A DNA stretch of 64,000 bases from a bacterium (GTDB lineage: Bacteria > SAR324 > NAC60-12): assembly GCA_965205865.1 (NCBI GenBank), contig CBDBHR010000030.1:1088001-1152000 (forward strand). The letters are read 5' to 3'. The notes under the pieces are model-generated. The model had not been told where the DNA came from and searched no databases. It was given only the letters and a program-made list of their open reading frames with translations. The first letter of the stretch is position 1. Each line of letters starts with the position of its first letter. This document shows positions 1 to 64,000 of the stretch, piece after piece. A program made the translations under genes and the position numbers.

Positions 1-392
1 TCGTCGTTCTCTTCCAATATTTGCTCAATGATCCGGCAACCATAGAGCACCGCGTATTTTTCATAATCCGCATAGGTGGGTTGCACAATCAAAACGTTTC
101 GGTTCGCATGACAATAGCTCAAACCATGGATCAACTCCGTTGTTCCCGCACCACAAATCATGAAGGATTTCGGAATTTGGTAATAACGCGACAATTGTGA
201 CAGGACACTCTCAGAATAGGGTTCCGGCAAGCGCTGGATTGTTGCCAGCTTCTCTTCAAGAAGCCTCAAGGCCGATCCTGAAACGTTTTCGGCAATATTG
301 CTGCTGAGATCGATAATTTCCTCGATATCGATATCATGTTGTTGCGCCAGCCTGAAAATATTGCCGCCATGCTCATTGTTTCGCTTCAACAT
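1..392 (-). CDS. cobD: Threonine-phosphate decarboxylase / class I-II PLP aminotransferase, N-terminal part (runs off window)
   Basis: Manual translation from ATG at 392 gives MLKRNNEHGGNIFRLAQQHDIDIEEIIDLSSNI...GAGTTELI...QPTYADY, a CobD/HisC-like N-terminus; not in the ORF track. Confidence 0.7.
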   Translation of the reverse strand, partial: MLKRNNEHGGNIFRLAQQHDIDIEEIIDLSSNIAENVSGSALRLLEEKLATIQRLPEPYSESVLSQLSRYYQIPKSFMICGAGTTELIHGLSYCHANRNVLIVQPTYADYEKYAVLYGCRIIEQILEEND

Positions 393-578
393 ATATATTT
401 TTTCAAAAGAGCTAAGAATGCCGGATCTGACAGTTACCAACATACTATTTTATAAGCATTCCCGATTCACGCGGAATGGCTCGGAAATAAATTTTTGAGA
501 ACATTTCTCCTCTTCGCGTTACTATTGTAAAAGAGTCAACGCATATTATCCATCGAGCGTCTTGAACAAGGAGGAAAC

Positions 579-761
579 ATGCGAAACGATACATTGGAAA
601 AATTCCCCGATCGGAATTTTATCAACTTTGAAACAAAACTATTTCTGAAAAAAGGAGGACAAATCAAAATCCTTCCTCCTCAAAAAGCTGTCAGCAGAGC
701 TGTTATTTTCCCTTCTGAGTTGGCCGCTTATGAATCCCTTGATGATTTTACAATGTATTGA
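579..761 (+). CDS. Small hypothetical protein (60 aa), weak SutA-like FLxxGGxI motif
   Basis: Strong RBS AAGGAGG before ATG; motif FLKKGGQIKILPP. Confidence 0.6.
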   Translation: MRNDTLEKFPDRNFINFETKLFLKKGGQIKILPPQKAVSRAVIFPSELAAYESLDDFTMY

Positions 762-810
762 CCCGGGAACTGCCAATGTCCGTCTAGAGGGCATTGCCGG
801 TTTTCCGGTC
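760..810 (+). other. Long imperfect hairpin directly after the stop codon
   Basis: GACCCGGGAACTGCCAATGTCC pairs imperfectly with GGGCATTGCCGGTTTTCCGGTC. Confidence 0.55.
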
Positions 811-933
811 CACTCACTCATCTCCAAACATGATCATGACAATTGCCCGTATTGAATAAAGGATTGTCCAATCTTGGGGAGTTGTTCGTAAATTTTTAAC
901 AGATTATATAATTTTTCATCAAAAGAGGAAAAC

Positions 934-2382
934 ATGAAAATTCGATTTTTTTTGATAGCGGCACTAATAGGATTTGCAGTCGTTTTGGGAGGATTGGCCG
1001 CGACGGCTCCTCCTCTCCAATCTCTTATTCAACATTCCAAGACACGGGCAGACATTGTGGAAAAAGCTCAAAGAGCAGTTGTCCATATAGAGGTAGAAAA
1101 AACCGTTCCCGCCATGCGGAGGGGCGGAAATCGGGTACCTTTCGATTCCATGCCTGATGAATTCAAAAAATTCTTTTTTCCGGATACTGCTCCACAATCC
1201 CGGTCTTACCCTTTTGGATCTCAAGCACCCCGTGAATTCAGGCAATTTGGTCAGGGAAGTGGCACGATCGTCAGTCAGGTGGGACATGTTCTTACCAGTA
1301 GTCACGTGGTAAGCAATTCGAGTAAAATAGCAGTGACCCTCAGTGATGGTCGCGAATTTTCGGCTGAGATAGTAGGCGCTGATCCTCAATCCGACATTGC
1401 CGTGATCAAGATCGATGGTGAGGATCTTCCTGTCATGCCAACGGGAAATTCCGATGAGATTCGTATTGGAGAAACCGTCATTGCCATTGGGAATCCCTAT
1501 AGACTTTCCAATACCGTCACTATGGGAATCGTCAGTGCCAAAGGGCGTTCCAATGTCGGATTGATTGATTATGAAAATTTTATCCAGACCGATGCCGCGA
1601 TCAACCCGGGCAACAGTGGTGGTCCACTGATTGATCTCGAAGGAAAAATCATTGGCGTCAATGCCGCAATTTTTTCTCGAAGCGCAGGTTATCAGGGAAT
1701 CGGTTTCAGCGTGCCGATCAACATGGCACAGCATATCATGGAAGCATTGATTGCCGATGGCAAAGTGAAGAGAGGCTGGCTTGGAGTGAGCATCCAGGAT
1801 TTGACTCCTCAACTGGCCCAGGCATTCGGAGTGGAAAATCAGCAAGGCGCGCTGGTTGCCAAAGTTTTGGAAGACTCTCCGGCATCGCAAGCGGGTCTGA
1901 ATCAAGGCGACATCATTGTGAGTTTCAACCAACTCCCTGTCGCGGACAGCAACGATCTGCAAAACAAAGTAGGTTTGGCAGCGCCGCAAACCATGGCAGC
2001 ACTCAAAGTGATCCGAAATGGAGCGGAAATCGACATCAATTTGAAGTTGGGAGAGCGCTCTTCGCCAGGAATAACCAGTCCGCACCCCGTGGAAAAAGTA
2101 AATTCCCTTGGCATTTCAGTGCAGGATTTGAACCCTGAACTGGCAGAGAAATTCGGCTACCAGACAGATTCCGGTGTCGTCGTTACTGAGGTGGCTCCTG
2201 ATTCCGTGGCATTTCAAGCAGGCTTGAGAGCCGGGAACATGATTCAGGAAATAAATCAGGAAAAAATCGAGGATGCGCAGTCCTTTCAGGAGGCCATCGA
2301 AAAGGCTGATCCGGAAGAAGGGATTCTTCTTTTAGTGACCACTCCGGACGGGTCGAGATATCTTGTTTTGAAATCCGCTTAA
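934..2382 (+). CDS. degQ: DegP/DegQ (HtrA) serine endoprotease with two PDZ domains
   Basis: Signal peptide, GSGTIV, catalytic H (SSHVV), D (SDIAVIK) and TDAAINPGNSGGPL, plus two PDZ domains. Confidence 0.93.
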   Translation: MKIRFFLIAALIGFAVVLGGLAATAPPLQSLIQHSKTRADIVEKAQRAVVHIEVEKTVPAMRRGGNRVPFDSMPDEFKKFFFPDTAPQSRSYPFGSQAPREFRQFGQGSGTIVSQVGHVLTSSHVVSNSSKIAVTLSDGREFSAEIVGADPQSDIAVIKIDGEDLPVMPTGNSDEIRIGETVIAIGNPYRLSNTVTMGIVSAKGRSNVGLIDYENFIQTDAAINPGNSGGPLIDLEGKIIGVNAAIFSRSAGYQGIGFSVPINMAQHIMEALIADGKVKRGWLGVSIQDLTPQLAQAFGVENQQGALVAKVLEDSPASQAGLNQGDIIVSFNQLPVADSNDLQNKVGLAAPQTMAALKVIRNGAEIDINLKLGERSSPGITSPHPVEKVNSLGISVQDLNPELAEKFGYQTDSGVVVTEVAPDSVAFQAGLRAGNMIQEINQEKIEDAQSFQEAIEKADPEEGILLLVTTPDGSRYLVLKSA

Positions 2383-2395
2383 AACCACTTTCCTA

Positions 2396-2422
2396 CGGAG
2401 AGGGGCTCTTGACTCCTCTCCG
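2396..2422. terminator. Hairpin between convergent degQ and modA
   Basis: CGGAGAGGGG...CTCCTCTCCG stem. Confidence 0.55.
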
Positions 2423-2448
2423 ATGGCCACCGGGCGGCACAGTCACGC

Positions 2449-3210
2449 TCAAGGTATCGCCACGAATCCATAGCGTTCATAAATCCTCGAGACCCGAGGG
2501 CTTCTCAGAAAATCGATGAACGCCTGGCCTGCCGGATGTTCATTTTCGGAAACCAGGGCAATCGGATATACGATAGGAGAATGACTTTCTTGCGGAAAAA
2601 AACCTGCTATTCGCACACTTTTTTGCGCAATCAAAGCGTCCGTTAAATAAACGATCCCCATCTCCACTTCCCCCCGCTCCACGTAAACCAATGCCGTTCG
2701 TACGTCTCGGGCAGCCACCATCCGGAATTGCAACGCAGGCCACCAATTGAAATAATCCAATCCTTCTTTTGTATAAATACCGGCCGGGACGTGGTTGGGA
2801 TCTCCCATGCTGAATCGTCCCCGAAAAATGCTTGCCAGGTCGAAGTCGCGGTGCCATTGGATGGACTCGGACAGCATTTGACCCTTGGGTGTGATGATGA
2901 CCAGGCGATTACCAAAGAGATTGAAACGGGACTGCGGAACCAACCGTTGTTTCTGCTCCAGAAAATCCATCCACAGAGTGTTTGCAGATAAAATAATGTG
3001 CGCAGGCGCGCCTTGATCGATTTGTTTTGCCAACGTGGATGAGGATGCGAAAGACGTTCGGATCTCGACAGGATGTTGCTGCTGGTACGCTCGGGCGGCC
3101 TCCTGGACGACGTTGATGGTACTGGCGGCAGCGAAAATGATCAAAGGACCGGCTTCTACGGTGGCAATCAGTCCCCAATAAAAAATCATCAACCACAAAT
3201 ATCTTTTCAT
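2449..3210 (-). CDS. modA: Molybdate ABC transporter substrate-binding protein
   Basis: FAAAS, SFASSSTLAKQIDQGAPA, GDPNHVPAGIY, IVYLTDA and HSPIVYP motifs; start MKRYLW at 3210. Confidence 0.92.
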   Translation of the reverse strand: MKRYLWLMIFYWGLIATVEAGPLIIFAAASTINVVQEAARAYQQQHPVEIRTSFASSSTLAKQIDQGAPAHIILSANTLWMDFLEQKQRLVPQSRFNLFGNRLVIITPKGQMLSESIQWHRDFDLASIFRGRFSMGDPNHVPAGIYTKEGLDYFNWWPALQFRMVAARDVRTALVYVERGEVEMGIVYLTDALIAQKSVRIAGFFPQESHSPIVYPIALVSENEHPAGQAFIDFLRSPRVSRIYERYGFVAIP

Positions 3211-3440
3211 GAAATTTTCCTTGTGCTCGAATGGCTGTACGCTCTTTGGAAAAAAGGTCGTTGGATATCTGTTACTTAAAAAAGAGCCATTTTTCAAACT
3301 AGCACACAGAACTGAAAGAAGCAGAAGAAAAACTCAAAAAAATCATGTAAAGTAACGCTTTCTGGCCGCTTTCCAAACAACCATCAGATTCATGGTCTCA
3401 TCTGAAGTTTCTGAATGATTGGAAATAATATATTAACCTT

Positions 3441-3632
3441 ACTGACCCGACAGTCGTAAGTTTTCGTAATTCATTGAAATTATTAAGCCTGCGTTGAACG
3501 GTTCGTCACTTTCGCGAAGCTTGTCCCTGCGAAAGCAGGGAGCGGGAATCCGGAGTATTTTCAAGGGCTTACGCAAACCGTATCCCGGATCTAGTCCGGG
3601 ATGAGATAAGAACTTACAACTCTTGAGTTACT
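3441..3632. repeat. MITE-like element with imperfect terminal inverted repeats enclosing a GTCA-type REP doublet
   Basis: Ends ACTGACCCGACAGTCGTAAGTT / AACTTACAACTCTTGAGTTACT; internal CCTGCGAAAGCAGG and TCCCGGATCTAGTCCGGGA hairpins. Confidence 0.6.
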
Positions 3633-3697
3633 GAATTGATTGTCCTTTCAATCGGAAAATGTTCCGCAGGCAGGTCAGTTCAAGAAACGGAAATCTT

Positions 3698-5110
3698 ATG
3701 AAACATTACGATATAGTCGTCATCGGTTCCGGAGGAGGAGCAAAAATTTCAACGCCTTCTTCCAAATTAGGCTACAAAGTGGCGCTGATTGAAAAAGGGC
3801 CCATGGGAGGGACTTGCCTCAATCGCGGCTGTATTCCGTCGAAAATGTTGATTCATGCAGCCGAAGTTGCTCAAGTCATTCAGGAAGCCCATCGCTTTCA
3901 AGTGATACCCAAAGGTTTTGAAGTGGATTTTTCAGCCCTCGTCCATCGGGTCAGTGACAGTATCGATTCGGAATCCTTGAGCATCAATCCCGGGATCGAA
4001 GCCAATCCCAACATCGACTGGTACGCGCAACACGCCCGATTTACGGGTGAGAGGCGATTGCAAGTGGGAGATGAAGAAATAACGGCAGAGCGGATTTTTA
4101 TCGCCGCGGGCGCCCGTCCATCTATTCCGAATATTCCGGGTCTCGCGGAAGTTCCTTTCATAACCAGTACGGAAGCGCTGCGACTCGATCGATTCCCTCG
4201 GAAGATGGTAGTGATCGGCGCCGGTTACATTGCCACCGAACTGGCATTCTATTTTGGAAGCCTGGGCACTGAGATTCACATGTTCGCTCGCAGCCGGATG
4301 CTCAAAGTGGAGGATTTTGAAATAAGAGAGGAATTCGAAAAAGTATTCAGTGAGCAACACCAGGTCTATTTCAATACGCTGCCCGGCAGAATACGGCATC
4401 GGGACGGTCGATTCGAAGTCTTTTATGAGGACTGGCAAAGACAATCCCGCATGATCGAATGCGACCAGGTTTTGGTAGCAACGGGAGTCGTGCCCAATAG
4501 TGATCTGCTGGACCTGGAAAAAACCGGAGTGGAAGTGCGAAGAAATGGATTCATCAAGGTGAATGAATACCTGCGCACCACGGCGGACAATATTTGGGCA
4601 TTCGGTGATATTGCGGGCAATTATCTCTTTAGACACAGCACCAATTTCGAAGGACAATATCTATTCGCCTCCGTCATTCACCAGGCAACGCGGGACCCCA
4701 TCGATTACACCGGCATGCCCCATGCCGTTTTCACCCATCCTCAAATCGCCGCGGTGGGTGAACGGGAAGAAGAACTGAAAGAACGTGGCGCACAGTACGT
4801 GAAAGGCGTCCATCCTTATTCCGGCAGCGCCATGGGAATGGCCCTGCGCTCCAATCACGGGTTCGTCAAACTGTTGATTGAAAAACAAACCCACCGCATT
4901 TTAGGATGTCACATCATTGGACCCGAAGCCAGCGTGCTGGTCCACCAGATCATCCCTTTGATGCGCTTGCAGGGAAAGCTGGAAGATTTGCTCTACATGA
5001 TTCACATTCACCCGGCCCTTTCCGAGATAGTGCGCAATGCGGCCCGCAAAGCGCGCGACCAGCTGATGGACGCCGGTGAAGAATTGCCCGTTCCTCTTAA
5101 AATCGCATGA
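3698..5110 (+). CDS. Pyridine nucleotide-disulfide oxidoreductase (dihydrolipoyl dehydrogenase / mycothione reductase family)
   Basis: GSGGG FAD motif, GGTCLNRGCIPSK redox disulfide, GAGYI, C-terminal HIHPALSE. Confidence 0.9.
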   Translation: MKHYDIVVIGSGGGAKISTPSSKLGYKVALIEKGPMGGTCLNRGCIPSKMLIHAAEVAQVIQEAHRFQVIPKGFEVDFSALVHRVSDSIDSESLSINPGIEANPNIDWYAQHARFTGERRLQVGDEEITAERIFIAAGARPSIPNIPGLAEVPFITSTEALRLDRFPRKMVVIGAGYIATELAFYFGSLGTEIHMFARSRMLKVEDFEIREEFEKVFSEQHQVYFNTLPGRIRHRDGRFEVFYEDWQRQSRMIECDQVLVATGVVPNSDLLDLEKTGVEVRRNGFIKVNEYLRTTADNIWAFGDIAGNYLFRHSTNFEGQYLFASVIHQATRDPIDYTGMPHAVFTHPQIAAVGEREEELKERGAQYVKGVHPYSGSAMGMALRSNHGFVKLLIEKQTHRILGCHIIGPEASVLVHQIIPLMRLQGKLEDLLYMIHIHPALSEIVRNAARKARDQLMDAGEELPVPLKIA

Positions 5111-5145
5111 GTTTCAAAGCCTCCCGTGGAATCGCTTACTGAAAA

Positions 5146-8100
5146 ATGCCGGCACTGACCCTCAAACCCAACCACAAGCCCGTCAAAGCATATTATGACT
5201 CGCTCCAGCAATTCGAGCGGCTCGGAGTGACCCATGAAAGCGCTGTCCGCTCGGCGTTCCAAACGTTGCTGGAAGGGTGTGGAAAACAGTTCGGCTGGAC
5301 GCTCGTTCCCGAATATTCCATCAGCCTTGCTCGAAACAGACGGATTGTCGTTGATGGCGCCTTGATCGACGATTTCCAATTGCCGCAGGGCTACTGGGAG
5401 GCCAAAGACATTCATGACGATTTGCCGGGAGAAGTGCTTCGCAAGTTTGCGGCAGGCTATCCGCGTAGCAACATCCTTTTCCAAACGCCCAAACGGGCCA
5501 TCCTCTGGCAAAACGAGCAGCGGGTGCTCGATAACGACCTGAGCGACCCGGAACAACTGATCGAGACGCTGCAGACCTTTTTTTCATACCGTCCGCAACA
5601 ATACGTCGAATGGCAAGATGCGGTAGCGCAGTTCAAAGACAAAGTTCCTCACATCGGAAGGGGAGTGGCTCGCTTGATCCACCAAGAACGACGTAGCAAC
5701 CCGCGATTTACCAGTGCCTTTGCGGACTTCCTGGAAAAATGTCGTTCCTCGATCAACCCCGACCTTTCCGAAGACGCCGTCGAGGAGATGCTCATTCAAC
5801 ATTTACTCACGGTGCGGATTTTCCGCACCGTCTTCAACAACCCCGACTTCACCCGCCGCAACGTCATCGCCAATGAGATCGAGACCGTCATCGATGCGCT
5901 CACTTCACAATCCTTCAGTCGACTTGATTTCCTTCAAAGCCTGGACCACTTCTATGTGGCAATCGAGCGAACGGCGGCAACCATCAGCAATTTTTCACAA
6001 AAACAGCATTTCCTCAACACGGTCTACGAGCAGTTTTTCCAGGGCTTTTCAGTCAAGGTCGCCGATACGCACGGCATCGTCTACACGCCGCAATCCATTG
6101 TAGAATTCATGGTAAAAAGCGTGGAACGGATTCTACGGAGCGAATTTGATACTTCCCTTTCAGACGGCGGGGTGCACGTCATTGATCCGTTCGTGGGCAC
6201 CGGCAATTTCATCGTCCGCATCATGCGCGAGATCCGCAAGACCGCGCTGCCGGACAAGTATGCGCGCGAGCTTCACTGCAATGAGGTCATGCTGCTGCCT
6301 TACTACGTCGCCTCCATGAACGTCGAACACGAGTTCTACCAGGCAACGGGCGCTTACCAGCCCTTCGAGGGCATCTGTCTGGTAGATACTTTCGACCTCG
6401 CGGAAGAGCGCCAGTTATCACTTTTTGTCCCCAGGAACACCCAGCGCGTTGAAAAGCAGAAGGATACCCCGATGTTCGTGGTCATCGGCAATCCACCTTA
6501 CAACGTCGGTCAGGTCAACGAGAACGACAACAACAAGAATCGCCAGTATGCCACCCTGGACAAGCGGGTTGCGCAAACCTATTCCGGAGACTCGCGCGCG
6601 ACCTTGAAAGCTCAATTGGCTGATCCATACGTGAAAGCCATTCGCTGGGCATGCGACCGGATCGGAGAGCAGGGGATCGTCGCTTTCGTCACCAACAACA
6701 GCTTCCTTGATGGTATCGCTTTTGATGGCATGCGGAAACATCTCGCAGACGATTTCGACGCGATATATATGCTCGATTTGGGAGGAAACGTGCGTAAGAA
6801 TCCGAAGCTTTCAGGGACGACACACAACGTCTTTGGCATTCAGGTGGGGGTCTGCATCAATTTTTTCGTCAAAAAAAAAGACAACTCCAATTTCCCAGTA
6901 AAAATATTCTATGCTCGTGTCGATGAATCCTGGCGTAAGGAAAACAAGTATCACTATCTTGATGCCATGGAACAATACCAAAACATCGAATGGCAGCCGG
7001 TAACGCCGGATAAAAACCATACATGGCTCACGGAGGGACTACGCAGCGAGTTTGAGACCTTTATCCCTGTGGGAAGTAAGGTCGCAAAGGCAGGAAAAGA
7101 CGACGGAATGGAGGTGATTTTCAAACACTATTGTAATGGGGTCAAAACCAACCGTGATGCCTGGACGTACAATTTCAAACGGGACGCGCTCGCTAAAAAC
7201 ATGCGGCAGACGATCGAGTATTACAATGAACAGGTGCTCAAGTGGGAACGACGCGCAGACGAGGAGGCCAACATTGATGATTTCGTGGTTTATGACGACG
7301 CGAAAATCAGTTGGAGTAGTACTTTAAAATTGCACTTGAAGCGAAACAGAAGCGCAGTATATGCTGAACGCAAGGTGAGAAATTCACTCTATCGTCCCTT
7401 CACCAAATCGATCCTCTTCTTTGATCACGTTATGGTCGATAGAAATGGAAGTTTCCCATCCATCTTCCCCACACCAGAAACGGAAACCGAGAATCGGGTG
7501 ATTTGTCTCACTGCCGTGGGGAATAAAAAGCCATTTCACTGCCTGATGACAAAGCAGCTAACGGATTTGCATCTTACTGGAGATTCCCAATGCTTCCCCT
7601 TTTACACCTATGACGAAGACGGGACGAATCGACGGGAGAACATCACCGGTGGGGTCTTGCGCAAATTCCGTTCTCAGTACCAGGACGAGAGCATCAGTAA
7701 GTTGGACATTTTTCATTACGTTTACGCAGTGTTGCATCACCCCAATTACCGTGAACACTATCAAGCGAACCTCAAACGGGAATTACCCCGCCTGCCCTTC
7801 GTATCGGATTTTTGGAGCTATGTCAAAATAGGAAGACGGTTGGGGGAGATCCATGTTTCCTACGAAGACCAACCCGAATATCACCTCGACTTCATCGAGA
7901 CCCCCGGTGAACCACTCGATTGGCGCGTCGAGAAGATGAAGCTCTCCAAAGACAAGTCTCAGATCCGCTACAATGATTTCCTCACCCTGCCCGGTATCCC
8001 ACCCGAAGCCTTCGACTACCGCTTGGGCAATCGCTCGGCTTTGGATTGGATTATCGACCAGTACCGAGTCAAGACCGACAAACGAAGCGGCATCACCAAC

Positions 8101-8223
8101 GACCCCAACCGCCCGGACGACCCGCAGTACATCGTCAAACTGATCGGCAAGGTCATCACCATCAGTCTGGAAACCGTCAAACTCGTCAAGGAGTCACCAG
8201 AATGGCCCGCTGATCTTAAGTAA
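5146..8223 (+). CDS. Single-chain restriction-modification enzyme (N6-adenine MTase with N-terminal nuclease-like domain and type ISP-like C-terminal specificity domain)
   Basis: VDG...YWEAKD nuclease-like motif, GIVYTP, motif I DPFVGTGNF, motif IV GNPPY, C-terminal YRPF / YRLGNRSALDW. Confidence 0.88.
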   Translation: MPALTLKPNHKPVKAYYDSLQQFERLGVTHESAVRSAFQTLLEGCGKQFGWTLVPEYSISLARNRRIVVDGALIDDFQLPQGYWEAKDIHDDLPGEVLRKFAAGYPRSNILFQTPKRAILWQNEQRVLDNDLSDPEQLIETLQTFFSYRPQQYVEWQDAVAQFKDKVPHIGRGVARLIHQERRSNPRFTSAFADFLEKCRSSINPDLSEDAVEEMLIQHLLTVRIFRTVFNNPDFTRRNVIANEIETVIDALTSQSFSRLDFLQSLDHFYVAIERTAATISNFSQKQHFLNTVYEQFFQGFSVKVADTHGIVYTPQSIVEFMVKSVERILRSEFDTSLSDGGVHVIDPFVGTGNFIVRIMREIRKTALPDKYARELHCNEVMLLPYYVASMNVEHEFYQATGAYQPFEGICLVDTFDLAEERQLSLFVPRNTQRVEKQKDTPMFVVIGNPPYNVGQVNENDNNKNRQYATLDKRVAQTYSGDSRATLKAQLADPYVKAIRWACDRIGEQGIVAFVTNNSFLDGIAFDGMRKHLADDFDAIYMLDLGGNVRKNPKLSGTTHNVFGIQVGVCINFFVKKKDNSNFPVKIFYARVDESWRKENKYHYLDAMEQYQNIEWQPVTPDKNHTWLTEGLRSEFETFIPVGSKVAKAGKDDGMEVIFKHYCNGVKTNRDAWTYNFKRDALAKNMRQTIEYYNEQVLKWERRADEEANIDDFVVYDDAKISWSSTLKLHLKRNRSAVYAERKVRNSLYRPFTKSILFFDHVMVDRNGSFPSIFPTPETETENRVICLTAVGNKKPFHCLMTKQLTDLHLTGDSQCFPFYTYDEDGTNRRENITGGVLRKFRSQYQDESISKLDIFHYVYAVLHHPNYREHYQANLKRELPRLPFVSDFWSYVKIGRRLGEIHVSYEDQPEYHLDFIETPGEPLDWRVEKMKLSKDKSQIRYNDFLTLPGIPPEAFDYRLGNRSALDWIIDQYRVKTDKRSGITNDPNRPDDPQYIVKLIGKVITISLETVKLVKESPEWPADLK

Positions 8224-8779
8224 ACAACAATAGTTCTTTTCGAAAGAGGTAACTGCTGTTGGAACAATGGGGCCTATTGGAGAACAAGCTATATCCTAAC
8301 CGTTCATGAATTTTTTTTTTCACGCCCGATCATGAAAATACTGTATACTTCTATTGATCGGTGTTGAGGTCGTCGCAACTTTGGAGGCACATCAGTGACC
8401 CCGTAACCTAAGCTGATCCAAGCAGCTTCGTTTGAACCCCCGATTGCACATGCGTTTTTGAGCATAGTGCGCATAGTAAGATAACCAACTTTCATGAGGT
8501 TATCGAACTGCTGTACCGATCATTCTTGTCCCTTTTTGAAGAGGACGTTACCTTTACGAATCGGGAACGCAAAGAGTATTAGTGTCAAACGACACATTTA
8601 AATGTTTGAATGATCTTTAAATTGCTATCATTGTCCCGCTGACAACGCTGTTTATTTCATCACGGGTGGAGTGCGCTCTCAAACAACCATTATTTTCATA
8701 GTAAGATGGAAATTTTCCTTTTCATACAGCAATTCACCAGATACTAGTAAAGTTTTGTAGAGATTTCGGAGAAAAAACC

Positions 8780-9889
8780 ATGATTTCTTCATATTACTTC
8801 AGGGACACTTCGTCTGACAAGTGGGAGTTTCAAGAAACTAAGTTAAATAACGTAAACTTGATTGTTGGTGCCTCGGCGTCTGGTAAAACCAGATACCTGA
8901 ATACGATTTTTAACGTTTCTAAAGCTATCGTACAGAATCAAACATTTATACCAGGATGTTGGAGACTAACTATAAAAACGGAAAAATATGAATATCTGTG
9001 GGAATGTGAGAGTATAGTATTTGACGGTGGCAGTCAAATTGAAAAGGAAATTGTAAAGCGTAAGCGCAGGGATTCTCAAGACCGATTTGAGAATCTGATT
9101 GAAAGAACATCGGATAACTTTATTTTCTGTGAAAATGTATTGCCAAAACTACAGCGTGATAGGCCTGGAATCACACTTCTCAAAGAAGAGGAAAAAATAG
9201 GTCCTCTTTTTGAAACTTTCTCAAAAGTCCAGATAAGAAAATTCCATGATGAGGGCTTAAGAGATGCATTTAGTTTACAAGATGTGTCGAATCAATTGAT
9301 CGCTCTTACTGAATCGAAAGATAAGATTTTTACTTTATGGATGCAACAACCCACCCTGAGTGCCAAAATGTATCTTCTTAGTAAAACGTTCCCTGAATGT
9401 TATGATTTGGCAGTAAAGACCTTTGTACAAATCTTTCCTTCTATTAAAAAATGTTACGTGAATATTCAGACTCCAGGAGTGGTCCCCATATTCTTAATAG
9501 AAGAAGAGAAAATAAACAGAACAATTCCATTGCTTGAACTCTCATCAGGAATGCAAAAAGTTTTATTGATTATTACCGATATAATTACCTTACCAAAAGG
9601 TTCAATCTATATAATTGATGAATATGAAAACTCACTAGGAATTAATGCTATTGATTTTCTCCCAGAATTTCTGATCGAACATGGTACAAACATTCAAATA
9701 TTTATTACGACTCACCACCCCTATCTGATTAACAGCATGCCCATGAAAACATGGAGAGTATTTAACAGGATTGGTTCAAAAGTATTTATCAAAAGAGGTA
9801 CAGAGTTTGAAAAGAGGTATGGTAAGTCTAAACAAAAAGCCTTTATTCAACTCATTAACGATCCATTCTATTCTGGTAATCAACTGTAA
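8780..9889 (+). CDS. ABC-type ATPase (AAA_15/AAA_21-like), putative defence
   Basis: Walker A GASASGKT, signature LSSGMQK, Walker B IIDEYENSLG, TTHHP; low GC. Confidence 0.85.
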   Translation: MISSYYFRDTSSDKWEFQETKLNNVNLIVGASASGKTRYLNTIFNVSKAIVQNQTFIPGCWRLTIKTEKYEYLWECESIVFDGGSQIEKEIVKRKRRDSQDRFENLIERTSDNFIFCENVLPKLQRDRPGITLLKEEEKIGPLFETFSKVQIRKFHDEGLRDAFSLQDVSNQLIALTESKDKIFTLWMQQPTLSAKMYLLSKTFPECYDLAVKTFVQIFPSIKKCYVNIQTPGVVPIFLIEEEKINRTIPLLELSSGMQKVLLIITDIITLPKGSIYIIDEYENSLGINAIDFLPEFLIEHGTNIQIFITTHHPYLINSMPMKTWRVFNRIGSKVFIKRGTEFEKRYGKSKQKAFIQLINDPFYSGNQL

Positions 9890-10545
9890 TGAATGTGTAT
9901 TTGATCGTTGAAGGTGAGGGAGAGAAAAAAGTATACGCGCATTGGGTTCGGCTAATTAATCCAAGTCTAAATATTGTAAATAGTCTTGATGAAGTTCAAC
10001 ATAATAACCTGATAATTTATTCTGGAGGAGGATATCCTAATTATTTTGAGGTAATTGAAGCTGAAGTTGAAGATGTTTCGGCAAATGAGAAATTAGATAG
10101 GCTTATTATCGCTATTGATTCAGAAGAAATGTCGTTTGAAGAAAAATGGCGGGAAATTGATGAATTTGTGATTGAACTTGGGAAAAATCTTGATTATAAA
10201 ATTATCGTCCAACATTTCTGTCTGGAAACTTGGGCACTTGGCAATGAAGTCATAGTTTCAAGAAACCCAAAGGATCCTAAGATTCTTGAATTGAGAAAGT
10301 ATTTCGATGTTTTGAATAACGACCCAGAATTCCTGCCTGATTATCCAGAAAATAACTTAAACCGTTCTCAATTTGCAGAGTATTACTTAAGAAAACTATT
10401 GAATGAGAAATACAGGAATCTTACTTATAAAAAAAATAATCCTAAGGCTCTTTTGCACGAAACGTATTTCCATCGTGTAAAAAAGAGGTGGAAAACAACA
10501 AGACACATCAAAAGTTTTAAATTTTTTTTAGACGCTTTTGTTTAA
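9889..10545 (+). CDS. TOPRIM-like protein (DUF4276/RloB-like), translationally coupled to the ATPase
   Basis: N-terminal YLIVEGEGE, IAIDSE and CLETW motifs; TAATG overlap with the ATPase stop. Confidence 0.7.
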   Translation: MNVYLIVEGEGEKKVYAHWVRLINPSLNIVNSLDEVQHNNLIIYSGGGYPNYFEVIEAEVEDVSANEKLDRLIIAIDSEEMSFEEKWREIDEFVIELGKNLDYKIIVQHFCLETWALGNEVIVSRNPKDPKILELRKYFDVLNNDPEFLPDYPENNLNRSQFAEYYLRKLLNEKYRNLTYKKNNPKALLHETYFHRVKKRWKTTRHIKSFKFFLDAFV

Positions 10546-10795
10546 ATCTGAGAAACAAAAAAGGATCAAGCTTGAAAGATTGGAAATTTCAGACAGGTTT
10601 TATTAATTCAGGACCAAATCCGGCTTTGGATATATTTGACCCTGATGCCTTTCTTGACTTATGTCTGTTTATATTTGAAAGAAGAAAAAATTCATCATTT
10701 CCCAATCTTTCAGACCTGATTATTTTCCCAGACAGACAGATCCACAGGAGCGAAAGAAGCATGAAATTCTCTGTTGGAAAAACATGTTATGTTGC

Positions 10796-11385
10796 TCAGC
10801 TAAAGCAAGACAGCAGGAATGACCCGACAGACGCAATGTTTCCTACAGTTGGAAGTCCTTGGACAAGGGTGCGAACAACAGCTAGCTTGGGTGAGCCGGA
10901 TTTGAACTGATTTTCGATGGCGTTTTCTACTTCGTGGGCTTCTGATTGCTGAGATTTATCCTTTATGTGTTGGTTGATCTCTTGCCTCAAGTCCTTGATG
11001 TTTTTGGTGACATCAGAACTGAGACGAACTAGGTTCACTGATTGATCAAGTGAGTTTTGGTTGATTCGAGCATTATTCCCGGTGACATTGTAAGTGATGC
11101 TGGGTTTTGCGCTCTTTGCTTTCGGGACGCCCAATTTGCGTACTTCCATTTGATATCCGGCCTTGTTTCTGTGGGATTTCTCATAAAACTCCGGGTCGAC
11201 CACCTCATACATCTCCTCGCCACCATTGGACATTTTTCTCTGAATGTAGTCCCCTGATTCGATCAATGGTTCGTTTCACTGAATGTAGATTTTTTCTTTT
11301 CAACGATTGCTTTGATACCTTCGACGGTCGTTCCGTCTTGCTTGATCAAAGTCACTGTGTCTGTGTAGAATCTCGCAGAGTGCAT
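10796..11385 (-). pseudogene. Conserved hypothetical protein, disrupted by a frameshift and an in-frame TGA
   Basis: MHSARFYTDTVTLIKQDGTTVEGIKAIVEK, frame change in an A-run, then IYIQ*NEPLIESGDYIQRKMSNGG... Confidence 0.55.
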
Positions 11386-11412
11386 GAGGCATCTCATCTA
11401 TGAGAATTTTAA

Positions 11413-12028
11413 CTAAAATGTGTCATAAGTTTCAGAATATATCTTGCTGAGCAATCGTCCGTTGAATGTCCAATGTGGGCAAGGAGCGCTTAAGTACCCT
11501 CTAAGCTGTCCGGTTAGCTTCGTAAGAGAGTAATCGTTTCCTTCAAAAGAGACCTGCTTTTCCGAAATTACGGTAGCTGCCTTTTCGGTACCGACGAACT
11601 CAATAGTCGATCCGATCGGAATTCCCATTTCGACGAAATTCAAGTTTGGACGTCGTGACTTCAATTTTTTCGTCGCCTCTTCGGCACCTTGATCAACTTT
11701 GTTGGCTACCTCTCGTATGGATGGCGTTACGTCTTCTACCGCCATAAATTTCAATAACGCTATGGCTTGCTCCGGCTCTATCTCAAAGAATTCGCGTTTG
11801 GGGTTAATTCGATACGGACCAAAAGCGAGGTGAAACGCCTTTTCTACTTCCGAAACGTCGTTCACCTTCGCGGCGTATGCGCATTCAAAAAGGTACGGGT
11901 ACCCCAGTAGTATAGAGTTCATCCAACCTAATTCGGATGTCATCCCGTGTTGTTTTACCAATCTTTACAAGCCCATTCATGGCGGCGTTGGTTAGTACGT
12001 AAACAGTGCCAATATTATCAGGATTCAT
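11413..12028 (-). pseudogene. T5orf172-type GIY-YIG domain protein, frameshifted
   Basis: VYVLTNAAMNGLVKIGKT...LYTTGVPVPF then ECAYAAKV...REFF; one extra T in the T-run near 11887. Confidence 0.8.
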
Positions 12029-12057
12029 AATATGTAATTCCTTTGCGCTATCGCTTC

Positions 12058-12128
12058 TCATAGTGCTAAGAATCAACTGACCGTAAGTAAGTAGCGATTT
12101 TCAGGTCGGCTGGATTTAATTGCTATAG
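12058..12128 (-). other. Degenerate integron attC-like site
   Basis: Minus strand: AATC(C)AGCCGACC ... GGTCAGTTGATT inner boxes with an extrahelical C; overlaps the stop of the upstream gene; outer R boxes are non-consensus. Confidence 0.5.
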
Positions 12129-12634
12129 GATTTATTTCCTCGATCACCCATTATATGCTCAGCAAGCTTGGAAAAAGATGATTGACCCCCGGTATTTGTA
12201 TCAGCAGTAAAACTCATCAATTCTTCCTGCGAGCAGCGACTCAGAGATTCAAAAACTGCCCGAGTAGCGTCGTTTCTACTCTTGACATTTTTAATGACAT
12301 TGAAACGACCGAGAAATCGCTTTACATCCTTCAGTTGAGGAAGAAACTGCCTGTTTTGATACAGGATGGCCAAACTCATTAACTGATCTTCGTTGGTAGA
12401 CCCTGCTATTATTTCCTTGGCAACATCGAGTGGTTGTTTTTTTGCTCTCGTGTTTTTCGTTGTTTGTGCTTTTTTCTCTTTCAACGCACATATTTTTCCA
12501 CGTAACGCACATATTTTTCCACGTAAATCCTCCTCGTTAGAGGCGATTGCAGCGGAGAGAGCTTTTAAGACAGAAGTCTCACCATATTTCAGTAGCAAAA
12601 TCTCAACCTCGATTTGTAGTAGTTCTATTTCCAT
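12116..12634 (-). CDS. Hypothetical protein overlapping the 3' end of the ParA-like gene
   Basis: 172-aa ORF overlapping the end of parA; contains a 21-bp tandem duplication (LRGKICA x2). Confidence 0.65.
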   Translation of the reverse strand: MEIELLQIEVEILLLKYGETSVLKALSAAIASNEEDLRGKICALRGKICALKEKKAQTTKNTRAKKQPLDVAKEIIAGSTNEDQLMSLAILYQNRQFLPQLKDVKRFLGRFNVIKNVKSRNDATRAVFESLSRCSQEELMSFTADTNTGGQSSFSKLAEHIMGDRGNKSYSN

Positions 12635-13488
12635 TCACTCTTCCTCAGATTGATTGCAGAAAAAAATTCCGAGCTAAATTTAGTGAACTCTTCTGTTACC
12701 TCCCACCGCACATAGCTTGTATTACCAATTGGCGCAGCCTCTCGTGCAGATTTTGGATATGAGGCCGAATAATGGACATGGGTACCAAACACGTGCCAAT
12801 AGTATTTTTTCGCCTCTGCCTTCACATCTTTAATTGATTGTCTGCCTTCCGGGCCTTCCGAGTAACTGGATGAATGGTTGAAGACTATTCCGCTAATATC
12901 TAACTGGTGATCTTCGTTCTCCATTTTAAATTCTTCTATGGAGCGCGCAAGCAGGGGCAAACCGACTGTGGCCATAAACTCAGGTTTAACGGGAACTAAC
13001 ACATACCGACTAGCAAAGTACGCGGCTTCAGTAAGAATTGATTCAGTGGGAGCGCAATCAATGATGATTAAATCATATTCATCCGACACTATTGCAAGAG
13101 CTTTCGCTAAACGGCGCTCCTTACCTGTTGGGTTTTTCAAGGAATGTGAAAGTTCCAGTCGGCTTGGAATGAGATCCAGCGAACTGTCGTATCAATAACC
13201 TGCTTTCTTAATGATTACATCATGAATGTCCACTTGTTTTGGCGCTTTGTACTCATCTGTGGCAGGAATATAGCGATTAAAAATCTGGACGATAGTTGGC
13301 TTACGTTTCTCAAGATGCCTTACATATTTTTCTGGTGTAAGAAGGGACTGGCTTAGGTTAGATTGGGGATCAAGATCTACGACAAGGGTTTTATACCCAA
13401 CTTTATCGGCAGCATGAGCAACTTGAGCAGCAAGTGTGGTTTTTCCCACGCCACCCTTCATGTTGATAAAACTTACCGAGATTGCCAT
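12625..13488 (-). pseudogene. ParA/Soj family ATPase with an in-frame TGA at 13192-13194
   Basis: KGGVGKTT, VDLDPQSN and IIIDCAP motifs; both halves share one frame (AGY*YDSSLDLIPS). Confidence 0.85.
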
Positions 13489-13605
13489 TTTTCTGTCCTC
13501 GTTTATTATTAGCGCTACAATCGATGTACAACCAGAGCAGAGAAAAGCGGTTCTTTCAGTTGCCCGTCGGTAGTTTTGTTGCGCAATACCAGCGCATATT
13601 CGTTT

Positions 13606-13634
13606 TGGTGCGAAGGAGGGGAATCGAACCCCTC
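13606..13634 (-). other. 3' fragment of a tRNA (Leu-like), candidate att site
   Basis: Minus strand GAGGGGTTCGATTCCCCTCCTTCGCACCA = T-arm plus acceptor 3' strand with CCA; no 5' half recognisable. Confidence 0.75.
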
Positions 13635-14183
13635 GGCGTTCCTATTGACCAGCGAATACTTTGGAAAATGCTTAATCTCTCGTAAGGGTTGGAATGTCCC
13701 ACCATGGCCTCGCAAGAACGCCATCCCGTACCATACGCATGAATTATAGTTTCTGATCTTCATAACAATCTCCTTCGATTTGTTTACACAAGATTTTATG
13801 ATTTCAACTAACTCAGTCACTTGGGAATCTAACCCAAACGAGATTCCAACATTTACTTCCATATTCACTTTTACGGCCAATTCTTACAGGTTGCAGAATC
13901 CTTTCAGGGACCATGCAAAGCGACAATTTTGAGATATATGGAATGCTCTTGGGTCGACATGCCCGCTGTTACAGTTGATACGAATTGACAACAGGTATGT
14001 GGAAGCCAAGAGCGCTTTTTTAATTTTATAATATTCCTTGATATATATTCTGTCAAGTTATTAGAAATCTTCTGATGAGATGAGAATGCGCAACCGGGAC
14101 GCTGACCGGAGCCAGAAAGCGCTCCAATGACTGTGAGCCGTGGCGCGATGAATGCGGGATAGTGAGGTGGCGAAAAAAATCAG

Positions 14184-14432
14184 TTACTCACGCGATCGGA
14201 CGATACAACACTTTTCGTAAACGAACTCAGGATCAAGATCGGCGCCGGATTCCCATGTAATCGTGTCAAAAGAGATATGAACGGTTTCGAAGATACTTGG
14301 ATCTTGCAATTTATTAAAAATCCCAAAATTCAAGTAAAGTTTCATATCGAGTAATCCATTCTCTCCATTATCAAAAGCTACGGATAGGGTACAATTCCCT
14401 TCACATTCAACAGATATCACGGCAGGGCGCAT
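14184..14432 (-). CDS. DUF2442 domain protein (TA-associated)
   Basis: LSVAFDNGENG...DTITWESGADLDPEFVY pattern. Confidence 0.75.
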   Translation of the reverse strand: MRPAVISVECEGNCTLSVAFDNGENGLLDMKLYLNFGIFNKLQDPSIFETVHISFDTITWESGADLDPEFVYEKCCIVRSRE

Positions 14433-14466
14433 CAAATTGTCCCCATCTATAATCCTTGCTGAGCGC

Positions 14467-14718
14467 TCAGTAAGAAGCGATTTGGAAGGAATTTCCCAAA
14501 GGCTGGAACTCTTGTGTTTTATTTTGTTCAAGTTTCAGTTCAATTTTTTCGAAGTGTTCAATTGTTTCGGGTAAATAAAATCTTTCACCACAGTGTAAAC
14601 ATACCTCTGCGCTGAGTTTGCAGGAAGCCATGTTGCTTCCTCCCTTTAATAATTTTTCAACTTTTTTTTCAATCAATTGTCCCCCACAGATAGCACACTG
14701 CTCGTCAAGTTTTCTCAT
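14467..14718 (-). CDS. YgiT/MqsA-type zinc finger antitoxin-like protein
   Basis: CAICGG...AEVCLHCGE. Confidence 0.8.
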   Translation of the reverse strand: MRKLDEQCAICGGQLIEKKVEKLLKGGSNMASCKLSAEVCLHCGERFYLPETIEHFEKIELKLEQNKTQEFQPLGNSFQIASY

Positions 14719-14870
14719 CTGAGCCTCCTTTCTTTCCAACCAACCCACCTCATGGGATCTGGGTGATAGACCGTAATAAGCACTGCTTTTTTCTTTTTCC
14801 CATTGAATGCCCACACACTATGCAATGGTTCTTTTCTATCTATTTTACCATAAATCAAACATAATTTGTG
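14715..14870 (-). pseudogene. DUF4258 toxin-like protein, C-terminal remnant
   Basis: CLIYG...EPLHSVWA...AVLITVYHPDP.RW upstream of the YgiT finger; N-terminus absent. Confidence 0.65.
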
Positions 14871-15078
14871 TATTAATGTATCAGAATCCCGACTTTTCAC
14901 AATTACACGAAAATTGGGAAATCCTTAAAAAAAACCTTACGGGGTTTAGAAGTCGAATCATCGAATCCAGTATCCAATGGTTTCGCTATGACAGCCTGAT
15001 TACTGGTTCACTTCATAATACCAGTGTTTACAATGATATTCTTTACAACGACTCGATTCGACTAAAGGAAGACCAACA

Positions 15079-15714
15079 ATGGAACAATTACGCTTCCCAA
15101 TAGACCAACAAACACCTCGACCACAACCTCTTTCAAGGAACCGGGAAGCAATAAATTCAATCAAGGGGTTCCGATATAAAGAAGACTACATAGATGAAGG
15201 AGAGCAGGATCAGTTGTTACGTCAAATTGACGAACAGCAGTGGCTCAGTGATCTCAAGCGTCGTGTTCAACATTACGGTTTTAAGTACGACTACAAGGCG
15301 AGGCAGGTGAACCTTGATATGCGCATTGATCATTTGCCGGAGTGGCTGCAAACACTTGGTCGAAAACTAAAAGAAGAGGGCTACATACCAACAGAACCAG
15401 ATCAGGTTATTGTCAATGAATATAAACCCGGACAAGGGATTGCAAATCACATTGATTGTGAACCATGTTTTGAAGGTACGATTGTCTCTTTGAGTTTGAT
15501 TTCAGCTTGTGTGATGGATTTTACAAACAAATCTGACACAACGAAAAAGATTCCTGTCTGGCTTGCGCCTAGGAGTATTATCGTTTTGAAGGATGAAGCC
15601 AGATTTGAATGGTTTCACGGTATTGCCCCCCGAAGATCAGATATATGGGCTGGTCAAAAGTATGAGAGGAAGCGTAGGATATCGCTCACATTCAGAAAGG
15701 TGATTCTCAAATAA
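15079..15714 (+). CDS. AlkB-family 2OG-Fe(II) dioxygenase
   Basis: RRVQHYG, NEYKPGQGIANHID, WFHGI and RISLTFR motifs. Confidence 0.9.
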   Translation: MEQLRFPIDQQTPRPQPLSRNREAINSIKGFRYKEDYIDEGEQDQLLRQIDEQQWLSDLKRRVQHYGFKYDYKARQVNLDMRIDHLPEWLQTLGRKLKEEGYIPTEPDQVIVNEYKPGQGIANHIDCEPCFEGTIVSLSLISACVMDFTNKSDTTKKIPVWLAPRSIIVLKDEARFEWFHGIAPRRSDIWAGQKYERKRRISLTFRKVILK

Positions 15715-15738
15715 TTGAAGTGAATCAATCCGTTTTAC

Positions 15739-16080
15739 TCAATCTTCTTTCAATTGCTCGACTAAAATAGCCTTCATCTCCGCTTCAGACGGGACTTTTG
15801 TCAGGTCGACGTTACTTAATTCCAGAGCATCGATCAGTGCGCGGATAATCTCGGCCCGGCTGATGGAGTTCCCCGTCGCAGTTCGGATGTCAAATGCCAG
15901 CTGATCCAGGTACAGGATCTGCCGTTTGAACAAAACGACCGTCGCTTTCGTCCGTGCTTCGTCATGCGCAGGTGGCCGTCCCATTTTATTGTCAATCGGC
16001 TTCTCCACTGCTTGCTTAGCCGTCGCGGTCGTCCGCGTAAAGATATCATCGGCAGTCTTTCCTGTCTTTTTCATCAGCAT
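15739..16080 (-). CDS. Small ribbon-helix-helix-like DNA-binding protein (plasmid-type)
   Basis: GRPP...KATVVL...LDQL...SRAEIIRALI. Confidence 0.55.
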   Translation of the reverse strand: MLMKKTGKTADDIFTRTTATAKQAVEKPIDNKMGRPPAHDEARTKATVVLFKRQILYLDQLAFDIRTATGNSISRAEIIRALIDALELSNVDLTKVPSEAEMKAILVEQLKED

Positions 16081-16196
16081 ATTGTCATTACTTCCTTACT
16101 GGACTTTGGACATTTGAGTAAATTTTCAGGAAGAGATTCAGACAAACATTCTGTATGGTGGAGTTTCCAAAACAACCATGCATACAGGAGTTTGCC

Positions 16197-16352
16197 ATGT
16201 TGTCTCTTCCCAATGAATTTATAATCTTTTTAGAATCATATAGACAGCTTTTTTCTCCATCGGTTTGGGGATGCTCAAACCCTGGTCACGGGAGCGATTC
16301 TTTTCCAAGCCAAGCGCACCGTTTCCTCGGCCATGCGAGCCGTTGGTTTAGA
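16197..16352 (+). mobile_element. IS701-like DDE transposase N-terminal remnant
   Basis: MLSLPNEFIIFLESYRQLFSPSVW, then frameshifted GAILFPSKRTVSSAMRAVGL-like text. Confidence 0.55.
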
Positions 16353-17611
16353 AGAAATATTAATATTTCCATAATCCGGGACGATGTCTCACCTCCTGTT
16401 AGATGTTTATCAGGCTTGAGAATTTGGAAAAAGCAGTTTTTGAGAGGGATGATCGATGATAGTGGATTAATAGGGTTCATCCATCGAGGAAACGAATCAA
16501 TCCCGGAACTGCCAAGATTACTTGGGAACCCTTCTGACTCAAATCTTTGCTTAAAATTCCAAACTCCAAGCTTGACTCCCTTTCAACAAAACCCTTCCTG
16601 AATTTCTCTTTACACACCTATTTCCTAATGCTATGGTCATCCGTAAATTTTTGATTTTCATACTATGATTTAGTGGACAGGACTTGAATATTCATTCTAT
16701 CCATTGAATTACCCGATGAATAAAAAATGCAAGATCCTGGCTTGCAACATCCCGGCTGAATATGATGATGGGCTCTCCATAGATATCCCGATTTATCCGG
16801 AATTTGACAGTCCGCGGGTTGCACGCATACAAGCGGAAAAATTTGCTGACACGATTGGGAGGATTTCAAATGTCAGGTAGTCAGAAAAAAAATTTACCTA
16901 AATCCTGCAATTGCATATTTTGATTGAGTTTTCCCCTTACTCTTTGACAGGTTTTATTAAAAAAAAAGAATTGAGAGTTGAATTTCCATCACTCCTCGCT
17001 CATAAAGGTTTTTCCGCCCCCTATGAGATCGCATATTTTGTGATGATCTGGTACCCGCTTTCGCGGGCACAAGATTCAAGACGTACTTCTCCCTGGATTT
17101 GGTGATCGACATCTCAGTAAAACGTTTCCTCCGGAGTGAAACAAAGGATCCAGGTCTCTCCTACAGCGACCCATGCATTCCATTGAGCATTGTAAAGTGT
17201 TCTTTCCGGAACTCTCAGTTTTTGTTGACGAGTGCCACTCGTCCATTTTCCTGCCATTCGGACAAGATAGGTGCGCATGGTGGCCGGTTCCCAACGGCGC
17301 AGTATTGCATTACCACTACAAAGGGCCATCCAGCGCAGCGTGTTGTAAGCGAGTATCGCGCATTACTTTCGTGAGGACAAGACTCTTTGTGAGCCTGCCA
17401 GGGAGTGAGCGCGTCGGTGAGGACATAACAAAAATAATCTTTACTTCCAGAATTCCTTATGTGAACATTTACAATGATTTTCAAAATTCCCACGGTTCAT
17501 GAATGCCGGCACTAAGCTGTCGCTTTAAAGTTGACGACTCCCTTTTATTTGAGGCTCAACTTCCAAGGTGAACAAGGACCACGCGCAAAACTCGAAGAAA
17601 AAGGACCTGCA

Positions 17612-19744
17612 ATGAAGCCATTCACCCTTTTAACGTTGATAATTTCCATGATTTTGATTGGTTGCGCCGTCGACACCGGGGAGTCAGTTCTAGAGGGGTA
17701 CACGATTAGCACCTTCGCCGGGACGGACTCGGATATCCGAGACGGTGGACCTGCCACGAGCGCGCAACTCACCTTCCCTTACGGAGTGACTAAAGATTCG
17801 CGGGGTAACGTCTATATCGCGGACTCGTTCAACCACCGCGTTCGCAAAGTGGATACAAATGGCATCATCACCACCTTCGCCGGCACGGGTGAGGAGGGTT
17901 ACGGTGGTGACGGCGGGCCCGCCAGCGAGGCGCAACTCAAATGGCCCACCGGAGTGGCAGTAGATGAAGATGGCGCCGTCTACATCGCCGACAGGAACAA
18001 CGAACGGGTTCGCAAAGTGGATACCAATGGCATCATCACCACCTATGCCGGCAACGGTGAGTGGGGATACGATACGGACCATGAAGGTAAACCCGCCAAC
18101 GAGGCGACACTCAATTGGCCTACCGGAATAACCTTGGATGAAGATGGCAATCTCTACATCGCGGACACCTACAACCACCGCATTCGCAAAGTGGATACCA
18201 ATGGCATCATCACCACCATCGCCGGCAGGAGTCATACCGATGAGGACAAGGACGAAGACAGCAAAGACTCCATCAAAATCGGTGACGGCGGACCTGCCAT
18301 CGAAGCGAAACTCAACTGGCCTAACGGAGTGGCCGTAGATGACGCCGGCAACCTCTACATCGCGGATTGGGACAACCACCGTATTCGCAAGGTAAACAAC
18401 ATCAATAGCGGTAACCCGGATCAGATGATAATCTCCACAATTGCCGGCACCGGAGAAGAAGGTTACAGTGGAGACGGTCAACCCGCCACCGGCGCGCAAC
18501 TCAACCGGCCTAACGGATTGGATTTGGATGGAAATGGCAACCTCTATATCGCGGATCAAAAAAACGACCGGATTCGAAAGATCAGCAACGTCGATGACCC
18601 TGATGGCGCCAATCGGATAATCACCTCCATTGCCGGTGGTGACGACGGGTCCGACAGCGGCGTGACCCTCTCCGGCATCAGAGGGGTTGCCGTAGATGCG
18701 GAAGGGAACGTTTACATCGCGAACACGCCCAATCACCAGATTCTCGAGCTGGATACCAATACCGCGGAAATTATCGTTTTTGCCGGGACAGGAAATATCG
18801 GAGATGGCGGGCCTGCCACCAATGCCCGGCTCCTCCATCCCACCGGTTTGACCCTGGATTCGGACGGTAACGTCTACATCACGGATACCTTGAACAACCG
18901 GGTTCGCAAGGTGGATATCCATGGCATCATCACCACCATCGCCGGCACGGGGGAAGAAGGCGACGGCGGGGACGGAGGACCTGCCACGAGCGCCCAATTA
19001 CATGCGCCTGGTGGCATTGCCGTGGATACGCATGGCAACCTTTATATCTCGGACAGAGGCAACCACAAGATTCGCAAGATCGATACTTCAGGGATCATCA
19101 CCACCTTTGCCGGCACGGGTGACAGGGGTGACGTCGACAAAGACGGCGACGTCGGAGACGGAGGTCCTGCCACGAGTGCTCAATTATTCTTTCCCGACGG
19201 GATAGCAGTCCATCCTGATGGCAGCCTCTATATTGCAGACAGTTACAACAATAGGATTCGTAAAGTGGATCGTGCTGGAATCATCACCACCATCGCCGGT
19301 TTGGGAGTCCGCAGTTTCAGCGGAGATGACGGTCCGGCCACAGAGGCTCATTTGGGTCGCCCCTCAGGGTTGGAAATAGATGGGGAGGGCAACATTTACA
19401 TTTCTGACTTATACGACCGGAACCGGATTCGCAAGATCGATACTGCGGGAATCATCACAACCATTGCTCAGACTGCCTCGGCCGGACTTTTGACAGTGGG
19501 GATGGACGGCAGCGTTTATATCACGGAATCACCCGTCGGACGGGTTCTCAAGTTGGACCCGTCGGGAGTGCTCAGCATCATCGCAGGCACGGCTGAGCCC
19601 GGCTACGGCGGGGATGACGGACCAGCCACCAGTGCGCAACTCGACGGGCCCAGTGGGATAGAGGTCGATGCGGACGGCAACATCTATGTCGCAGATACGA
19701 AAAACAACCGGGTGCGTAAGTTGACACTCACGGGGACCGACTGA
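17612..19744 (+). CDS. NHL-repeat beta-propeller lipoprotein
   Basis: Lipobox LIGC; about 12 repeats of P.GVAVD..GN.YIAD..NHRIRKVD..GIITTIAG. Confidence 0.9.
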   Translation: MKPFTLLTLIISMILIGCAVDTGESVLEGYTISTFAGTDSDIRDGGPATSAQLTFPYGVTKDSRGNVYIADSFNHRVRKVDTNGIITTFAGTGEEGYGGDGGPASEAQLKWPTGVAVDEDGAVYIADRNNERVRKVDTNGIITTYAGNGEWGYDTDHEGKPANEATLNWPTGITLDEDGNLYIADTYNHRIRKVDTNGIITTIAGRSHTDEDKDEDSKDSIKIGDGGPAIEAKLNWPNGVAVDDAGNLYIADWDNHRIRKVNNINSGNPDQMIISTIAGTGEEGYSGDGQPATGAQLNRPNGLDLDGNGNLYIADQKNDRIRKISNVDDPDGANRIITSIAGGDDGSDSGVTLSGIRGVAVDAEGNVYIANTPNHQILELDTNTAEIIVFAGTGNIGDGGPATNARLLHPTGLTLDSDGNVYITDTLNNRVRKVDIHGIITTIAGTGEEGDGGDGGPATSAQLHAPGGIAVDTHGNLYISDRGNHKIRKIDTSGIITTFAGTGDRGDVDKDGDVGDGGPATSAQLFFPDGIAVHPDGSLYIADSYNNRIRKVDRAGIITTIAGLGVRSFSGDDGPATEAHLGRPSGLEIDGEGNIYISDLYDRNRIRKIDTAGIITTIAQTASAGLLTVGMDGSVYITESPVGRVLKLDPSGVLSIIAGTAEPGYGGDDGPATSAQLDGPSGIEVDADGNIYVADTKNNRVRKLTLTGTD

Positions 19745-19948
19745 CCTGTGGGACCAAGACGAGCATAACGGTCACTATTGGAAGAATTCATAAGATTGAG
19801 AATCGGTAATTGCTCTTCACTATTCATTACGGACTGCATTCTTACTTCACTTTCTCACTATGATGGGGAAGTCCAAGTCCCTGAACAACCGGGAGTTGCT
19901 ACCACGTCATTCTGTAAATCAGGGTCTGCTGAAAAGATTGACAAAGGA

Positions 19949-20260
19949 TCAAACCGCACCATCCCAGTCACCGTCACGCATGTAGCGATAAACCGGGTGA
20001 GAGCGCTGTACCGGCGCGATACCTGGCAACGGGCCTCTGCGCCAGTAAGCTTTCCGTCGCGATTGTCGTCCCAAAGACGCAGTGCATCGATATTGCTTGT
20101 TGATTTTTGGTTTGATGGCGTAGTTGCCACAGCAGACCTTGTCCGAGCAGACCCACAGGGACGGATAACTACCTTGGTTGAGGAACAAGATGAAAGCAGC
20201 ACGTTTTCCAGATATTCTGCTTCGCGACGGTCACTAGTTACGACGCGATCATGGAAAAAG
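19949..20260 (-). pseudogene. Remnant of a protein ending in an excalibur/EF-hand-like domain
   Basis: DRREAEYLENVLLSSCSS...DALRLWDDNRDGKLT and, in another frame, GIAPVQRSHPVYRYMRDGDWDGAV. Confidence 0.55.
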
Positions 20261-20327
20261 CGGGACGGCCCTACCGCTATGGTCAATGACGAATTTTCCG
20301 GAGCATCACGCACCGGCATCCGGAGGA

Positions 20328-21566
20328 TTACTCGAAGACTTCGAATCGGCCATTTTCGACAATCAAGATCTTCGGGGCGTAAACCGCGTCCCCGTTTTCG
20401 TCAAAAGAGAACTTGCCGAAAATTGTGTCGAAATCTCTGATATTCGACAGCGCGTCTCGAATGGCGATTGAATCGGTCGATTGGGCATTGGCTATCGCCT
20501 CCGCCAGGACATGGAGGGTGACATAGGACAGGGCGGCGTAGTTGTTCGGCTCCACGCCGTATTTCTCGCGATAATTGCGCACGAAGGCTTGATTTCCCGG
20601 CGTGTCGGCGGTGCTGAGCCAGACCGTGAAAGTAATCGCGCCTTCGATCGCGGCACCCGTAGCTTCCACGTCCACTCGGGTCAACGTGCGAACTCGCGAA
20701 AATTTCCCGGCGTGTCGGCGGTGCTGAGCCAGACCGTGAAAGTAAATCGCGGGGAACGTGCGAACAAAAAAGGGAACGGATATACCGTGTTGGCGCCCTT
20801 GAATGAGCATGCCCGGTTTGTCCGGAGGTAAAGCGGAGACAAAGACGGCGTCCGGATTCAGGGCTTTTATGCGAGTCAATTGCGCGGAAAAGTCGGTATC
20901 ACCACCCCGGAAGGTTTCCGTGGTCAGCACCTCGACGCCGTTTGCCACCAGCGCTTCTCTCAGCGCCTCGTCGCTATCCGTGGAAAAGTGATCGCTTTCA
21001 TCGTATATGGTGGCCACCCGTTGATAAGCGAGCTTCGCAAGAGTGGCTTCGATGCCGCTCGGAATGAGCACGTCCGTGGTGAGAGCGACGCGAAAAACGA
21101 AATCACCGATCGCGCTGAGGCCGCGGGCCGCAGAGGTCGGGCTGACAGCGACGATCTGATTTTCTTGCGCGATCGGAAAAGTTTCTCTGGTTTCACTCGA
21201 GGTCGCGGGACCGAGGATGACGGATACGCCTTCTTTATGGGTAAGTTTATCGAAGGCTTTCACGGCACCCTCTACCGTGCTCCGGTCATCCTCGGTGATG
21301 AACTCGATTTTTGCATCCCCGGACCATGAGTCGTTGATCTCCTGCCGAGCCAGTTCCAGACCATGTGTCATGGGCCTGCCGAAGGAGGAGGCGAGTCGCC
21401 CTGTCAAAGGCAGGACGACACCGACGGAAATCTCTCCACTCAGGCTTTCCATGCGGGGTTCGTGGGGTTGGAATATTTGCGAAATTCGCGCGCAGGCGGG
21501 AAGCAACGCGAGCAGTGCGACGATCGCCAATACAAAGATGATAGTTTTGATTCTTCTGATGTTCAA
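20328..21566 (-). CDS. Branched-chain amino acid ABC substrate-binding lipoprotein (LivJ/K family) with a 72-bp in-frame insert
   Basis: GVVLPLTG, EDDRS, GPATS, DFSAQLTRIK and FDENGD motifs. Confidence 0.88.
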   Translation of the reverse strand: MNIRRIKTIIFVLAIVALLALLPACARISQIFQPHEPRMESLSGEISVGVVLPLTGRLASSFGRPMTHGLELARQEINDSWSGDAKIEFITEDDRSTVEGAVKAFDKLTHKEGVSVILGPATSSETRETFPIAQENQIVAVSPTSAARGLSAIGDFVFRVALTTDVLIPSGIEATLAKLAYQRVATIYDESDHFSTDSDEALREALVANGVEVLTTETFRGGDTDFSAQLTRIKALNPDAVFVSALPPDKPGMLIQGRQHGISVPFFVRTFPAIYFHGLAQHRRHAGKFSRVRTLTRVDVEATGAAIEGAITFTVWLSTADTPGNQAFVRNYREKYGVEPNNYAALSYVTLHVLAEAIANAQSTDSIAIRDALSNIRDFDTIFGKFSFDENGDAVYAPKILIVENGRFEVFE

Positions 21567-21813
21567 GTTGAAACTCCTTGTTTTTGACCAGCAAATGAAT
21601 TTCTTTCGTCTTCGAAAGACTTTATATCAAAGCAATTTTATTATCAATCATTTTTTAAAAAATTAAAAATTTCATCATTTGCTGCGCTATTTCCAGTTGT
21701 TATCATCGTGTTGCCCGTTTTGCGCGTTGTAACCCTCGCCTCCCAGTGATCCTCAAAACAAACATCCCTCGTAAATTTTCCTTTACACCCATATTTTCAG
21801 ATGTTATTCTCCA

Positions 21814-22629
21814 GTGATATTTAATTCTCTGATGTTGCCGACACCTTCAAGGGAACGGATGTTGAAGTTCTGGATCGCCATTTCGTTGTTGTTATCGACT
21901 GCCTGTCAAACCAACAGCCGCAGCGGTGATGGAATGCCTGCCGATGGACAGCGCAGGCCAGTGGCGGTCCGCCACGTGGAGACCTTCGAGCGCCTGCAAG
22001 GGGAATATCGTGGCACGCGCAAGGGAGATTCTTTCGTCGTATGGTTCTATAATGCATCCACGGTCGAAGAGGGCCAACAGGCGGCTTTGCTGATTTTTCA
22101 CGAGCAGGACCGGTCGCGTTTGGAGAACTTCCTCAAAAAAATCATCGACAACCCGGCTGAATATTACCGCGAGGTTTGCGCAAAGGCGGATCATATCGAA
22201 GACGGTTATCACTTCCCGGACTTTTACAGGGTTTGGAATACGCAGGGAGGGCTGATTTTATTGCAAGACGGTTTGCATGGCAGTCGCTTACCTGCGGATT
22301 GGGAAGAGATAAAAGGTCGGGCTCATTCCAGTCACCTGTACAATGAGGAGTATATTTTTGTACGTCAACGGGAATACGCGATCAAGAAAATCCGTCGTTC
22401 CGCCAAAACCGGGGCATTGGAAAGCGTTCAATTGACCCGTACCGGCTTTATCCAGAATTTTTTCGATAATCCGGTGATCCGCTTGCAGCGAGTGGATGAC
22501 CCACCGTCGACGTTCAGGTTGCTGGGACCTTATCTGGACAGTAAATACAATGCCCAGCAGCAACTGGGGCGGGAGGGTTCTACCTTACCCACTGAGCTTC
22601 CGGAGGTTTGCAAAACGGGTTCACGTTAG
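21814..22629 (+). CDS. Hypothetical lipoprotein
   Basis: Lipobox LSTAC; long ORF; no recognised domain. Confidence 0.65.
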   Translation: MIFNSLMLPTPSRERMLKFWIAISLLLSTACQTNSRSGDGMPADGQRRPVAVRHVETFERLQGEYRGTRKGDSFVVWFYNASTVEEGQQAALLIFHEQDRSRLENFLKKIIDNPAEYYREVCAKADHIEDGYHFPDFYRVWNTQGGLILLQDGLHGSRLPADWEEIKGRAHSSHLYNEEYIFVRQREYAIKKIRRSAKTGALESVQLTRTGFIQNFFDNPVIRLQRVDDPPSTFRLLGPYLDSKYNAQQQLGREGSTLPTELPEVCKTGSR

Positions 22630-22668
22630 AGTGAATGCCCACCCTGACGACCCTTGCAATCGGATGAA

Positions 22669-23320
22669 TCAACGGTTACGAAGCCGCGGGTCCAAAGCGT
22701 CACGAAGCCCGTCACCGATGAAGTTCACGCTGAGCACGGTGAGTGAAATGGCCAGTCCCGGCCACAGTACCCGGGAGGGAGATATGGTGAGAAAGTTGAT
22801 ACCGTTGTACAACAATCGCCTCCAGGTGGGGAAGTCCGAGGGGAAGCCGAGTCCCAGGAAACTGAGAGCCGATTCGGTAATGATGGCGCTTGCCATTCCG
22901 AGGGTTGCCGAGACGATGACCGGGCTCAAGACATTGGGAAAAACGTGGTGAGTGATGACCCGGTGGCGGGGATTGCCGATGCCGTGCGCGGCCAGGATGA
23001 AATCCTGTTCCTTGAGCGCCAGAACGTCTCCCCGGACAATACGCGCGGTTTGCATCCAACTGGTGATGCCGATGACGAACACCACCAAGAGGAAGATCCC
23101 CGTTTCCGGGCCGAATGCGTTACGCAGCGTCTCGCGAAAGAGCATGATGATGACCAACAACAAGGGCAGCAGGGGTAAGGCGAGAAACAAATCGGTGAAT
23201 CGTATCAAAGGTCCATCCAGCAACCGGAAGTAGCCTGCCAGCACGCCAATGAATGCGCCTAAAAACAAGGATAACAACATCGCGGTGAATCCTACCGCCA
23301 GGGAAATGCGCCCCCCTGTT
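22669..23320 (-). pseudogene. OppC/DppC peptide ABC permease, 5'-truncated
   Basis: GRISLAVG...ESALSFLGLG...GDGLRDALDPR; 5' end replaced by IS630 sequence. Confidence 0.85.
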
Positions 23321-23593
23321 TCCAACGGAATTGCCGCTGGTTCCAAGCGTTTTGGCAATCTCTTGATTCTTAAGGCCATCAGCAGCCAACAGAATGATGC
23401 GCGCACGAAGAGTGTCTCGCATCGCTCCGGTATGACGGCGTGCGGTTTTGCTCAATTCATCCCGTTCTTCCTGGGTCAGTTTTATACTTGGTGCTTTCCT
23501 CATGCTGTCTCCATATATGCAAAAAAAAAAGGACAGCTCGTAGTATAGCAAACCAAGGAATTATTTACACATTAATAAAAGGGCGACACACTA
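23320..23593 (-). mobile_element. IS630-family left end and transposase N-terminal HTH remnant
   Basis: Left end TAGTGTGTCGCCC; MRKAPSIKLTQEERDEL...RARIILLAADGLKNQEIA; oppB and the flanking gene ends are missing. Confidence 0.75.
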
Positions 23594-25084
23594 GCGGACG
23601 CGATGCCAGATTGCAGTAGCGCGGGACGTTGCCGCCTTGCCATTGATTGCCGGGATTGGGAATCTGGCTGCATATCCAAGCGCCCATGTAGGGCTCCGGG
23701 TCGATGTTAAGGAAGAGATTGGTGTACATCTGGATGTCGGCATGGAATTTCTGGCAGGTATCGGGGTTTGCCGGATCGCTGCCGAAGAAAACCGAGCCAC
23801 TGATGTTTTTCAGTTCCGTCTCCACGCCGATTTGTTGCCACATTTGCTTGATGAGCGCTTGCGTGTCCTGCCGCACGTTATTGGTCGAGGTCTGGTAGAG
23901 GATGGAGATTCGTACGCCGTCTTTTTCCCGCACGCCATCCGCACCACGCTTCCAGCCCGCCTCGTCCAAGAGCATGTTCGCCTTTTCGACGTCCTGCGTC
24001 TTGCACCAGTCATTTGCGGTGGAGACATAGATGGCAGGAGCCGGTACGACGTTGCAGGTGACCTGCCCGGTACGACCGTAACCCGTATCGACCAGGACCT
24101 GACGATCGATGGCAAGCGAAAGGGCTCGTCGCACGGCGGGGTCACTCAAAAAAGGATGCTTGCCACCTTCCAGGGTGGAACGCATATCACCCAGCTCCGC
24201 ATGCGGGTTGGAAAGATTCACCACCAACTGTTCGACAGCGGTGCCGAATCCGGCGACGATCTTGCCTTTGCTTTGCCTTCCGCTTCCATTTGGGCCATCA
24301 CTTCGGGTTCGATCTGCAGGTTCCAGGCGAAATCGAACTCCCCGGTCTCCTGCACCGAGCGGGCCACAGAAGCCGCGTCTCCTCCTCCTTTCAGCACCAC
24401 GGTGGCAAAATGAGGTTTGCCCGCTTCACGGTAATGCTCATTGGCGGCATAGACAGCGACGTCGTTGGCGCGAAATTCCGTCACTTTGAAAGGGCCGGTA
24501 CCGATGGGGCCGAAGTTTTGCTGCGTATACTCCTGGGCTTTCTCGTCACCCAGACAGTTTTGAAACTGCGCTTTTTGCAGGATGGGTTCACCCGAGCTGA
24601 CAAAGAGTTGGTAGGGAAAGGGCTTGGGGACCGAAAAATTCACTTTGACAGTGAGATCATCGAGCTTCTCTACGGATGAGACGTCGCGGTAACTGGCAGT
24701 GGCGCAACTCTCCATTTGCCTGCAGTATTCCGAGGTGAATACCACGTCATCCGCGCTGAAAGGCGTACCGTCGGACCAGACGATGCCCGCTTTCAACTTC
24801 CAGGTGATCGATTTCAAATCCCCGGCGGGCTCTGGAATCGCTTCTGCCAGCGCCGGAACCATGTTGCCGTTTTCATCAATATTGGCGAGGGGTTCCAGAA
24901 CCAGGGAGGAAGCTTCCGTATCTTTCGACCCGCCGGAAAGATAGGGGTTCAGAATGGAAGGCGCCTGCCAGTAGATGAGTTTGAGTTGACCGTCCGAGCC
25001 ACGTCCTGCGTGAGCGACGGTCGCAAACATCGCGATACCCGCCAGGATTGCGACAAAAGTCTTTTTCATATAATTCGTATACAT
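23594..25084 (-). pseudogene. Peptide ABC substrate-binding protein (family 5), frameshifted and 3'-truncated
   Basis: WQAPSILNPYLSGG, WSDGTPFSADDV and GTGPF motifs; split into two ORFs; cut by IS630. Confidence 0.85.
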
Positions 25085-25218
25085 TGTTTTCTCCTGTCAA
25101 GAGGTTATGGAAAACTAGGGCCGGCATACCCGGCCCCAGACAAGTTTTTCAAGAAAACAGCCTCGATTTCCGTGGAAGAGAAAAAGTTAACCATCGGCAT
25201 TTTTGTGTGAGACAGTGA

Positions 25219-25411
25219 GGGCTTGCTGAAAATTTTTTTGAACAGGTTTAGTCAGAGAATTTACAGTATCCTAAATTGAGCGATCCTAAAAAAGGATCAG
25301 ATTTTCAAGATGATTTTTTTGCCTGAGAAAGGCAATCATTCTGAAATCAGATTTTGATCATCAAATCCATGGATGTTTGAGTGAGAATGAGCATCAAAAT
25401 GCTGTTTTCAG
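25219..25411. mobile_element. Possible MITE / IS-end remnant
   Basis: Starts GGGCTTGCTGAAAA and ends TTTTCAG; AT-rich; abuts a truncated gene. Confidence 0.35.
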
Positions 25412-25968
25412 ATGAAGGGGCCAAAAAGCTTTTGGAGGAGGCGGGCTATCCCAATGGATTCAAGACCATCTTGTACCTCTGGGTTGGGACGGATTTAAAC
25501 TATCCCGAAATAGCTGCCGAATACTGGAAGGCTATTGGCGTTGATGCGGAGTTTAGAATCAATGACCGACCTACTATGATGACTCTGGTAACCGAACGGA
25601 CTTGGGAAGGTATGCAAGGTACGGTGGGTGGCTGGAATAGGGATGCTACTTGGTCAATACGCTGGCGGGGTCACTCGAGCTCCATGTGGAACCTCTCCGG
25701 GATCAAGGACCCTGAGTTGGACGCTCTCATTGAAGCGGCCGAAGCCGCGACCACCCTTGAGGAACAGATGAAGCACGCCAGGCAAGCCGATATGGTCCTG
25801 ATCGAACAGCAGGGGTATGTCTGGGGGCCTCACGCTGCCAAGTTCAACGTGGCCCAGCCGTGGGTCAAAGGGTATAACGGGGAAGTCCAGCTGGGCAGCA
25901 TGGATCGTCTGGTCATCTTCTCCCGCCTCTGGATTGACCAAACGCTGAAGAAAGAGATGGGGTTTTAG
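25411..25968 (+). pseudogene. Family 5 ABC substrate-binding protein, C-terminal remnant
   Basis: EGAKKLLEEAGYPNG...QPWVKGYNGE...RLWIDQ; paralogous to the 3' end of 32151-33992. Confidence 0.8.
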
Positions 25969-26029
25969 ACTCCTCTTCTCAACGGACCCGCTCCCTCCCT
26001 CCCTCCGGTCCAGCGGGTGGGAGGGAAAC

Positions 26030-26290
26030 AGTCATTCTTATCCCAATGTGCGCCTTTGCAGCTCCAATGTCGACGACCCGTTTTATACAGCCAAGTTTGA
26101 AGCCGCCGAAACCGCTGCCACTCTTGAGGAGCAGTACCGGTTAGTTCGGGAGTTGAATCAGTATGGGATTGAGAAGTTCTGGTCGATATACACTCCTGGC
26201 GCTCCACAGTATACCGCGGTCCAACCGTGGATCATCGGCTTTAACGGTGAAAGCTGGATGGGAAACGGTCAAATAATGTCCATCTTTACC
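26030..26290 (+). pseudogene. Second family 5 SBP C-terminal remnant fused to an oppB remnant
   Basis: EAAETAATLEEQ...QPWIIGFNGE. Confidence 0.7.
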
Positions 26291-27246
26291 CACCCTGTTT
26301 ATCTTGAGCATCCTGGTCTTCCTCTCGGTGCGCTTCATCCCCGGCGACGTCGTAGACGTCATAGAGGGCAGGATGGAATACTCCATTGCGGGTGTGGACC
26401 GTGAAGCCGTCGAGCGTAGGCTGGGACTGGACGTGCCCGTCTACGTGCAGTATGGACGGTGGCTCGGAGGGATTTTCCTGCAGGGGAGCCTCGGGGAATC
26501 ACTGATGGGTCAAGAGGTGGTGGAGGAGAGGATAATCGAGAGACTGCCGGTTACCATTGAGCTCGGTGTCCTGGCAATCGCCATCGGGATCCTCATCGCC
26601 CTTCAGGTGGGCGTCTACTCGGCGATTCGCCAGGATACGGCTGCCGATTACGTGGGGTGATCCGTTGCCATCATCGGCTTGTCCACGCCGAACTTCTGGC
26701 TGGGAATCATGGTCATGATCTACCCGGCATCTGGTGGGGGTGGTCGCCACCGCTGGAGCTGGTCTCTTTCGCGGAAGACCCGCTGGGGAATCTGGCGGTG
26801 TTTTTCATCCCCAGCCTGATTCTGGGGACCTACCTCTCGGCAACCACCATGCGTCTGACCCGCGCGATGATGCTGGAGGTCTTAAGGCAGGACTATATCC
26901 GCACCGCCTGGTCCAAGGGTCTGAAGGAGCGGGTGGTTATTGTCCGACACGCGATCAAGAATGCCCACATTCCGATAGTGACGCGTTCAGCTGGGCTTAT
27001 TGGCCGCGCTGCGGCCGCCCAGCCTCTCTGCGGCATGCAGTTGCCGATCGTGGTGGTGGGCGCCGTGATCATGGAGAACATCTTCAACCTGCCGGGGCTC
27101 GGGCGTCTCTTGCTGAGTGCCCTCAATGACCGAGACTACCCATGGTCTCCGGGGTCAACCTCTTTTTCGCCAGCGGGGTGGTGCTGCTCAATCTCCTCAT
27201 CGACCTGATTTATGCCTTCTTAGACCCCAGAGTGCGGTATGAATAG
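26290..27246 (+). pseudogene. OppB/DppB permease pseudogene (several frameshifts, 42-bp insert)
   Basis: Co-linear with the intact copy at 34114-35070. Confidence 0.85.
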
Positions 27247-28171
27247 TCGTTATGCTTCCGGTAAATATAGCTTTGAGATTCGTCTGTCAGAAGAAGTCCC
27301 TGGGGACGGCCTGCGGGATGATCGTCTTGCTCTTGATTCTGGTGGCGATCTTTGCCGATGTGCTGGCTCCCTATGGCTATACGGAAATGCACCTGAGAGA
27401 CCGGCTGCAGGGTGCATCAGCCCGGTATCTGCTCGGTACCGACCAGTTGGGGCGAAACTTCTTGAGCCGCCTGATCTACGGGGCTCGTCTTTCGTTAATT
27501 GTCGGTTTGGCCGCAACCACGCTCAATGTTCTCGTCGCGCTCCTGATCGGCCGCACGTCCGGATTCCTTGGGGGAAAGTGGACCTGGCGGTGCAGCGCTT
27601 TGTGGATGCCTGCATGGCTTTCCCGGGACTGCTGATCTTGTTAACTGTCATGTCCATCGTGGGCTAAGGTCTCCTCCAGATCATTGTGGTCCCGGGCGTA
27701 TCCGGAGGCATCGGTGGCTCCCGAGTCGTCCGCGGCGCCGTGATCGGTGTCAAAGAGAATGACTATTTTCTGGCAGCCCAGGCCGTGGGCACTCCGACCA
27801 GCCGAATCCTGATCCGCCATGTGCTGCCCAATATCATGGCGCCGATCATCATCATCTTCAGCATCAACATCGGAGGCGTCATCATTGCCGAGGCCTCGTT
27901 GAGCTTCCTCGGATTCGGACTGCCCATCAAGATTCCCAGTTGGGGAGGGATGCTCAGCCGGGAAGGGCTTCAGTACATGGAGATGGCCCCACGGCTGGCG
28001 CTCTGGCCTGGCCTCTGCCTGACGATTGTCGTTTACGCTCTCAACATGTTCGGGGACGCCATGCGGGATCTGCTCGATCCGAGGCTGCGAGGCGGTGAGG
28101 GCAGTTACGGCATTGCGGGGAAACCCAAACGAGGCCTCCTGGCCCGACTGCTCTCCCCTTTCGACCGGTAA
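27239..28171 (+). pseudogene. OppC/DppC permease pseudogene
   Basis: Co-linear with the intact copy at 35063-36007; frameshifts and an in-frame TAA near 27665. Confidence 0.85.
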
Positions 28172-28211
28172 ATGCGCAATCTGAAATAATTTTTGTGAAT
28201 GGAGAATAACC

Positions 28212-28987
28212 TCAAGCAACGGCTTCGACCGCCCTCACCTCAGGGCCGACAAAGACAATCACATAGGCTTTCAGGTTGTCCAACCGTTGCAAAGCCTCAC
28301 TTTGTAAATAGCCCTGTAACTGAATCGTGGCTGCTTGGACGGTGGTTTCCAATTGAGCGCTTTCGCTTTTTTTGAGATACTTCAACTCAAAGGCAAACTG
28401 GTAGTTGGGGAAATAGGGAGGACGGTGAAGAAAGAGGACATCGACATACTTCTGTTCAGTCTCTTGTTCACTCCGGATGTAATAGAGATTGGCCAGACTG
28501 GCAAAGGCAACAAACAAGACTTTGACATATTTTTCGTCGAATTGGATAAAGTAAAGAATTCTTTAAGCGCATCAGACGGATTCTCATAACCTGTGTAATC
28601 TTGACTCATCCCATCATAGCGCTTTTCAAAATCTTTGACTCCTATCAGTACATTTTGCTGAAAACCGCTTTGGGTCGTTTCCGGAGTACTGGTCCCGATG
28701 CGGCTGAAATCGAATTTGAGGACATGATAACTATGAGCACGTGAAGTGGGGTGCGCTCCAATATAGTACTTCCCAAAAAGAGAATCAAACTGTTCCTGGT
28801 GCTCCAGGCCATAGTAATAGCGGAGCATGGAGACAAACAACGTCTTGCCAAAACGCCGGGGACGCAGAAAGAAAATGTAGGGCGCCGGTTCGTTTTCCAA
28901 TTGTTCAATATAGCGCGTCTTATCCACATAAAAATACCCATCTTCAATGAGACGGGCAAAGTTGCTGATGCCATAGGGAAGTTTCAT
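28212..28987 (-). pseudogene. AAA-ATPase-like / PD-(D/E)XK protein, internally deleted
   Basis: MKLPYGISNF...YVDKT...RPRRFGKTL N-terminus joined out of frame to YVDVL...FELKY C-terminus. Confidence 0.8.
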
Positions 28988-29131
28988 CCGATTTCTCCAA
29001 AAAGCGCCTGAATATCTCCCAGTTTATCACTGTTTGCCTTTTCTCACAATCATACCCCTGTGAAATGAGTAATGCTCAATTTGATTTTTTGACTGTTCCG
29101 GTAATTTGATTACAAATGGGTGATATTGTCC

Positions 29132-29244
29132 TCACACCGCTTTCTTTGCTTCCACTTCCATTCTCACCATGGCGACATGGACTTTCCCTTCAGCATCTAT
29201 TGGAATCCTTTCAATATATTTAGCAGAGATGGATTCAATAATCT
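29132..29244 (-). pseudogene. C-terminal remnant of a class I SAM methyltransferase-like gene
   Basis: IIESISAKYIERIPIDAEGKVHVAMVRMEVEAKKAV*; cut at the repeat starting at 29245. Confidence 0.4.
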
Positions 29245-29347
29245 GATTTTATCTTTTTTTCGTGCTGCTTGCCCTCCCTCCTCAGACCCTTGAGGTCCCC
29301 TCCAGGCACCGGAAATCCTGCCCAAAACAAGAGAGTGTCGCAGCGCC
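29245..29347. repeat. Dispersed ~100-bp repeat, copy 1 (copy 2 at 48651)
   Basis: GATTTTATCTTTTTTTCGTGC.GCTTGCC.TCC.TCCTCAG...CCCAAA...GAGAG.GTCGCAG.GCC shared with 48651-48751. Confidence 0.8.
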
Positions 29348-29479
29348 ATTTAATGAAATCACGGTTCTGTCCTTATGGCGTCAAGGCAACTCGCATCAAA
29401 AACAATGACATTAAACAGGTTGAAAAGTTGATGAGTGCGATTTTTTTTGCGAATCCCACATTTATTTTACACCAGGGGC

Positions 29480-29507
29480 TTGACATTGCGTTGTTGTTTG
29501 CTACAAC
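29480..29507 (+). promoter_or_regulatory. Sigma70-like promoter, homologous to those in the tandem units
   Basis: TTGACA-16 nt-TACAAC preceded by TTTTGCGAATCCC...CAGGGG, as at 31667 and 31936. Confidence 0.55.
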
Positions 29508-29610
29508 CATACCAATACTAAGTTGTTTGTAACTATTTAGGTTTCTTTAGAGCCCCCCTTCGATTTAAGCACGGAATTTGCATAGCATAAAATTCAGGAT
29601 TTAGGATTTT

Positions 29611-31104
29611 ATGCTCTCGAAATTTCAAAAGTATATTAATTCCATTTCATCGACTTCCCTCCTTGAGGCTCTTCAAGAAGCCTGTCAACTCTTTGAAGAA
29701 GAACGGGACCAATGGAAGAAAGAGCGATTAAAACTCCTCGAACGTCTCGAAATAGAAAATAAGCGTATTGAAGCTCTCGAAACAGAAAATAAGCAACTTC
29801 TGGATCAGCTGGCTCTCAACAGCCAAAACTCAAGTAAACCTCCTTCCACCGATCAAAGTCGAAAGAACAAAAGCTTACGTAAAAGCAGGGGTCGCTCTCG
29901 CGGAGGTCAACCCGGTCATCAAGGCCATCATTTGGCTTTCAGTGAATCACCAGATCATGTGGAGCCTCATTTTGTCAACACCTGTGAAACCTGTGGAGAA
30001 GATTTATCCAAGGTGGCGGTTGAGGCCACGCATAAACGTCAGGTGTTCGATCTCCCCTCTCTGCAATTAGAGGTTACTGAACACCAGGTGGAACAAAAAA
30101 TTTGTCCCTGCTGCCGGCATCTGAATCACTCGAGCTTTCCAGCAGGGATAGAGGCGCCCACTCAATATGGTCCCCGGATCAAAGGCTTAGCGGTTTATCT
30201 CAATCAATATCAGTTTCTGCCCTTTGATCGATGCCAGCAATTCTTTGAGGATCTGTTCGGCCAGCCGCTCAATGCGGCCACGATTTATGCCAGCCTCCGG
30301 CAAGCCGCCCATAGGCTTTATCCCTTCCAACAACAAGTGGCTGAAGCTCTGATTCAAGCGGAGGTGGTTCATTTTGATGAAACCTCCCTCTTTGAAAACA
30401 AACAACGTCGCTGGCTTCATTCAGCCTCTACCGAAGAGCTGACCTTTTATTTTATCCACGACAAACGGGGTCAAGCCGGAATGGATGCTGCCGGTATCCT
30501 GCCTCAGTTTGAAAAGACAGCCATTCATGATCACTGGGAGAGCTACCAGCATTATGAGTGTGATCATGGCTTTTGCAATGCGCATCATTTACGTGAACTC
30601 ACTCGGGCCTATCAACAAGAAAAGGCCTTGTGGGCTCAGGAGATGAGCGACTTACTGGTAGAGATCAAAGAGCAAGTAGACCAAGCCAAGTTCAAAGAAC
30701 AATCTGCTTTGAGTCCAATCCAACTCGATCACTTCCGGCAACGCTATCGTGATATCACCCAAGAAGCCCTTAAGCTCTATCCTCCCCCTCCTCAAACAAA
30801 GAAACGAGGACGCCCCAAACAGAGCAAAGCCAAAAATTTACTCGATCGCTTGATCCTCTATGAAAAGGAAACCTTGTTATTCATGGATGACTTCCGGGTT
30901 CCTTTTGACAACAACCAAGCCGAGCGAGATGTGCGCATGGTTAAACTGAAACAAAAAATCTCCGGCGGCTTTCGAACGGCTGAAGGATCTCAGGCTTTTT
31001 GTATCATCCGGGGAGCCATTTCCACTACCAGAAAACAGGGGAAATCCATCCTCGAGTTGCTCACTCAGGCTTTGCATCCTTCACATGCTCCTCCTTGTTA
31101 CTGA
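29611..31104 (+). CDS. IS66 family transposase (TnpC-like)
   Basis: NSQNSSKPPS, GGQPGHQG, zinc finger, HFDET, CNAHHLREL and DNNQAERDVR motifs. Confidence 0.93.
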   Translation: MLSKFQKYINSISSTSLLEALQEACQLFEEERDQWKKERLKLLERLEIENKRIEALETENKQLLDQLALNSQNSSKPPSTDQSRKNKSLRKSRGRSRGGQPGHQGHHLAFSESPDHVEPHFVNTCETCGEDLSKVAVEATHKRQVFDLPSLQLEVTEHQVEQKICPCCRHLNHSSFPAGIEAPTQYGPRIKGLAVYLNQYQFLPFDRCQQFFEDLFGQPLNAATIYASLRQAAHRLYPFQQQVAEALIQAEVVHFDETSLFENKQRRWLHSASTEELTFYFIHDKRGQAGMDAAGILPQFEKTAIHDHWESYQHYECDHGFCNAHHLRELTRAYQQEKALWAQEMSDLLVEIKEQVDQAKFKEQSALSPIQLDHFRQRYRDITQEALKLYPPPPQTKKRGRPKQSKAKNLLDRLILYEKETLLFMDDFRVPFDNNQAERDVRMVKLKQKISGGFRTAEGSQAFCIIRGAISTTRKQGKSILELLTQALHPSHAPPCY

Positions 31105-31112
31105 AACTCTCC

Positions 31113-31312
31113 TTTTTTTAAACGTTCCGCCCCCTGCGTGGCCAAAAGTATTCATAGCAAACATAGCATCGTCAATGCGATTTTGTATGTCGTGAAAACA
31201 AGTTGTCAGTGGAGCATGCTTGCCCATGATTTACCTCCCTGGCAAAGCGTTTACGATCATTATCGCCGTTGGAAAAAACGATGGATTGTGGAGCGAACAT
31301 TCGCTTTTTGGC
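31113..31312 (+). mobile_element. IS5-family transposase remnant, internally deleted
   Basis: NAILYVVKTSCQWSMLAHDLPPWQSVY joined to KRWIVERTFAFW; similar to 45387-45698. Confidence 0.8.
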
Positions 31313-31666
31313 TCATGCCGAAGATGGACCGCAATATATCTTTTTATAGCTGACCTCCATTGTTGCGCAATTCTCCTGATCCAAACTTGCTATAGGCTTT
31401 GCGCCGCGTAGTAGTGCTGAAATCATGCCTTGTTGTTTCAGGGAAGGAGAGGATTTCCGCTCGTTTGATTCAAAATTAGCTGTGGGAGGGTTCCCGCTTG
31501 ATCGATTGAACAATACCCCGGGAGGATGTGAAAACGATGGATCCTTCCCGGGAATCTTTTTTCAATGTTATTGAACTGAACGGCTTCTGACTGTCCCCGG
31601 ATTTGAGCAGATTTATTGATTTTTTATTTTTTTTTGCGAATCCCGCATTTATTTTATGTCAGGGGG

Positions 31667-31694
31667 TTGACATTGTGTTGTTTTGTGTTATAAT
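31667..31694 (+). promoter_or_regulatory. Sigma70 promoter with extended -10
   Basis: TTGACA-16 nt-TATAAT with TGn. Confidence 0.75.
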
Positions 31695-31935
31695 CCTGCC
31701 ATCGCTGAGTTGCTTTGGTGAAAGAGGGTTCCCGATCGATTGAACAAAATCTTGGGAGGGTTCCCGCCCGTTCGATTCAAAATAGGTGCGGGAGGAAGTG
31801 AAGTGATGGATCCTCTTCGGGAATCTTTTTTTACCGATATTGAACTAAACGGCTTCTGACTGTTCCCGGATTTGAGCAGATTTATTGTTTTTTTAAATTT
31901 TTTTGCGAATCCCGAATTTATTTTACATCAGGGGG

Positions 31936-31961
31936 TTGACATTACTTTATTGTGTTATAAT
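31936..31961 (+). promoter_or_regulatory. Sigma70-like promoter with extended -10 (short spacer)
   Basis: TTGACA-14 nt-TATAAT with TGn. Confidence 0.6.
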
Positions 31962-32150
31962 CACGTCTTCGTTAAGTTGTGTTTATGAAAGAAGAGGGTT
32001 TCCGATCGATTGAACAATATCGTGGGAGGACTTGAAAACGATCGATCCTCTCCGGGAATCTTTTTTAACGATATTTAATAAACGGGTTTTTCAGAGACCT
32101 AAATAGTTACGAATCAATAATATGAAATTAATTTTGATAAAGGAGAAATT

Positions 32151-33992
32151 ATGAGACGTCGAATGAATCAAAACCAAAATCTAAACGAAAGAAGAGGAAA
32201 TATGAAAAAAAGAAAATCCAAAAATATCCAATCATTATTCATTATGCTCACCCTCCCTTTGATGGTGGCCGCCCTCGGGGTCAGTTCGGCCCTGGCGGCC
32301 GAGATGGTCAAAGATCCTACAACCGGTAAAATGGTGAGCGCGCCGGAGTTTGGTGGGACCTTAACCTTCGCCGTCAAGCTGGAACCGCCAAGTGCTGATC
32401 CCCTGTTCGGCAGTGGGGCGTCGCGGGGGCCCGATGGCGTTACCGAGAAATTGGGCATGGTCAATTGGGGAATCGACAGGAGCGTGAATGACCTCACCAG
32501 TGCGTCCTTCTACTTGCCTCTGTCTATCCTGACAGGACGCCTGGCGGAAAGCTGGGAAACGCCGGACGCCACCACGATGGTCTTCAACATCCGCCAGGGT
32601 GTTCGCTGGCATGATAAGGCGCCCATGAATGGGAGAGAATTAACCGCGGATGATGTCGTCTATAACTTTCACCGGATGTCAGGAAACGGAAGCGGCTTCA
32701 CCGAACCTCCTGGAGGCTATTCCGGCACAATGGCCACGCTGCCCTTCGCATCGATAACAGCCACCGACAAATACACGGTTGTGATGAAACTAAAACAACC
32801 AACCGTCGGGGCGCTGTCGTCGATTCTCACCGACTGGGCGGTCCATATCATGCCCCCCGAGGTCATCAAGCAACACGGCGACGTGAAGGATTGGCGGAAC
32901 CTGGTTGGCACCGGGCCCTTCATGCTGACGGACTGGGTCGACGGCAGCTCGCAGACCTGGATCAGGAATCCGGACTACTGGGGCTTCGACGAGAAATTCC
33001 CGCAGAACCGCCTGCCCTATTTTGACGGGTTAACCGGTCTGATCATGAAAGAAGACGCCACTATTCTGGCGGCGCTGCGCTCGGGTCAGTTGGATTACGT
33101 CGGTTTGGTTGGCGCCGCCGAAATGATCTATACCGCCCAAAAAGAGAGTCTCGAGCGGACCAACCCCGACATGGCATTCTACCCGTATGGGCTTCGCTCG
33201 GAAAATGCTTTCGCTTTCAACATGGGCGCGGACAATCCGCTCACCAAAGACCTCAGGGTGCGCCAGGCCATGCAGATGGCCCTGGACCTCGAGACAATGA
33301 ACAAGACCTACTTCAAGGGAGTATCCAAGTGGGTACCCATGGGCTTGGTGGGCCCTGCCGTCGGGGGGACGCCCTTTGAAGAGTGGCCCGACGAGGTCAG
33401 GAAAACCTATATGTATGACCCCGAAGGGGCCGAAGCGTTGCTCGACGCGGCTGGATATCCGCGCGGCGCCGACGGCATGAGATTCGAGGTCGCGCTGGAA
33501 CACTACCAGGTCTTCGACGTCGACTATACGCAATTAGCTGTCGCCTACTGGAAGGAGATCGGCGTTGACGTGGAGGTTACCGTAGCGGAACGAAGTGTAC
33601 ACATGGCTCATGTACGCGAACATTCGTACGGAGATATGGCCTCCTGGATTGCTGGCATCGAGTATCTTTCTCCCGTCATCCCGATATCCTGGGGTCACTC
33701 GGAGTCAGCATGGAACCCTCCGAACCTCAACGACCCGGAATTCGACCGCCTGTATGAAGCCGCCCGAGACGCTGCAACCGAGGAGGAGCAGGTGCGGTTG
33801 GCTGCCCTGGCGGACATGTACATGATCGAGAACCACGTGTATGTGTGGGGTCCCACAGACCCCAAGTTCAACGCGGTCCAGCCCTGGCTCAAGGGGTATA
33901 ACGGAGAGGCGATGTTGGGAGGCGATGACCGGGTGGCCCTGTTCTCCCGCCTCTGGTTTGATAATAAGATGAAGCAAGAAATGGGGCAGTAG
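32151..33992 (+). CDS. Peptide/nickel ABC substrate-binding protein (family 5)
   Basis: LAESWETPD, RELTADDVVYNF, GTGPF and DLRVRQAM motifs; RBS AAGGAG (alternative start 32202). Confidence 0.9.
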   Translation: MRRRMNQNQNLNERRGNMKKRKSKNIQSLFIMLTLPLMVAALGVSSALAAEMVKDPTTGKMVSAPEFGGTLTFAVKLEPPSADPLFGSGASRGPDGVTEKLGMVNWGIDRSVNDLTSASFYLPLSILTGRLAESWETPDATTMVFNIRQGVRWHDKAPMNGRELTADDVVYNFHRMSGNGSGFTEPPGGYSGTMATLPFASITATDKYTVVMKLKQPTVGALSSILTDWAVHIMPPEVIKQHGDVKDWRNLVGTGPFMLTDWVDGSSQTWIRNPDYWGFDEKFPQNRLPYFDGLTGLIMKEDATILAALRSGQLDYVGLVGAAEMIYTAQKESLERTNPDMAFYPYGLRSENAFAFNMGADNPLTKDLRVRQAMQMALDLETMNKTYFKGVSKWVPMGLVGPAVGGTPFEEWPDEVRKTYMYDPEGAEALLDAAGYPRGADGMRFEVALEHYQVFDVDYTQLAVAYWKEIGVDVEVTVAERSVHMAHVREHSYGDMASWIAGIEYLSPVIPISWGHSESAWNPPNLNDPEFDRLYEAARDAATEEEQVRLAALADMYMIENHVYVWGPTDPKFNAVQPWLKGYNGEAMLGGDDRVALFSRLWFDNKMKQEMGQ

Positions 33993-34007
33993 GGGTTGCA
34001 TATAAGT

Positions 34008-34098
34008 CCCCCTTGAAAAAGGGGGATTTAGGGGGATTTTACAGTCTTTGAAATCCCCCCTGACCCGCTTTCGCGTACGGCCCCTTTTTCAAAGGGGA
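34008..34098. repeat. REP-like palindromic doublet (CCCCCTT..AAGGGGG type)
   Basis: CCCCCTTGAAAAAGGGGG and CCCCTTTTTCAAAGGGG hairpins. Confidence 0.6.
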
Positions 34099-34113
34099 AA
34101 GGAGGAGCACCAT

Positions 34114-35070
34114 ATGAGAGCATATGTCATCCGGCGGGTATTGCTGATCATCCCCACCCTGTTTATTTTGAGCATCATCGTTTTTCTCTCGGTGCGCTTC
34201 ATCCCGGGAGATGTTATCGACACCATGATGGCCTCTGACCAAAATACCATGGTGGGCATAGACCGGGAAGCGCTTCTGCGTCAGCTGGGTTTAGACGTGC
34301 CGGTCTACGTGCAGTATGGCCGCTGGTTGCGGGGGATTTTCCTGCACGGCACCCTGGGCAATTCCCTGCTGGGCAAGTGGACGGTCGAGGAGAAGATCAT
34401 AGGACGAATGCCGGTCACCATAGAGCTGGGTTTCCTGGCCATCCTCATCGCGCTGTTGATCGCCCTGCCCGTCGGTATCTACTCGGCGATTCGCCAGGAT
34501 ACCGCCGCTGACTACCTGGGTCGCTCGGTCGCCATCATCGGCTTGGCCACGCCCAACTTCTGGCTGGGCATTATGGTGATGATCTACCCGGTCATCTGGT
34601 GGGGCTGGGCGCCGCCGATGCGGCTGATTCCTTTCAGCGAAGACCCGCTGGGGAATCTGGAGGTGTTTCTCATCCCCAGCCTGATTCTGGGGACGGCCAT
34701 GGCTGCTGCCACCATGCGCATGACCCGTACGATGATGCTGGAGGTGCTCCGGCAGGACTATATTCGCACCGCCTGGTCCAAGGGGCTCAGGGAGCGAATC
34801 GTGGTCATCCGGCATGCCATCAAGAATGCCCTCATCCCGGTGGTCTCCCTGATCGGCCTGCAGTTGCCCATCCTGGTCGGGGGCGCGGTGATCATGGAGA
34901 ACATCTTCAACCTGCCGGGGTTGGGTCGTCTGATGCTCACGGCCCTCACAGACCGGGACTACCCGGTGATCTCCGGCATCAACATGTTTTTCGCCACCGC
35001 GGTGGTGGGGATCAATCTCCTCATCGACCTGCTTTATGCTTATTTGGATCCCAGGGTGCGGTATGAATAG
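34114..35070 (+). CDS. OppB/DppB ABC permease
   Basis: RFIPGD, QDYIRTAWSKGL and YLDPRVR motifs. Confidence 0.92.
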   Translation: MRAYVIRRVLLIIPTLFILSIIVFLSVRFIPGDVIDTMMASDQNTMVGIDREALLRQLGLDVPVYVQYGRWLRGIFLHGTLGNSLLGKWTVEEKIIGRMPVTIELGFLAILIALLIALPVGIYSAIRQDTAADYLGRSVAIIGLATPNFWLGIMVMIYPVIWWGWAPPMRLIPFSEDPLGNLEVFLIPSLILGTAMAAATMRMTRTMMLEVLRQDYIRTAWSKGLRERIVVIRHAIKNALIPVVSLIGLQLPILVGGAVIMENIFNLPGLGRLMLTALTDRDYPVISGINMFFATAVVGINLLIDLLYAYLDPRVRYE

Positions 35071-36007
35071 TGAACCCAGGCGACAGGGCCGGCTGGCGGA
35101 TTTTTTCATAAGACTATGGCAGGAGAAACCCCTGGGGACGGTTTGCGGGATCATCGTCTTGCTCTTTATTCTGGTGGCGCTTTTCGCCGAGACGCTGGCG
35201 CCTTACCCCTTTGATGAAGTGCACCTGCCCGCCATACTGAAAGCCCCATCCGCCCAGTTTCTGCTGGGGGCTGACCAGTTGGGACGGGACTTGTTGAGCC
35301 GCCTGATCTTTGGGGCGCGGGTTTCCATGCTGGTTGGTCTGGCCGCGACCCTGCTCAATGTGGTCGTAGCCACCCTGATCGGTATCACTTCAGGATTCAT
35401 TGGGGGAAAATTGGACCTGGCGGTACAGCGCTTTGTGGATGCCTGGATGGCCTTTCCGGGACTGCTGCTCTTGTTGACCATCATGTCCATTGTGGGGCAG
35501 GGGTTATTCCAACTGATCCTGGTACTGGGGATATCCGGCGGCATCGTCGGTTCCCGAGTGGTCCGCGGCGCGGTGATTGGGGTCAAAGAGAATGACTTTT
35601 TTCTGGCAGCCAGGGCCGTGGGCACTCCGATCAGCCGAATCCTGATCCGCCATGTCCTGCCCAATATCATGGCGCCCCTCATCATCGTCTTCTCCATCAA
35701 CATCGGTGGGGTCATCATTGCCGAGGCCTCGCTGAGTTTCCTCGGATTCGGACTGCCCCCCGATATTCCCAGTTGGGGCAGCATGCTCAGCGGGGAAGGG
35801 CGCAAGTACATGGAACAGGCCCCCTGGCTGGCGCTCTGGCCGGGCCTCTGCCTGACGATTGTCGTCTACGCGCTCAACATGTTCGGCGATGCCATGCGGG
35901 ATCTGCTCGACCCAAGACTGCGGGGTGGTCAGGGCAGTTATGGCACTGCGAAGGTGAAACGCAAACGAGGCTTGCTGGCCCGGATACTCTCCCCTTTCAA
36001 TGGATAA
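35063..36007 (+). CDS. OppC/DppC ABC permease
   Basis: LGADQLGRDLLSRL, HVLPN, EASLSFLGFG and GDAMRDLLDP motifs. Confidence 0.92.
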   Translation: MNSEPRRQGRLADFFIRLWQEKPLGTVCGIIVLLFILVALFAETLAPYPFDEVHLPAILKAPSAQFLLGADQLGRDLLSRLIFGARVSMLVGLAATLLNVVVATLIGITSGFIGGKLDLAVQRFVDAWMAFPGLLLLLTIMSIVGQGLFQLILVLGISGGIVGSRVVRGAVIGVKENDFFLAARAVGTPISRILIRHVLPNIMAPLIIVFSINIGGVIIAEASLSFLGFGLPPDIPSWGSMLSGEGRKYMEQAPWLALWPGLCLTIVVYALNMFGDAMRDLLDPRLRGGQGSYGTAKVKRKRGLLARILSPFNG

Positions 36008-36077
36008 GCGCACCAAAGGAGCCCCTCCCTTTTTCCTTCCTGAGAATCGTTGTTTTTTCTTCGAAAGAAGAACAGGG

Positions 36078-36425
36078 CTATAAATCTAATTGAAAACGTA
36101 GTGCCTTGTGAATCGCTTGTATCAATTGTTTATCTGTCACGACTCCCAAATCCTGACGAAGGCGAGTTTTATCCAATGTTCGAACCTGATAACAGAGAGC
36201 AACGGAATCAGCCTTTAATCCAGCGGTAGAGGCGGGGAGTAAGACTTCATTCGGATAAATGGTTCGGTGAGAAGATTTAACAGAAGTCAAAGGAATAACA
36301 TTGACAACCGGCAATAATTGATTGAGTCGTTCTTGGCTGATAACGAGAACGGGTCTTTTCCCTGATTGTTCTGACCCTTGGATGGGGTCCAGAGAGGCAA
36401 TGAAAATATGCCATTGGTAGCTCAT
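36078..36425 (-). CDS. MazF/PemK family toxin
   Basis: LDPIQGSEQSGKRPVLVIS, PLTS and QVRTLDK motifs. Confidence 0.9.
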   Translation of the reverse strand: MSYQWHIFIASLDPIQGSEQSGKRPVLVISQERLNQLLPVVNVIPLTSVKSSHRTIYPNEVLLPASTAGLKADSVALCYQVRTLDKTRLRQDLGVVTDKQLIQAIHKALRFQLDL

Positions 36426-36667
36426 GCTTTTGGCTCCCACCATTCAGAATCGACAATGGTAAAATCTTCCATGGTTTCTTGGAGGTCCGCCAGGAACAGG
36501 GGGTCATTTGCTGCTTTTTCCATCTGGGCTAAATTTTGAGCCGCTTCTTGTTCTTTCTCTTGGGTAGCTTTCTCCAATCGATGGAGTTCCTCAATAGGTA
36601 AAATGACCCCAATTTTTTTTCCTTCTTCATCGGTAATATACTGCTTTTGCAAACGGAGTGTCGCCAT
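36422..36667 (-). CDS. Putative antitoxin upstream of the MazF-like gene
   Basis: QYITDEEGKKIGVILPIEE; 4-bp overlap with the toxin. Confidence 0.75.
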   Translation of the reverse strand: MATLRLQKQYITDEEGKKIGVILPIEELHRLEKATQEKEQEAAQNLAQMEKAANDPLFLADLQETMEDFTIVDSEWWEPKA

Positions 36668-36705
36668 TTTTCCTCATTTTTTTGAGTGGTAGAGTGGGTC
36701 TATCA

Positions 36706-36850
36706 GGCTCTGTTGACATTTCGCTCTAATACTTGAGAGTAGTGCTTTTGAAAGGAGAAATCTTAATTATTCTCCTAAAACCTTTTTTACTTCAGGAAAA
36801 GTTGCTTTGTGTACTCCTTTGGGTAAATTCCCATTTTCTTCAAAATTCGG
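36706..36850 (+). mobile_element. Possible IS5-type end remnant
   Basis: GGCTCTGTTGACATT followed by AT-rich non-coding sequence. Confidence 0.35.
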
Positions 36851-36852
36851 GA

Positions 36853-37959
36853 TCATTCTTTAGCTTCCCTGAAATTGCTTTGCGAAGGAAGCTCAACGGT
36901 CGCCGTGCCAAAAGCGGTCACTAACTCGGATTGATTGCGATTGTGAACGTGAACTTCCACCAAGTGCTTCCCCGCCTCGACATACTTTTTTGTCACCTCG
37001 CCATAGACCGTGTTGGTATCCCCCACCACATTAGGATGCCGGATCGAGGCCTTCAGCTTCTTTAGCGTGCCGGCATCCCCCATCCAGTCGGTCACGATTT
37101 GACTTAACCAGCACATCCGTTGTGGACCGAAGTCAAACTGTCCGGGCATGTTGCGGCGTTGACGAGCATGTTCCTCATCAAAACGCCCACCGGCGCCGAG
37201 ATCGGCGGAACCCTCTGCTTCAAGGGACGCCCTCGGGCTTCGACGTGTCCCGATGACTCCATGAGCAAAGAGGAACAATTCGGTGACCGTATAAGTCCCT
37301 TTTTTCAGGGCGGGTAGCTGCTCACCTTCGGCAACCTCTTCCCAATATCGTATCTGGGCGCCGCGCCTGTTTCTCTCCCACACCAGGGGATCAGCAGCCT
37401 GATGAATGGCTGCACCTTCCTTTGGCTCTCTGGCGTATTCCAGGGTTCCCCCGCTGTTTTGGTAGCGAGCCATCAAGGTCTTGACGGTCACGACGACTTC
37501 TTGCCGTTGATTCGTGTAGGTCACCCATCCCGTATTGAACGCGATGGGACCCATTCGTTTACTCTCTTTCCTGACCGTCGGCCCCACCTGCTCCTTAGCG
37601 GCAATCCTGTCCCCCAACCAGACGGGGCGATGGAACTCGATTTCGGCACCGGCATAGTTCACGGGTAAATAGTTAGTGGACACGCGAGCCCGATCGATGG
37701 CACCCGTTTCCCCAGCGATAACGCCGAGACTCACGCTATAGAAGAAAAGAGGAGGCGCGGTGATCATGCCAAATCGGCTCTTTTTGGCATGATCCTCCTC
37801 TCGCCACAGGGGGTTGTAGTCGCCAACGCCATCCCCAAAACGACGGATATTATCCAGGTTCGCTTCTTTCATAGCTCGAGCAGGCAACACCTCGCCGATG
37901 CCTTTCCTGTATTCTGTTTCAAATTCTTCCAGAGTTGTTATCAGCTTCTTCTCTGCCAT
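36853..37959 (-). CDS. Double hot-dog MaoC/FAS1-like dehydratase
   Basis: IRRFGDGVGDYNPLW...APP; second domain with TDWMGD...NVVGDT. Confidence 0.85.
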   Translation of the reverse strand: MAEKKLITTLEEFETEYRKGIGEVLPARAMKEANLDNIRRFGDGVGDYNPLWREEDHAKKSRFGMITAPPLFFYSVSLGVIAGETGAIDRARVSTNYLPVNYAGAEIEFHRPVWLGDRIAAKEQVGPTVRKESKRMGPIAFNTGWVTYTNQRQEVVVTVKTLMARYQNSGGTLEYAREPKEGAAIHQAADPLVWERNRRGAQIRYWEEVAEGEQLPALKKGTYTVTELFLFAHGVIGTRRSPRASLEAEGSADLGAGGRFDEEHARQRRNMPGQFDFGPQRMCWLSQIVTDWMGDAGTLKKLKASIRHPNVVGDTNTVYGEVTKKYVEAGKHLVEVHVHNRNQSELVTAFGTATVELPSQSNFREAKE

Positions 37960-38024
37960 GAAGTACCTCCCACTGTAGATCTATTTATGCAATTTTAACA
38001 AACTTGATGGCTCACATTGAAAAC

Positions 38025-39629
38025 TCATCCTCCGATTATGGCTGGCAGTTGTTTTCTCAATTCGTTTTTGGCAATTCTCTCGAGGGTCGACCGTGGCAAT
38101 GTTTCAACCACGCGCACTTCTCGCGGCACCTTGAAATCCGCCAGGTTTTCTTCGCAATACCGAATGATCGCTTTTTTCAAATCCTCTGGTGGATTCGGAT
38201 GAGGGATGACAAAGACTACCGGTACCTCATCGAGCATATCGTGTTTTTGCGCAACGACCGCGCACTCATTGACCCATCCGGTTTGCAGGATCACGCTTTC
38301 GATTTCCGATGCGGCGACGTTCTCACCGCCCACTTTGAGCATATCTTTGGCTCTATCACTGAAAAAGAGGTTCCCTTTCTCATCGAGGCGAATGAGATCA
38401 CCGGTATCAAACCAACCCTGTGCATCAAATGCCGCATCATTCGCCTCATGGTTACGGTAATATTCCTTAAACAGAGAAATCCCGCGTACCCCACCAATAA
38501 AAAGTAAACCTCGCTCACCCGCTCCTGCCGGTTCTCCATTTTTTTTGCGTATTTGAATCTCGTACTCAGGTGCCACTCTGCCGATTGTCCCCGCTGGTCC
38601 CGGATGATCGACATCGGTGACAATCCCTTGAGTGATGATTTCTGTCATACCCCACCAACCCATGGTCTTTACCTTGAATTGTTCTTCCCATTCCGGAAGG
38701 TGGGCCCGCGTCCCCCAAAATCGGTAATGGTGAGGGGGGACCGGCAGATGAGCAAGCGCTTTGAGCGCAAAGGGAATCGTTGAGAGCCAGGTCAGTTGGT
38801 ACTTGAGCGACAATGGCCAAAAGCGTGAGGCAGAAAACTTGGGCTGCAAGACGAACGTCCCTCCGACCCACAAGGTCGTGAGCATCGAATATCCTTGGGC
38901 ATTGGCGTGAAACATCGGCATAAAGACAAGGGTCCTGTCTTCATGCAACAAACGCATATGACTCGCACTGATTTTCGCGCACCAAATACCATTGGCGTGT
39001 GTCCATAAAACAGCTTTTGGCCGCGCAGTGGTCCCACTGGTGAACTGGACGGAAAGATTGGCCATCGCTTCTGTGGGTCGTCGTGGCAAACGGTTCATCT
39101 CGGCTGCTAACAACTCGGCAAAAAAGACAGCATCCCTTTCAGACGGAACCGTGGCCGCTTCACCAGCATTGTTGTCAGTGACGACGAGAAATCCAATATC
39201 AGGACAGGCCTCGTGAACCATGTTGGCAAATGCAGGCTGCGTAATCACGCAGACCGCGTTTGTCTGCTCAACATAATACCTCATATCCCGTGCGACCGAG
39301 CGCGTATTGGTGGATACGGCAACCGCACCCAATTCGGCGCAAGCAAACCAGGAGAGTACAAACTCCGGACTATTCTCCAGATGAATGATGACAAAATCAC
39401 CCGTCTTGATACCACGATGCGACAAAGCGCTCGCTATCTGCCGCGCTTCCTTTTGCAAGCGTTTGAATGACCAGGATTCCACCTCCCCCCTGAACGGTTC
39501 CCAAATCATAAATTGCTTATCCGGAGTCCGCCTGCTCCATTCATTGAGCAACCAGGGAATATCGAGGCCATCCACTATCCGACCTTGAATAGGATCACTT
39601 GGTTCTTTTCCAAAATCAAAATGGTCCAT
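38025..39629 (-). CDS. AMP-dependent acyl-CoA ligase (CaiC-like)
   Basis: FTSGTTARPK, WGMTE, GWFDTGD and DMLKVGGENV motifs. Confidence 0.9.
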   Translation of the reverse strand: MDHFDFGKEPSDPIQGRIVDGLDIPWLLNEWSRRTPDKQFMIWEPFRGEVESWSFKRLQKEARQIASALSHRGIKTGDFVIIHLENSPEFVLSWFACAELGAVAVSTNTRSVARDMRYYVEQTNAVCVITQPAFANMVHEACPDIGFLVVTDNNAGEAATVPSERDAVFFAELLAAEMNRLPRRPTEAMANLSVQFTSGTTARPKAVLWTHANGIWCAKISASHMRLLHEDRTLVFMPMFHANAQGYSMLTTLWVGGTFVLQPKFSASRFWPLSLKYQLTWLSTIPFALKALAHLPVPPHHYRFWGTRAHLPEWEEQFKVKTMGWWGMTEIITQGIVTDVDHPGPAGTIGRVAPEYEIQIRKKNGEPAGAGERGLLFIGGVRGISLFKEYYRNHEANDAAFDAQGWFDTGDLIRLDEKGNLFFSDRAKDMLKVGGENVAASEIESVILQTGWVNECAVVAQKHDMLDEVPVVFVIPHPNPPEDLKKAIIRYCEENLADFKVPREVRVVETLPRSTLERIAKNELRKQLPAIIGG

Positions 39630-39689
39630 TTTCCTCTCTTTGGTTTATTTTCATTGGAAAGCGATGCGGTATCGAAGAAGTGGAAAAGA

Positions 39690-39947
39690 AGAATCCCCTG
39701 GCCTGGTTTTGCCACGGACGCGGATGACCAGGGCTTACCGCCCACTATCATTAGTGTCAATGAATGCGATCCGTTACGAGATGAAGGTATCAATTTTTAC
39801 CGATTGTTGATGCGCAACCGAATGCAGGCCCGCTGTGGTCAGCTAATGGGCACGATTCATGCTACCGAACTGTTCCCTGTCTGTTGTCCTGAAATCAGTC
39901 AGGAGGCTACCAAGAGTATTGCTGATTTCTGCAGCGGTAAGATATAA
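39690..39947 (+). pseudogene. Alpha/beta hydrolase (HSL esterase) C-terminal remnant
   Basis: GLPPTIISVNECDPLRDEG...GTIH. Confidence 0.7.
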
Positions 39948-39949
39948 GG

Positions 39950-40169
39950 TAACCTGAGTTCGAGATAAGAATTTAATAAATTCAATATGTTATGGAATCT
40001 TCATATCGTAGAGAAACCTTGTCATTCCTGCGAAAGCAGAAATCCGGAGGTATGCAGCCAGACTGAAATCCGGATCCCCGCTCCCCGCTTTCGCGGGGAC
40101 AAGTTTCGCGAGGATGACATATACACTAGGATACTCATATTATTGAAGATTTATGTCGAACTCGGGTTA
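39950..40169. mobile_element. MITE with 14-bp TIRs enclosing a GTCA-type REP doublet
   Basis: TAACCTGAGTTCGA...TCGAACTCGGGTTA; internal GTCATTCCTGCGAAAGCAG...GGATGAC; second copy at 44226. Confidence 0.8.
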
Positions 40170-40259
40170 AGTAGGTCGACCGCACCCATAAAGGCGCCAT
40201 TAGAGAGAATTTCAAGCGCCATTTCGGGTAGCATAGATATCTACTATTTTTCGAATAAT

Positions 40260-40442
40260 TTATTGATAAGGAACCCCAGCCTCTAGTGCTTTTGCCTTAA
40301 AGAATTCTATACTGGATTTGTTAAAGTCAATGGTGACCTTGACGGTCTCCTCTTTGAACACCAGGTCTTTAGGGGGTGGTAGAAAATCCCCGACAATCTC
40401 AAACTCCATCGGTTCATCAGTGTATTTTATTTTTTTGCTCAT
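40260..40442 (-). pseudogene. CopG/BrnA-like antitoxin, truncated
   Basis: MSKKIKYTDEP...DFLPPPKDL...KVTI...GVPYQ*. Confidence 0.7.
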
Positions 40443-40694
40443 AAGCTTTTTTTCCTTTTCTCCAGTATCCGGCTCCAAAAATTCTTATTTTATGACCCCG
40501 ATAAGTAAATCGAACCGTTAAAATTTCTTCATGCGCCTTCCCAAAACAATAATACCGCTTTTCATCTTGGCTATGTTTGAGATCTTTAGCCACGATACGG
40601 TTGGAATCAGCAAATACATACTGGGCATTGTAAAACGAGACTCCATTTTTTTTCTGATTGCTTTTGTTTTATCCTCACTCCACTCGAATTCCAT
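40417..40694 (-). pseudogene. BrnT (DUF497) toxin, frameshifted
   Basis: MEFEWSEDK then KSNQKKNGVSF...HSQDEKRYYCFG...LTVRFTYR...IRIFGAG. Confidence 0.8.
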
Positions 40695-40957
40695 TTTTTA
40701 TGAATCCATCGTTTGATTGAATAACCATATTTTTATATGTACCACAAACCATATTTTAAACAAGCAATTAATGTCTTTACATTTTCTGTTCAGGGATGCA
40801 TTTCAAAGATCTCAATCTATTGATTTCAACAATTTCAAAAGTCGGCCAATTGCTATCCACTTGTGGAAAGTCATTGTAAGTCAGGGATTGAGACCGCTCT
40901 TTTTTATTTCTAACTGATGTTACGCGTATATTTTTTGCATTCACAGGAGTCGCCATC

Positions 40958-41241
40958 ATGAAAACCTACTACGTTTATATCTTAGCAAGTAAAAGAAATG
41001 GCACTCTATATATTGGAGTGACAAATGATCCTCTTAAAAGAGTTTATGAACATAAAAAAAATCTCATAGAAGGATTTACCAGAAATACCAAGTACGTCAA
41101 TTGGTATACTATGAGACCGCTTCAGAGCTAACAGCTGTTCTCCGGAGAGAAAAACAACTCGAGAAATGGAAACGAGCTTGGAAAATCGAACTCATTGAGA
41201 AAAATAATCCTCAATGGAAAGATTTATATGAAACGTTTTAG
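40958..41241 (+). pseudogene. Small GIY-YIG nuclease (UPF0213-like), 1-bp deletion
   Basis: MKTYYVYILASKRNGTLYIGVTND...GFT then YQVRQLVYYE...REKQLEKWKRAWKIELIEKNNPQWKDL; 284 bp. Confidence 0.88.
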
Positions 41242-41261
41242 TCACCCTGAATCGCCAGCCC

Positions 41262-41293
41262 TGTGGATTCCTGGTCTTCGCCAGGAATGACGA
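41262..41293. repeat. Single GTCA-type REP directly downstream of the GIY-YIG gene
   Basis: TGGATTCCTGGTCTTCGCCAGGAATGACG. Confidence 0.7.
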
Positions 41294-41666
41294 CTCGATG
41301 AGACGCATAACTGCAAAATCCGTGCACGTAACATCAGTTTCTAATGATCAATAAATCAAGAAATAAATCAAACCAGTATTATTTAATTTTTTTTTGCAGT
41401 GAAAGAGGCTTGACCTCCTCCTCGAACTCGAGTATTTCCTGAAGGGATACATAATTTCCCTGACGACTGGATTGATAATTTCTACCAGCGAAGAAAAATT
41501 TGTATCTTTCAAAAAAACGGATCGAAGGTCTATTCAATGAGGGTTGATTCAAGGTGGAATGCAACGATCTTAAGCAATTCACTGAAAATCCATTTATTGA
41601 AGATTGTTCCTTCATCGACCTTGATTCTCAGCAGACGTGGAATTAGAAAAATAGGAGGACTCGATA

Positions 41667-43187
41667 ATGAAAGTCAAATCACATTTGGTTTCCCGAATAT
41701 TGACGGGAATGGCAATTACAATATTCGTTTTGATCGCCGGCAATAGCTTTGCCGAGCCAGTCGAAATGACTATCGTTCACTTTAACGACCTGGACCGCAT
41801 GGAAGAACGCGGAGGACAAGGTGGAGTCGCTCGCCTTGCTGCGGTCATCAAATCCGAACGAGCAAACAACGACAATGTTTTGGTCACATTTGCCGGTGAT
41901 ACGATCTCGCCATCCTTGATGTCCGGTATCGACAAAGGCGCCCACATGATCGAGCTTTTGAACAGACTCGATCTGACTGCGATGGCGATCGGCAATCATG
42001 AGTACGATTTTGGACCGGAGGTCGCAAAACAACGTTTCGCAGAAGCGAACTTCCCGATTCTCGGCGCCAACAGTATCGACACCGACGGCGAGATCATTGA
42101 CGGCGCTCAGGCATCCATCCTGGTCGACGTCGGGCCATTCAAGGTTGGCATCTTTGGCCTGACCACGCTCGGTACAACCGCCAAATCCAGTCCGGGAGGG
42201 GTCACTTTCCGTGCAATCGAGGAGGTTGCTGCCGAACAAGCCGCCATCCTGCGTGAAGCAGGAGCCGACTTGGTCATCGCGCTGGCCCACACCGACGCCT
42301 CCGAAGATGAAGCCTTGCTGGAGCAGGGTGCGGTAGACATGCTGCTCAGTGGCGACGATCACATGTTGCGGGTGGACTTCGACGGCGACGCGCTGTTTGC
42401 CGAATCCGGCGAACAGGGGAACTGGGTCACGTTGATCGACGTTACTCTGGATGAGGTGGAACAAAGGGGAAACATGCGCTTCAGCTGGAGTCCATCATTC
42501 CGAATCATCAACACTGCTCGCGTGCAACCGGATGCGGAGTTGGAAGCGGCGGCACAGGTCTATCTCGACAATCTTTCGGATGAACTCAATGTGGAAATCG
42601 GTACGACGTCCACTGAGCTCGACAGCCGTCGCGCGACAATCCGCAGGAAAGAAGCCGCGATCGGCAACCTGATCGCCGATGCCGTACGTATGGCAACTGG
42701 CGCGGATGTGTCAATCGCCAATGGTGGTAACATTCGCGCCAACAAGATTTACCCGCCCGGTACCATGCTGACGAGACGTGACATCCTGAGCGAACTGCCA
42801 TTCGGTAATAAAACGATCATGATAGAACTGACGGGCCGTGAAATTGTCTCGGCACTCGAAAACGGGCTCAGTATGATCGAAGAGGGAGCCGGCCGGTTTC
42901 CTCATGTTTCCGGTCTCAACGTGGTTTACGATCCCGGCAAGCCGGCCGGTGAACGTGTCGTCGAAATCGAATATGCCGGTATGGCGCTCGACCTCGAGGC
43001 GACCTTCACCCTGGCAACCAACAACTACATCGGTAGCGGCGGTGATGGTTATGACGTCTTCGTAGACAAGAAACGATTGATCGACGCAAACGCCGGAACG
43101 TTGACGGCGTCACAAGTGATCGAATACATTGCTTCGCAAGGTTCGGTTGCCCCCGTTGTGGAAGGCCGTTTGCGAACGGTCCAATAG
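41667..43187 (+). CDS. Bifunctional metallophosphatase / 5'-nucleotidase
   Basis: HFND, AGD, GNHEYD, GDDH, NGGNIR, LPFGN and GGDGY motifs. Confidence 0.9.
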   Translation: MKVKSHLVSRILTGMAITIFVLIAGNSFAEPVEMTIVHFNDLDRMEERGGQGGVARLAAVIKSERANNDNVLVTFAGDTISPSLMSGIDKGAHMIELLNRLDLTAMAIGNHEYDFGPEVAKQRFAEANFPILGANSIDTDGEIIDGAQASILVDVGPFKVGIFGLTTLGTTAKSSPGGVTFRAIEEVAAEQAAILREAGADLVIALAHTDASEDEALLEQGAVDMLLSGDDHMLRVDFDGDALFAESGEQGNWVTLIDVTLDEVEQRGNMRFSWSPSFRIINTARVQPDAELEAAAQVYLDNLSDELNVEIGTTSTELDSRRATIRRKEAAIGNLIADAVRMATGADVSIANGGNIRANKIYPPGTMLTRRDILSELPFGNKTIMIELTGREIVSALENGLSMIEEGAGRFPHVSGLNVVYDPGKPAGERVVEIEYAGMALDLEATFTLATNNYIGSGGDGYDVFVDKKRLIDANAGTLTASQVIEYIASQGSVAPVVEGRLRTVQ

Positions 43188-43278
43188 AATGCGTGGCTCT
43201 CGATTGCGTCAAAGCAGTCGTGATCGAAAATGAGGGCGGGGATGACTTCGGTGATGTTCGCTATTTCGACGCCATGTC

Positions 43279-44064
43279 CTATAAGTCGATGTCCACTCCG
43301 ATGGGGCAGTGGTCGGAACCACGTTCGTGCGGCCAGATAAATGCTTGCTTCACCCGCTTCATCGCGGCAGGTGAGGCGAGCACGTAATCGACTCGCCAAC
43401 CGACGTTCCGTTCGCGCGCTCCGCCCCTCTGACTCCACCAGGTATAATGCTCAGGCTCGTCGGCATGAAAGGTACGGAAAGTGTCGACCCAACCTGCTTC
43501 GAGCCAGCGGTCGATTTCAGCCCGCTCCTCGGGCAGAAACCCGCTGCTTCTGACATTCGATTTTGGGCGGGCCAAATCGATTTCGCAGTGGGCGGTGTTG
43601 TAGTCTCCCATCACGAGTACGGGACACTGACGACGAAGACGCTGTATTTTTTCGAATACGAGCTCGTAGAATTCGAGCTTGTAAGGAACCCGGCTGTTAT
43701 CGCGATCTTTGCCATTCCCCTTCGGAAAATAACTGTTGACCACTGCGAATCGACCACGGTCGGATTGAAAGTGGGCAGCAATGAAGCGGCCTTCGACGTC
43801 GAACTGCGGTTCACCAAGCATGGTCTCCACACGTTCCGGCGCAAGCTTGGAGTAGAGTCCGACGCCGCTGTAGCCTCGCCGTTCGGCTGCAGAAAAAATG
43901 GCCTGCCAACCCGGCGGAGTTCGTGCGGCGGACGGAATCTCTTCTGTCAACGCGCGTACTTCCTGCACTCCAATTATGTCGGCCTCGCACCGCTCGAAAA
44001 ATTCCGCGAATCCCTGCTTCACGCAGGCGCGGATGCCATTCACATTCCAACTGATGATTCTCAT
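43279..44064 (-). CDS. xth: Exodeoxyribonuclease III
   Basis: SWNVNGIRA, QE, GDYNTAH, YTWWS, GWRVDY and SDHCP motifs. Confidence 0.93.
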   Translation of the reverse strand: MRIISWNVNGIRACVKQGFAEFFERCEADIIGVQEVRALTEEIPSAARTPPGWQAIFSAAERRGYSGVGLYSKLAPERVETMLGEPQFDVEGRFIAAHFQSDRGRFAVVNSYFPKGNGKDRDNSRVPYKLEFYELVFEKIQRLRRQCPVLVMGDYNTAHCEIDLARPKSNVRSSGFLPEERAEIDRWLEAGWVDTFRTFHADEPEHYTWWSQRGGARERNVGWRVDYVLASPAAMKRVKQAFIWPHERGSDHCPIGVDIDL

Positions 44065-44225
44065 GGATTATGCCTCCTCGGAAGAATAAAATTATTTTTA
44101 CTCATTGCAATACCCGAACTTGAATAAAACTTCAACCATTACCACTGCAACCGGTAAAATTGTTTCACTTCAAAAAAATGACTGGCAGCAAAACCGGTGT
44201 ACGGTTTTTTCTTCCACTAACAAAG

Positions 44226-44376
44226 CTGAGTTCGAGATAAGAATTTAATAAATTCAATATGTTATGGAATCTTCATATCTTAGAGAAACCTTGTCATTCC
44301 TGCGAAGTTTGTCCCCGCGAAAGCAGGAAGCAGGAATCCGGAGGTATGCAGCCAGACTGAAATCCGGATCCCCGCT
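44226..44376. repeat. Truncated second copy of the 39950 MITE
   Basis: Near-identical to 39953-40082, with an extra TTGTCCCCGCGAAAGC module. Confidence 0.85.
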
Positions 44377-44418
44377 GTTTGCAATCAGATTTTGAATACG
44401 CATATTTCGTAATTCTCC

Positions 44419-45093
44419 TCACTTTAAATGATCAATCCCCTGCCTTGTCAGAGGCATAGGGTTGTCAGCCGATACCGGCACGGTGCCGAGTTTGAAGAGA
44501 TGAGCATTGTCCGGGGAGTCGAAGGCGAATACCGGTTTTCCTTGGGCCAGTGCGTCTTTGCAGAGCATCTCGGTCTTGCCGCCTTTTTCGGCGTGGGCGA
44601 TGAGGAGACGGTTGGCGAGGGCGGCGACATGGGTGTTGCGCTTGGCGGCGATATCTGCGGTCGGTCGACGGATGCTGTCGTCGAAAAAGGAGAGCAGCAG
44701 GAGACGTCCTTTGGCCAGTGGGTTCTTCCAGCCTTTTGGAATCCGCATGGTGCCAAGCCCTCGTGCCGGGCAGACGACGACGGATGCCGAGCCCCGTAAC
44801 AGCAGGTCCATGCATTCCTTCTCCATCGGCGATTGAAAACCGCCGACAATCGTCACGTCCGCATTTCGAAGCGCCCGAGCAAGATCGTAGGTCTTGAGGA
44901 TCACGTCGCCAGGGGAGTGAACGGAACAGAAAAAACCAATCAACGTTTTATCAAGCACACCGAGGTTGCCCTTCGATGTAACAATGGGTAGGTGTCTGTT
45001 ATCAGAACAGCGTCGCAATGATGATGGATAATCGGTGGTATCCGGCAGCAGGTAACAGAGATTATGATTGCCGTCGTAGGGAGGACTATGCAT
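44419..45093 (-). CDS. DprA/SMF-like Rossmann-fold protein (short form; start uncertain)
   Basis: GNL..L, FFCSV..PG, GGFQSPMEKEC, RN..VAALA and GGKT motifs. Confidence 0.7.
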   Translation of the reverse strand: MHSPPYDGNHNLCYLLPDTTDYPSSLRRCSDNRHLPIVTSKGNLGVLDKTLIGFFCSVHSPGDVILKTYDLARALRNADVTIVGGFQSPMEKECMDLLLRGSASVVVCPARGLGTMRIPKGWKNPLAKGRLLLLSFFDDSIRRPTADIAAKRNTHVAALANRLLIAHAEKGGKTEMLCKDALAQGKPVFAFDSPDNAHLFKLGTVPVSADNPMPLTRQGIDHLK

Positions 45094-45100
45094 CGCTTTT

Positions 45101-45761
45101 TAGAAGCCGTTTGGTTAACAAACACGCTTGGCTAAGGTAACTTTGATCATGGCAATACGAATCATATTTTCAGCAGTGTTTGTGAGGGTTCCCACCCGAT
45201 CGATTGGACAATACCGTGGGAGGATTTCAAAAATTGTTTCTTCCATTCTCAGTATTCCCTCTCATACATTTGTGGATCTCTCTAAAACAAATTTTAACAT
45301 GCGTTGATTATACCTTGAATCCATAAGAACGAGCAACCAATTTTCTCTCATTTGGCAGGCCACGAACATGGCATGCTTTCCCCTCTCTATGATAACCGCC
45401 TGTCGGGCCCGGGCCTGCCCTTCTTGGCTTGTTTGAGGCGAGCCCGGACATTCTGGGAATCCAAAACTTGTTGCCAAATCCCTCTTTGACTCCATCGGCG
45501 GTAATGGTCGTAAACGTTTTGCCAGGGAGGAAAATCATGAGGAAGCATTCTCCACTGACAACCCGTTTTCACAACATACAAAATTGCATTGACGATGGTA
45601 TGTTTGTCATAAATACTTTTAGCCCCGCGGGGGTCGGAACGTTTAAAAAAATGTTCAATCTCAGACCATTCTTGATCGCTTAAGTCGCTTGAATACATCG
45701 GTCTCCTTTTGAAAAAATGGAAAATTGACAGACAAGCAATTTATTTACCAAACGGATTCTA
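45101..45761 (-). mobile_element. IS5-family (IS1031-like) element, internally deleted
   Basis: TIRs TAGAAGCCGTTTGGT / ACCAAACGGATTCTA; N-terminus MYSSDLSDQEW...GCQWRMLPHDFPPW; C-terminus TNTAENMIRIAMIKVTLAK. Confidence 0.88.
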
Positions 45762-46458
45762 AGTCTTTTGCTGCTGCGTTTTTATAATTTTTCCAGCCTC
45801 TCTTATCGCAAATCGCCTTCATTATGCTCTCGAACGCTTTGAGACACTCATTGAGAGCTTCTTTCGCGTTCCCCTTTCGGTAGTGTTCGTGCGCTTTTAA
45901 GAACTCCTGTTGTGCTCCGGCATAGTTGCGTTGGTTGAGCAGCTCGAGGGCAGGTTTAACAATTTCAGTATGATTCAACTCGGAATCCGTGCGAATAATT
46001 CCTCCGTTTGTGAATTGATAGCCAATGCCATGTTCCCTGAACCTGTAATTTAATTCTTCTATTGCATCATCGGATTTTTCAGAAGCGCCACGTCGATTTA
46101 GGTATTGCCCTTCTCTCGCAAGTCTGTCTATTAAAGAAAATGACAACTCTACTGCATCAAGAGCCTTTTCGATATCATTCTCTTGGAGGAAAAAATTTAC
46201 AAACTCTTGACAAGCGTTCTGAGGAGGCATAACTGATTCTGGCAGTTGAAAAACACCATATCCATGCCTTAGGATACCGACTATCGGTTCGTAAGCATTT
46301 TTTTCATACAATGCTTGTTGTTCATTGCCAAGAGTCTTCAACCAGATGTGAACAATCTGTACCCTGAGAGGCTTAGGCAAATCGTCATAAATATAGACGT
46401 CGGGGGTCTCCCCTCGAAGTTTCTTTAGGCGTTTCGAGAATAGGTCAAATACCGGCAA
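45762..46458 (-). pseudogene. STM4504/CBY_0614-like abortive-infection family protein, truncated by IS5
   Basis: FDLFSKR...DVYIYDDLPKPLRVQIVHIW...HGIGYQF...ECLKAFES; last residues derive from the IS5 end. Confidence 0.75.
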
Positions 46459-46464
46459 GGTGAT

Positions 46465-47042
46465 TTATTGGTAGTAATGAGCCCCACGGATATTTTCATG
46501 TTCCAGTTGCGGGGTGGGTTCTGGCTTGGAAAGGGGATGCCGATCCAAACCTTTCTTTAAGATAGAATGAACACTGCTATAGCGGAAAGCCCCAATGAGA
46601 ATAGCCCTCTGAGAAGCCGCTTCCACTCGATTGGCTGCGCAGAGTTTAGAAAGGCGCATAATCCCTGAGCAGGAACGGTATCCCTGCTCAGGATAGCTTC
46701 TTTGATCCATGATTCCTGCTACCAGATTAGCGGTGGCTGGTCCGGTGGTGGCAGCCCAGTCAATCAAGCGACTGGGCGTCCAGTAAAGATGCTCCCGATG
46801 TCCTTCAGTCCAACTCGCTTCGCAATAAGTATAGTTGCTCGCTCCCAGAACCGCGACAAAAATTCGAGCCCGCTGAAACTTGACGCTTTTTCGATTGTGG
46901 ATCTTGACGCTTTCTCCTGCATAATCCACAAACAGCTTCTCACCGGCCTTGTGAGAAGGAACGGCTTGCTTCGCTGTTGCAACGATCATCCATGATGATC
47001 GAGGTGCCCGGAATCAGTGATCGAGGTGGGCCGGAATATGCA
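46465..47042 (-). mobile_element. IS21-family left end plus internally deleted IstA
   Basis: End TGCATATTCCGG with repeated CACCTCGATCA; HKAGEKLFVDYAG, LGASNYTY and HENIRGAHYY motifs. Confidence 0.85.
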
Positions 47043-47593
47043 ATCAACAGCACGATAAAGCAGACCGGCTCTTCTCGCGGATCAATGTAGGGCAGCAGCT
47101 CGTTTGCGTAAGCCCACATCATCAGCACTTCATAAGCCGTCCAGATCGGAACGGCGCTGAGACAACACCAGAAGATGTTGTCGCGCAGCTGGTCCCCCCG
47201 GAGGAACTTCCGATTTCCGGTCTCCAGCCACTCCGCGTTGTATTTGTTCTGGAGCCCCTGGGACTTACGCGACCAGAGCCAGTAGTGCCAGGCACCATAG
47301 ATGAGGACCAGCAGCACGAGGTTGCGGACAAACATCTCCAGGATCCAGTCGAGTTGGAATGTGACACAACGGGACAAGGCCGGCTGGAAGTAGAGCCACG
47401 TGCGCGTGGCGATGCCAAAATAGATCATATTCCACGGATACAGCTAACCTGGGAAACGAAACAGGTATTTGAAAGCCTCGACCGACTTGGGTGGCCAGGC
47501 AAACAAAGGACTGGGTGGGCCTGTCCCTCTTTCAGGGCGCCAAAATCCCCGTTCATCCCGAGGCATGCCATCGATCAATCCCTCTTTTTCCAT
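47043..47593 (-). pseudogene. Sterol desaturase family protein, N-terminal part with in-frame TAG, cut by IS21
   Basis: PLFAWPP...FPG*LYPWN...QLRDNIFW...WTAYEV. Confidence 0.7.
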
Positions 47594-47804
47594 GCTGATA
47601 TTTGCAATTAGGTCCTCCTTATCACGCTGTTTTAAACCGATTCTTCTAAAGAATATATTCTATCTCTATCGCCTCCACCAAAAGATGTCAGGTCCTATGC
47701 CATCCTTACAGGGCGCTTCATGTGTGATGCTATCAATCTTTTGTGCTTCACTCATCCATTCTCCCGTCTATTCACCTTTGCCCCGTGCTAGTCCATGTCT
47801 CAAT

Positions 47805-47860
47805 GCATAACGTAGTGCATCAGCAGCGAGATACGAGTCCGTTAAATGCTGTTGTTAGCT
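47805..47860 (-). other. Integron attC site
   Basis: Minus strand AGCTAAC-aaca-GCATTTAAC...GCTGATGC-actac-GTTATGC, 7 bp after the vapC stop. Confidence 0.65.
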
Positions 47861-47867
47861 CGTCCCT

Positions 47868-48266
47868 TTATATCCAGAAAGCCTCCACTTCATATTTTTG
47901 AATAGTTTGATCTTTCGTGACTAGCAGGAAATGGTTTTGGTTCGCTTGAGCAATCAGAAGTCTGTCAAAGGGATCTTTATGAATGTCCGGAAGCAGGACG
48001 GAGTCAATCATGGCTGAAGCGGAGGGATCCACCAAATGAATATGAGTATTTTCTAAAATCTCATTTTTCCAGACATGGACATCGGCTATAGCGACCCTCC
48101 CCCGCTTCACCAATAGAGCGACTTCCCAAAAAGAAAGGGTGGAAATGAAAAGACAACCTTGTTGGGCTTGTTTATCAAAAAAGCTAATAAAATCCTCTGA
48201 TACCATTTCCTGATTATGCCAAAGGATCAAAGCATGCGTATCAAAAAGGTAGGTCAATTTTTTCAC
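47868..48266 (-). CDS. PIN-domain VapC toxin
   Basis: LFDTHALILW, SFWE, HKDPFDRLLIAQA and LVTKD motifs. Confidence 0.92.
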   Translation of the reverse strand: MKKLTYLFDTHALILWHNQEMVSEDFISFFDKQAQQGCLFISTLSFWEVALLVKRGRVAIADVHVWKNEILENTHIHLVDPSASAMIDSVLLPDIHKDPFDRLLIAQANQNHFLLVTKDQTIQKYEVEAFWI

Positions 48267-48490
48267 TCGTATTCCTCCCAGATCTCTTCTATGGGTTGAA
48301 TCAATTCTTCCGGAGAAACCAATAACTCCGGTTTGATACTCATTTTATCTCTCCAGTCTATTGGATGGGTGGGAACAAGACGAGCCACCTCTTGCTTATT
48401 TCGTTGGATCACGATGGTCTCTCCAGCCGATGCTTTATCTAAATAATCAAAAAAGTTATTCCTTAATTTTGTTGCCGATATCTTCATCAT
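48263..48490 (-). CDS. Phd/YefM antitoxin
   Basis: ISATKLRNNF..YLD...GETIVIQRN...VARLVP. Confidence 0.9.
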   Translation of the reverse strand: MMKISATKLRNNFFDYLDKASAGETIVIQRNKQEVARLVPTHPIDWRDKMSIKPELLVSPEELIQPIEEIWEEYE

Positions 48491-48650
48491 TTCCACCTCC
48501 TCAATAAAAGTGTACAGGAATCTTTTTATTATGTACAGGATCATACTCCTATCGTAGTAATTTTTCAAGGGAACTTCTCGCATCATTTGTGATTTGATTC
48601 GTTTATCAGAGAGATCACAAAACGCTAACGAGGCGCAGAAGGCGCTCCGA

Positions 48651-48751
48651 GATTTATCTTTTTTTCGTGCGGCTTGCCATCCGTCCTCAGCAACCTTTGG
48701 CCCCTCCCGGACTGCGCACTCCTTCCCAAAGCCGGAGAGCGTCGCAGTGCC
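48651..48751. repeat. Dispersed ~100-bp repeat, copy 2
   Basis: Homologous to 29245-29347. Confidence 0.8.
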
Positions 48752-49123
48752 TAGACTGAAACGGCTCAGAAAAAGGGGGACAAACAGAAAGATATTAATT
48801 TTAAATAATAAATAATATCAATAAGTTAAATACAAATAAAAAATATAATTAAAAAACTATTGATAAATTTTTTTTCATACAATATACCTTGGATTGCTTT
48901 GGGGAAGAGTGAGTTGAAGTGCAAAGAATTCTGAAACGGACAGGTTTGTTGTCTCAATCCGCTCAACCCACTTGACGATGGATGCAATTCTCTCTGTGTC
49001 GTTCATGTACCAGTAAAATCTACGAGTTAGTTGGTAATCTCACTGGTATTCTACACCTATTAATTTAAACGCAAATTATTTTATGAATATCCGAAAGTCA
49101 TGTATTAAGAAATTTTTATGGAA

Positions 49124-50098
49124 TTAAGCTTGGTCGATGCTGTCTACGAGGAGCAGGTCCTTGGTGCAGGCTTTTTGGAATTTGCGGGCTTTTTGAAAGA
49201 AAACAAGAATCAACAACACACCCGGCAAAAGGAGCGATGCCAGCCAGGGAGGGGATTGGCGTTGGAAGGCATTCAAGGCAATCAAGCACAGAGCAGTACC
49301 GATAGCAAACAGAAAAAAATAGGCACAGAGACGCATTTCCCAAAAGCGAAACGGAGCCAGCTGAATTCGGCGGGTTTTGAAATACAGCAATTGTTCGGGG
49401 ACTCGTAACACTGCAAAATAAAGCCAGTGCATCAATCCCACAACCAGCGCGAATGATCCCAACCCGTCGCTGATCCAATGTGATATGGCCATGCAACGCG
49501 CAATGATCATGGCCACTGTATATGCCAGGACGCCCACTGTCCAAATCCAACCCACCACCTGCCATTTTTTTGAAATGAGTGGATTCGCAATGAGTACGTA
49601 GGAGAGGGTGAACAAGAGGGCAACAGAGGCGACATGACCGCTGGGGAAACTTCCATAGAATATCCCGTCTGTTACATAATGGGCGCCGAATTCATACCAA
49701 TGGGAATATTCAAGTTGCTGCGCGAGTACAATGTGGGGTCGTACTCTTCCCAAAGACCATTTGAGGGTGTGTACAAATCCCAACCCTGCTGTGAGGGAGG
49801 CAAAGACAATAAATCCCAGAATGGGCTGAAGTGAGTACAACCAGGCAGGCACTTTGGCAGAATAGGACCAAAAATAGAGAATCACCGCAAGCAATGACAA
49901 TATAACGGCAGGATCACTCCCTCCCAACTTCCCGTCTTCGAACACGGTGCGTCTCATGATTTCTGCAAACCCTTTCCAACGGATGTCTATCAGGTATAGA
50001 GTCCATACGTAGTCCACAAAAACGACTCCCACCATCAAGGTCAAAAAGCATGCCAACAAAATCAGGAGGGAGGTGGATGACTTTTTCCTGAAAGTCAT
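49124..50098 (-). CDS. PAP2-family membrane phosphatase
   Basis: KWSLGRVRP, SFPSGH and RCMAISHWISD motifs. Confidence 0.88.
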   Translation of the reverse strand: MTFRKKSSTSLLILLACFLTLMVGVVFVDYVWTLYLIDIRWKGFAEIMRRTVFEDGKLGGSDPAVILSLLAVILYFWSYSAKVPAWLYSLQPILGFIVFASLTAGLGFVHTLKWSLGRVRPHIVLAQQLEYSHWYEFGAHYVTDGIFYGSFPSGHVASVALLFTLSYVLIANPLISKKWQVVGWIWTVGVLAYTVAMIIARCMAISHWISDGLGSFALVVGLMHWLYFAVLRVPEQLLYFKTRRIQLAPFRFWEMRLCAYFFLFAIGTALCLIALNAFQRQSPPWLASLLLPGVLLILVFFQKARKFQKACTKDLLLVDSIDQA

Positions 50099-50107
50099 TG
50101 ATTTTCC

Positions 50108-51037
50108 TTAGAAATCCTGGGTAAGTGAGGCCAATATTTCCCGTCCTCCCTCTTCCAAAATCCGTAGAGCAACGTTTTGTCCCAGTTTGGTTGCCTGGAT
50201 ACGGGGAGCGGTGGCTTGATGGCGGATGATGCGGGAACCATCCGGGGTTGCCAGCAATGCCGTGAGATTCAATTGTTGCTGATGGATTGCGCAATACCCG
50301 GCAATCGGCGTGTGACAGTCACCACCGAGCGCCGTTAAAACAGCCCGTTCCGCACGCACGCAATGGGCCGTATCCGCATCATGCAAATGACGGAGGAAAG
50401 ACAGGGTCTGTTCATCTCCCTTGCGGGTTTCGATGCCGAGGGCCCCCTGGGCGATGGCAGGCAACATGATGGAGAAAGGCAAAGACTGCATGATATGTTT
50501 CTCCAAACCCAGTCTTTTGAAGCCAGCAACTGCCATGACGGCCGCTTCAAATTCCCCCTCTTTCACTTTTCTAAGTCTCGTGTCTATATTGCCGCGAAGA
50601 TTCCTGATCCTTAAGTCCGACCGATATGCCCGGAGTTGGGAGGCACGTCGCAGAGAACTGGTTCCTACCACCGCATTTTCCGGCAGCGTGTCCAGATTGA
50701 TTCCCTGTTGAGCGATCAATCCGTCGTCAGCAACTTCTCTGGATGGGAACGTCGAAATTTCCAACTCCTCCGGTAAAACAGCAGGCATGTCTTTCATGCT
50801 ATGGACCGCCAAATCGACCTGATGCCGGATTACGGCGCTTTCCAATTCTTTAACAAATAGCCCCTTGCCGCCGAATTTTGCAAGAGAATGATTGAGGATA
50901 CGATCTCCTTCAGTTTTAATTATGACCAACTCGACAGCCTGAGCAGGATAGCGAACCAAGATTTGGTCACGCACCCAATTTGCCTGCCAGAGCGCCAGTC
51001 GACTGCCTCTCGTACCGATACGCAATGGTTGCTGCAT
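50108..51037 (-). CDS. hemC: Hydroxymethylbilane synthase
   Basis: IGTRGSRLALWQA, GKGLFVKELE, VHSMKD and GTSSLRR motifs. Confidence 0.96.
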   Translation of the reverse strand: MQQPLRIGTRGSRLALWQANWVRDQILVRYPAQAVELVIIKTEGDRILNHSLAKFGGKGLFVKELESAVIRHQVDLAVHSMKDMPAVLPEELEISTFPSREVADDGLIAQQGINLDTLPENAVVGTSSLRRASQLRAYRSDLRIRNLRGNIDTRLRKVKEGEFEAAVMAVAGFKRLGLEKHIMQSLPFSIMLPAIAQGALGIETRKGDEQTLSFLRHLHDADTAHCVRAERAVLTALGGDCHTPIAGYCAIHQQQLNLTALLATPDGSRIIRHQATAPRIQATKLGQNVALRILEEGGREILASLTQDF

Positions 51038-51046
51038 GGCCTTTAT

Positions 51047-52384
51047 TTACTGAAAAGAACGGGATTTAGGACGGCGAAGGAGTTTGAGTGTCGGAGAGTT
51101 TGCTGGTTCTTCCGTAGAGAGGGAGGGAGGCTCCAATTCGAACAAGTCAATCAGAGATTCCAGATAAAGGCGCCCGTCTTCGCGATTGTTTAAATTGCGG
51201 AGATTGTGGGAGGGTTTGTGCAAGATTTTATTGATCAACGTATAAATCATTTGCTCCACTTGCCGCTCTTGTTTGGGAGAAAGACTGCCCAGCTTTTGCA
51301 AGGTTTTTTCCAGTTCGGCAACACCCATTTCGTGAAAGGATTTCCGCAGTGCGCGGATAGCCGGGACGACAGAGAGATTTTTGAACCATGAATGGAGCTT
51401 TTCCACTTCCTCTGCGATGATTTGTTCAGCAATTCGGGCTTGCTGCTCACGTTCTTTGCGGTTGTCGTCTACCACGCTCTGCAGATCGTCGATGTCATAG
51501 ACATAGATGTTGGCCAGATTGTTCAAACGAGGGTCAATGTCTCGGGGGACGGCAATATCAATAAAGAACATGGGCGCTCCTTTTCTGCGCTTGATGCATC
51601 GTTTGACCATGGATTCGGTAACAATGAAGTCCTGCGCTCCGGTGGAACCAATGACGATATCCGCATTTCCCAGGTAGTCGGAGAGTTGCTCGATCCGAAT
51701 GGCAGAGCCCCAATTTGCTTCAGCCAGAGCCATTGCATGGGCAAAGGTGCGATTCGTAATAAGCAGTTTGGAAACTCCGTTTTTGATAAAATATTTTGCC
51801 GCCATCTCCGCCATCTCGCCTGCCCCTATAATCAATACCGTTTGCTGAGAAAGGTCGCTGAAAATGTGTTTTGCCAGTTCGACTGCAGCAAAACTGATCG
51901 AAACCGCATTGTGGGCAATTTGCGTTTCGGTCCGTATTCTTTTAGCAGCAGAAAATGCGCGGGGAAAGAGCCCTTTGAAGAAAGAACCCACATAATCATA
52001 GTCCAGAAATTGCTGATAGGCTTCTTTGACCTGCCCCAGTATTTGCGGTTCTCCCACAATCATGGAATCCAGGCTTGCGGTCACTCGAAATAAGTGCTGA
52101 ACCGCATCGATGTCGTAGGACTCATAAGACAATCCGGGCAAGCCCGGAAGGTTGAAATGCCATGCCAACCTGTCCTTGACGTGTTGGCAAGTCAGACGAG
52201 GTTGTTCGGCCACAAAATGGAATTCAACCCGGTTGCAGGTCGAGAGGACAACCAACTCCTGAAAGTGGCACTCCTGTAAAGTCCTGCGGATCAGAGCCAG
52301 CTGCTGCTCATAAGACAAAGCCAATCGCTCCCTGATCTCAAGGTGTGTTTTTCTGAAATTCCATCCCAATACGGCAAATTTCAT
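51047..52384 (-). CDS. hemA: Glutamyl-tRNA reductase
   Basis: STCNRVE, SLDSMIVGEPQILGQVK, GAGEM and DIAVPRD motifs. Confidence 0.96.
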   Translation of the reverse strand: MKFAVLGWNFRKTHLEIRERLALSYEQQLALIRRTLQECHFQELVVLSTCNRVEFHFVAEQPRLTCQHVKDRLAWHFNLPGLPGLSYESYDIDAVQHLFRVTASLDSMIVGEPQILGQVKEAYQQFLDYDYVGSFFKGLFPRAFSAAKRIRTETQIAHNAVSISFAAVELAKHIFSDLSQQTVLIIGAGEMAEMAAKYFIKNGVSKLLITNRTFAHAMALAEANWGSAIRIEQLSDYLGNADIVIGSTGAQDFIVTESMVKRCIKRRKGAPMFFIDIAVPRDIDPRLNNLANIYVYDIDDLQSVVDDNRKEREQQARIAEQIIAEEVEKLHSWFKNLSVVPAIRALRKSFHEMGVAELEKTLQKLGSLSPKQERQVEQMIYTLINKILHKPSHNLRNLNNREDGRLYLESLIDLFELEPPSLSTEEPANSPTLKLLRRPKSRSFQ

Positions 52385-52527
52385 AGATTTGGATGTCTCT
52401 TGTCGAATAATTGTGTAAGTGGCCCTTATGCCGGCAAGTTGAACAATAGCCATTGTCTAATCTTCTCTATTCAGATAAGATCGTAGCGTTTTTGTAATTT
52501 TAAATCAAATTTTAATTCAACAGGTTC

Positions 52528-53097
52528 ATGCCGAATCTATTCCCTAACTGGATCACTCCCAATCGATTGACCCTCATCCGGATCCTTCTGATTCCGGTGA
52601 TTTATATCCTCGTTTATCCGGACAGCGGACTGTTGCTGATCATTGCCTGTTTTCTCTTTTTCATTGCCTGCCTGACGGATTACTGGGATGGTTTACTGGC
52701 TCGTCAGACAGGCATTATGACTGATTTCGGTAAGTTGATGGATCCCATTGCAGACAAAATCCTTATCACTTCCTTACTGGTACTTTTAGTGGCAATGGAG
52801 AGAGCGCCCGCACATCTGACCACTTTGATCATTGTAAGAGAATTCGCGGTGTCAGGACTAAGATCGGTCGCGGCCGTCCAAGGGATTGTGATTGCTGCGA
52901 ACAAGGAAAGCAAATACAAAACTATTTTACAAATGTTTGCGGTGGGATTCCTGATCCTGCACTACCCTATTTTGGGGATTCCCTGTCATGAAGTTGGTAT
53001 TGTCCTGCTCTGGCTGGCCACCCTATTTACGATATGGACAGGAGCCCGTTATTTTCATTCCTATTACCAGATTGTTTCCTCCGACAGTAGTTCATGA
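52528..53097 (+). CDS. pgsA: CDP-diacylglycerol--glycerol-3-phosphate 3-phosphatidyltransferase
   Basis: PNRLT..RI, TDYWDGLLAR...FGKLMDPIADK and REFAVSGLR motifs. Confidence 0.92.
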   Translation: MPNLFPNWITPNRLTLIRILLIPVIYILVYPDSGLLLIIACFLFFIACLTDYWDGLLARQTGIMTDFGKLMDPIADKILITSLLVLLVAMERAPAHLTTLIIVREFAVSGLRSVAAVQGIVIAANKESKYKTILQMFAVGFLILHYPILGIPCHEVGIVLLWLATLFTIWTGARYFHSYYQIVSSDSSS

Positions 53098-54072
53098 GCG
53101 AGGAAAAGCGAACTGCAATTCTAAATATTGTGAAATACGCTTTTCCAGCCATCCGTCTGATTTCCAGGGCCAAGTGCCACTGATGAAACCGACATGCCCC
53201 CCATGAGGCAGAAGCTCCAGTTTTATCTGAGAGGACAGTTCTTCAGCTCGAGGAATTGCATCAGGCGTCATGAAAGCGTCATCCTTTGCGTGGATTATCA
53301 AGGTGGGGGTTTGAATTGTTTTCAAATAAGGTCGGCAACTCGCTTCCGCATAATAATGGTCTACACCTCGAAAACCATGGAGTGGGGCGGTGATACGGTC
53401 ATCAAATTCCCGGATAGTTGGAATCGCTTTAATTAAATTCTCAGTAAAGGGAAGAGGCAACACCGCGGATTTACGCAATGCCGAGCGGCGCAAGAGTCTT
53501 AGAAAGTACCAATGATAAAGACGAGAAAACCCTTTTTCCAGACGACGCATTGCTTTCTCCAGTTCAAACGGCACGGAAACGGCAACCGCGGCTTGAATGG
53601 GAATGTGGGACCCGCATTCTCCCAAGCATTTCAATAAAACATTTCCCCCCAGTGAATAGCCAATGACCGCAAGAGGAGTTTGCGATTCCCTCTTGGCAAG
53701 CAGATCGACAAGGTACGCCAAATCATGGGTCTGACCGGCATGATAACTTTGTGGCAAACGATTCGGGTGATATCCGCAATTGCGAAAGTGCATCAAGACC
53801 CCCCGCCATCCTTTTTGATGCAAAGCGGCCAAGATCCCTTGAATGTAATTCGACTCGATGCATCCTTCCAAGCCATGCAAAAGAATGACGATCGGGCCCC
53901 GATTGCCCAACGTCCATCTCAAATCCAGGAAATCTCCATCATCCAGTTCAAGAAACTCTGTTTTTGTTTCAATCCGTGGAGGTTTACGCACCCATGACGC
54001 CCAAATTGTCTGCGCATGAGCATGGGGCAGCCACCATGCCGGTCGATATGACTGCATTGAATTCTTTTTCAA
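53092..54072 (-). CDS. YheT-like alpha/beta hydrolase
   Basis: HGLEG, GYSLGGN and GGHVGF motifs. Confidence 0.9.
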   Translation of the reverse strand: MKKNSMQSYRPAWWLPHAHAQTIWASWVRKPPRIETKTEFLELDDGDFLDLRWTLGNRGPIVILLHGLEGCIESNYIQGILAALHQKGWRGVLMHFRNCGYHPNRLPQSYHAGQTHDLAYLVDLLAKRESQTPLAVIGYSLGGNVLLKCLGECGSHIPIQAAVAVSVPFELEKAMRRLEKGFSRLYHWYFLRLLRRSALRKSAVLPLPFTENLIKAIPTIREFDDRITAPLHGFRGVDHYYAEASCRPYLKTIQTPTLIIHAKDDAFMTPDAIPRAEELSSQIKLELLPHGGHVGFISGTWPWKSDGWLEKRISQYLELQFAFPRS

Positions 54073-54305
54073 TCAAACACGAATGAAAATTATCACTCCC
54101 TGGAAAAGGGGAAATGAGATCCAAGGAAACGAAAACTTGATTTACTAAAGGGAATTGGCGTATATTGTTGCCGGTGAGTATCTCCCACTATCTATTCCAT
54201 CTTGCTCTTCCTATTTTTGTGATCTCGCTTTTCAGACAAATTATCGTTAATATTTCAATGAATCAAGATCTGTGAAGCGCTTTCACATTCAACCCAATGG
54301 ATCCT

Positions 54306-54896
54306 ATGGCCCGTATTGCCAAGAAAAATCGTTCCACTGCCGAAACCACTATTGATGTGCGACTCGACCTTGATGGGACTGGCAAATTCGAGATTGATTC
54401 CGGGATTGGTTATCTTGATCATATGCTGCAACAGTTTGCGTTTCACAGTCTGTTTGATCTGGTTCTTAATTGCAAAGGCGATCTTCACATTGATGGCCAT
54501 CATACTACTGAAGACGTTGCCATTACATTGGCGGAAGCCTTTCAAGATGCATTGGGGGATAAAAAAGGGATACGCCGTTATGCCCATGCTTATATCCCAA
54601 TGGATGAAGCGCTTTTGCGCACCGCGGTCGATGTTTCAGGTCGTCCCGAGTTTCATTTTCAGGGAGAATTCACCCATCCTGCCCTGGGAGAATTGGATAC
54701 GCAATTGATTCCTCATTTTTTCAAATCGTTTGCGATGGTCGCGCGGGTTACCCTTCATATGGCCATCCTGTATGGAGAAAACGACCACCACAAATGCGAA
54801 GGATTGTTCAAAAGCCTTGCTCGCGCCTTGCATGATGCGGTACGAATCGATCCTCGCAGGGAGCGGATTGCATCCACCAAAGGAACATTGAAATGA
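54306..54896 (+). CDS. hisB: Imidazoleglycerol-phosphate dehydratase
   Basis: DHML, DGHHTTED, PMDEA, NDHHKCE and STKG motifs. Confidence 0.96.
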   Translation: MARIAKKNRSTAETTIDVRLDLDGTGKFEIDSGIGYLDHMLQQFAFHSLFDLVLNCKGDLHIDGHHTTEDVAITLAEAFQDALGDKKGIRRYAHAYIPMDEALLRTAVDVSGRPEFHFQGEFTHPALGELDTQLIPHFFKSFAMVARVTLHMAILYGENDHHKCEGLFKSLARALHDAVRIDPRRERIASTKGTLK

Positions 54897-55492
54897 ACGT
54901 CATTGTGGATTATCAGGCCGGAAACCTGGCCAATCTCAAAAACGCTTTGAATTATCTGGGGTTGGACAATCAAATTGCTACCAATGCAAAAGCCATTGAA
55001 AAAGCCAGCCGCATCCTCATGCCGGGGGTTGGCGCTTTTCAACCGGCAATGGAAAGCCTTCGGCAATCAGGGATGGTGGAAGCCATCTTGGAACAAATTG
55101 ATGCGGGAGTGCCTTTTTTGGGAATTTGCCTCGGCTTGCAACTTTTGTTTACGGAAGGTCGGGAAGGTGGCAGACATCAGGGACTGGGGATCATAGAAGG
55201 GGTGGTAGTCCGCTTCGAACATGAGTTGAAAATTCCTCAGATGGGATGGAATCAAGTCGTCTATTGCCGAAAGGATCCTCTTTTCCGAAATATCCCGGAT
55301 AACAGCCACTTTTACTTTGTTCACTCTTATCATGGCATTCCTCAAAATTCGGAGATAACGCTGGCCCGTACGGACTATGGTGTCCCGTTCACTTCCGTGT
55401 TGCATTCAGGAAATGTCTGGGGTGTCCAGTTTCACCCTGAAAAAAGCCAAGCAGTGGGATTGGAGTTGTTGAATAATTTTTGTCATTTCTAA
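54893..55492 (+). CDS. hisH: Imidazole glycerol phosphate synthase glutaminase subunit
   Basis: PGVGAF, GICLGLQ, YFVHSY and QFHPEKS motifs. Confidence 0.96.
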   Translation: MNVIVDYQAGNLANLKNALNYLGLDNQIATNAKAIEKASRILMPGVGAFQPAMESLRQSGMVEAILEQIDAGVPFLGICLGLQLLFTEGREGGRHQGLGIIEGVVVRFEHELKIPQMGWNQVVYCRKDPLFRNIPDNSHFYFVHSYHGIPQNSEITLARTDYGVPFTSVLHSGNVWGVQFHPEKSQAVGLELLNNFCHF

Positions 55493-55689
55493 CCAATGCA
55501 TGAACAAAACCCCGGCCCCCTTTTGCAAACCAGATTTTGGACACGTTTATATCAATAGGCTGTAAAAAGATGTTAAATCGATCCTACGTTTTTAAGTGGG
55601 AACGCGTAAATGGACGTTTTGCGTCCTATAAAAACCGCAAAGCGGTCATAAGCAGGCAAATTTAAGCAAGTAATTTGAAAGATGAAGTC

Positions 55690-56118
55690 ATGGCCAAAGA
55701 GCAAACTTTATCCATTATTAAGCCTGATGGCGTTTCCCGAAATATAATAGGGAAACTCCTCAGTCGTTTCGAAAGCAGCGGACTCCGGGTGGTTGCCATG
55801 AAAATGATTCATCTCTCTAAAAAGGAAGCGGAAGGTTTTTATGCAGTGCATCAGCGACATCCTTTTTTTGGCAGCTTGACCGATTATATGAGTTCGGGAC
55901 CTGTCATTGCGCAGGTACTTGAAGGCGAAAATGCGATTGCCAAAAACCGGGAAGTCATAGGAGCCACCAATCCTGCGGAAGCAGCGGAAGGGACCATTCG
56001 CAAAGACTATGCCCTCAATATCGAGCAAAACACCGTGCATGGATCCGATGCTCCCGAATCAGCTGCCAGCGAAATCGCCTATTTCTTTTCAGATATGGAA
56101 TTGGTCAATCCTTCCTGA
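55690..56118 (+). CDS. ndk: Nucleoside diphosphate kinase
   Basis: IIKPDGV, GATNP, GTIR and NTVHGSD motifs. Confidence 0.96.
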
Positions 56119-56189
56119 TCTCCAGTCGGAATGGCGCTTCATCGATACGCCACCCCAACTCATCACGTCGAGAGCGAGCAGGCAGCCAT

Positions 56190-57108
56190 TTATTTCTCCA
56201 ATGAGTCCAAGATAGAGCGGTAACTTTGATAACGGATTAGAGAAATCTTTTTTTCGGCAACTGCTTGCTGCACCCCGCAGTCTGGTTCGTACCGATGGGT
56301 GCATCCTTTGAATCTGCAGTGCAGCCGGGCTTGTTCGAATTCTACGAAAAAACGATCCAATTCTTGGGGAGTCAACTGGGAGATGCCCAGTTCTCGAATG
56401 CCAGGCGTATCAGCCACGTACCCCCCACCCGGCAATCGATGCATTTCCGGAACGGAGGTGGTGTGCCTCCCTTTTTGAGTAATATGGCTCAGCTGACCAA
56501 TTTTAATTTTCCATTCAGGAAACAAGGCTTTCAATAACGATGATTTTCCAACACCTGAATGGCCGGACAAAACGCATGTTTGATTTTTCAGTATTTCATG
56601 GAAGCTATCAAGTCCAACACCGGAAATGGCACTGGTCAATAACACCGGATAACCCAAAGTCTGGTAGGTTTCCTGGATGGAATGAATGGCTTGCGGTTCT
56701 CCCAAATCCACTTTATTGAGGACGAGGGTGGGACGGAGTCCACCTTGCTGAGCGGAGATCAGGAAACGGTCCACCATTCCGGAGCGAAATGAAGGGTTTT
56801 TAATGGAGCTCACAATCAGTAGATGGTCTACGTTGCTGATCAACACCTGCTCGATTTTCCCTTCTTTGGCGGGCCGGGAAAGTTGGTTACGGCGTGGCAG
56901 GATTTTGTATATCAATCCTGCATCTTCTGCCGCATCGAGATCAGTTTCCACTCGATCTCCAACCGCAACCGTGAAATTTTTAATTTTTCCCTGAAAAAGA
57001 TTCCCTTTGATCCGGCATAAATGCACGGAATCGGCGACATTGACATAATAAAATCCCTTGACCCGTTTCAAGACTGTCCCGATCTGTCGATTTTTCTGAT
57101 TCGGCATC
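56190..57108 (-). CDS. rsgA: Ribosome small subunit-dependent GTPase A
   Basis: NKVDL, GHSGVGKSSL, GRHTT, DTPG and CRFKGCTHRYEPDC motifs. Confidence 0.95.
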
Positions 57109-57393
57109 TGGTCAGGAAAGCGGAGTAGGGAAGGCAATCAGGTCAATCTCTCGATCTGCTCCCAGGGCGCGACTTACTGGGAAAAATCGCAAAATCCCTG
57201 TTTGGCAGGTGAGTCCTTTGAGAGCTGGGACAAGTTCAATATTTGCAAAACTCATGTTAAAATACCAAAGATTTGAATGCGACGGTACGGATTTTGAAAA
57301 ACAAATAATAGCATAAAATCAACCGAATGTTCCATCAGAAGAATACGTGGATGAACATCAATTTTAATTTTTTTCAAATCATCAAAAACATGG

Positions 57394-57897
57394 ATGGATA
57401 AAATGAATAGAAACTATGAATCTTATCACATTTGGAAATACAACGAATGGATTTATGCAAAGGTTGGCGTTTTGTTATTGTTTGCTTTGGTTTTTAGCGT
57501 TACTACGGAAGCCTGGGCCCTTTGTGTTCAAGTAAAAAAGGCAAACCTCCGTCAAGGACCCGGTACCAAGCATGAAAAGCTCTGGGAAGTGTATCAGTAT
57601 ATGCCTTTCAGGAAGCTGGATGCAAAAGGGAGTTGGCTAAAGGTTTCAGACGTCGATGGCGACATCTATTGGATTTATAAAAAACTCACTACCGAAGACT
57701 ATCATTGCGCAGTGATCAAGATAGACAAAGCGAACCTGCGGGAAGGTCCTGGAACAAATTTTTCCCAGGTTTCGTGGAGCCCCAGGGATAAATATTATTC
57801 AATGAAAGTGCTCAATATTGAAGGGAAATGGGTTCGCATTGAAGATTATGAAGGGGATGTCGCATGGATCCATCGCTCATTGGTTTGGATTCAGTAA
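57394..57897 (+). CDS. Tandem bacterial SH3 domain protein
   Basis: Two ANLR.GPGT...W repeats after a signal peptide. Confidence 0.85.
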   Translation: MDKMNRNYESYHIWKYNEWIYAKVGVLLLFALVFSVTTEAWALCVQVKKANLRQGPGTKHEKLWEVYQYMPFRKLDAKGSWLKVSDVDGDIYWIYKKLTTEDYHCAVIKIDKANLREGPGTNFSQVSWSPRDKYYSMKVLNIEGKWVRIEDYEGDVAWIHRSLVWIQ

Positions 57898-57908
57898 TTC
57901 TCGGAATT

Positions 57909-58811
57909 TCAAGGAAGAACGCGAAACAATCCCTCACTTGTATCCAGAGAAACGAATGAACCCAGAGGAAGGGTAACACTGACGGGACCATGTCCTGACG
58001 GAAGTTTACAGGCAACCGGGAAAAGGGCATCCTGAAAATAATCGGTCAGTATCTCCCATAATATCGAAGCCTTTCCTTCACACCCTACCATCTCTCCAAA
58101 AACCAGCCCCTGCAAATAATCCAATTTTCCCGCATTTTTTAAATGGGTGAGCATGCGGTCCACACGGTAAGGGGTCTCTGCAGTGTCTTCCAAAAACAAG
58201 ATTTTGTCCCTTGTTTCGATTTCATAAAAGGTTCCCAGTGAAGCCACCACCAGAGAGAGACATCCTCCGGTAAGTGGGCCAGTAGCACTTCCGGGACGGA
58301 GAGTTTGCACGGGTAGGAGAGGAAAATATTTTGTGGAAAACAGCGTGTCATGCAATGATTGTTGAGTTTCCTGCCTGCCTGAAGATTCCAGAAATTGGCT
58401 TGTGGCCAGGTTGGGACCATGGAAGACCACCATTTGACAGACTTTTTGCAAATAGAGCAGTAAACTGGAAGCATCGCTCAAGCCAACAACCATTTTCCGG
58501 TGATCCGCAATTACGGAGGAATTCAAATACCTTAAAATCCGGGAAGCTCCGTATCCTCCTCTGGTGATAAACAAGGCCTTCAGTTGGCAATCCGTGTAAA
58601 AATCCTGAAATTGCCGGGCGCGATGCTGGTCATCTCCTGCCAGATAAAAATGACGATGGTGCCAACCTGGCTGCAGCTTGACTTGCAGTCCCCAACTCTC
58701 CAGAATAGAAATCGCTTTCGCAACCAAGTGCTCCTGCCCCCGGGATTGATGGCTACCGGGCGCAACCAGTCCCACTTTGTCGCCACGTTCGAGTTTTCGA
58801 GGGAGTATCAC
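57909..58811 (-). CDS. LD-carboxypeptidase (peptidase S66)
   Basis: RGGYG, GLSD, HGP, ILFLED and GHG motifs. Confidence 0.9.
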   Translation of the reverse strand: MILPRKLERGDKVGLVAPGSHQSRGQEHLVAKAISILESWGLQVKLQPGWHHRHFYLAGDDQHRARQFQDFYTDCQLKALFITRGGYGASRILRYLNSSVIADHRKMVVGLSDASSLLLYLQKVCQMVVFHGPNLATSQFLESSGRQETQQSLHDTLFSTKYFPLLPVQTLRPGSATGPLTGGCLSLVVASLGTFYEIETRDKILFLEDTAETPYRVDRMLTHLKNAGKLDYLQGLVFGEMVGCEGKASILWEILTDYFQDALFPVACKLPSGHGPVSVTLPLGSFVSLDTSEGLFRVLP

Positions 58812-58887
58812 GAGTTGTCTTATATTTTGGAAGACTGCTATTTTTGAATTCGATTATACCACAACCCTGCACCTCTTGTAGACGGTC

Positions 58888-59634
58888 ATGTCGGAATCAA
58901 CAGAACTGTTGATCATGTTTGCGCGCTTTCCTCGATCAGGCACAGTAAAAACCAGAATGACCAAACGGGAACATTCTTCACGTCCCTTATCTCCCGAAGC
59001 AACCCTGGCCCTCTACAGGGCGTTTTTAGCGGATTGGATTCCCCGCCTGAAAAGGGGTGGGGGTTTTGATTTACGGATAATGTTGGGGGGAGCGAGTGGA
59101 GAGGAATTGGAAGAATTTCGGCAGCATTTTTCCTTGCATCCCTCTCAACTGAAACAGATGCCCGAAACGCCAGGCGATTTGGGCGCATTGATGGAACATT
59201 GCTTTGAGCAAAGTTTCCGTGAAGGTTATGCCCGAATTGCCTTGATTGGCAGTGATGCTCCCCAAATTCCACTGGCGCGGATCCGGCAGGTTTTCGAATT
59301 TTTGAAAAAAGCGCCGATAGTGATTGGCCCGGACAATGGTGGTGGCATGTATTTAATCGCATATTCCCGTCCTCTGGGAATCATGAAAGAAGGGATCGTC
59401 TGGGGACGTGGGTTGGATCTGCAAGCAATAATCCAAAGGTGTGAAAGACAGGCGCTTGCCTGCCGGCTTCTCCCCGTAGAGATAGACCTTGATACGAGCG
59501 ATGATTTAATTGCCTGGTACAACAAGCGGGATTCAGTCAATCCGGAAGCCTCGACTTATAAAGAGGATTGTCCCCACACGCTTAAATTTGTTCGGCAATG
59601 GATCCTCTCCTCTTGTCAAAGTCGACGGGAATAG
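58888..59634 (+). CDS. DUF2064 / TIGR04282-like glycosyltransferase
   Basis: FARFP..G.VKTR, GDLG, IGSDAP, GPDNGGGMYLI and DLDTSDD motifs. Confidence 0.82.
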   Translation: MSESTELLIMFARFPRSGTVKTRMTKREHSSRPLSPEATLALYRAFLADWIPRLKRGGGFDLRIMLGGASGEELEEFRQHFSLHPSQLKQMPETPGDLGALMEHCFEQSFREGYARIALIGSDAPQIPLARIRQVFEFLKKAPIVIGPDNGGGMYLIAYSRPLGIMKEGIVWGRGLDLQAIIQRCERQALACRLLPVEIDLDTSDDLIAWYNKRDSVNPEASTYKEDCPHTLKFVRQWILSSCQSRRE

Positions 59635-60311
59635 TAGAGTTGGTAGATCTTTTTGCTGCTGATTCCCAACAGGTTGAGCAAGAGAACTTTATTCATCAGC
59701 AACAAATAACGATAGAATCCCAATTGATGGAATTTCCGGGATGAAGGAAAAATAGGCGTGTTGATGAAACGAAAGTCGTATGGTTTCAGATAGCGATTGA
59801 TTTTCAGATCTTCCAGTATGTATTCATGGGGAAAGCCACCAATAGCTTCGAATACCTGCTTGCGTACGCATAAGCCTTGATCACCATAGATAATCTGCAG
59901 ATACCGGCTTCTGGCATTGGAAATTTTTTCCAAGGCCCGGAATTTCCAGGAGTCTTCTTGAAAACGGATGCTGAAACAGGAATAATCACAATTGTCCTCA
60001 CGCCACAGTGTTCTCAATGCCTCCACGGCCTGAGCTGAAATCAAAGTATCCGCATGCAAAAAGAGAATTGTTTCGGCCTGGATATGCGCGGCTCCGGTAT
60101 TCCAACATTGTCCGCGGGAAAGGAAGACGTCGGCAGGCGCTTCGATTCGTTTGACCGAAAATTGCTGGCAAATCCGCCTGCATTCATCGCTGCTATGGTT
60201 GTCCACAATAATAATCTCTTCAAAAAAAGCAGTCAGTTCCGCAAGCGCCCGAGTCAAGGCTTTGGCATCATTGCGCACCGAAATGACGATTCCTGGAAGA
60301 GGACGAGGCAT
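59616..60311 (-). CDS. Family 2 glycosyltransferase (TIGR04283-like)
   Basis: IIVDNHSSD, LFLHADT, YGDQGL, GGFP...LED and SSRKF motifs. Confidence 0.85.
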   Translation of the reverse strand: MPRPLPGIVISVRNDAKALTRALAELTAFFEEIIIVDNHSSDECRRICQQFSVKRIEAPADVFLSRGQCWNTGAAHIQAETILFLHADTLISAQAVEALRTLWREDNCDYSCFSIRFQEDSWKFRALEKISNARSRYLQIIYGDQGLCVRKQVFEAIGGFPHEYILEDLKINRYLKPYDFRFINTPIFPSSRKFHQLGFYRYLLLMNKVLLLNLLGISSKKIYQLYYSRRL

Positions 60312-60367
60312 AGCTTGAATGAGAATACAAAAATGCGCGCTTCGAGAAAATGTTGATTCTATGTGTT

Positions 60368-61363
60368 TCAGTCGTCCATGCCCGCTTCCGGGTCTCGGGG
60401 AGGCCGGTATTTCCCACCGCACAGGAGATAAGGTATCACACCCAACAGATAAACTGCCAATTGAATGATGATGAACAAATTGAAGATATCCGCCCCTTCA
60501 GAGATCCCCACATACCGGTAAAGCTCCCCAAACGCCAAATGTCCGACACCCACTCCTCCCGGAGCGATGGGAAGCGCGACGACAATCAAACCAATAGGCA
60601 TGATGAAAAACTGAGTGGCCAGGCTCAATTCTTTCACCCCGAGCATTTGGGCAATTTGAAAAAATAAAAACGCGATACTGCTATGAATCGCTATGGACAT
60701 CAACAAGGTAACTATCAAAGTCAGTTTTTGGTGTTGGTAGGTCTTGAAAGCCCGGTACACTTTGACGCTCAATTTCTGTCCTGGCAAATTCTTCAGCAAG
60801 CGGATAAACGGATCTTTTCCTTCTTTGAAAGGAAACACTACAATGGCGTAAAATAAAATGGTGCCCGCAAACAGCCCGCTGATTATCCATACCAGAGGGA
60901 ACAGCGCCGATTGACCGGCAATGAAATTCAAGTTGAAAATCAGAGCAAAAAAAGCCATCACGATCAATCCGAATAAACCAACAAAACGGTCGATCAAAAC
61001 GGTCGTGAAAGCAGGAGTTTTTCCTTCCTTCCGCTGCGAACGAATGATGTAGTATCCTTTGACCACATCACCGCTGACCGCACCCGGCAGGGCGGTATTG
61101 AAAAAATTGCCGATCCACGTCAATAAATTGGCCCGGCAAAAAAGAACCTCCAAACCGATGGCTCGGAGCAGCAACCACCAGCGCAAAGCGGTCAATGGAA
61201 CAATCCAGAAGACCAAAACAGCGAGTAACGTGAAGAGCATCTTCGGGTGCTCCCCAAATAACAAAAGACGCTCAAAATTCAAACGCTCACTGACAATCAA
61301 GTAATACAAAATCCCGGCAATCAAGGCAAATTTCAGCAAATTGACAATAACTCTATTCCTCAT
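60368..61363 (-). CDS. Lysylphosphatidylglycerol synthase TM-domain (UPF0104) protein
   Basis: RWWLLL, FFNTALPGAVSGD, DRFVGL and PIAPGGVGV motifs. Confidence 0.88.
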   Translation of the reverse strand: MRNRVIVNLLKFALIAGILYYLIVSERLNFERLLLFGEHPKMLFTLLAVLVFWIVPLTALRWWLLLRAIGLEVLFCRANLLTWIGNFFNTALPGAVSGDVVKGYYIIRSQRKEGKTPAFTTVLIDRFVGLFGLIVMAFFALIFNLNFIAGQSALFPLVWIISGLFAGTILFYAIVVFPFKEGKDPFIRLLKNLPGQKLSVKVYRAFKTYQHQKLTLIVTLLMSIAIHSSIAFLFFQIAQMLGVKELSLATQFFIMPIGLIVVALPIAPGGVGVGHLAFGELYRYVGISEGADIFNLFIIIQLAVYLLGVIPYLLCGGKYRPPRDPEAGMDD

Positions 61364-61390
61364 TTCATGCTCCGCAAATTGCAGTCTTGA

Positions 61391-61972
61391 TTATGCGGGG
61401 AGCAGTAATCTTACCAAAATCATTATCATACTAAATATCGCTGCAATCCTTGTTACCCGCCTCACTCCCGGTAAAATCCGTCCCTCTTCTTTCAGAATCC
61501 CAGCATAAACCATGCTCGTTGAAGCAGTCAATGCCAGAGAGACACTGAGTGGAGAAATCCCCAATGCGCAGGTTAGCATCCCATAAACCATGCCATTGAG
61601 CAGTTCGATCCAAAAAGAGCGTGATCCATATTTATAATCACAATGACGACATCGCCCCCGCCCCCATAAATAGGAGACTACCGGGATGTTTTCAAACCAC
61701 CTCAATCGATGTCCACAGGCAAAACAGACGGAGCGGGCAGGGACTGCAATGCTGATTTGGTTAGAAACGATGTACTGCTTGAGAATGCCGGATATTAGCG
61801 GATCCGATAGTATTTGCTCTTTGCGGTTTGGCGAGAGGGACTGTAAAGGGAGACGGTCAATGCACACATTCAAAAAACTGCCGATCACCAATCCGATCAA
61901 CACCGAAAAGAACAGCACCCCATACCATAAAATTCCCTCGGGAATCCAGCTTATGACCAATATTGCTGGCAT
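61391..61972 (-). CDS. Prepilin peptidase N-terminal domain protein
   Basis: GSFLNVCIDRLP, RSVCFACG...ENIPVVSY...RGRCRHC. Confidence 0.8.
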   Translation of the reverse strand: MPAILVISWIPEGILWYGVLFFSVLIGLVIGSFLNVCIDRLPLQSLSPNRKEQILSDPLISGILKQYIVSNQISIAVPARSVCFACGHRLRWFENIPVVSYLWGRGRCRHCDYKYGSRSFWIELLNGMVYGMLTCALGISPLSVSLALTASTSMVYAGILKEEGRILPGVRRVTRIAAIFSMIMILVRLLLPA

Positions 61973-61989
61973 GGCAATCCATCACTGTC

Positions 61990-62159
61990 CTGGTACGCTT
62001 TGGTAAAATTTCGTTTACAATTTCAGTGTCATGCCGGACTTGATCCGGCATCCGGGATTCACGGAAAGCCACCTGGATTCCAGCTCTTCGCCCGGAATGA
62101 CAACACTTTCGATTGTCGGATGTAAATTACTGTAAACGTATTTCGCCGTGCTGTACTAG
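61990..62159. repeat. MITE-like element with imperfect TIRs enclosing a GTCA-type REP doublet
   Basis: CTGGTAC...CGTTTACA / TGTAAACG...GTACTAG; internal GTCATGCCGGACTTGATCCGGCATC and GGATTCC...GGAATGAC. Confidence 0.7.
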
Positions 62160-62250
62160 TCAAGGTTTGTGAAAATAATTGAAGGATGGGGAAGGAGTCC
62201 TCGTCTCGCGATTCTTGTTGAGCATTTCGTCCTGTTTTGAAGAACTGAAA

Positions 62251-62943
62251 TTAAAAATAAAGACTGACAATCCGCTTTTGATTTTGCTCAAAGACGGAAG
62301 TCCCTTTGAGCGCCAGGGGTGAGCTCACTACCTTGCTGACTCGTATATTTCGGGCAATGTCCGCCAACTCATGACGGAGGTCGCCTCCCTTGTAGGCATG
62401 GAGCACCGCACCGGTGGCACGCAGACCACGCGTCCATTTTTCAAGGGATTTCAAGGGAGCCACCGTTCGTGCCGTCAAGACGGAAAAACGATTCTGATAA
62501 GAGGATTGTTCCGCCAGCTGTTCTGCTCTGCTTGTTAGGGCTCCTGCGTTGGGAATTGCCAATTTCGCAAGCATGGATTGCACTGCTCGGATTTTTTTCT
62601 CAATTCCGTCAATCAGCGTAAAACGAGCATGGGGACAGGCAATTGCCAGAACAATTCCCGGCAACCCTCCCCCGGTTCCAATATCACAAACTTCCGCGTT
62701 TTCAGGAATCTCGATGACAGCAAGGAGAGCCAAGCTGTGCAAGACGTGGTATTCCCAGATTCGCGCCGTATCATTCCTTGAAATCAAGTTGATTTTTTGA
62801 TTGGCCTCCAGCAGCATGGTCACCCACTTTTGCAGCAACATCCATTGTCGACCATCAAGCCGAATCTGATTGGCCTGCAATATGGATTGTACAAAGAATT
62901 GGGATTCTTCGGAAACCAGAGTTGTCCTGTTTTCAGTTTTCAT
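62251..62943 (-). CDS. rsmG: 16S rRNA (G527-N7) methyltransferase
   Basis: NQKINLIS, DIGTGGGLPG, KK, RAE and YKG motifs. Confidence 0.92.
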   Translation of the reverse strand: MKTENRTTLVSEESQFFVQSILQANQIRLDGRQWMLLQKWVTMLLEANQKINLISRNDTARIWEYHVLHSLALLAVIEIPENAEVCDIGTGGGLPGIVLAIACPHARFTLIDGIEKKIRAVQSMLAKLAIPNAGALTSRAEQLAEQSSYQNRFSVLTARTVAPLKSLEKWTRGLRATGAVLHAYKGGDLRHELADIARNIRVSKVVSSPLALKGTSVFEQNQKRIVSLYF

Positions 62944-63679
62944 AACATTTTTGTAACTCAGGGTGACGAGGCCAGTCTTCTTCCAAGCTCTTCAGCTTTT
63001 TTATGGTACCGATATCTTTCCAATAAACATCGCCAATGTCGAAAGAGCGGATGGGGTATTTTTTTTCACTCAAATGCAGGTAAACGTCAATGATTGAAAA
63101 GTGCCCTGTTTGTTCAATCAGAGGAAAAATTTGGGGTTGGATGACGTGAATACCGCTGAAAGCGAGTTCTTTGAGACTGCTCCGTGGATTGCGCAACAGA
63201 CGATATTCTCGAGTTTCATGATAACGAATGCCGCAAACATAATTTCCCTCATCCACCAGAAATTTTGTTTGGCTTTCACGGTCCTGGGTGAGAAGCGTTA
63301 CCAGATTTTGTTGAGCTTGGTGTTGATGGTAGACTCGCAAGAGATCGACAGAGGAAAAAACGTCCACGTTGTGTAAAAAAAAAGACTGCTTTCGCCAATA
63401 ATCTCTCGTATTGAGCAGTCCGCCACCGGTGCCGAGAATTTGAGATTCAGGAAACAACGTGATGGCGGGAAAAGTACGATACTGCTGGACAAATTCCACG
63501 ATTTGCCTGGCATGGCAATGGACGTTGATGGCAAGCGAATCCACCCCGATTTTTTGCATCCGTCGGATCTGCCACTCCAATGCCGGTTTCTTCAGAACGG
63601 GAACGAGCGCTTTGGGCAGCGTATGGGTCAAAGGCTGCAAGCGAGTTCCCAATCCTGCCGCTAAGATCATTGCTTGCAT
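62933..63679 (-). CDS. Nucleotidyltransferase family protein (MurU-like)
   Basis: AMILAAGLGTRLQPLT..LPKAL, ILGTGGG and WKDIGT motifs. Confidence 0.9.
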   Translation of the reverse strand: MQAMILAAGLGTRLQPLTHTLPKALVPVLKKPALEWQIRRMQKIGVDSLAINVHCHARQIVEFVQQYRTFPAITLFPESQILGTGGGLLNTRDYWRKQSFFLHNVDVFSSVDLLRVYHQHQAQQNLVTLLTQDRESQTKFLVDEGNYVCGIRYHETREYRLLRNPRSSLKELAFSGIHVIQPQIFPLIEQTGHFSIIDVYLHLSEKKYPIRSFDIGDVYWKDIGTIKKLKSLEEDWPRHPELQKCYEN

Positions 63680-63717
63680 GAATTCCTGCTTGTCGGAAAA
63701 ATGAATGCCATCCAATT

Positions 63718-63753
63718 ACCCCTCCCCTGGCCCCTCCCTCAAGGGGAGGGGGA
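63718..63753. repeat. REP-like palindrome
   Basis: CCCCTCCCC...CCCTCCCTCAAGGGGAGGGG. Confidence 0.5.
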
Positions 63754-63787
63754 TTCAACGCATGGCCATGGCTTTCTTCAGGTGGCT

Positions 63788-64000
63788 TCACGTGATGCCG
63801 GCCAGCAAGTCATCCACAGAGTTCTCAATACGGTACTGCGCCGGCGCTTCACCCACCTCGAGCGCGCTGAAGTGCGCCTTGCCACATTCGATCTTGGCGT
63901 TTTCAGCGCCGCGAAGATCGCTGCCTGACAGGCTGCCCTTCGTTTCCACCACGAAGTAGAGCCGCTCGCACTCGTCTTGCTTGATCAGCAAGGCCCAGTC
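63788..64000 (-). CDS. Type III restriction endonuclease (Res) C-terminus, partial
   Basis: DWALLI...LYFVVETKG...ENAKIECGKAHF. Confidence 0.85.
   Translation of the reverse strand, partial: DWALLIKQDECERLYFVVETKGSLSGSDLRGAENAKIECGKAHFSALEVGEAPAQYRIENSVDDLLAGIT

Follow-up and report, generated by a model that had tools for sequence, protein, structure and literature searches.

The three tandem repeat units at 31396–32110 of the window, by which we mean the entire 64,000-nt stretch of DNA that was analysed, are best explained by mobile DNA nested in mobile DNA, and not by a novel type of RNA array. On balance, we think it probable that they represent a transposable promoter/5′-leader cassette into which a REP-like micro-element moved, followed by local amplification. 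Two kinds of mobile DNA would be nested here, namely a cassette borne by an IS66-family insertion sequence and a REP-like hairpin module within that cassette. Hereafter, G000 denotes the genome of the window and G001 that of a sister species in the same genus.

Inspection of the sequence confirmed the three tandem units, as well as GAGG at all eight positions reported in the first-pass annotation (31449, 31486, 31522, 31724, 31756, 31792, 31994, and 32026). A repeat search of the window returned a module family of 38 nt with 5 copies, and unit-length repeats that are 87% identical and spaced 269–270 nt apart. The module core GATTSAAMAA occurs 9 times in the window versus 2.0 expected, a count reached by 0 of 100 shuffles, and a strict module pattern gives 54 matches genome-wide versus 0 for the reversed control. 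All parts of the array lie on the + strand. Unit 1 (31396..31562) consists of a degenerate promoter, a leader hairpin (31428–31443), modules beta1 (31449–31489) and alpha1 (31486–31525), a closing helix, and a T-run (31557–31562). Unit 2 (31667..31832) consists of a consensus promoter (31667–31694), a leader hairpin (31702–31721), modules alpha2 (31724–31759) and beta2 (31756–31795), a closing helix, and a T-run (31826–31832). Unit 3 (31936..32066) has a promoter with a 14-nt spacer (31936–31961), a leader hairpin (31968–31989), the single module alpha3 (31994–32029), a closing helix, and a T-run (32061–32066), and is followed by a conserved tail (32067..32110) that ends in the right terminal inverted repeat. 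A family-5 solute-binding protein (SBP) gene (32151..33992, +; Pfam SBP_bac_5, 6.5e-65) begins 40 nt past the element end, with permease genes next to it. Additionally, an isolated 36-nt module with its GAGG is located at 45184..45223 (+), antisense within the C-terminal remnant of an IS5-like transposase. Upstream of the element, at 26657–28219, ABC permease genes seem to be divided into several overlapping short ORFs and may be broken.

The promoters and the module order were only partly as first described. Unit 2 indeed carries a promoter (TTGACA-16-TATAAT, 12/12, with TG upstream), while unit 3, which was also credited with one, has the same hexamers separated by a 14-nt spacer and failed the promoter scan. 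Unit 1 had been regarded as promoter-less; it contains a degenerate homologue of the type-B leader (TGAAAT, 31418–31423), truncated on its upstream side by an IS5-like remnant. The order of modules does differ between units, yet the two modules grouped as "beta" are distinct subtypes: beta1 (37 nt) comes first in 21 of the 22 units having it and stands alone in the remaining one, whereas beta2 (36 nt) closes 9 units, opens 2, and is the only module of 1. The order is thus shuffled only in part. The promoter spacer contains GTT/GTA trinucleotide runs of variable copy number among cassettes (31673–31688 versus 31942–31955; L056–L065), and its length is 16 or 14 nt in the window and about 18–24 nt in the sister species; this variation could tune promoter strength. 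A small ORF following GGGAGG (MDPSRESFFNVIELNGF) was rejected as a coding candidate, as the ATG is replaced by ATC or ATT in numerous copies and the reading frame is not the same past the T-run.

An IS66-family insertion sequence of 2582 bp (29529..32110, +) holds the three units as cargo at its right end. Its terminal inverted repeats, GTAACTATTTAGGT, lie at 29529–29542 and 32097–32110, and exactly two occur in the window (29529, +; 32110, −). The transposase gene (29611..31104, +) encodes 497 aa with the domains DDE_Tnp_IS66 (PF03050, 5.6e-47), zf-IS66 (PF13005, 2.5e-08), and DUF6444, and GAGG at 29903–29906 inside this gene is a module site that stands empty. An internally deleted remnant of an IS5-like transposase (31138..31353, +; Pfam DUF4096, 1.6e-15) lies between this gene and the units. 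The insertion sequence interrupts an older, resident cassette in the loop of its leader hairpin; the left part of that cassette (29440..29528, +) is homologous to the unit promoters and leaders and retains TTGACA (29480–29485), TACAAC (29502–29507), and the 5′ half of the leader hairpin. A target-site duplication is absent around this copy; we infer that recombination of the carried units with the resident cassette could account for its loss.

Other copies provide the duplications. The GTAACTATTTAGGT-type terminal repeat has 146 matches genome-wide. Among 62 unit-bearing right ends, 7 have a left-end partner and a perfect 8-bp duplication (element sizes 513–3645 bp), 22, including the window copy, have a left end and no duplication, and 33 have no left end within 6 kb. 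The copy of a relative (L066, 2069 bp) has a transposase of 90% identity, a single unit, and a perfect 8-bp duplication, TCCCAGAC. The element thereby combines the DDE_Tnp_IS66 and zinc-finger domains, terminal inverted repeats, and, at other copies, the 8-bp duplications of the IS66 family, and a gene-less 513-bp copy with both inverted repeats and the duplication CGACGATT has the make-up of a MITE. The unit is thus genuine right-end cargo of the insertion sequence, and it also survives in solo or MITE-like form. Two further observations concern these ends. A 157-bp gene-less element at G000:C23:179451-179594, and at about 12 similar places, shares the terminal repeats of the IS66 element and has 8-bp duplications such as CCTCAAGG, though its interior differs and holds no cassette. 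Right ends are doubled 44 nt apart at 5 loci (on G000:C17, C25, C29 (two), and C30), where a further copy of the element is inserted at the identical point, just past the T-run of the resident cassette; one of these loci has the duplication ATGATATT.

Counting a leader motif followed by a distal motif as one unit, we found 92 cassette units in G000. Their content is one alpha in 52, beta1-alpha in 20, alpha-beta2 in 7, alpha-alpha in 4, and beta-alpha-alpha-alpha in 2, with 1 empty unit and 6 of rarer forms. The leader motif without the terminator motif occurs at 117 further places, of which the 25 inspected look unrelated. The cassette measures 215–270 bp (about 215–230 bp in its minimal form) and is comprised of a sigma-70-type promoter, a 5′ leader hairpin, the purine-rich GAAGGAGAGG, and a composite helix ending in a U-run. 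The sole module-free cassette (L180, G000:C24:101086-101400) precedes an SBP gene, has GGAAGGAGAT where GAGG is expected, and carries an IS66 copy inserted at its left edge.

Next, we considered the folding of the units. In an alignment of 54 distinct single-module units, pairing of the leader hairpin is kept through CACUAA/UUAGUG and CGCUAA/UUAGCG changes. The minimum-free-energy folds agree across the three window units: GGGAAUC and the U-run form pairs with the A-rich leader and with the 5′ arm of whichever module comes first. Specifically, GGGAGGA pairs with UCCUCUC inside the composite helix in units 1 and 3, and in unit 2 the intermodule GGGAGG takes this role. The single variable (Y-R) pair of the closing helix is C-G in 42 cases, U.G in 8, U-A in 3, and C.A in 0. 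The fold z-scores of the window units are unremarkable (−1.1 to −1.8). As to the hairpin and T-run described at each unit end, the T-run is present, whereas the structure before it is not a simple hairpin; in the folds, a 7-bp long-range helix lengthened by A-tract/U-run pairs precedes the U-run. A terminator consensus scan found none at the ends of the three units, and its only + strand prediction in this region is at 31860–31879, between units 2 and 3. The "terminator" at the unit end is hypothetical.

The module itself, 32–37 nt long, has the consensus GAGGGTTCCCACCCGATCGAT..AACAATAC.GTGGGAGG with a GAGG tag on both sides, and neighbouring modules abut without spacers, having the intervening GAGG in common. 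Modules are found singly across the genome as well as in arrays: an nhmmer census in G000 gave 218 matches, 33 of them clearly outside cassettes. Some arrays contain three identical modules in tandem, with variants private to each array, a pattern that points to local tandem duplication. The module hairpins are weak (−7 to −13.5 kcal/mol), and the loop positions UCGAU and AUA are conserved. The compensatory stem changes first reported lack statistical support, since the stems are 90.9% paired, no higher than in shuffles, and a change on both sides appears in only 2 cells; stem covariation beyond sequence conservation was not seen.

A covariance model of the module gave at least 101 matches in G000 and at least 80 in G001. 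At E ≤ 0.01 it matched 0 of 35 other genomes of the same family, and among 24 genomes of the same order or class, 3 had one match each at E = 0.006–0.009, near the cut-off. Around 80 loci of related IS66 transposases, a module match better than E = 0.06 was obtained only at the four nearest. Neither the cross-taxon conservation nor the covarying helices of a conserved cis-regulatory RNA were found for the module. The first-pass annotation recognised no named RNA family, and this held: an Rfam scan of the whole window at the gathering threshold gave 0 matches, and the E-value mode over 31300–32200 returned only chance snoRNA-type matches (E > 3). A literature search, supplementary material aside, gave no description of the cassette or the module.

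The earlier suggestion that GAGG is a hotspot for a site-specific micro-element gained support from pairs of filled and empty sites and from copies within unrelated genes. Both states exist in two transposase genes, Lpd, and AlaRS. The IS5-like transposase tail is filled in 4 of 5 copies and empty in one (G000:C30:770116), the exact difference being 36 nt at a single GAGG, and the four inserts diverge more than their flanks. At the IS66 transposase site, 9 copies in G000 are empty and 7 are filled; since all 7 filled copies are decayed genes, these probably reflect a single insertion event. The Lpd linker is filled in G000 and empty in G001 and G002, and the AlaRS insert is present in both species of the genus and in 0 of 4 other genera. 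These comparisons show, at the level of sequence, that modules insert at GAGG and regenerate it. A precise deletion between GAGG repeats might in principle also leave an empty site, but the AlaRS and Lpd outgroups argue against this. The AlaRS gene of G000 (L152, G000:C27:33423-36263) is longer by about 46 residues at the module site, apparently two module-derived pieces plus other sequence; in the sister species the excess is about 12 residues.

Sense modules also lie within genes for Lhr, an MFS transporter, Lpd, PurL, RecC, RecB, AlaRS, a 5′-nucleotidase, an SNF2 helicase (four copies), and a cupin protein, and antisense modules lie in the Pfam-confirmed DAO, GlgA, and ATE genes. A reading of the in-gene modules as a protein motif was discarded, as they are read in all three frames. 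A bias for the sense orientation was likewise dismissed, because 14:4 is not significant versus the 60:40 expected from open frames. GC skew on the large G000 contigs is weak and noisy.

As for a mobilising enzyme, the first-pass annotation advised a search for a co-occurring recombinase, HUH or nuclease gene. G000 does contain 15 Y1-transposase (PF01797) matches, but none is near any module: 0 of 15 lie within 1.7 kb, the closest is at 1749 nt, and most are beyond 5 kb. Five Y1-transposase homologues of about 335 aa are clustered within 23 kb (G000:C29:722638-745882). The first-pass annotation also saw no partner gene. This stood with respect to the toxin family ToxN (PF13958), which has no match in G000, although the control genomes are silent too; it overlooked the IS66-family element and the abutting SBP genes.

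Cassettes lie in sense orientation directly before SBP genes. Their outward end is 20–45 nt upstream of these genes; most of the 63 right-end matches in G000 have a ribosome-binding site and a long same-strand ORF within 20–45 nt, and of 20 such ORFs that were tested, 18 belong to SBP_bac_5, as does the gene next to the units in the window. The SBP ORFs are intact (about 600–700 aa). The 4.7-Mb G000 has 133 SBP_bac_5 matches, a very large expansion, and cassette motifs occur within 1.1 kb upstream in sense orientation at 47 of the 133 and in antisense at 3, versus a chance expectation of about 1.5% of positions. The right-end motif lies in the upstream zone of 35 SBP matches, which is about 56% against the 63 right ends. 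In a sample of 20 cassette loci from G001, 14 lie within 260 nt of an ORF of 150 aa or longer (10 SBP_bac_5, 1 Peripla_BP_6, 1 SBP_bac_1/8, 1 sigma factor, and 1 aminotransferase), and 12 of the 20 precede SBP genes, which belong to three Pfam families.

Inheritance of the cassette along with duplication of its SBP gene was not supported. On an SBP tree of 119 domains (14 of the 133 rows with stop codons or fewer than 300 aa were left out), cassette presence is scattered, with 33 changes versus 36.3 ± 2.5 in 300 shuffles, 40 of which gave 33 or fewer. Duplication of SBP genes thus does not by itself account for where the cassette is found. A promoter scan between the last unit and the window's SBP gene predicted none, and 20–45 nt is too short for one, from which we infer that transcription of the SBP genes most likely starts in the cassette and reads through the U-run. 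Alternatively, a preference for these insertion sites might be all that lies behind the association, and the cassette would then have no part in regulation.

Cassette-like contigs are present among the assembled contigs of three RNA-library runs and in one other run, all without start, end, or strand information. Contigs from the three RNA-library runs match the SBP gene from exactly 32111 at about 93% identity, with different sequence before it, and this breakpoint fits 32110 as the element boundary in related strains. Several of the RNA runs matching the window are labelled sponge metagenome.

Taken together, we propose the following course of events. The cassette would have spread as the right-end part of an IS66-family element and as solo or MITE-like copies, and would provide a promoter and 5′ leader to SBP genes; antisense cassettes near SBP gene starts would have been lost, because the gene would be severed from any promoter. 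GAGG is the Shine-Dalgarno core. The module inserts at GAGG and, as it ends in GGGAGG, regenerates the target at each insertion, so that the GAGG of the cassette, in the 5′ arm of the distal helix, would accumulate modules, which would then be amplified by local tandem duplication. The 5′ arm of the module, GGUUYCC, may pair either with its own GGGAG or with GGRAAUC just before the U-run, and this alternative pairing is a possible switch between termination and read-through that would set the amount of read-through.

An unlikely, more ambitious form of this idea is a transposable riboregulator with a promoter and a conditional terminator, in which the module is the antiterminator arm, its copy number tunes read-through, and a GAGG-targeting enzyme moves it. 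Spread of the IS66 type before SBP genes would then wire dozens of transporters into one regulon, and the conserved UCGAU...AAUA loop of the module may bind a factor.

The preferred reading, a promoter/leader cassette colonised by a REP-like module, was weighed against readings that give the units less, or a different, role. They may be purely selfish debris, i.e. right ends of the insertion sequence and its derivatives that prefer the starts of highly transcribed SBP genes and whose promoter and hairpins are of no use to the host. This is conceivable, though we doubt it. Units inside elements verified by target duplications, the nested insertions and decayed transposase genes, and the identical insertion point in resident tails at 5 loci are what debris would leave. 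Against it stand the 47 sense versus 3 antisense cassettes upstream of SBP genes, the intact downstream ORFs, the spacing from the start codon that leaves no room for another promoter, and some insertions that appear common to both species. It is improbable that the units are stand-alone small-RNA genes whose repeated GGA hairpins titrate an RNA-binding protein such as CsrA, in the way that CsrB and RsmZ titrate CsrA through repeated GGA hairpins. Every unit has a promoter and a U-run, the module number per unit ranges from 1 to 4 with one GGA per module boundary, and the genome has a CsrA gene; however, most GGA motifs are paired in the folds and lie outside loops, the units directly adjoin SBP genes, the identical module type occurs within coding sequences in both orientations, and the motif is confined to one genus.

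We regard it as very improbable that the module is a riboswitch-like aptamer that binds a ligand or protein and controls SBP operons. Its 3′ arm is common to the distal helix, which makes the two folds mutually exclusive, and the UCGAU and AUA loop positions are conserved, as would suit such a role. The aptamer reading is opposed by the lack of an Rfam match, covariation that does not exceed sequence conservation, absence from the 35 other genomes of the family, the copies inside genes in both orientations, and the weakness of the hairpins. The first-pass annotation raised, as one option, a CRISPR-like or type III antitoxin-like small-RNA cassette, i.e. a processed repeat array. ToxI repeats are also 36 nt, and the 36-nt period, the promoter before, and the U-run after are shared features. 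We give this option next to no credence, as the array has no spacers, the gene after each array encodes an SBP, modules are scattered singly across the genome, and ToxN is without a match (in a search to which the control genomes were equally silent).

If the cassette drives its neighbours, about a third of a transporter gene family with 133 members has received the same promoter and leader from a mobile element, which would be a natural case of regulon building by transposition in a sponge-associated bacterium. With the module, the REP-like repeats gain a GAGG-flanked type whose clean filled and empty sites, along with in-frame copies in AlaRS, RecB, RecC, PurL, and Lpd, can be used for studying repeat movement and protein tolerance. 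For annotation, such arrays should not be labelled small-RNA genes or CRISPR-like loci.

Compared with known systems, the carrier resembles the single-ORF type of the IS66 family, which is defined by IS66 transposase domains, terminal inverted repeats, and 8-bp target duplications. It differs in that the stretch from the transposase gene to the right end holds a promoter/leader cassette, and 76 loci with transposases of 42–51% identity have no module match at E < 0.06. ToxI, the type III antitoxin, consists of ~36-nt direct repeats between a promoter and a terminator, and the modules are likewise ~36-nt direct repeats between a promoter and a U-run; here, however, a toxin gene is missing and the modules are hairpins that also occur singly within genes. 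CRISPR arrays differ in that the present repeats have no unique spacers between them.

The closest parallels of the module are the REPs and RPEs. These are described as GTAG- or CGTC-tagged palindromic repeats that act as insertion-sequence targets, with REPs located inside genes including recBCD-type repair genes, and RPEs likewise in Rickettsia (Di Nocera et al. 2013, PMC3733652). The module is also a 20–40-nt imperfect palindrome in high copy, some copies are in frame within genes including RecB and RecC, and the repeats act as insertion-sequence targets. The module differs in its tag, which is GAGG on both sides instead of GTAG or CGTC, in forming direct tandem arrays rather than inverted dimers, in that many copies are carried inside a promoter cassette, and, relative to REP/RAYT systems, in that no RAYT-type gene is flanked by modules. 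REPINs are described as very small mobile DNA evolving within one genome (Bertels and Rainey 2011, PMC3116915), and to that extent the modules are alike; REPINs, however, are inverted REP doublets tied to RAYT, whereas each module is a lone hairpin, repeated in direct orientation, to which no transposase is linked.

With regard to the cassette, MITEs of the NEMIS/Correia type are small, non-autonomous, foldable elements that lie beside coding sequences and are probably transcribed together with them. The small non-autonomous cassette copies likewise adjoin coding sequences, can fold, and are probably co-transcribed. The cassette also resembles insertion sequences and MITEs whose outward promoter serves the adjacent gene. 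NEMIS and Correia elements are named as background in the REP/RPE source (PMC3733652). The cassette differs from such elements in scale and specificity, being found in sense before 47 of 133 family-5 SBP genes and before other SBP families in the sister species. This specificity for transporter-binding-protein genes is unusual.
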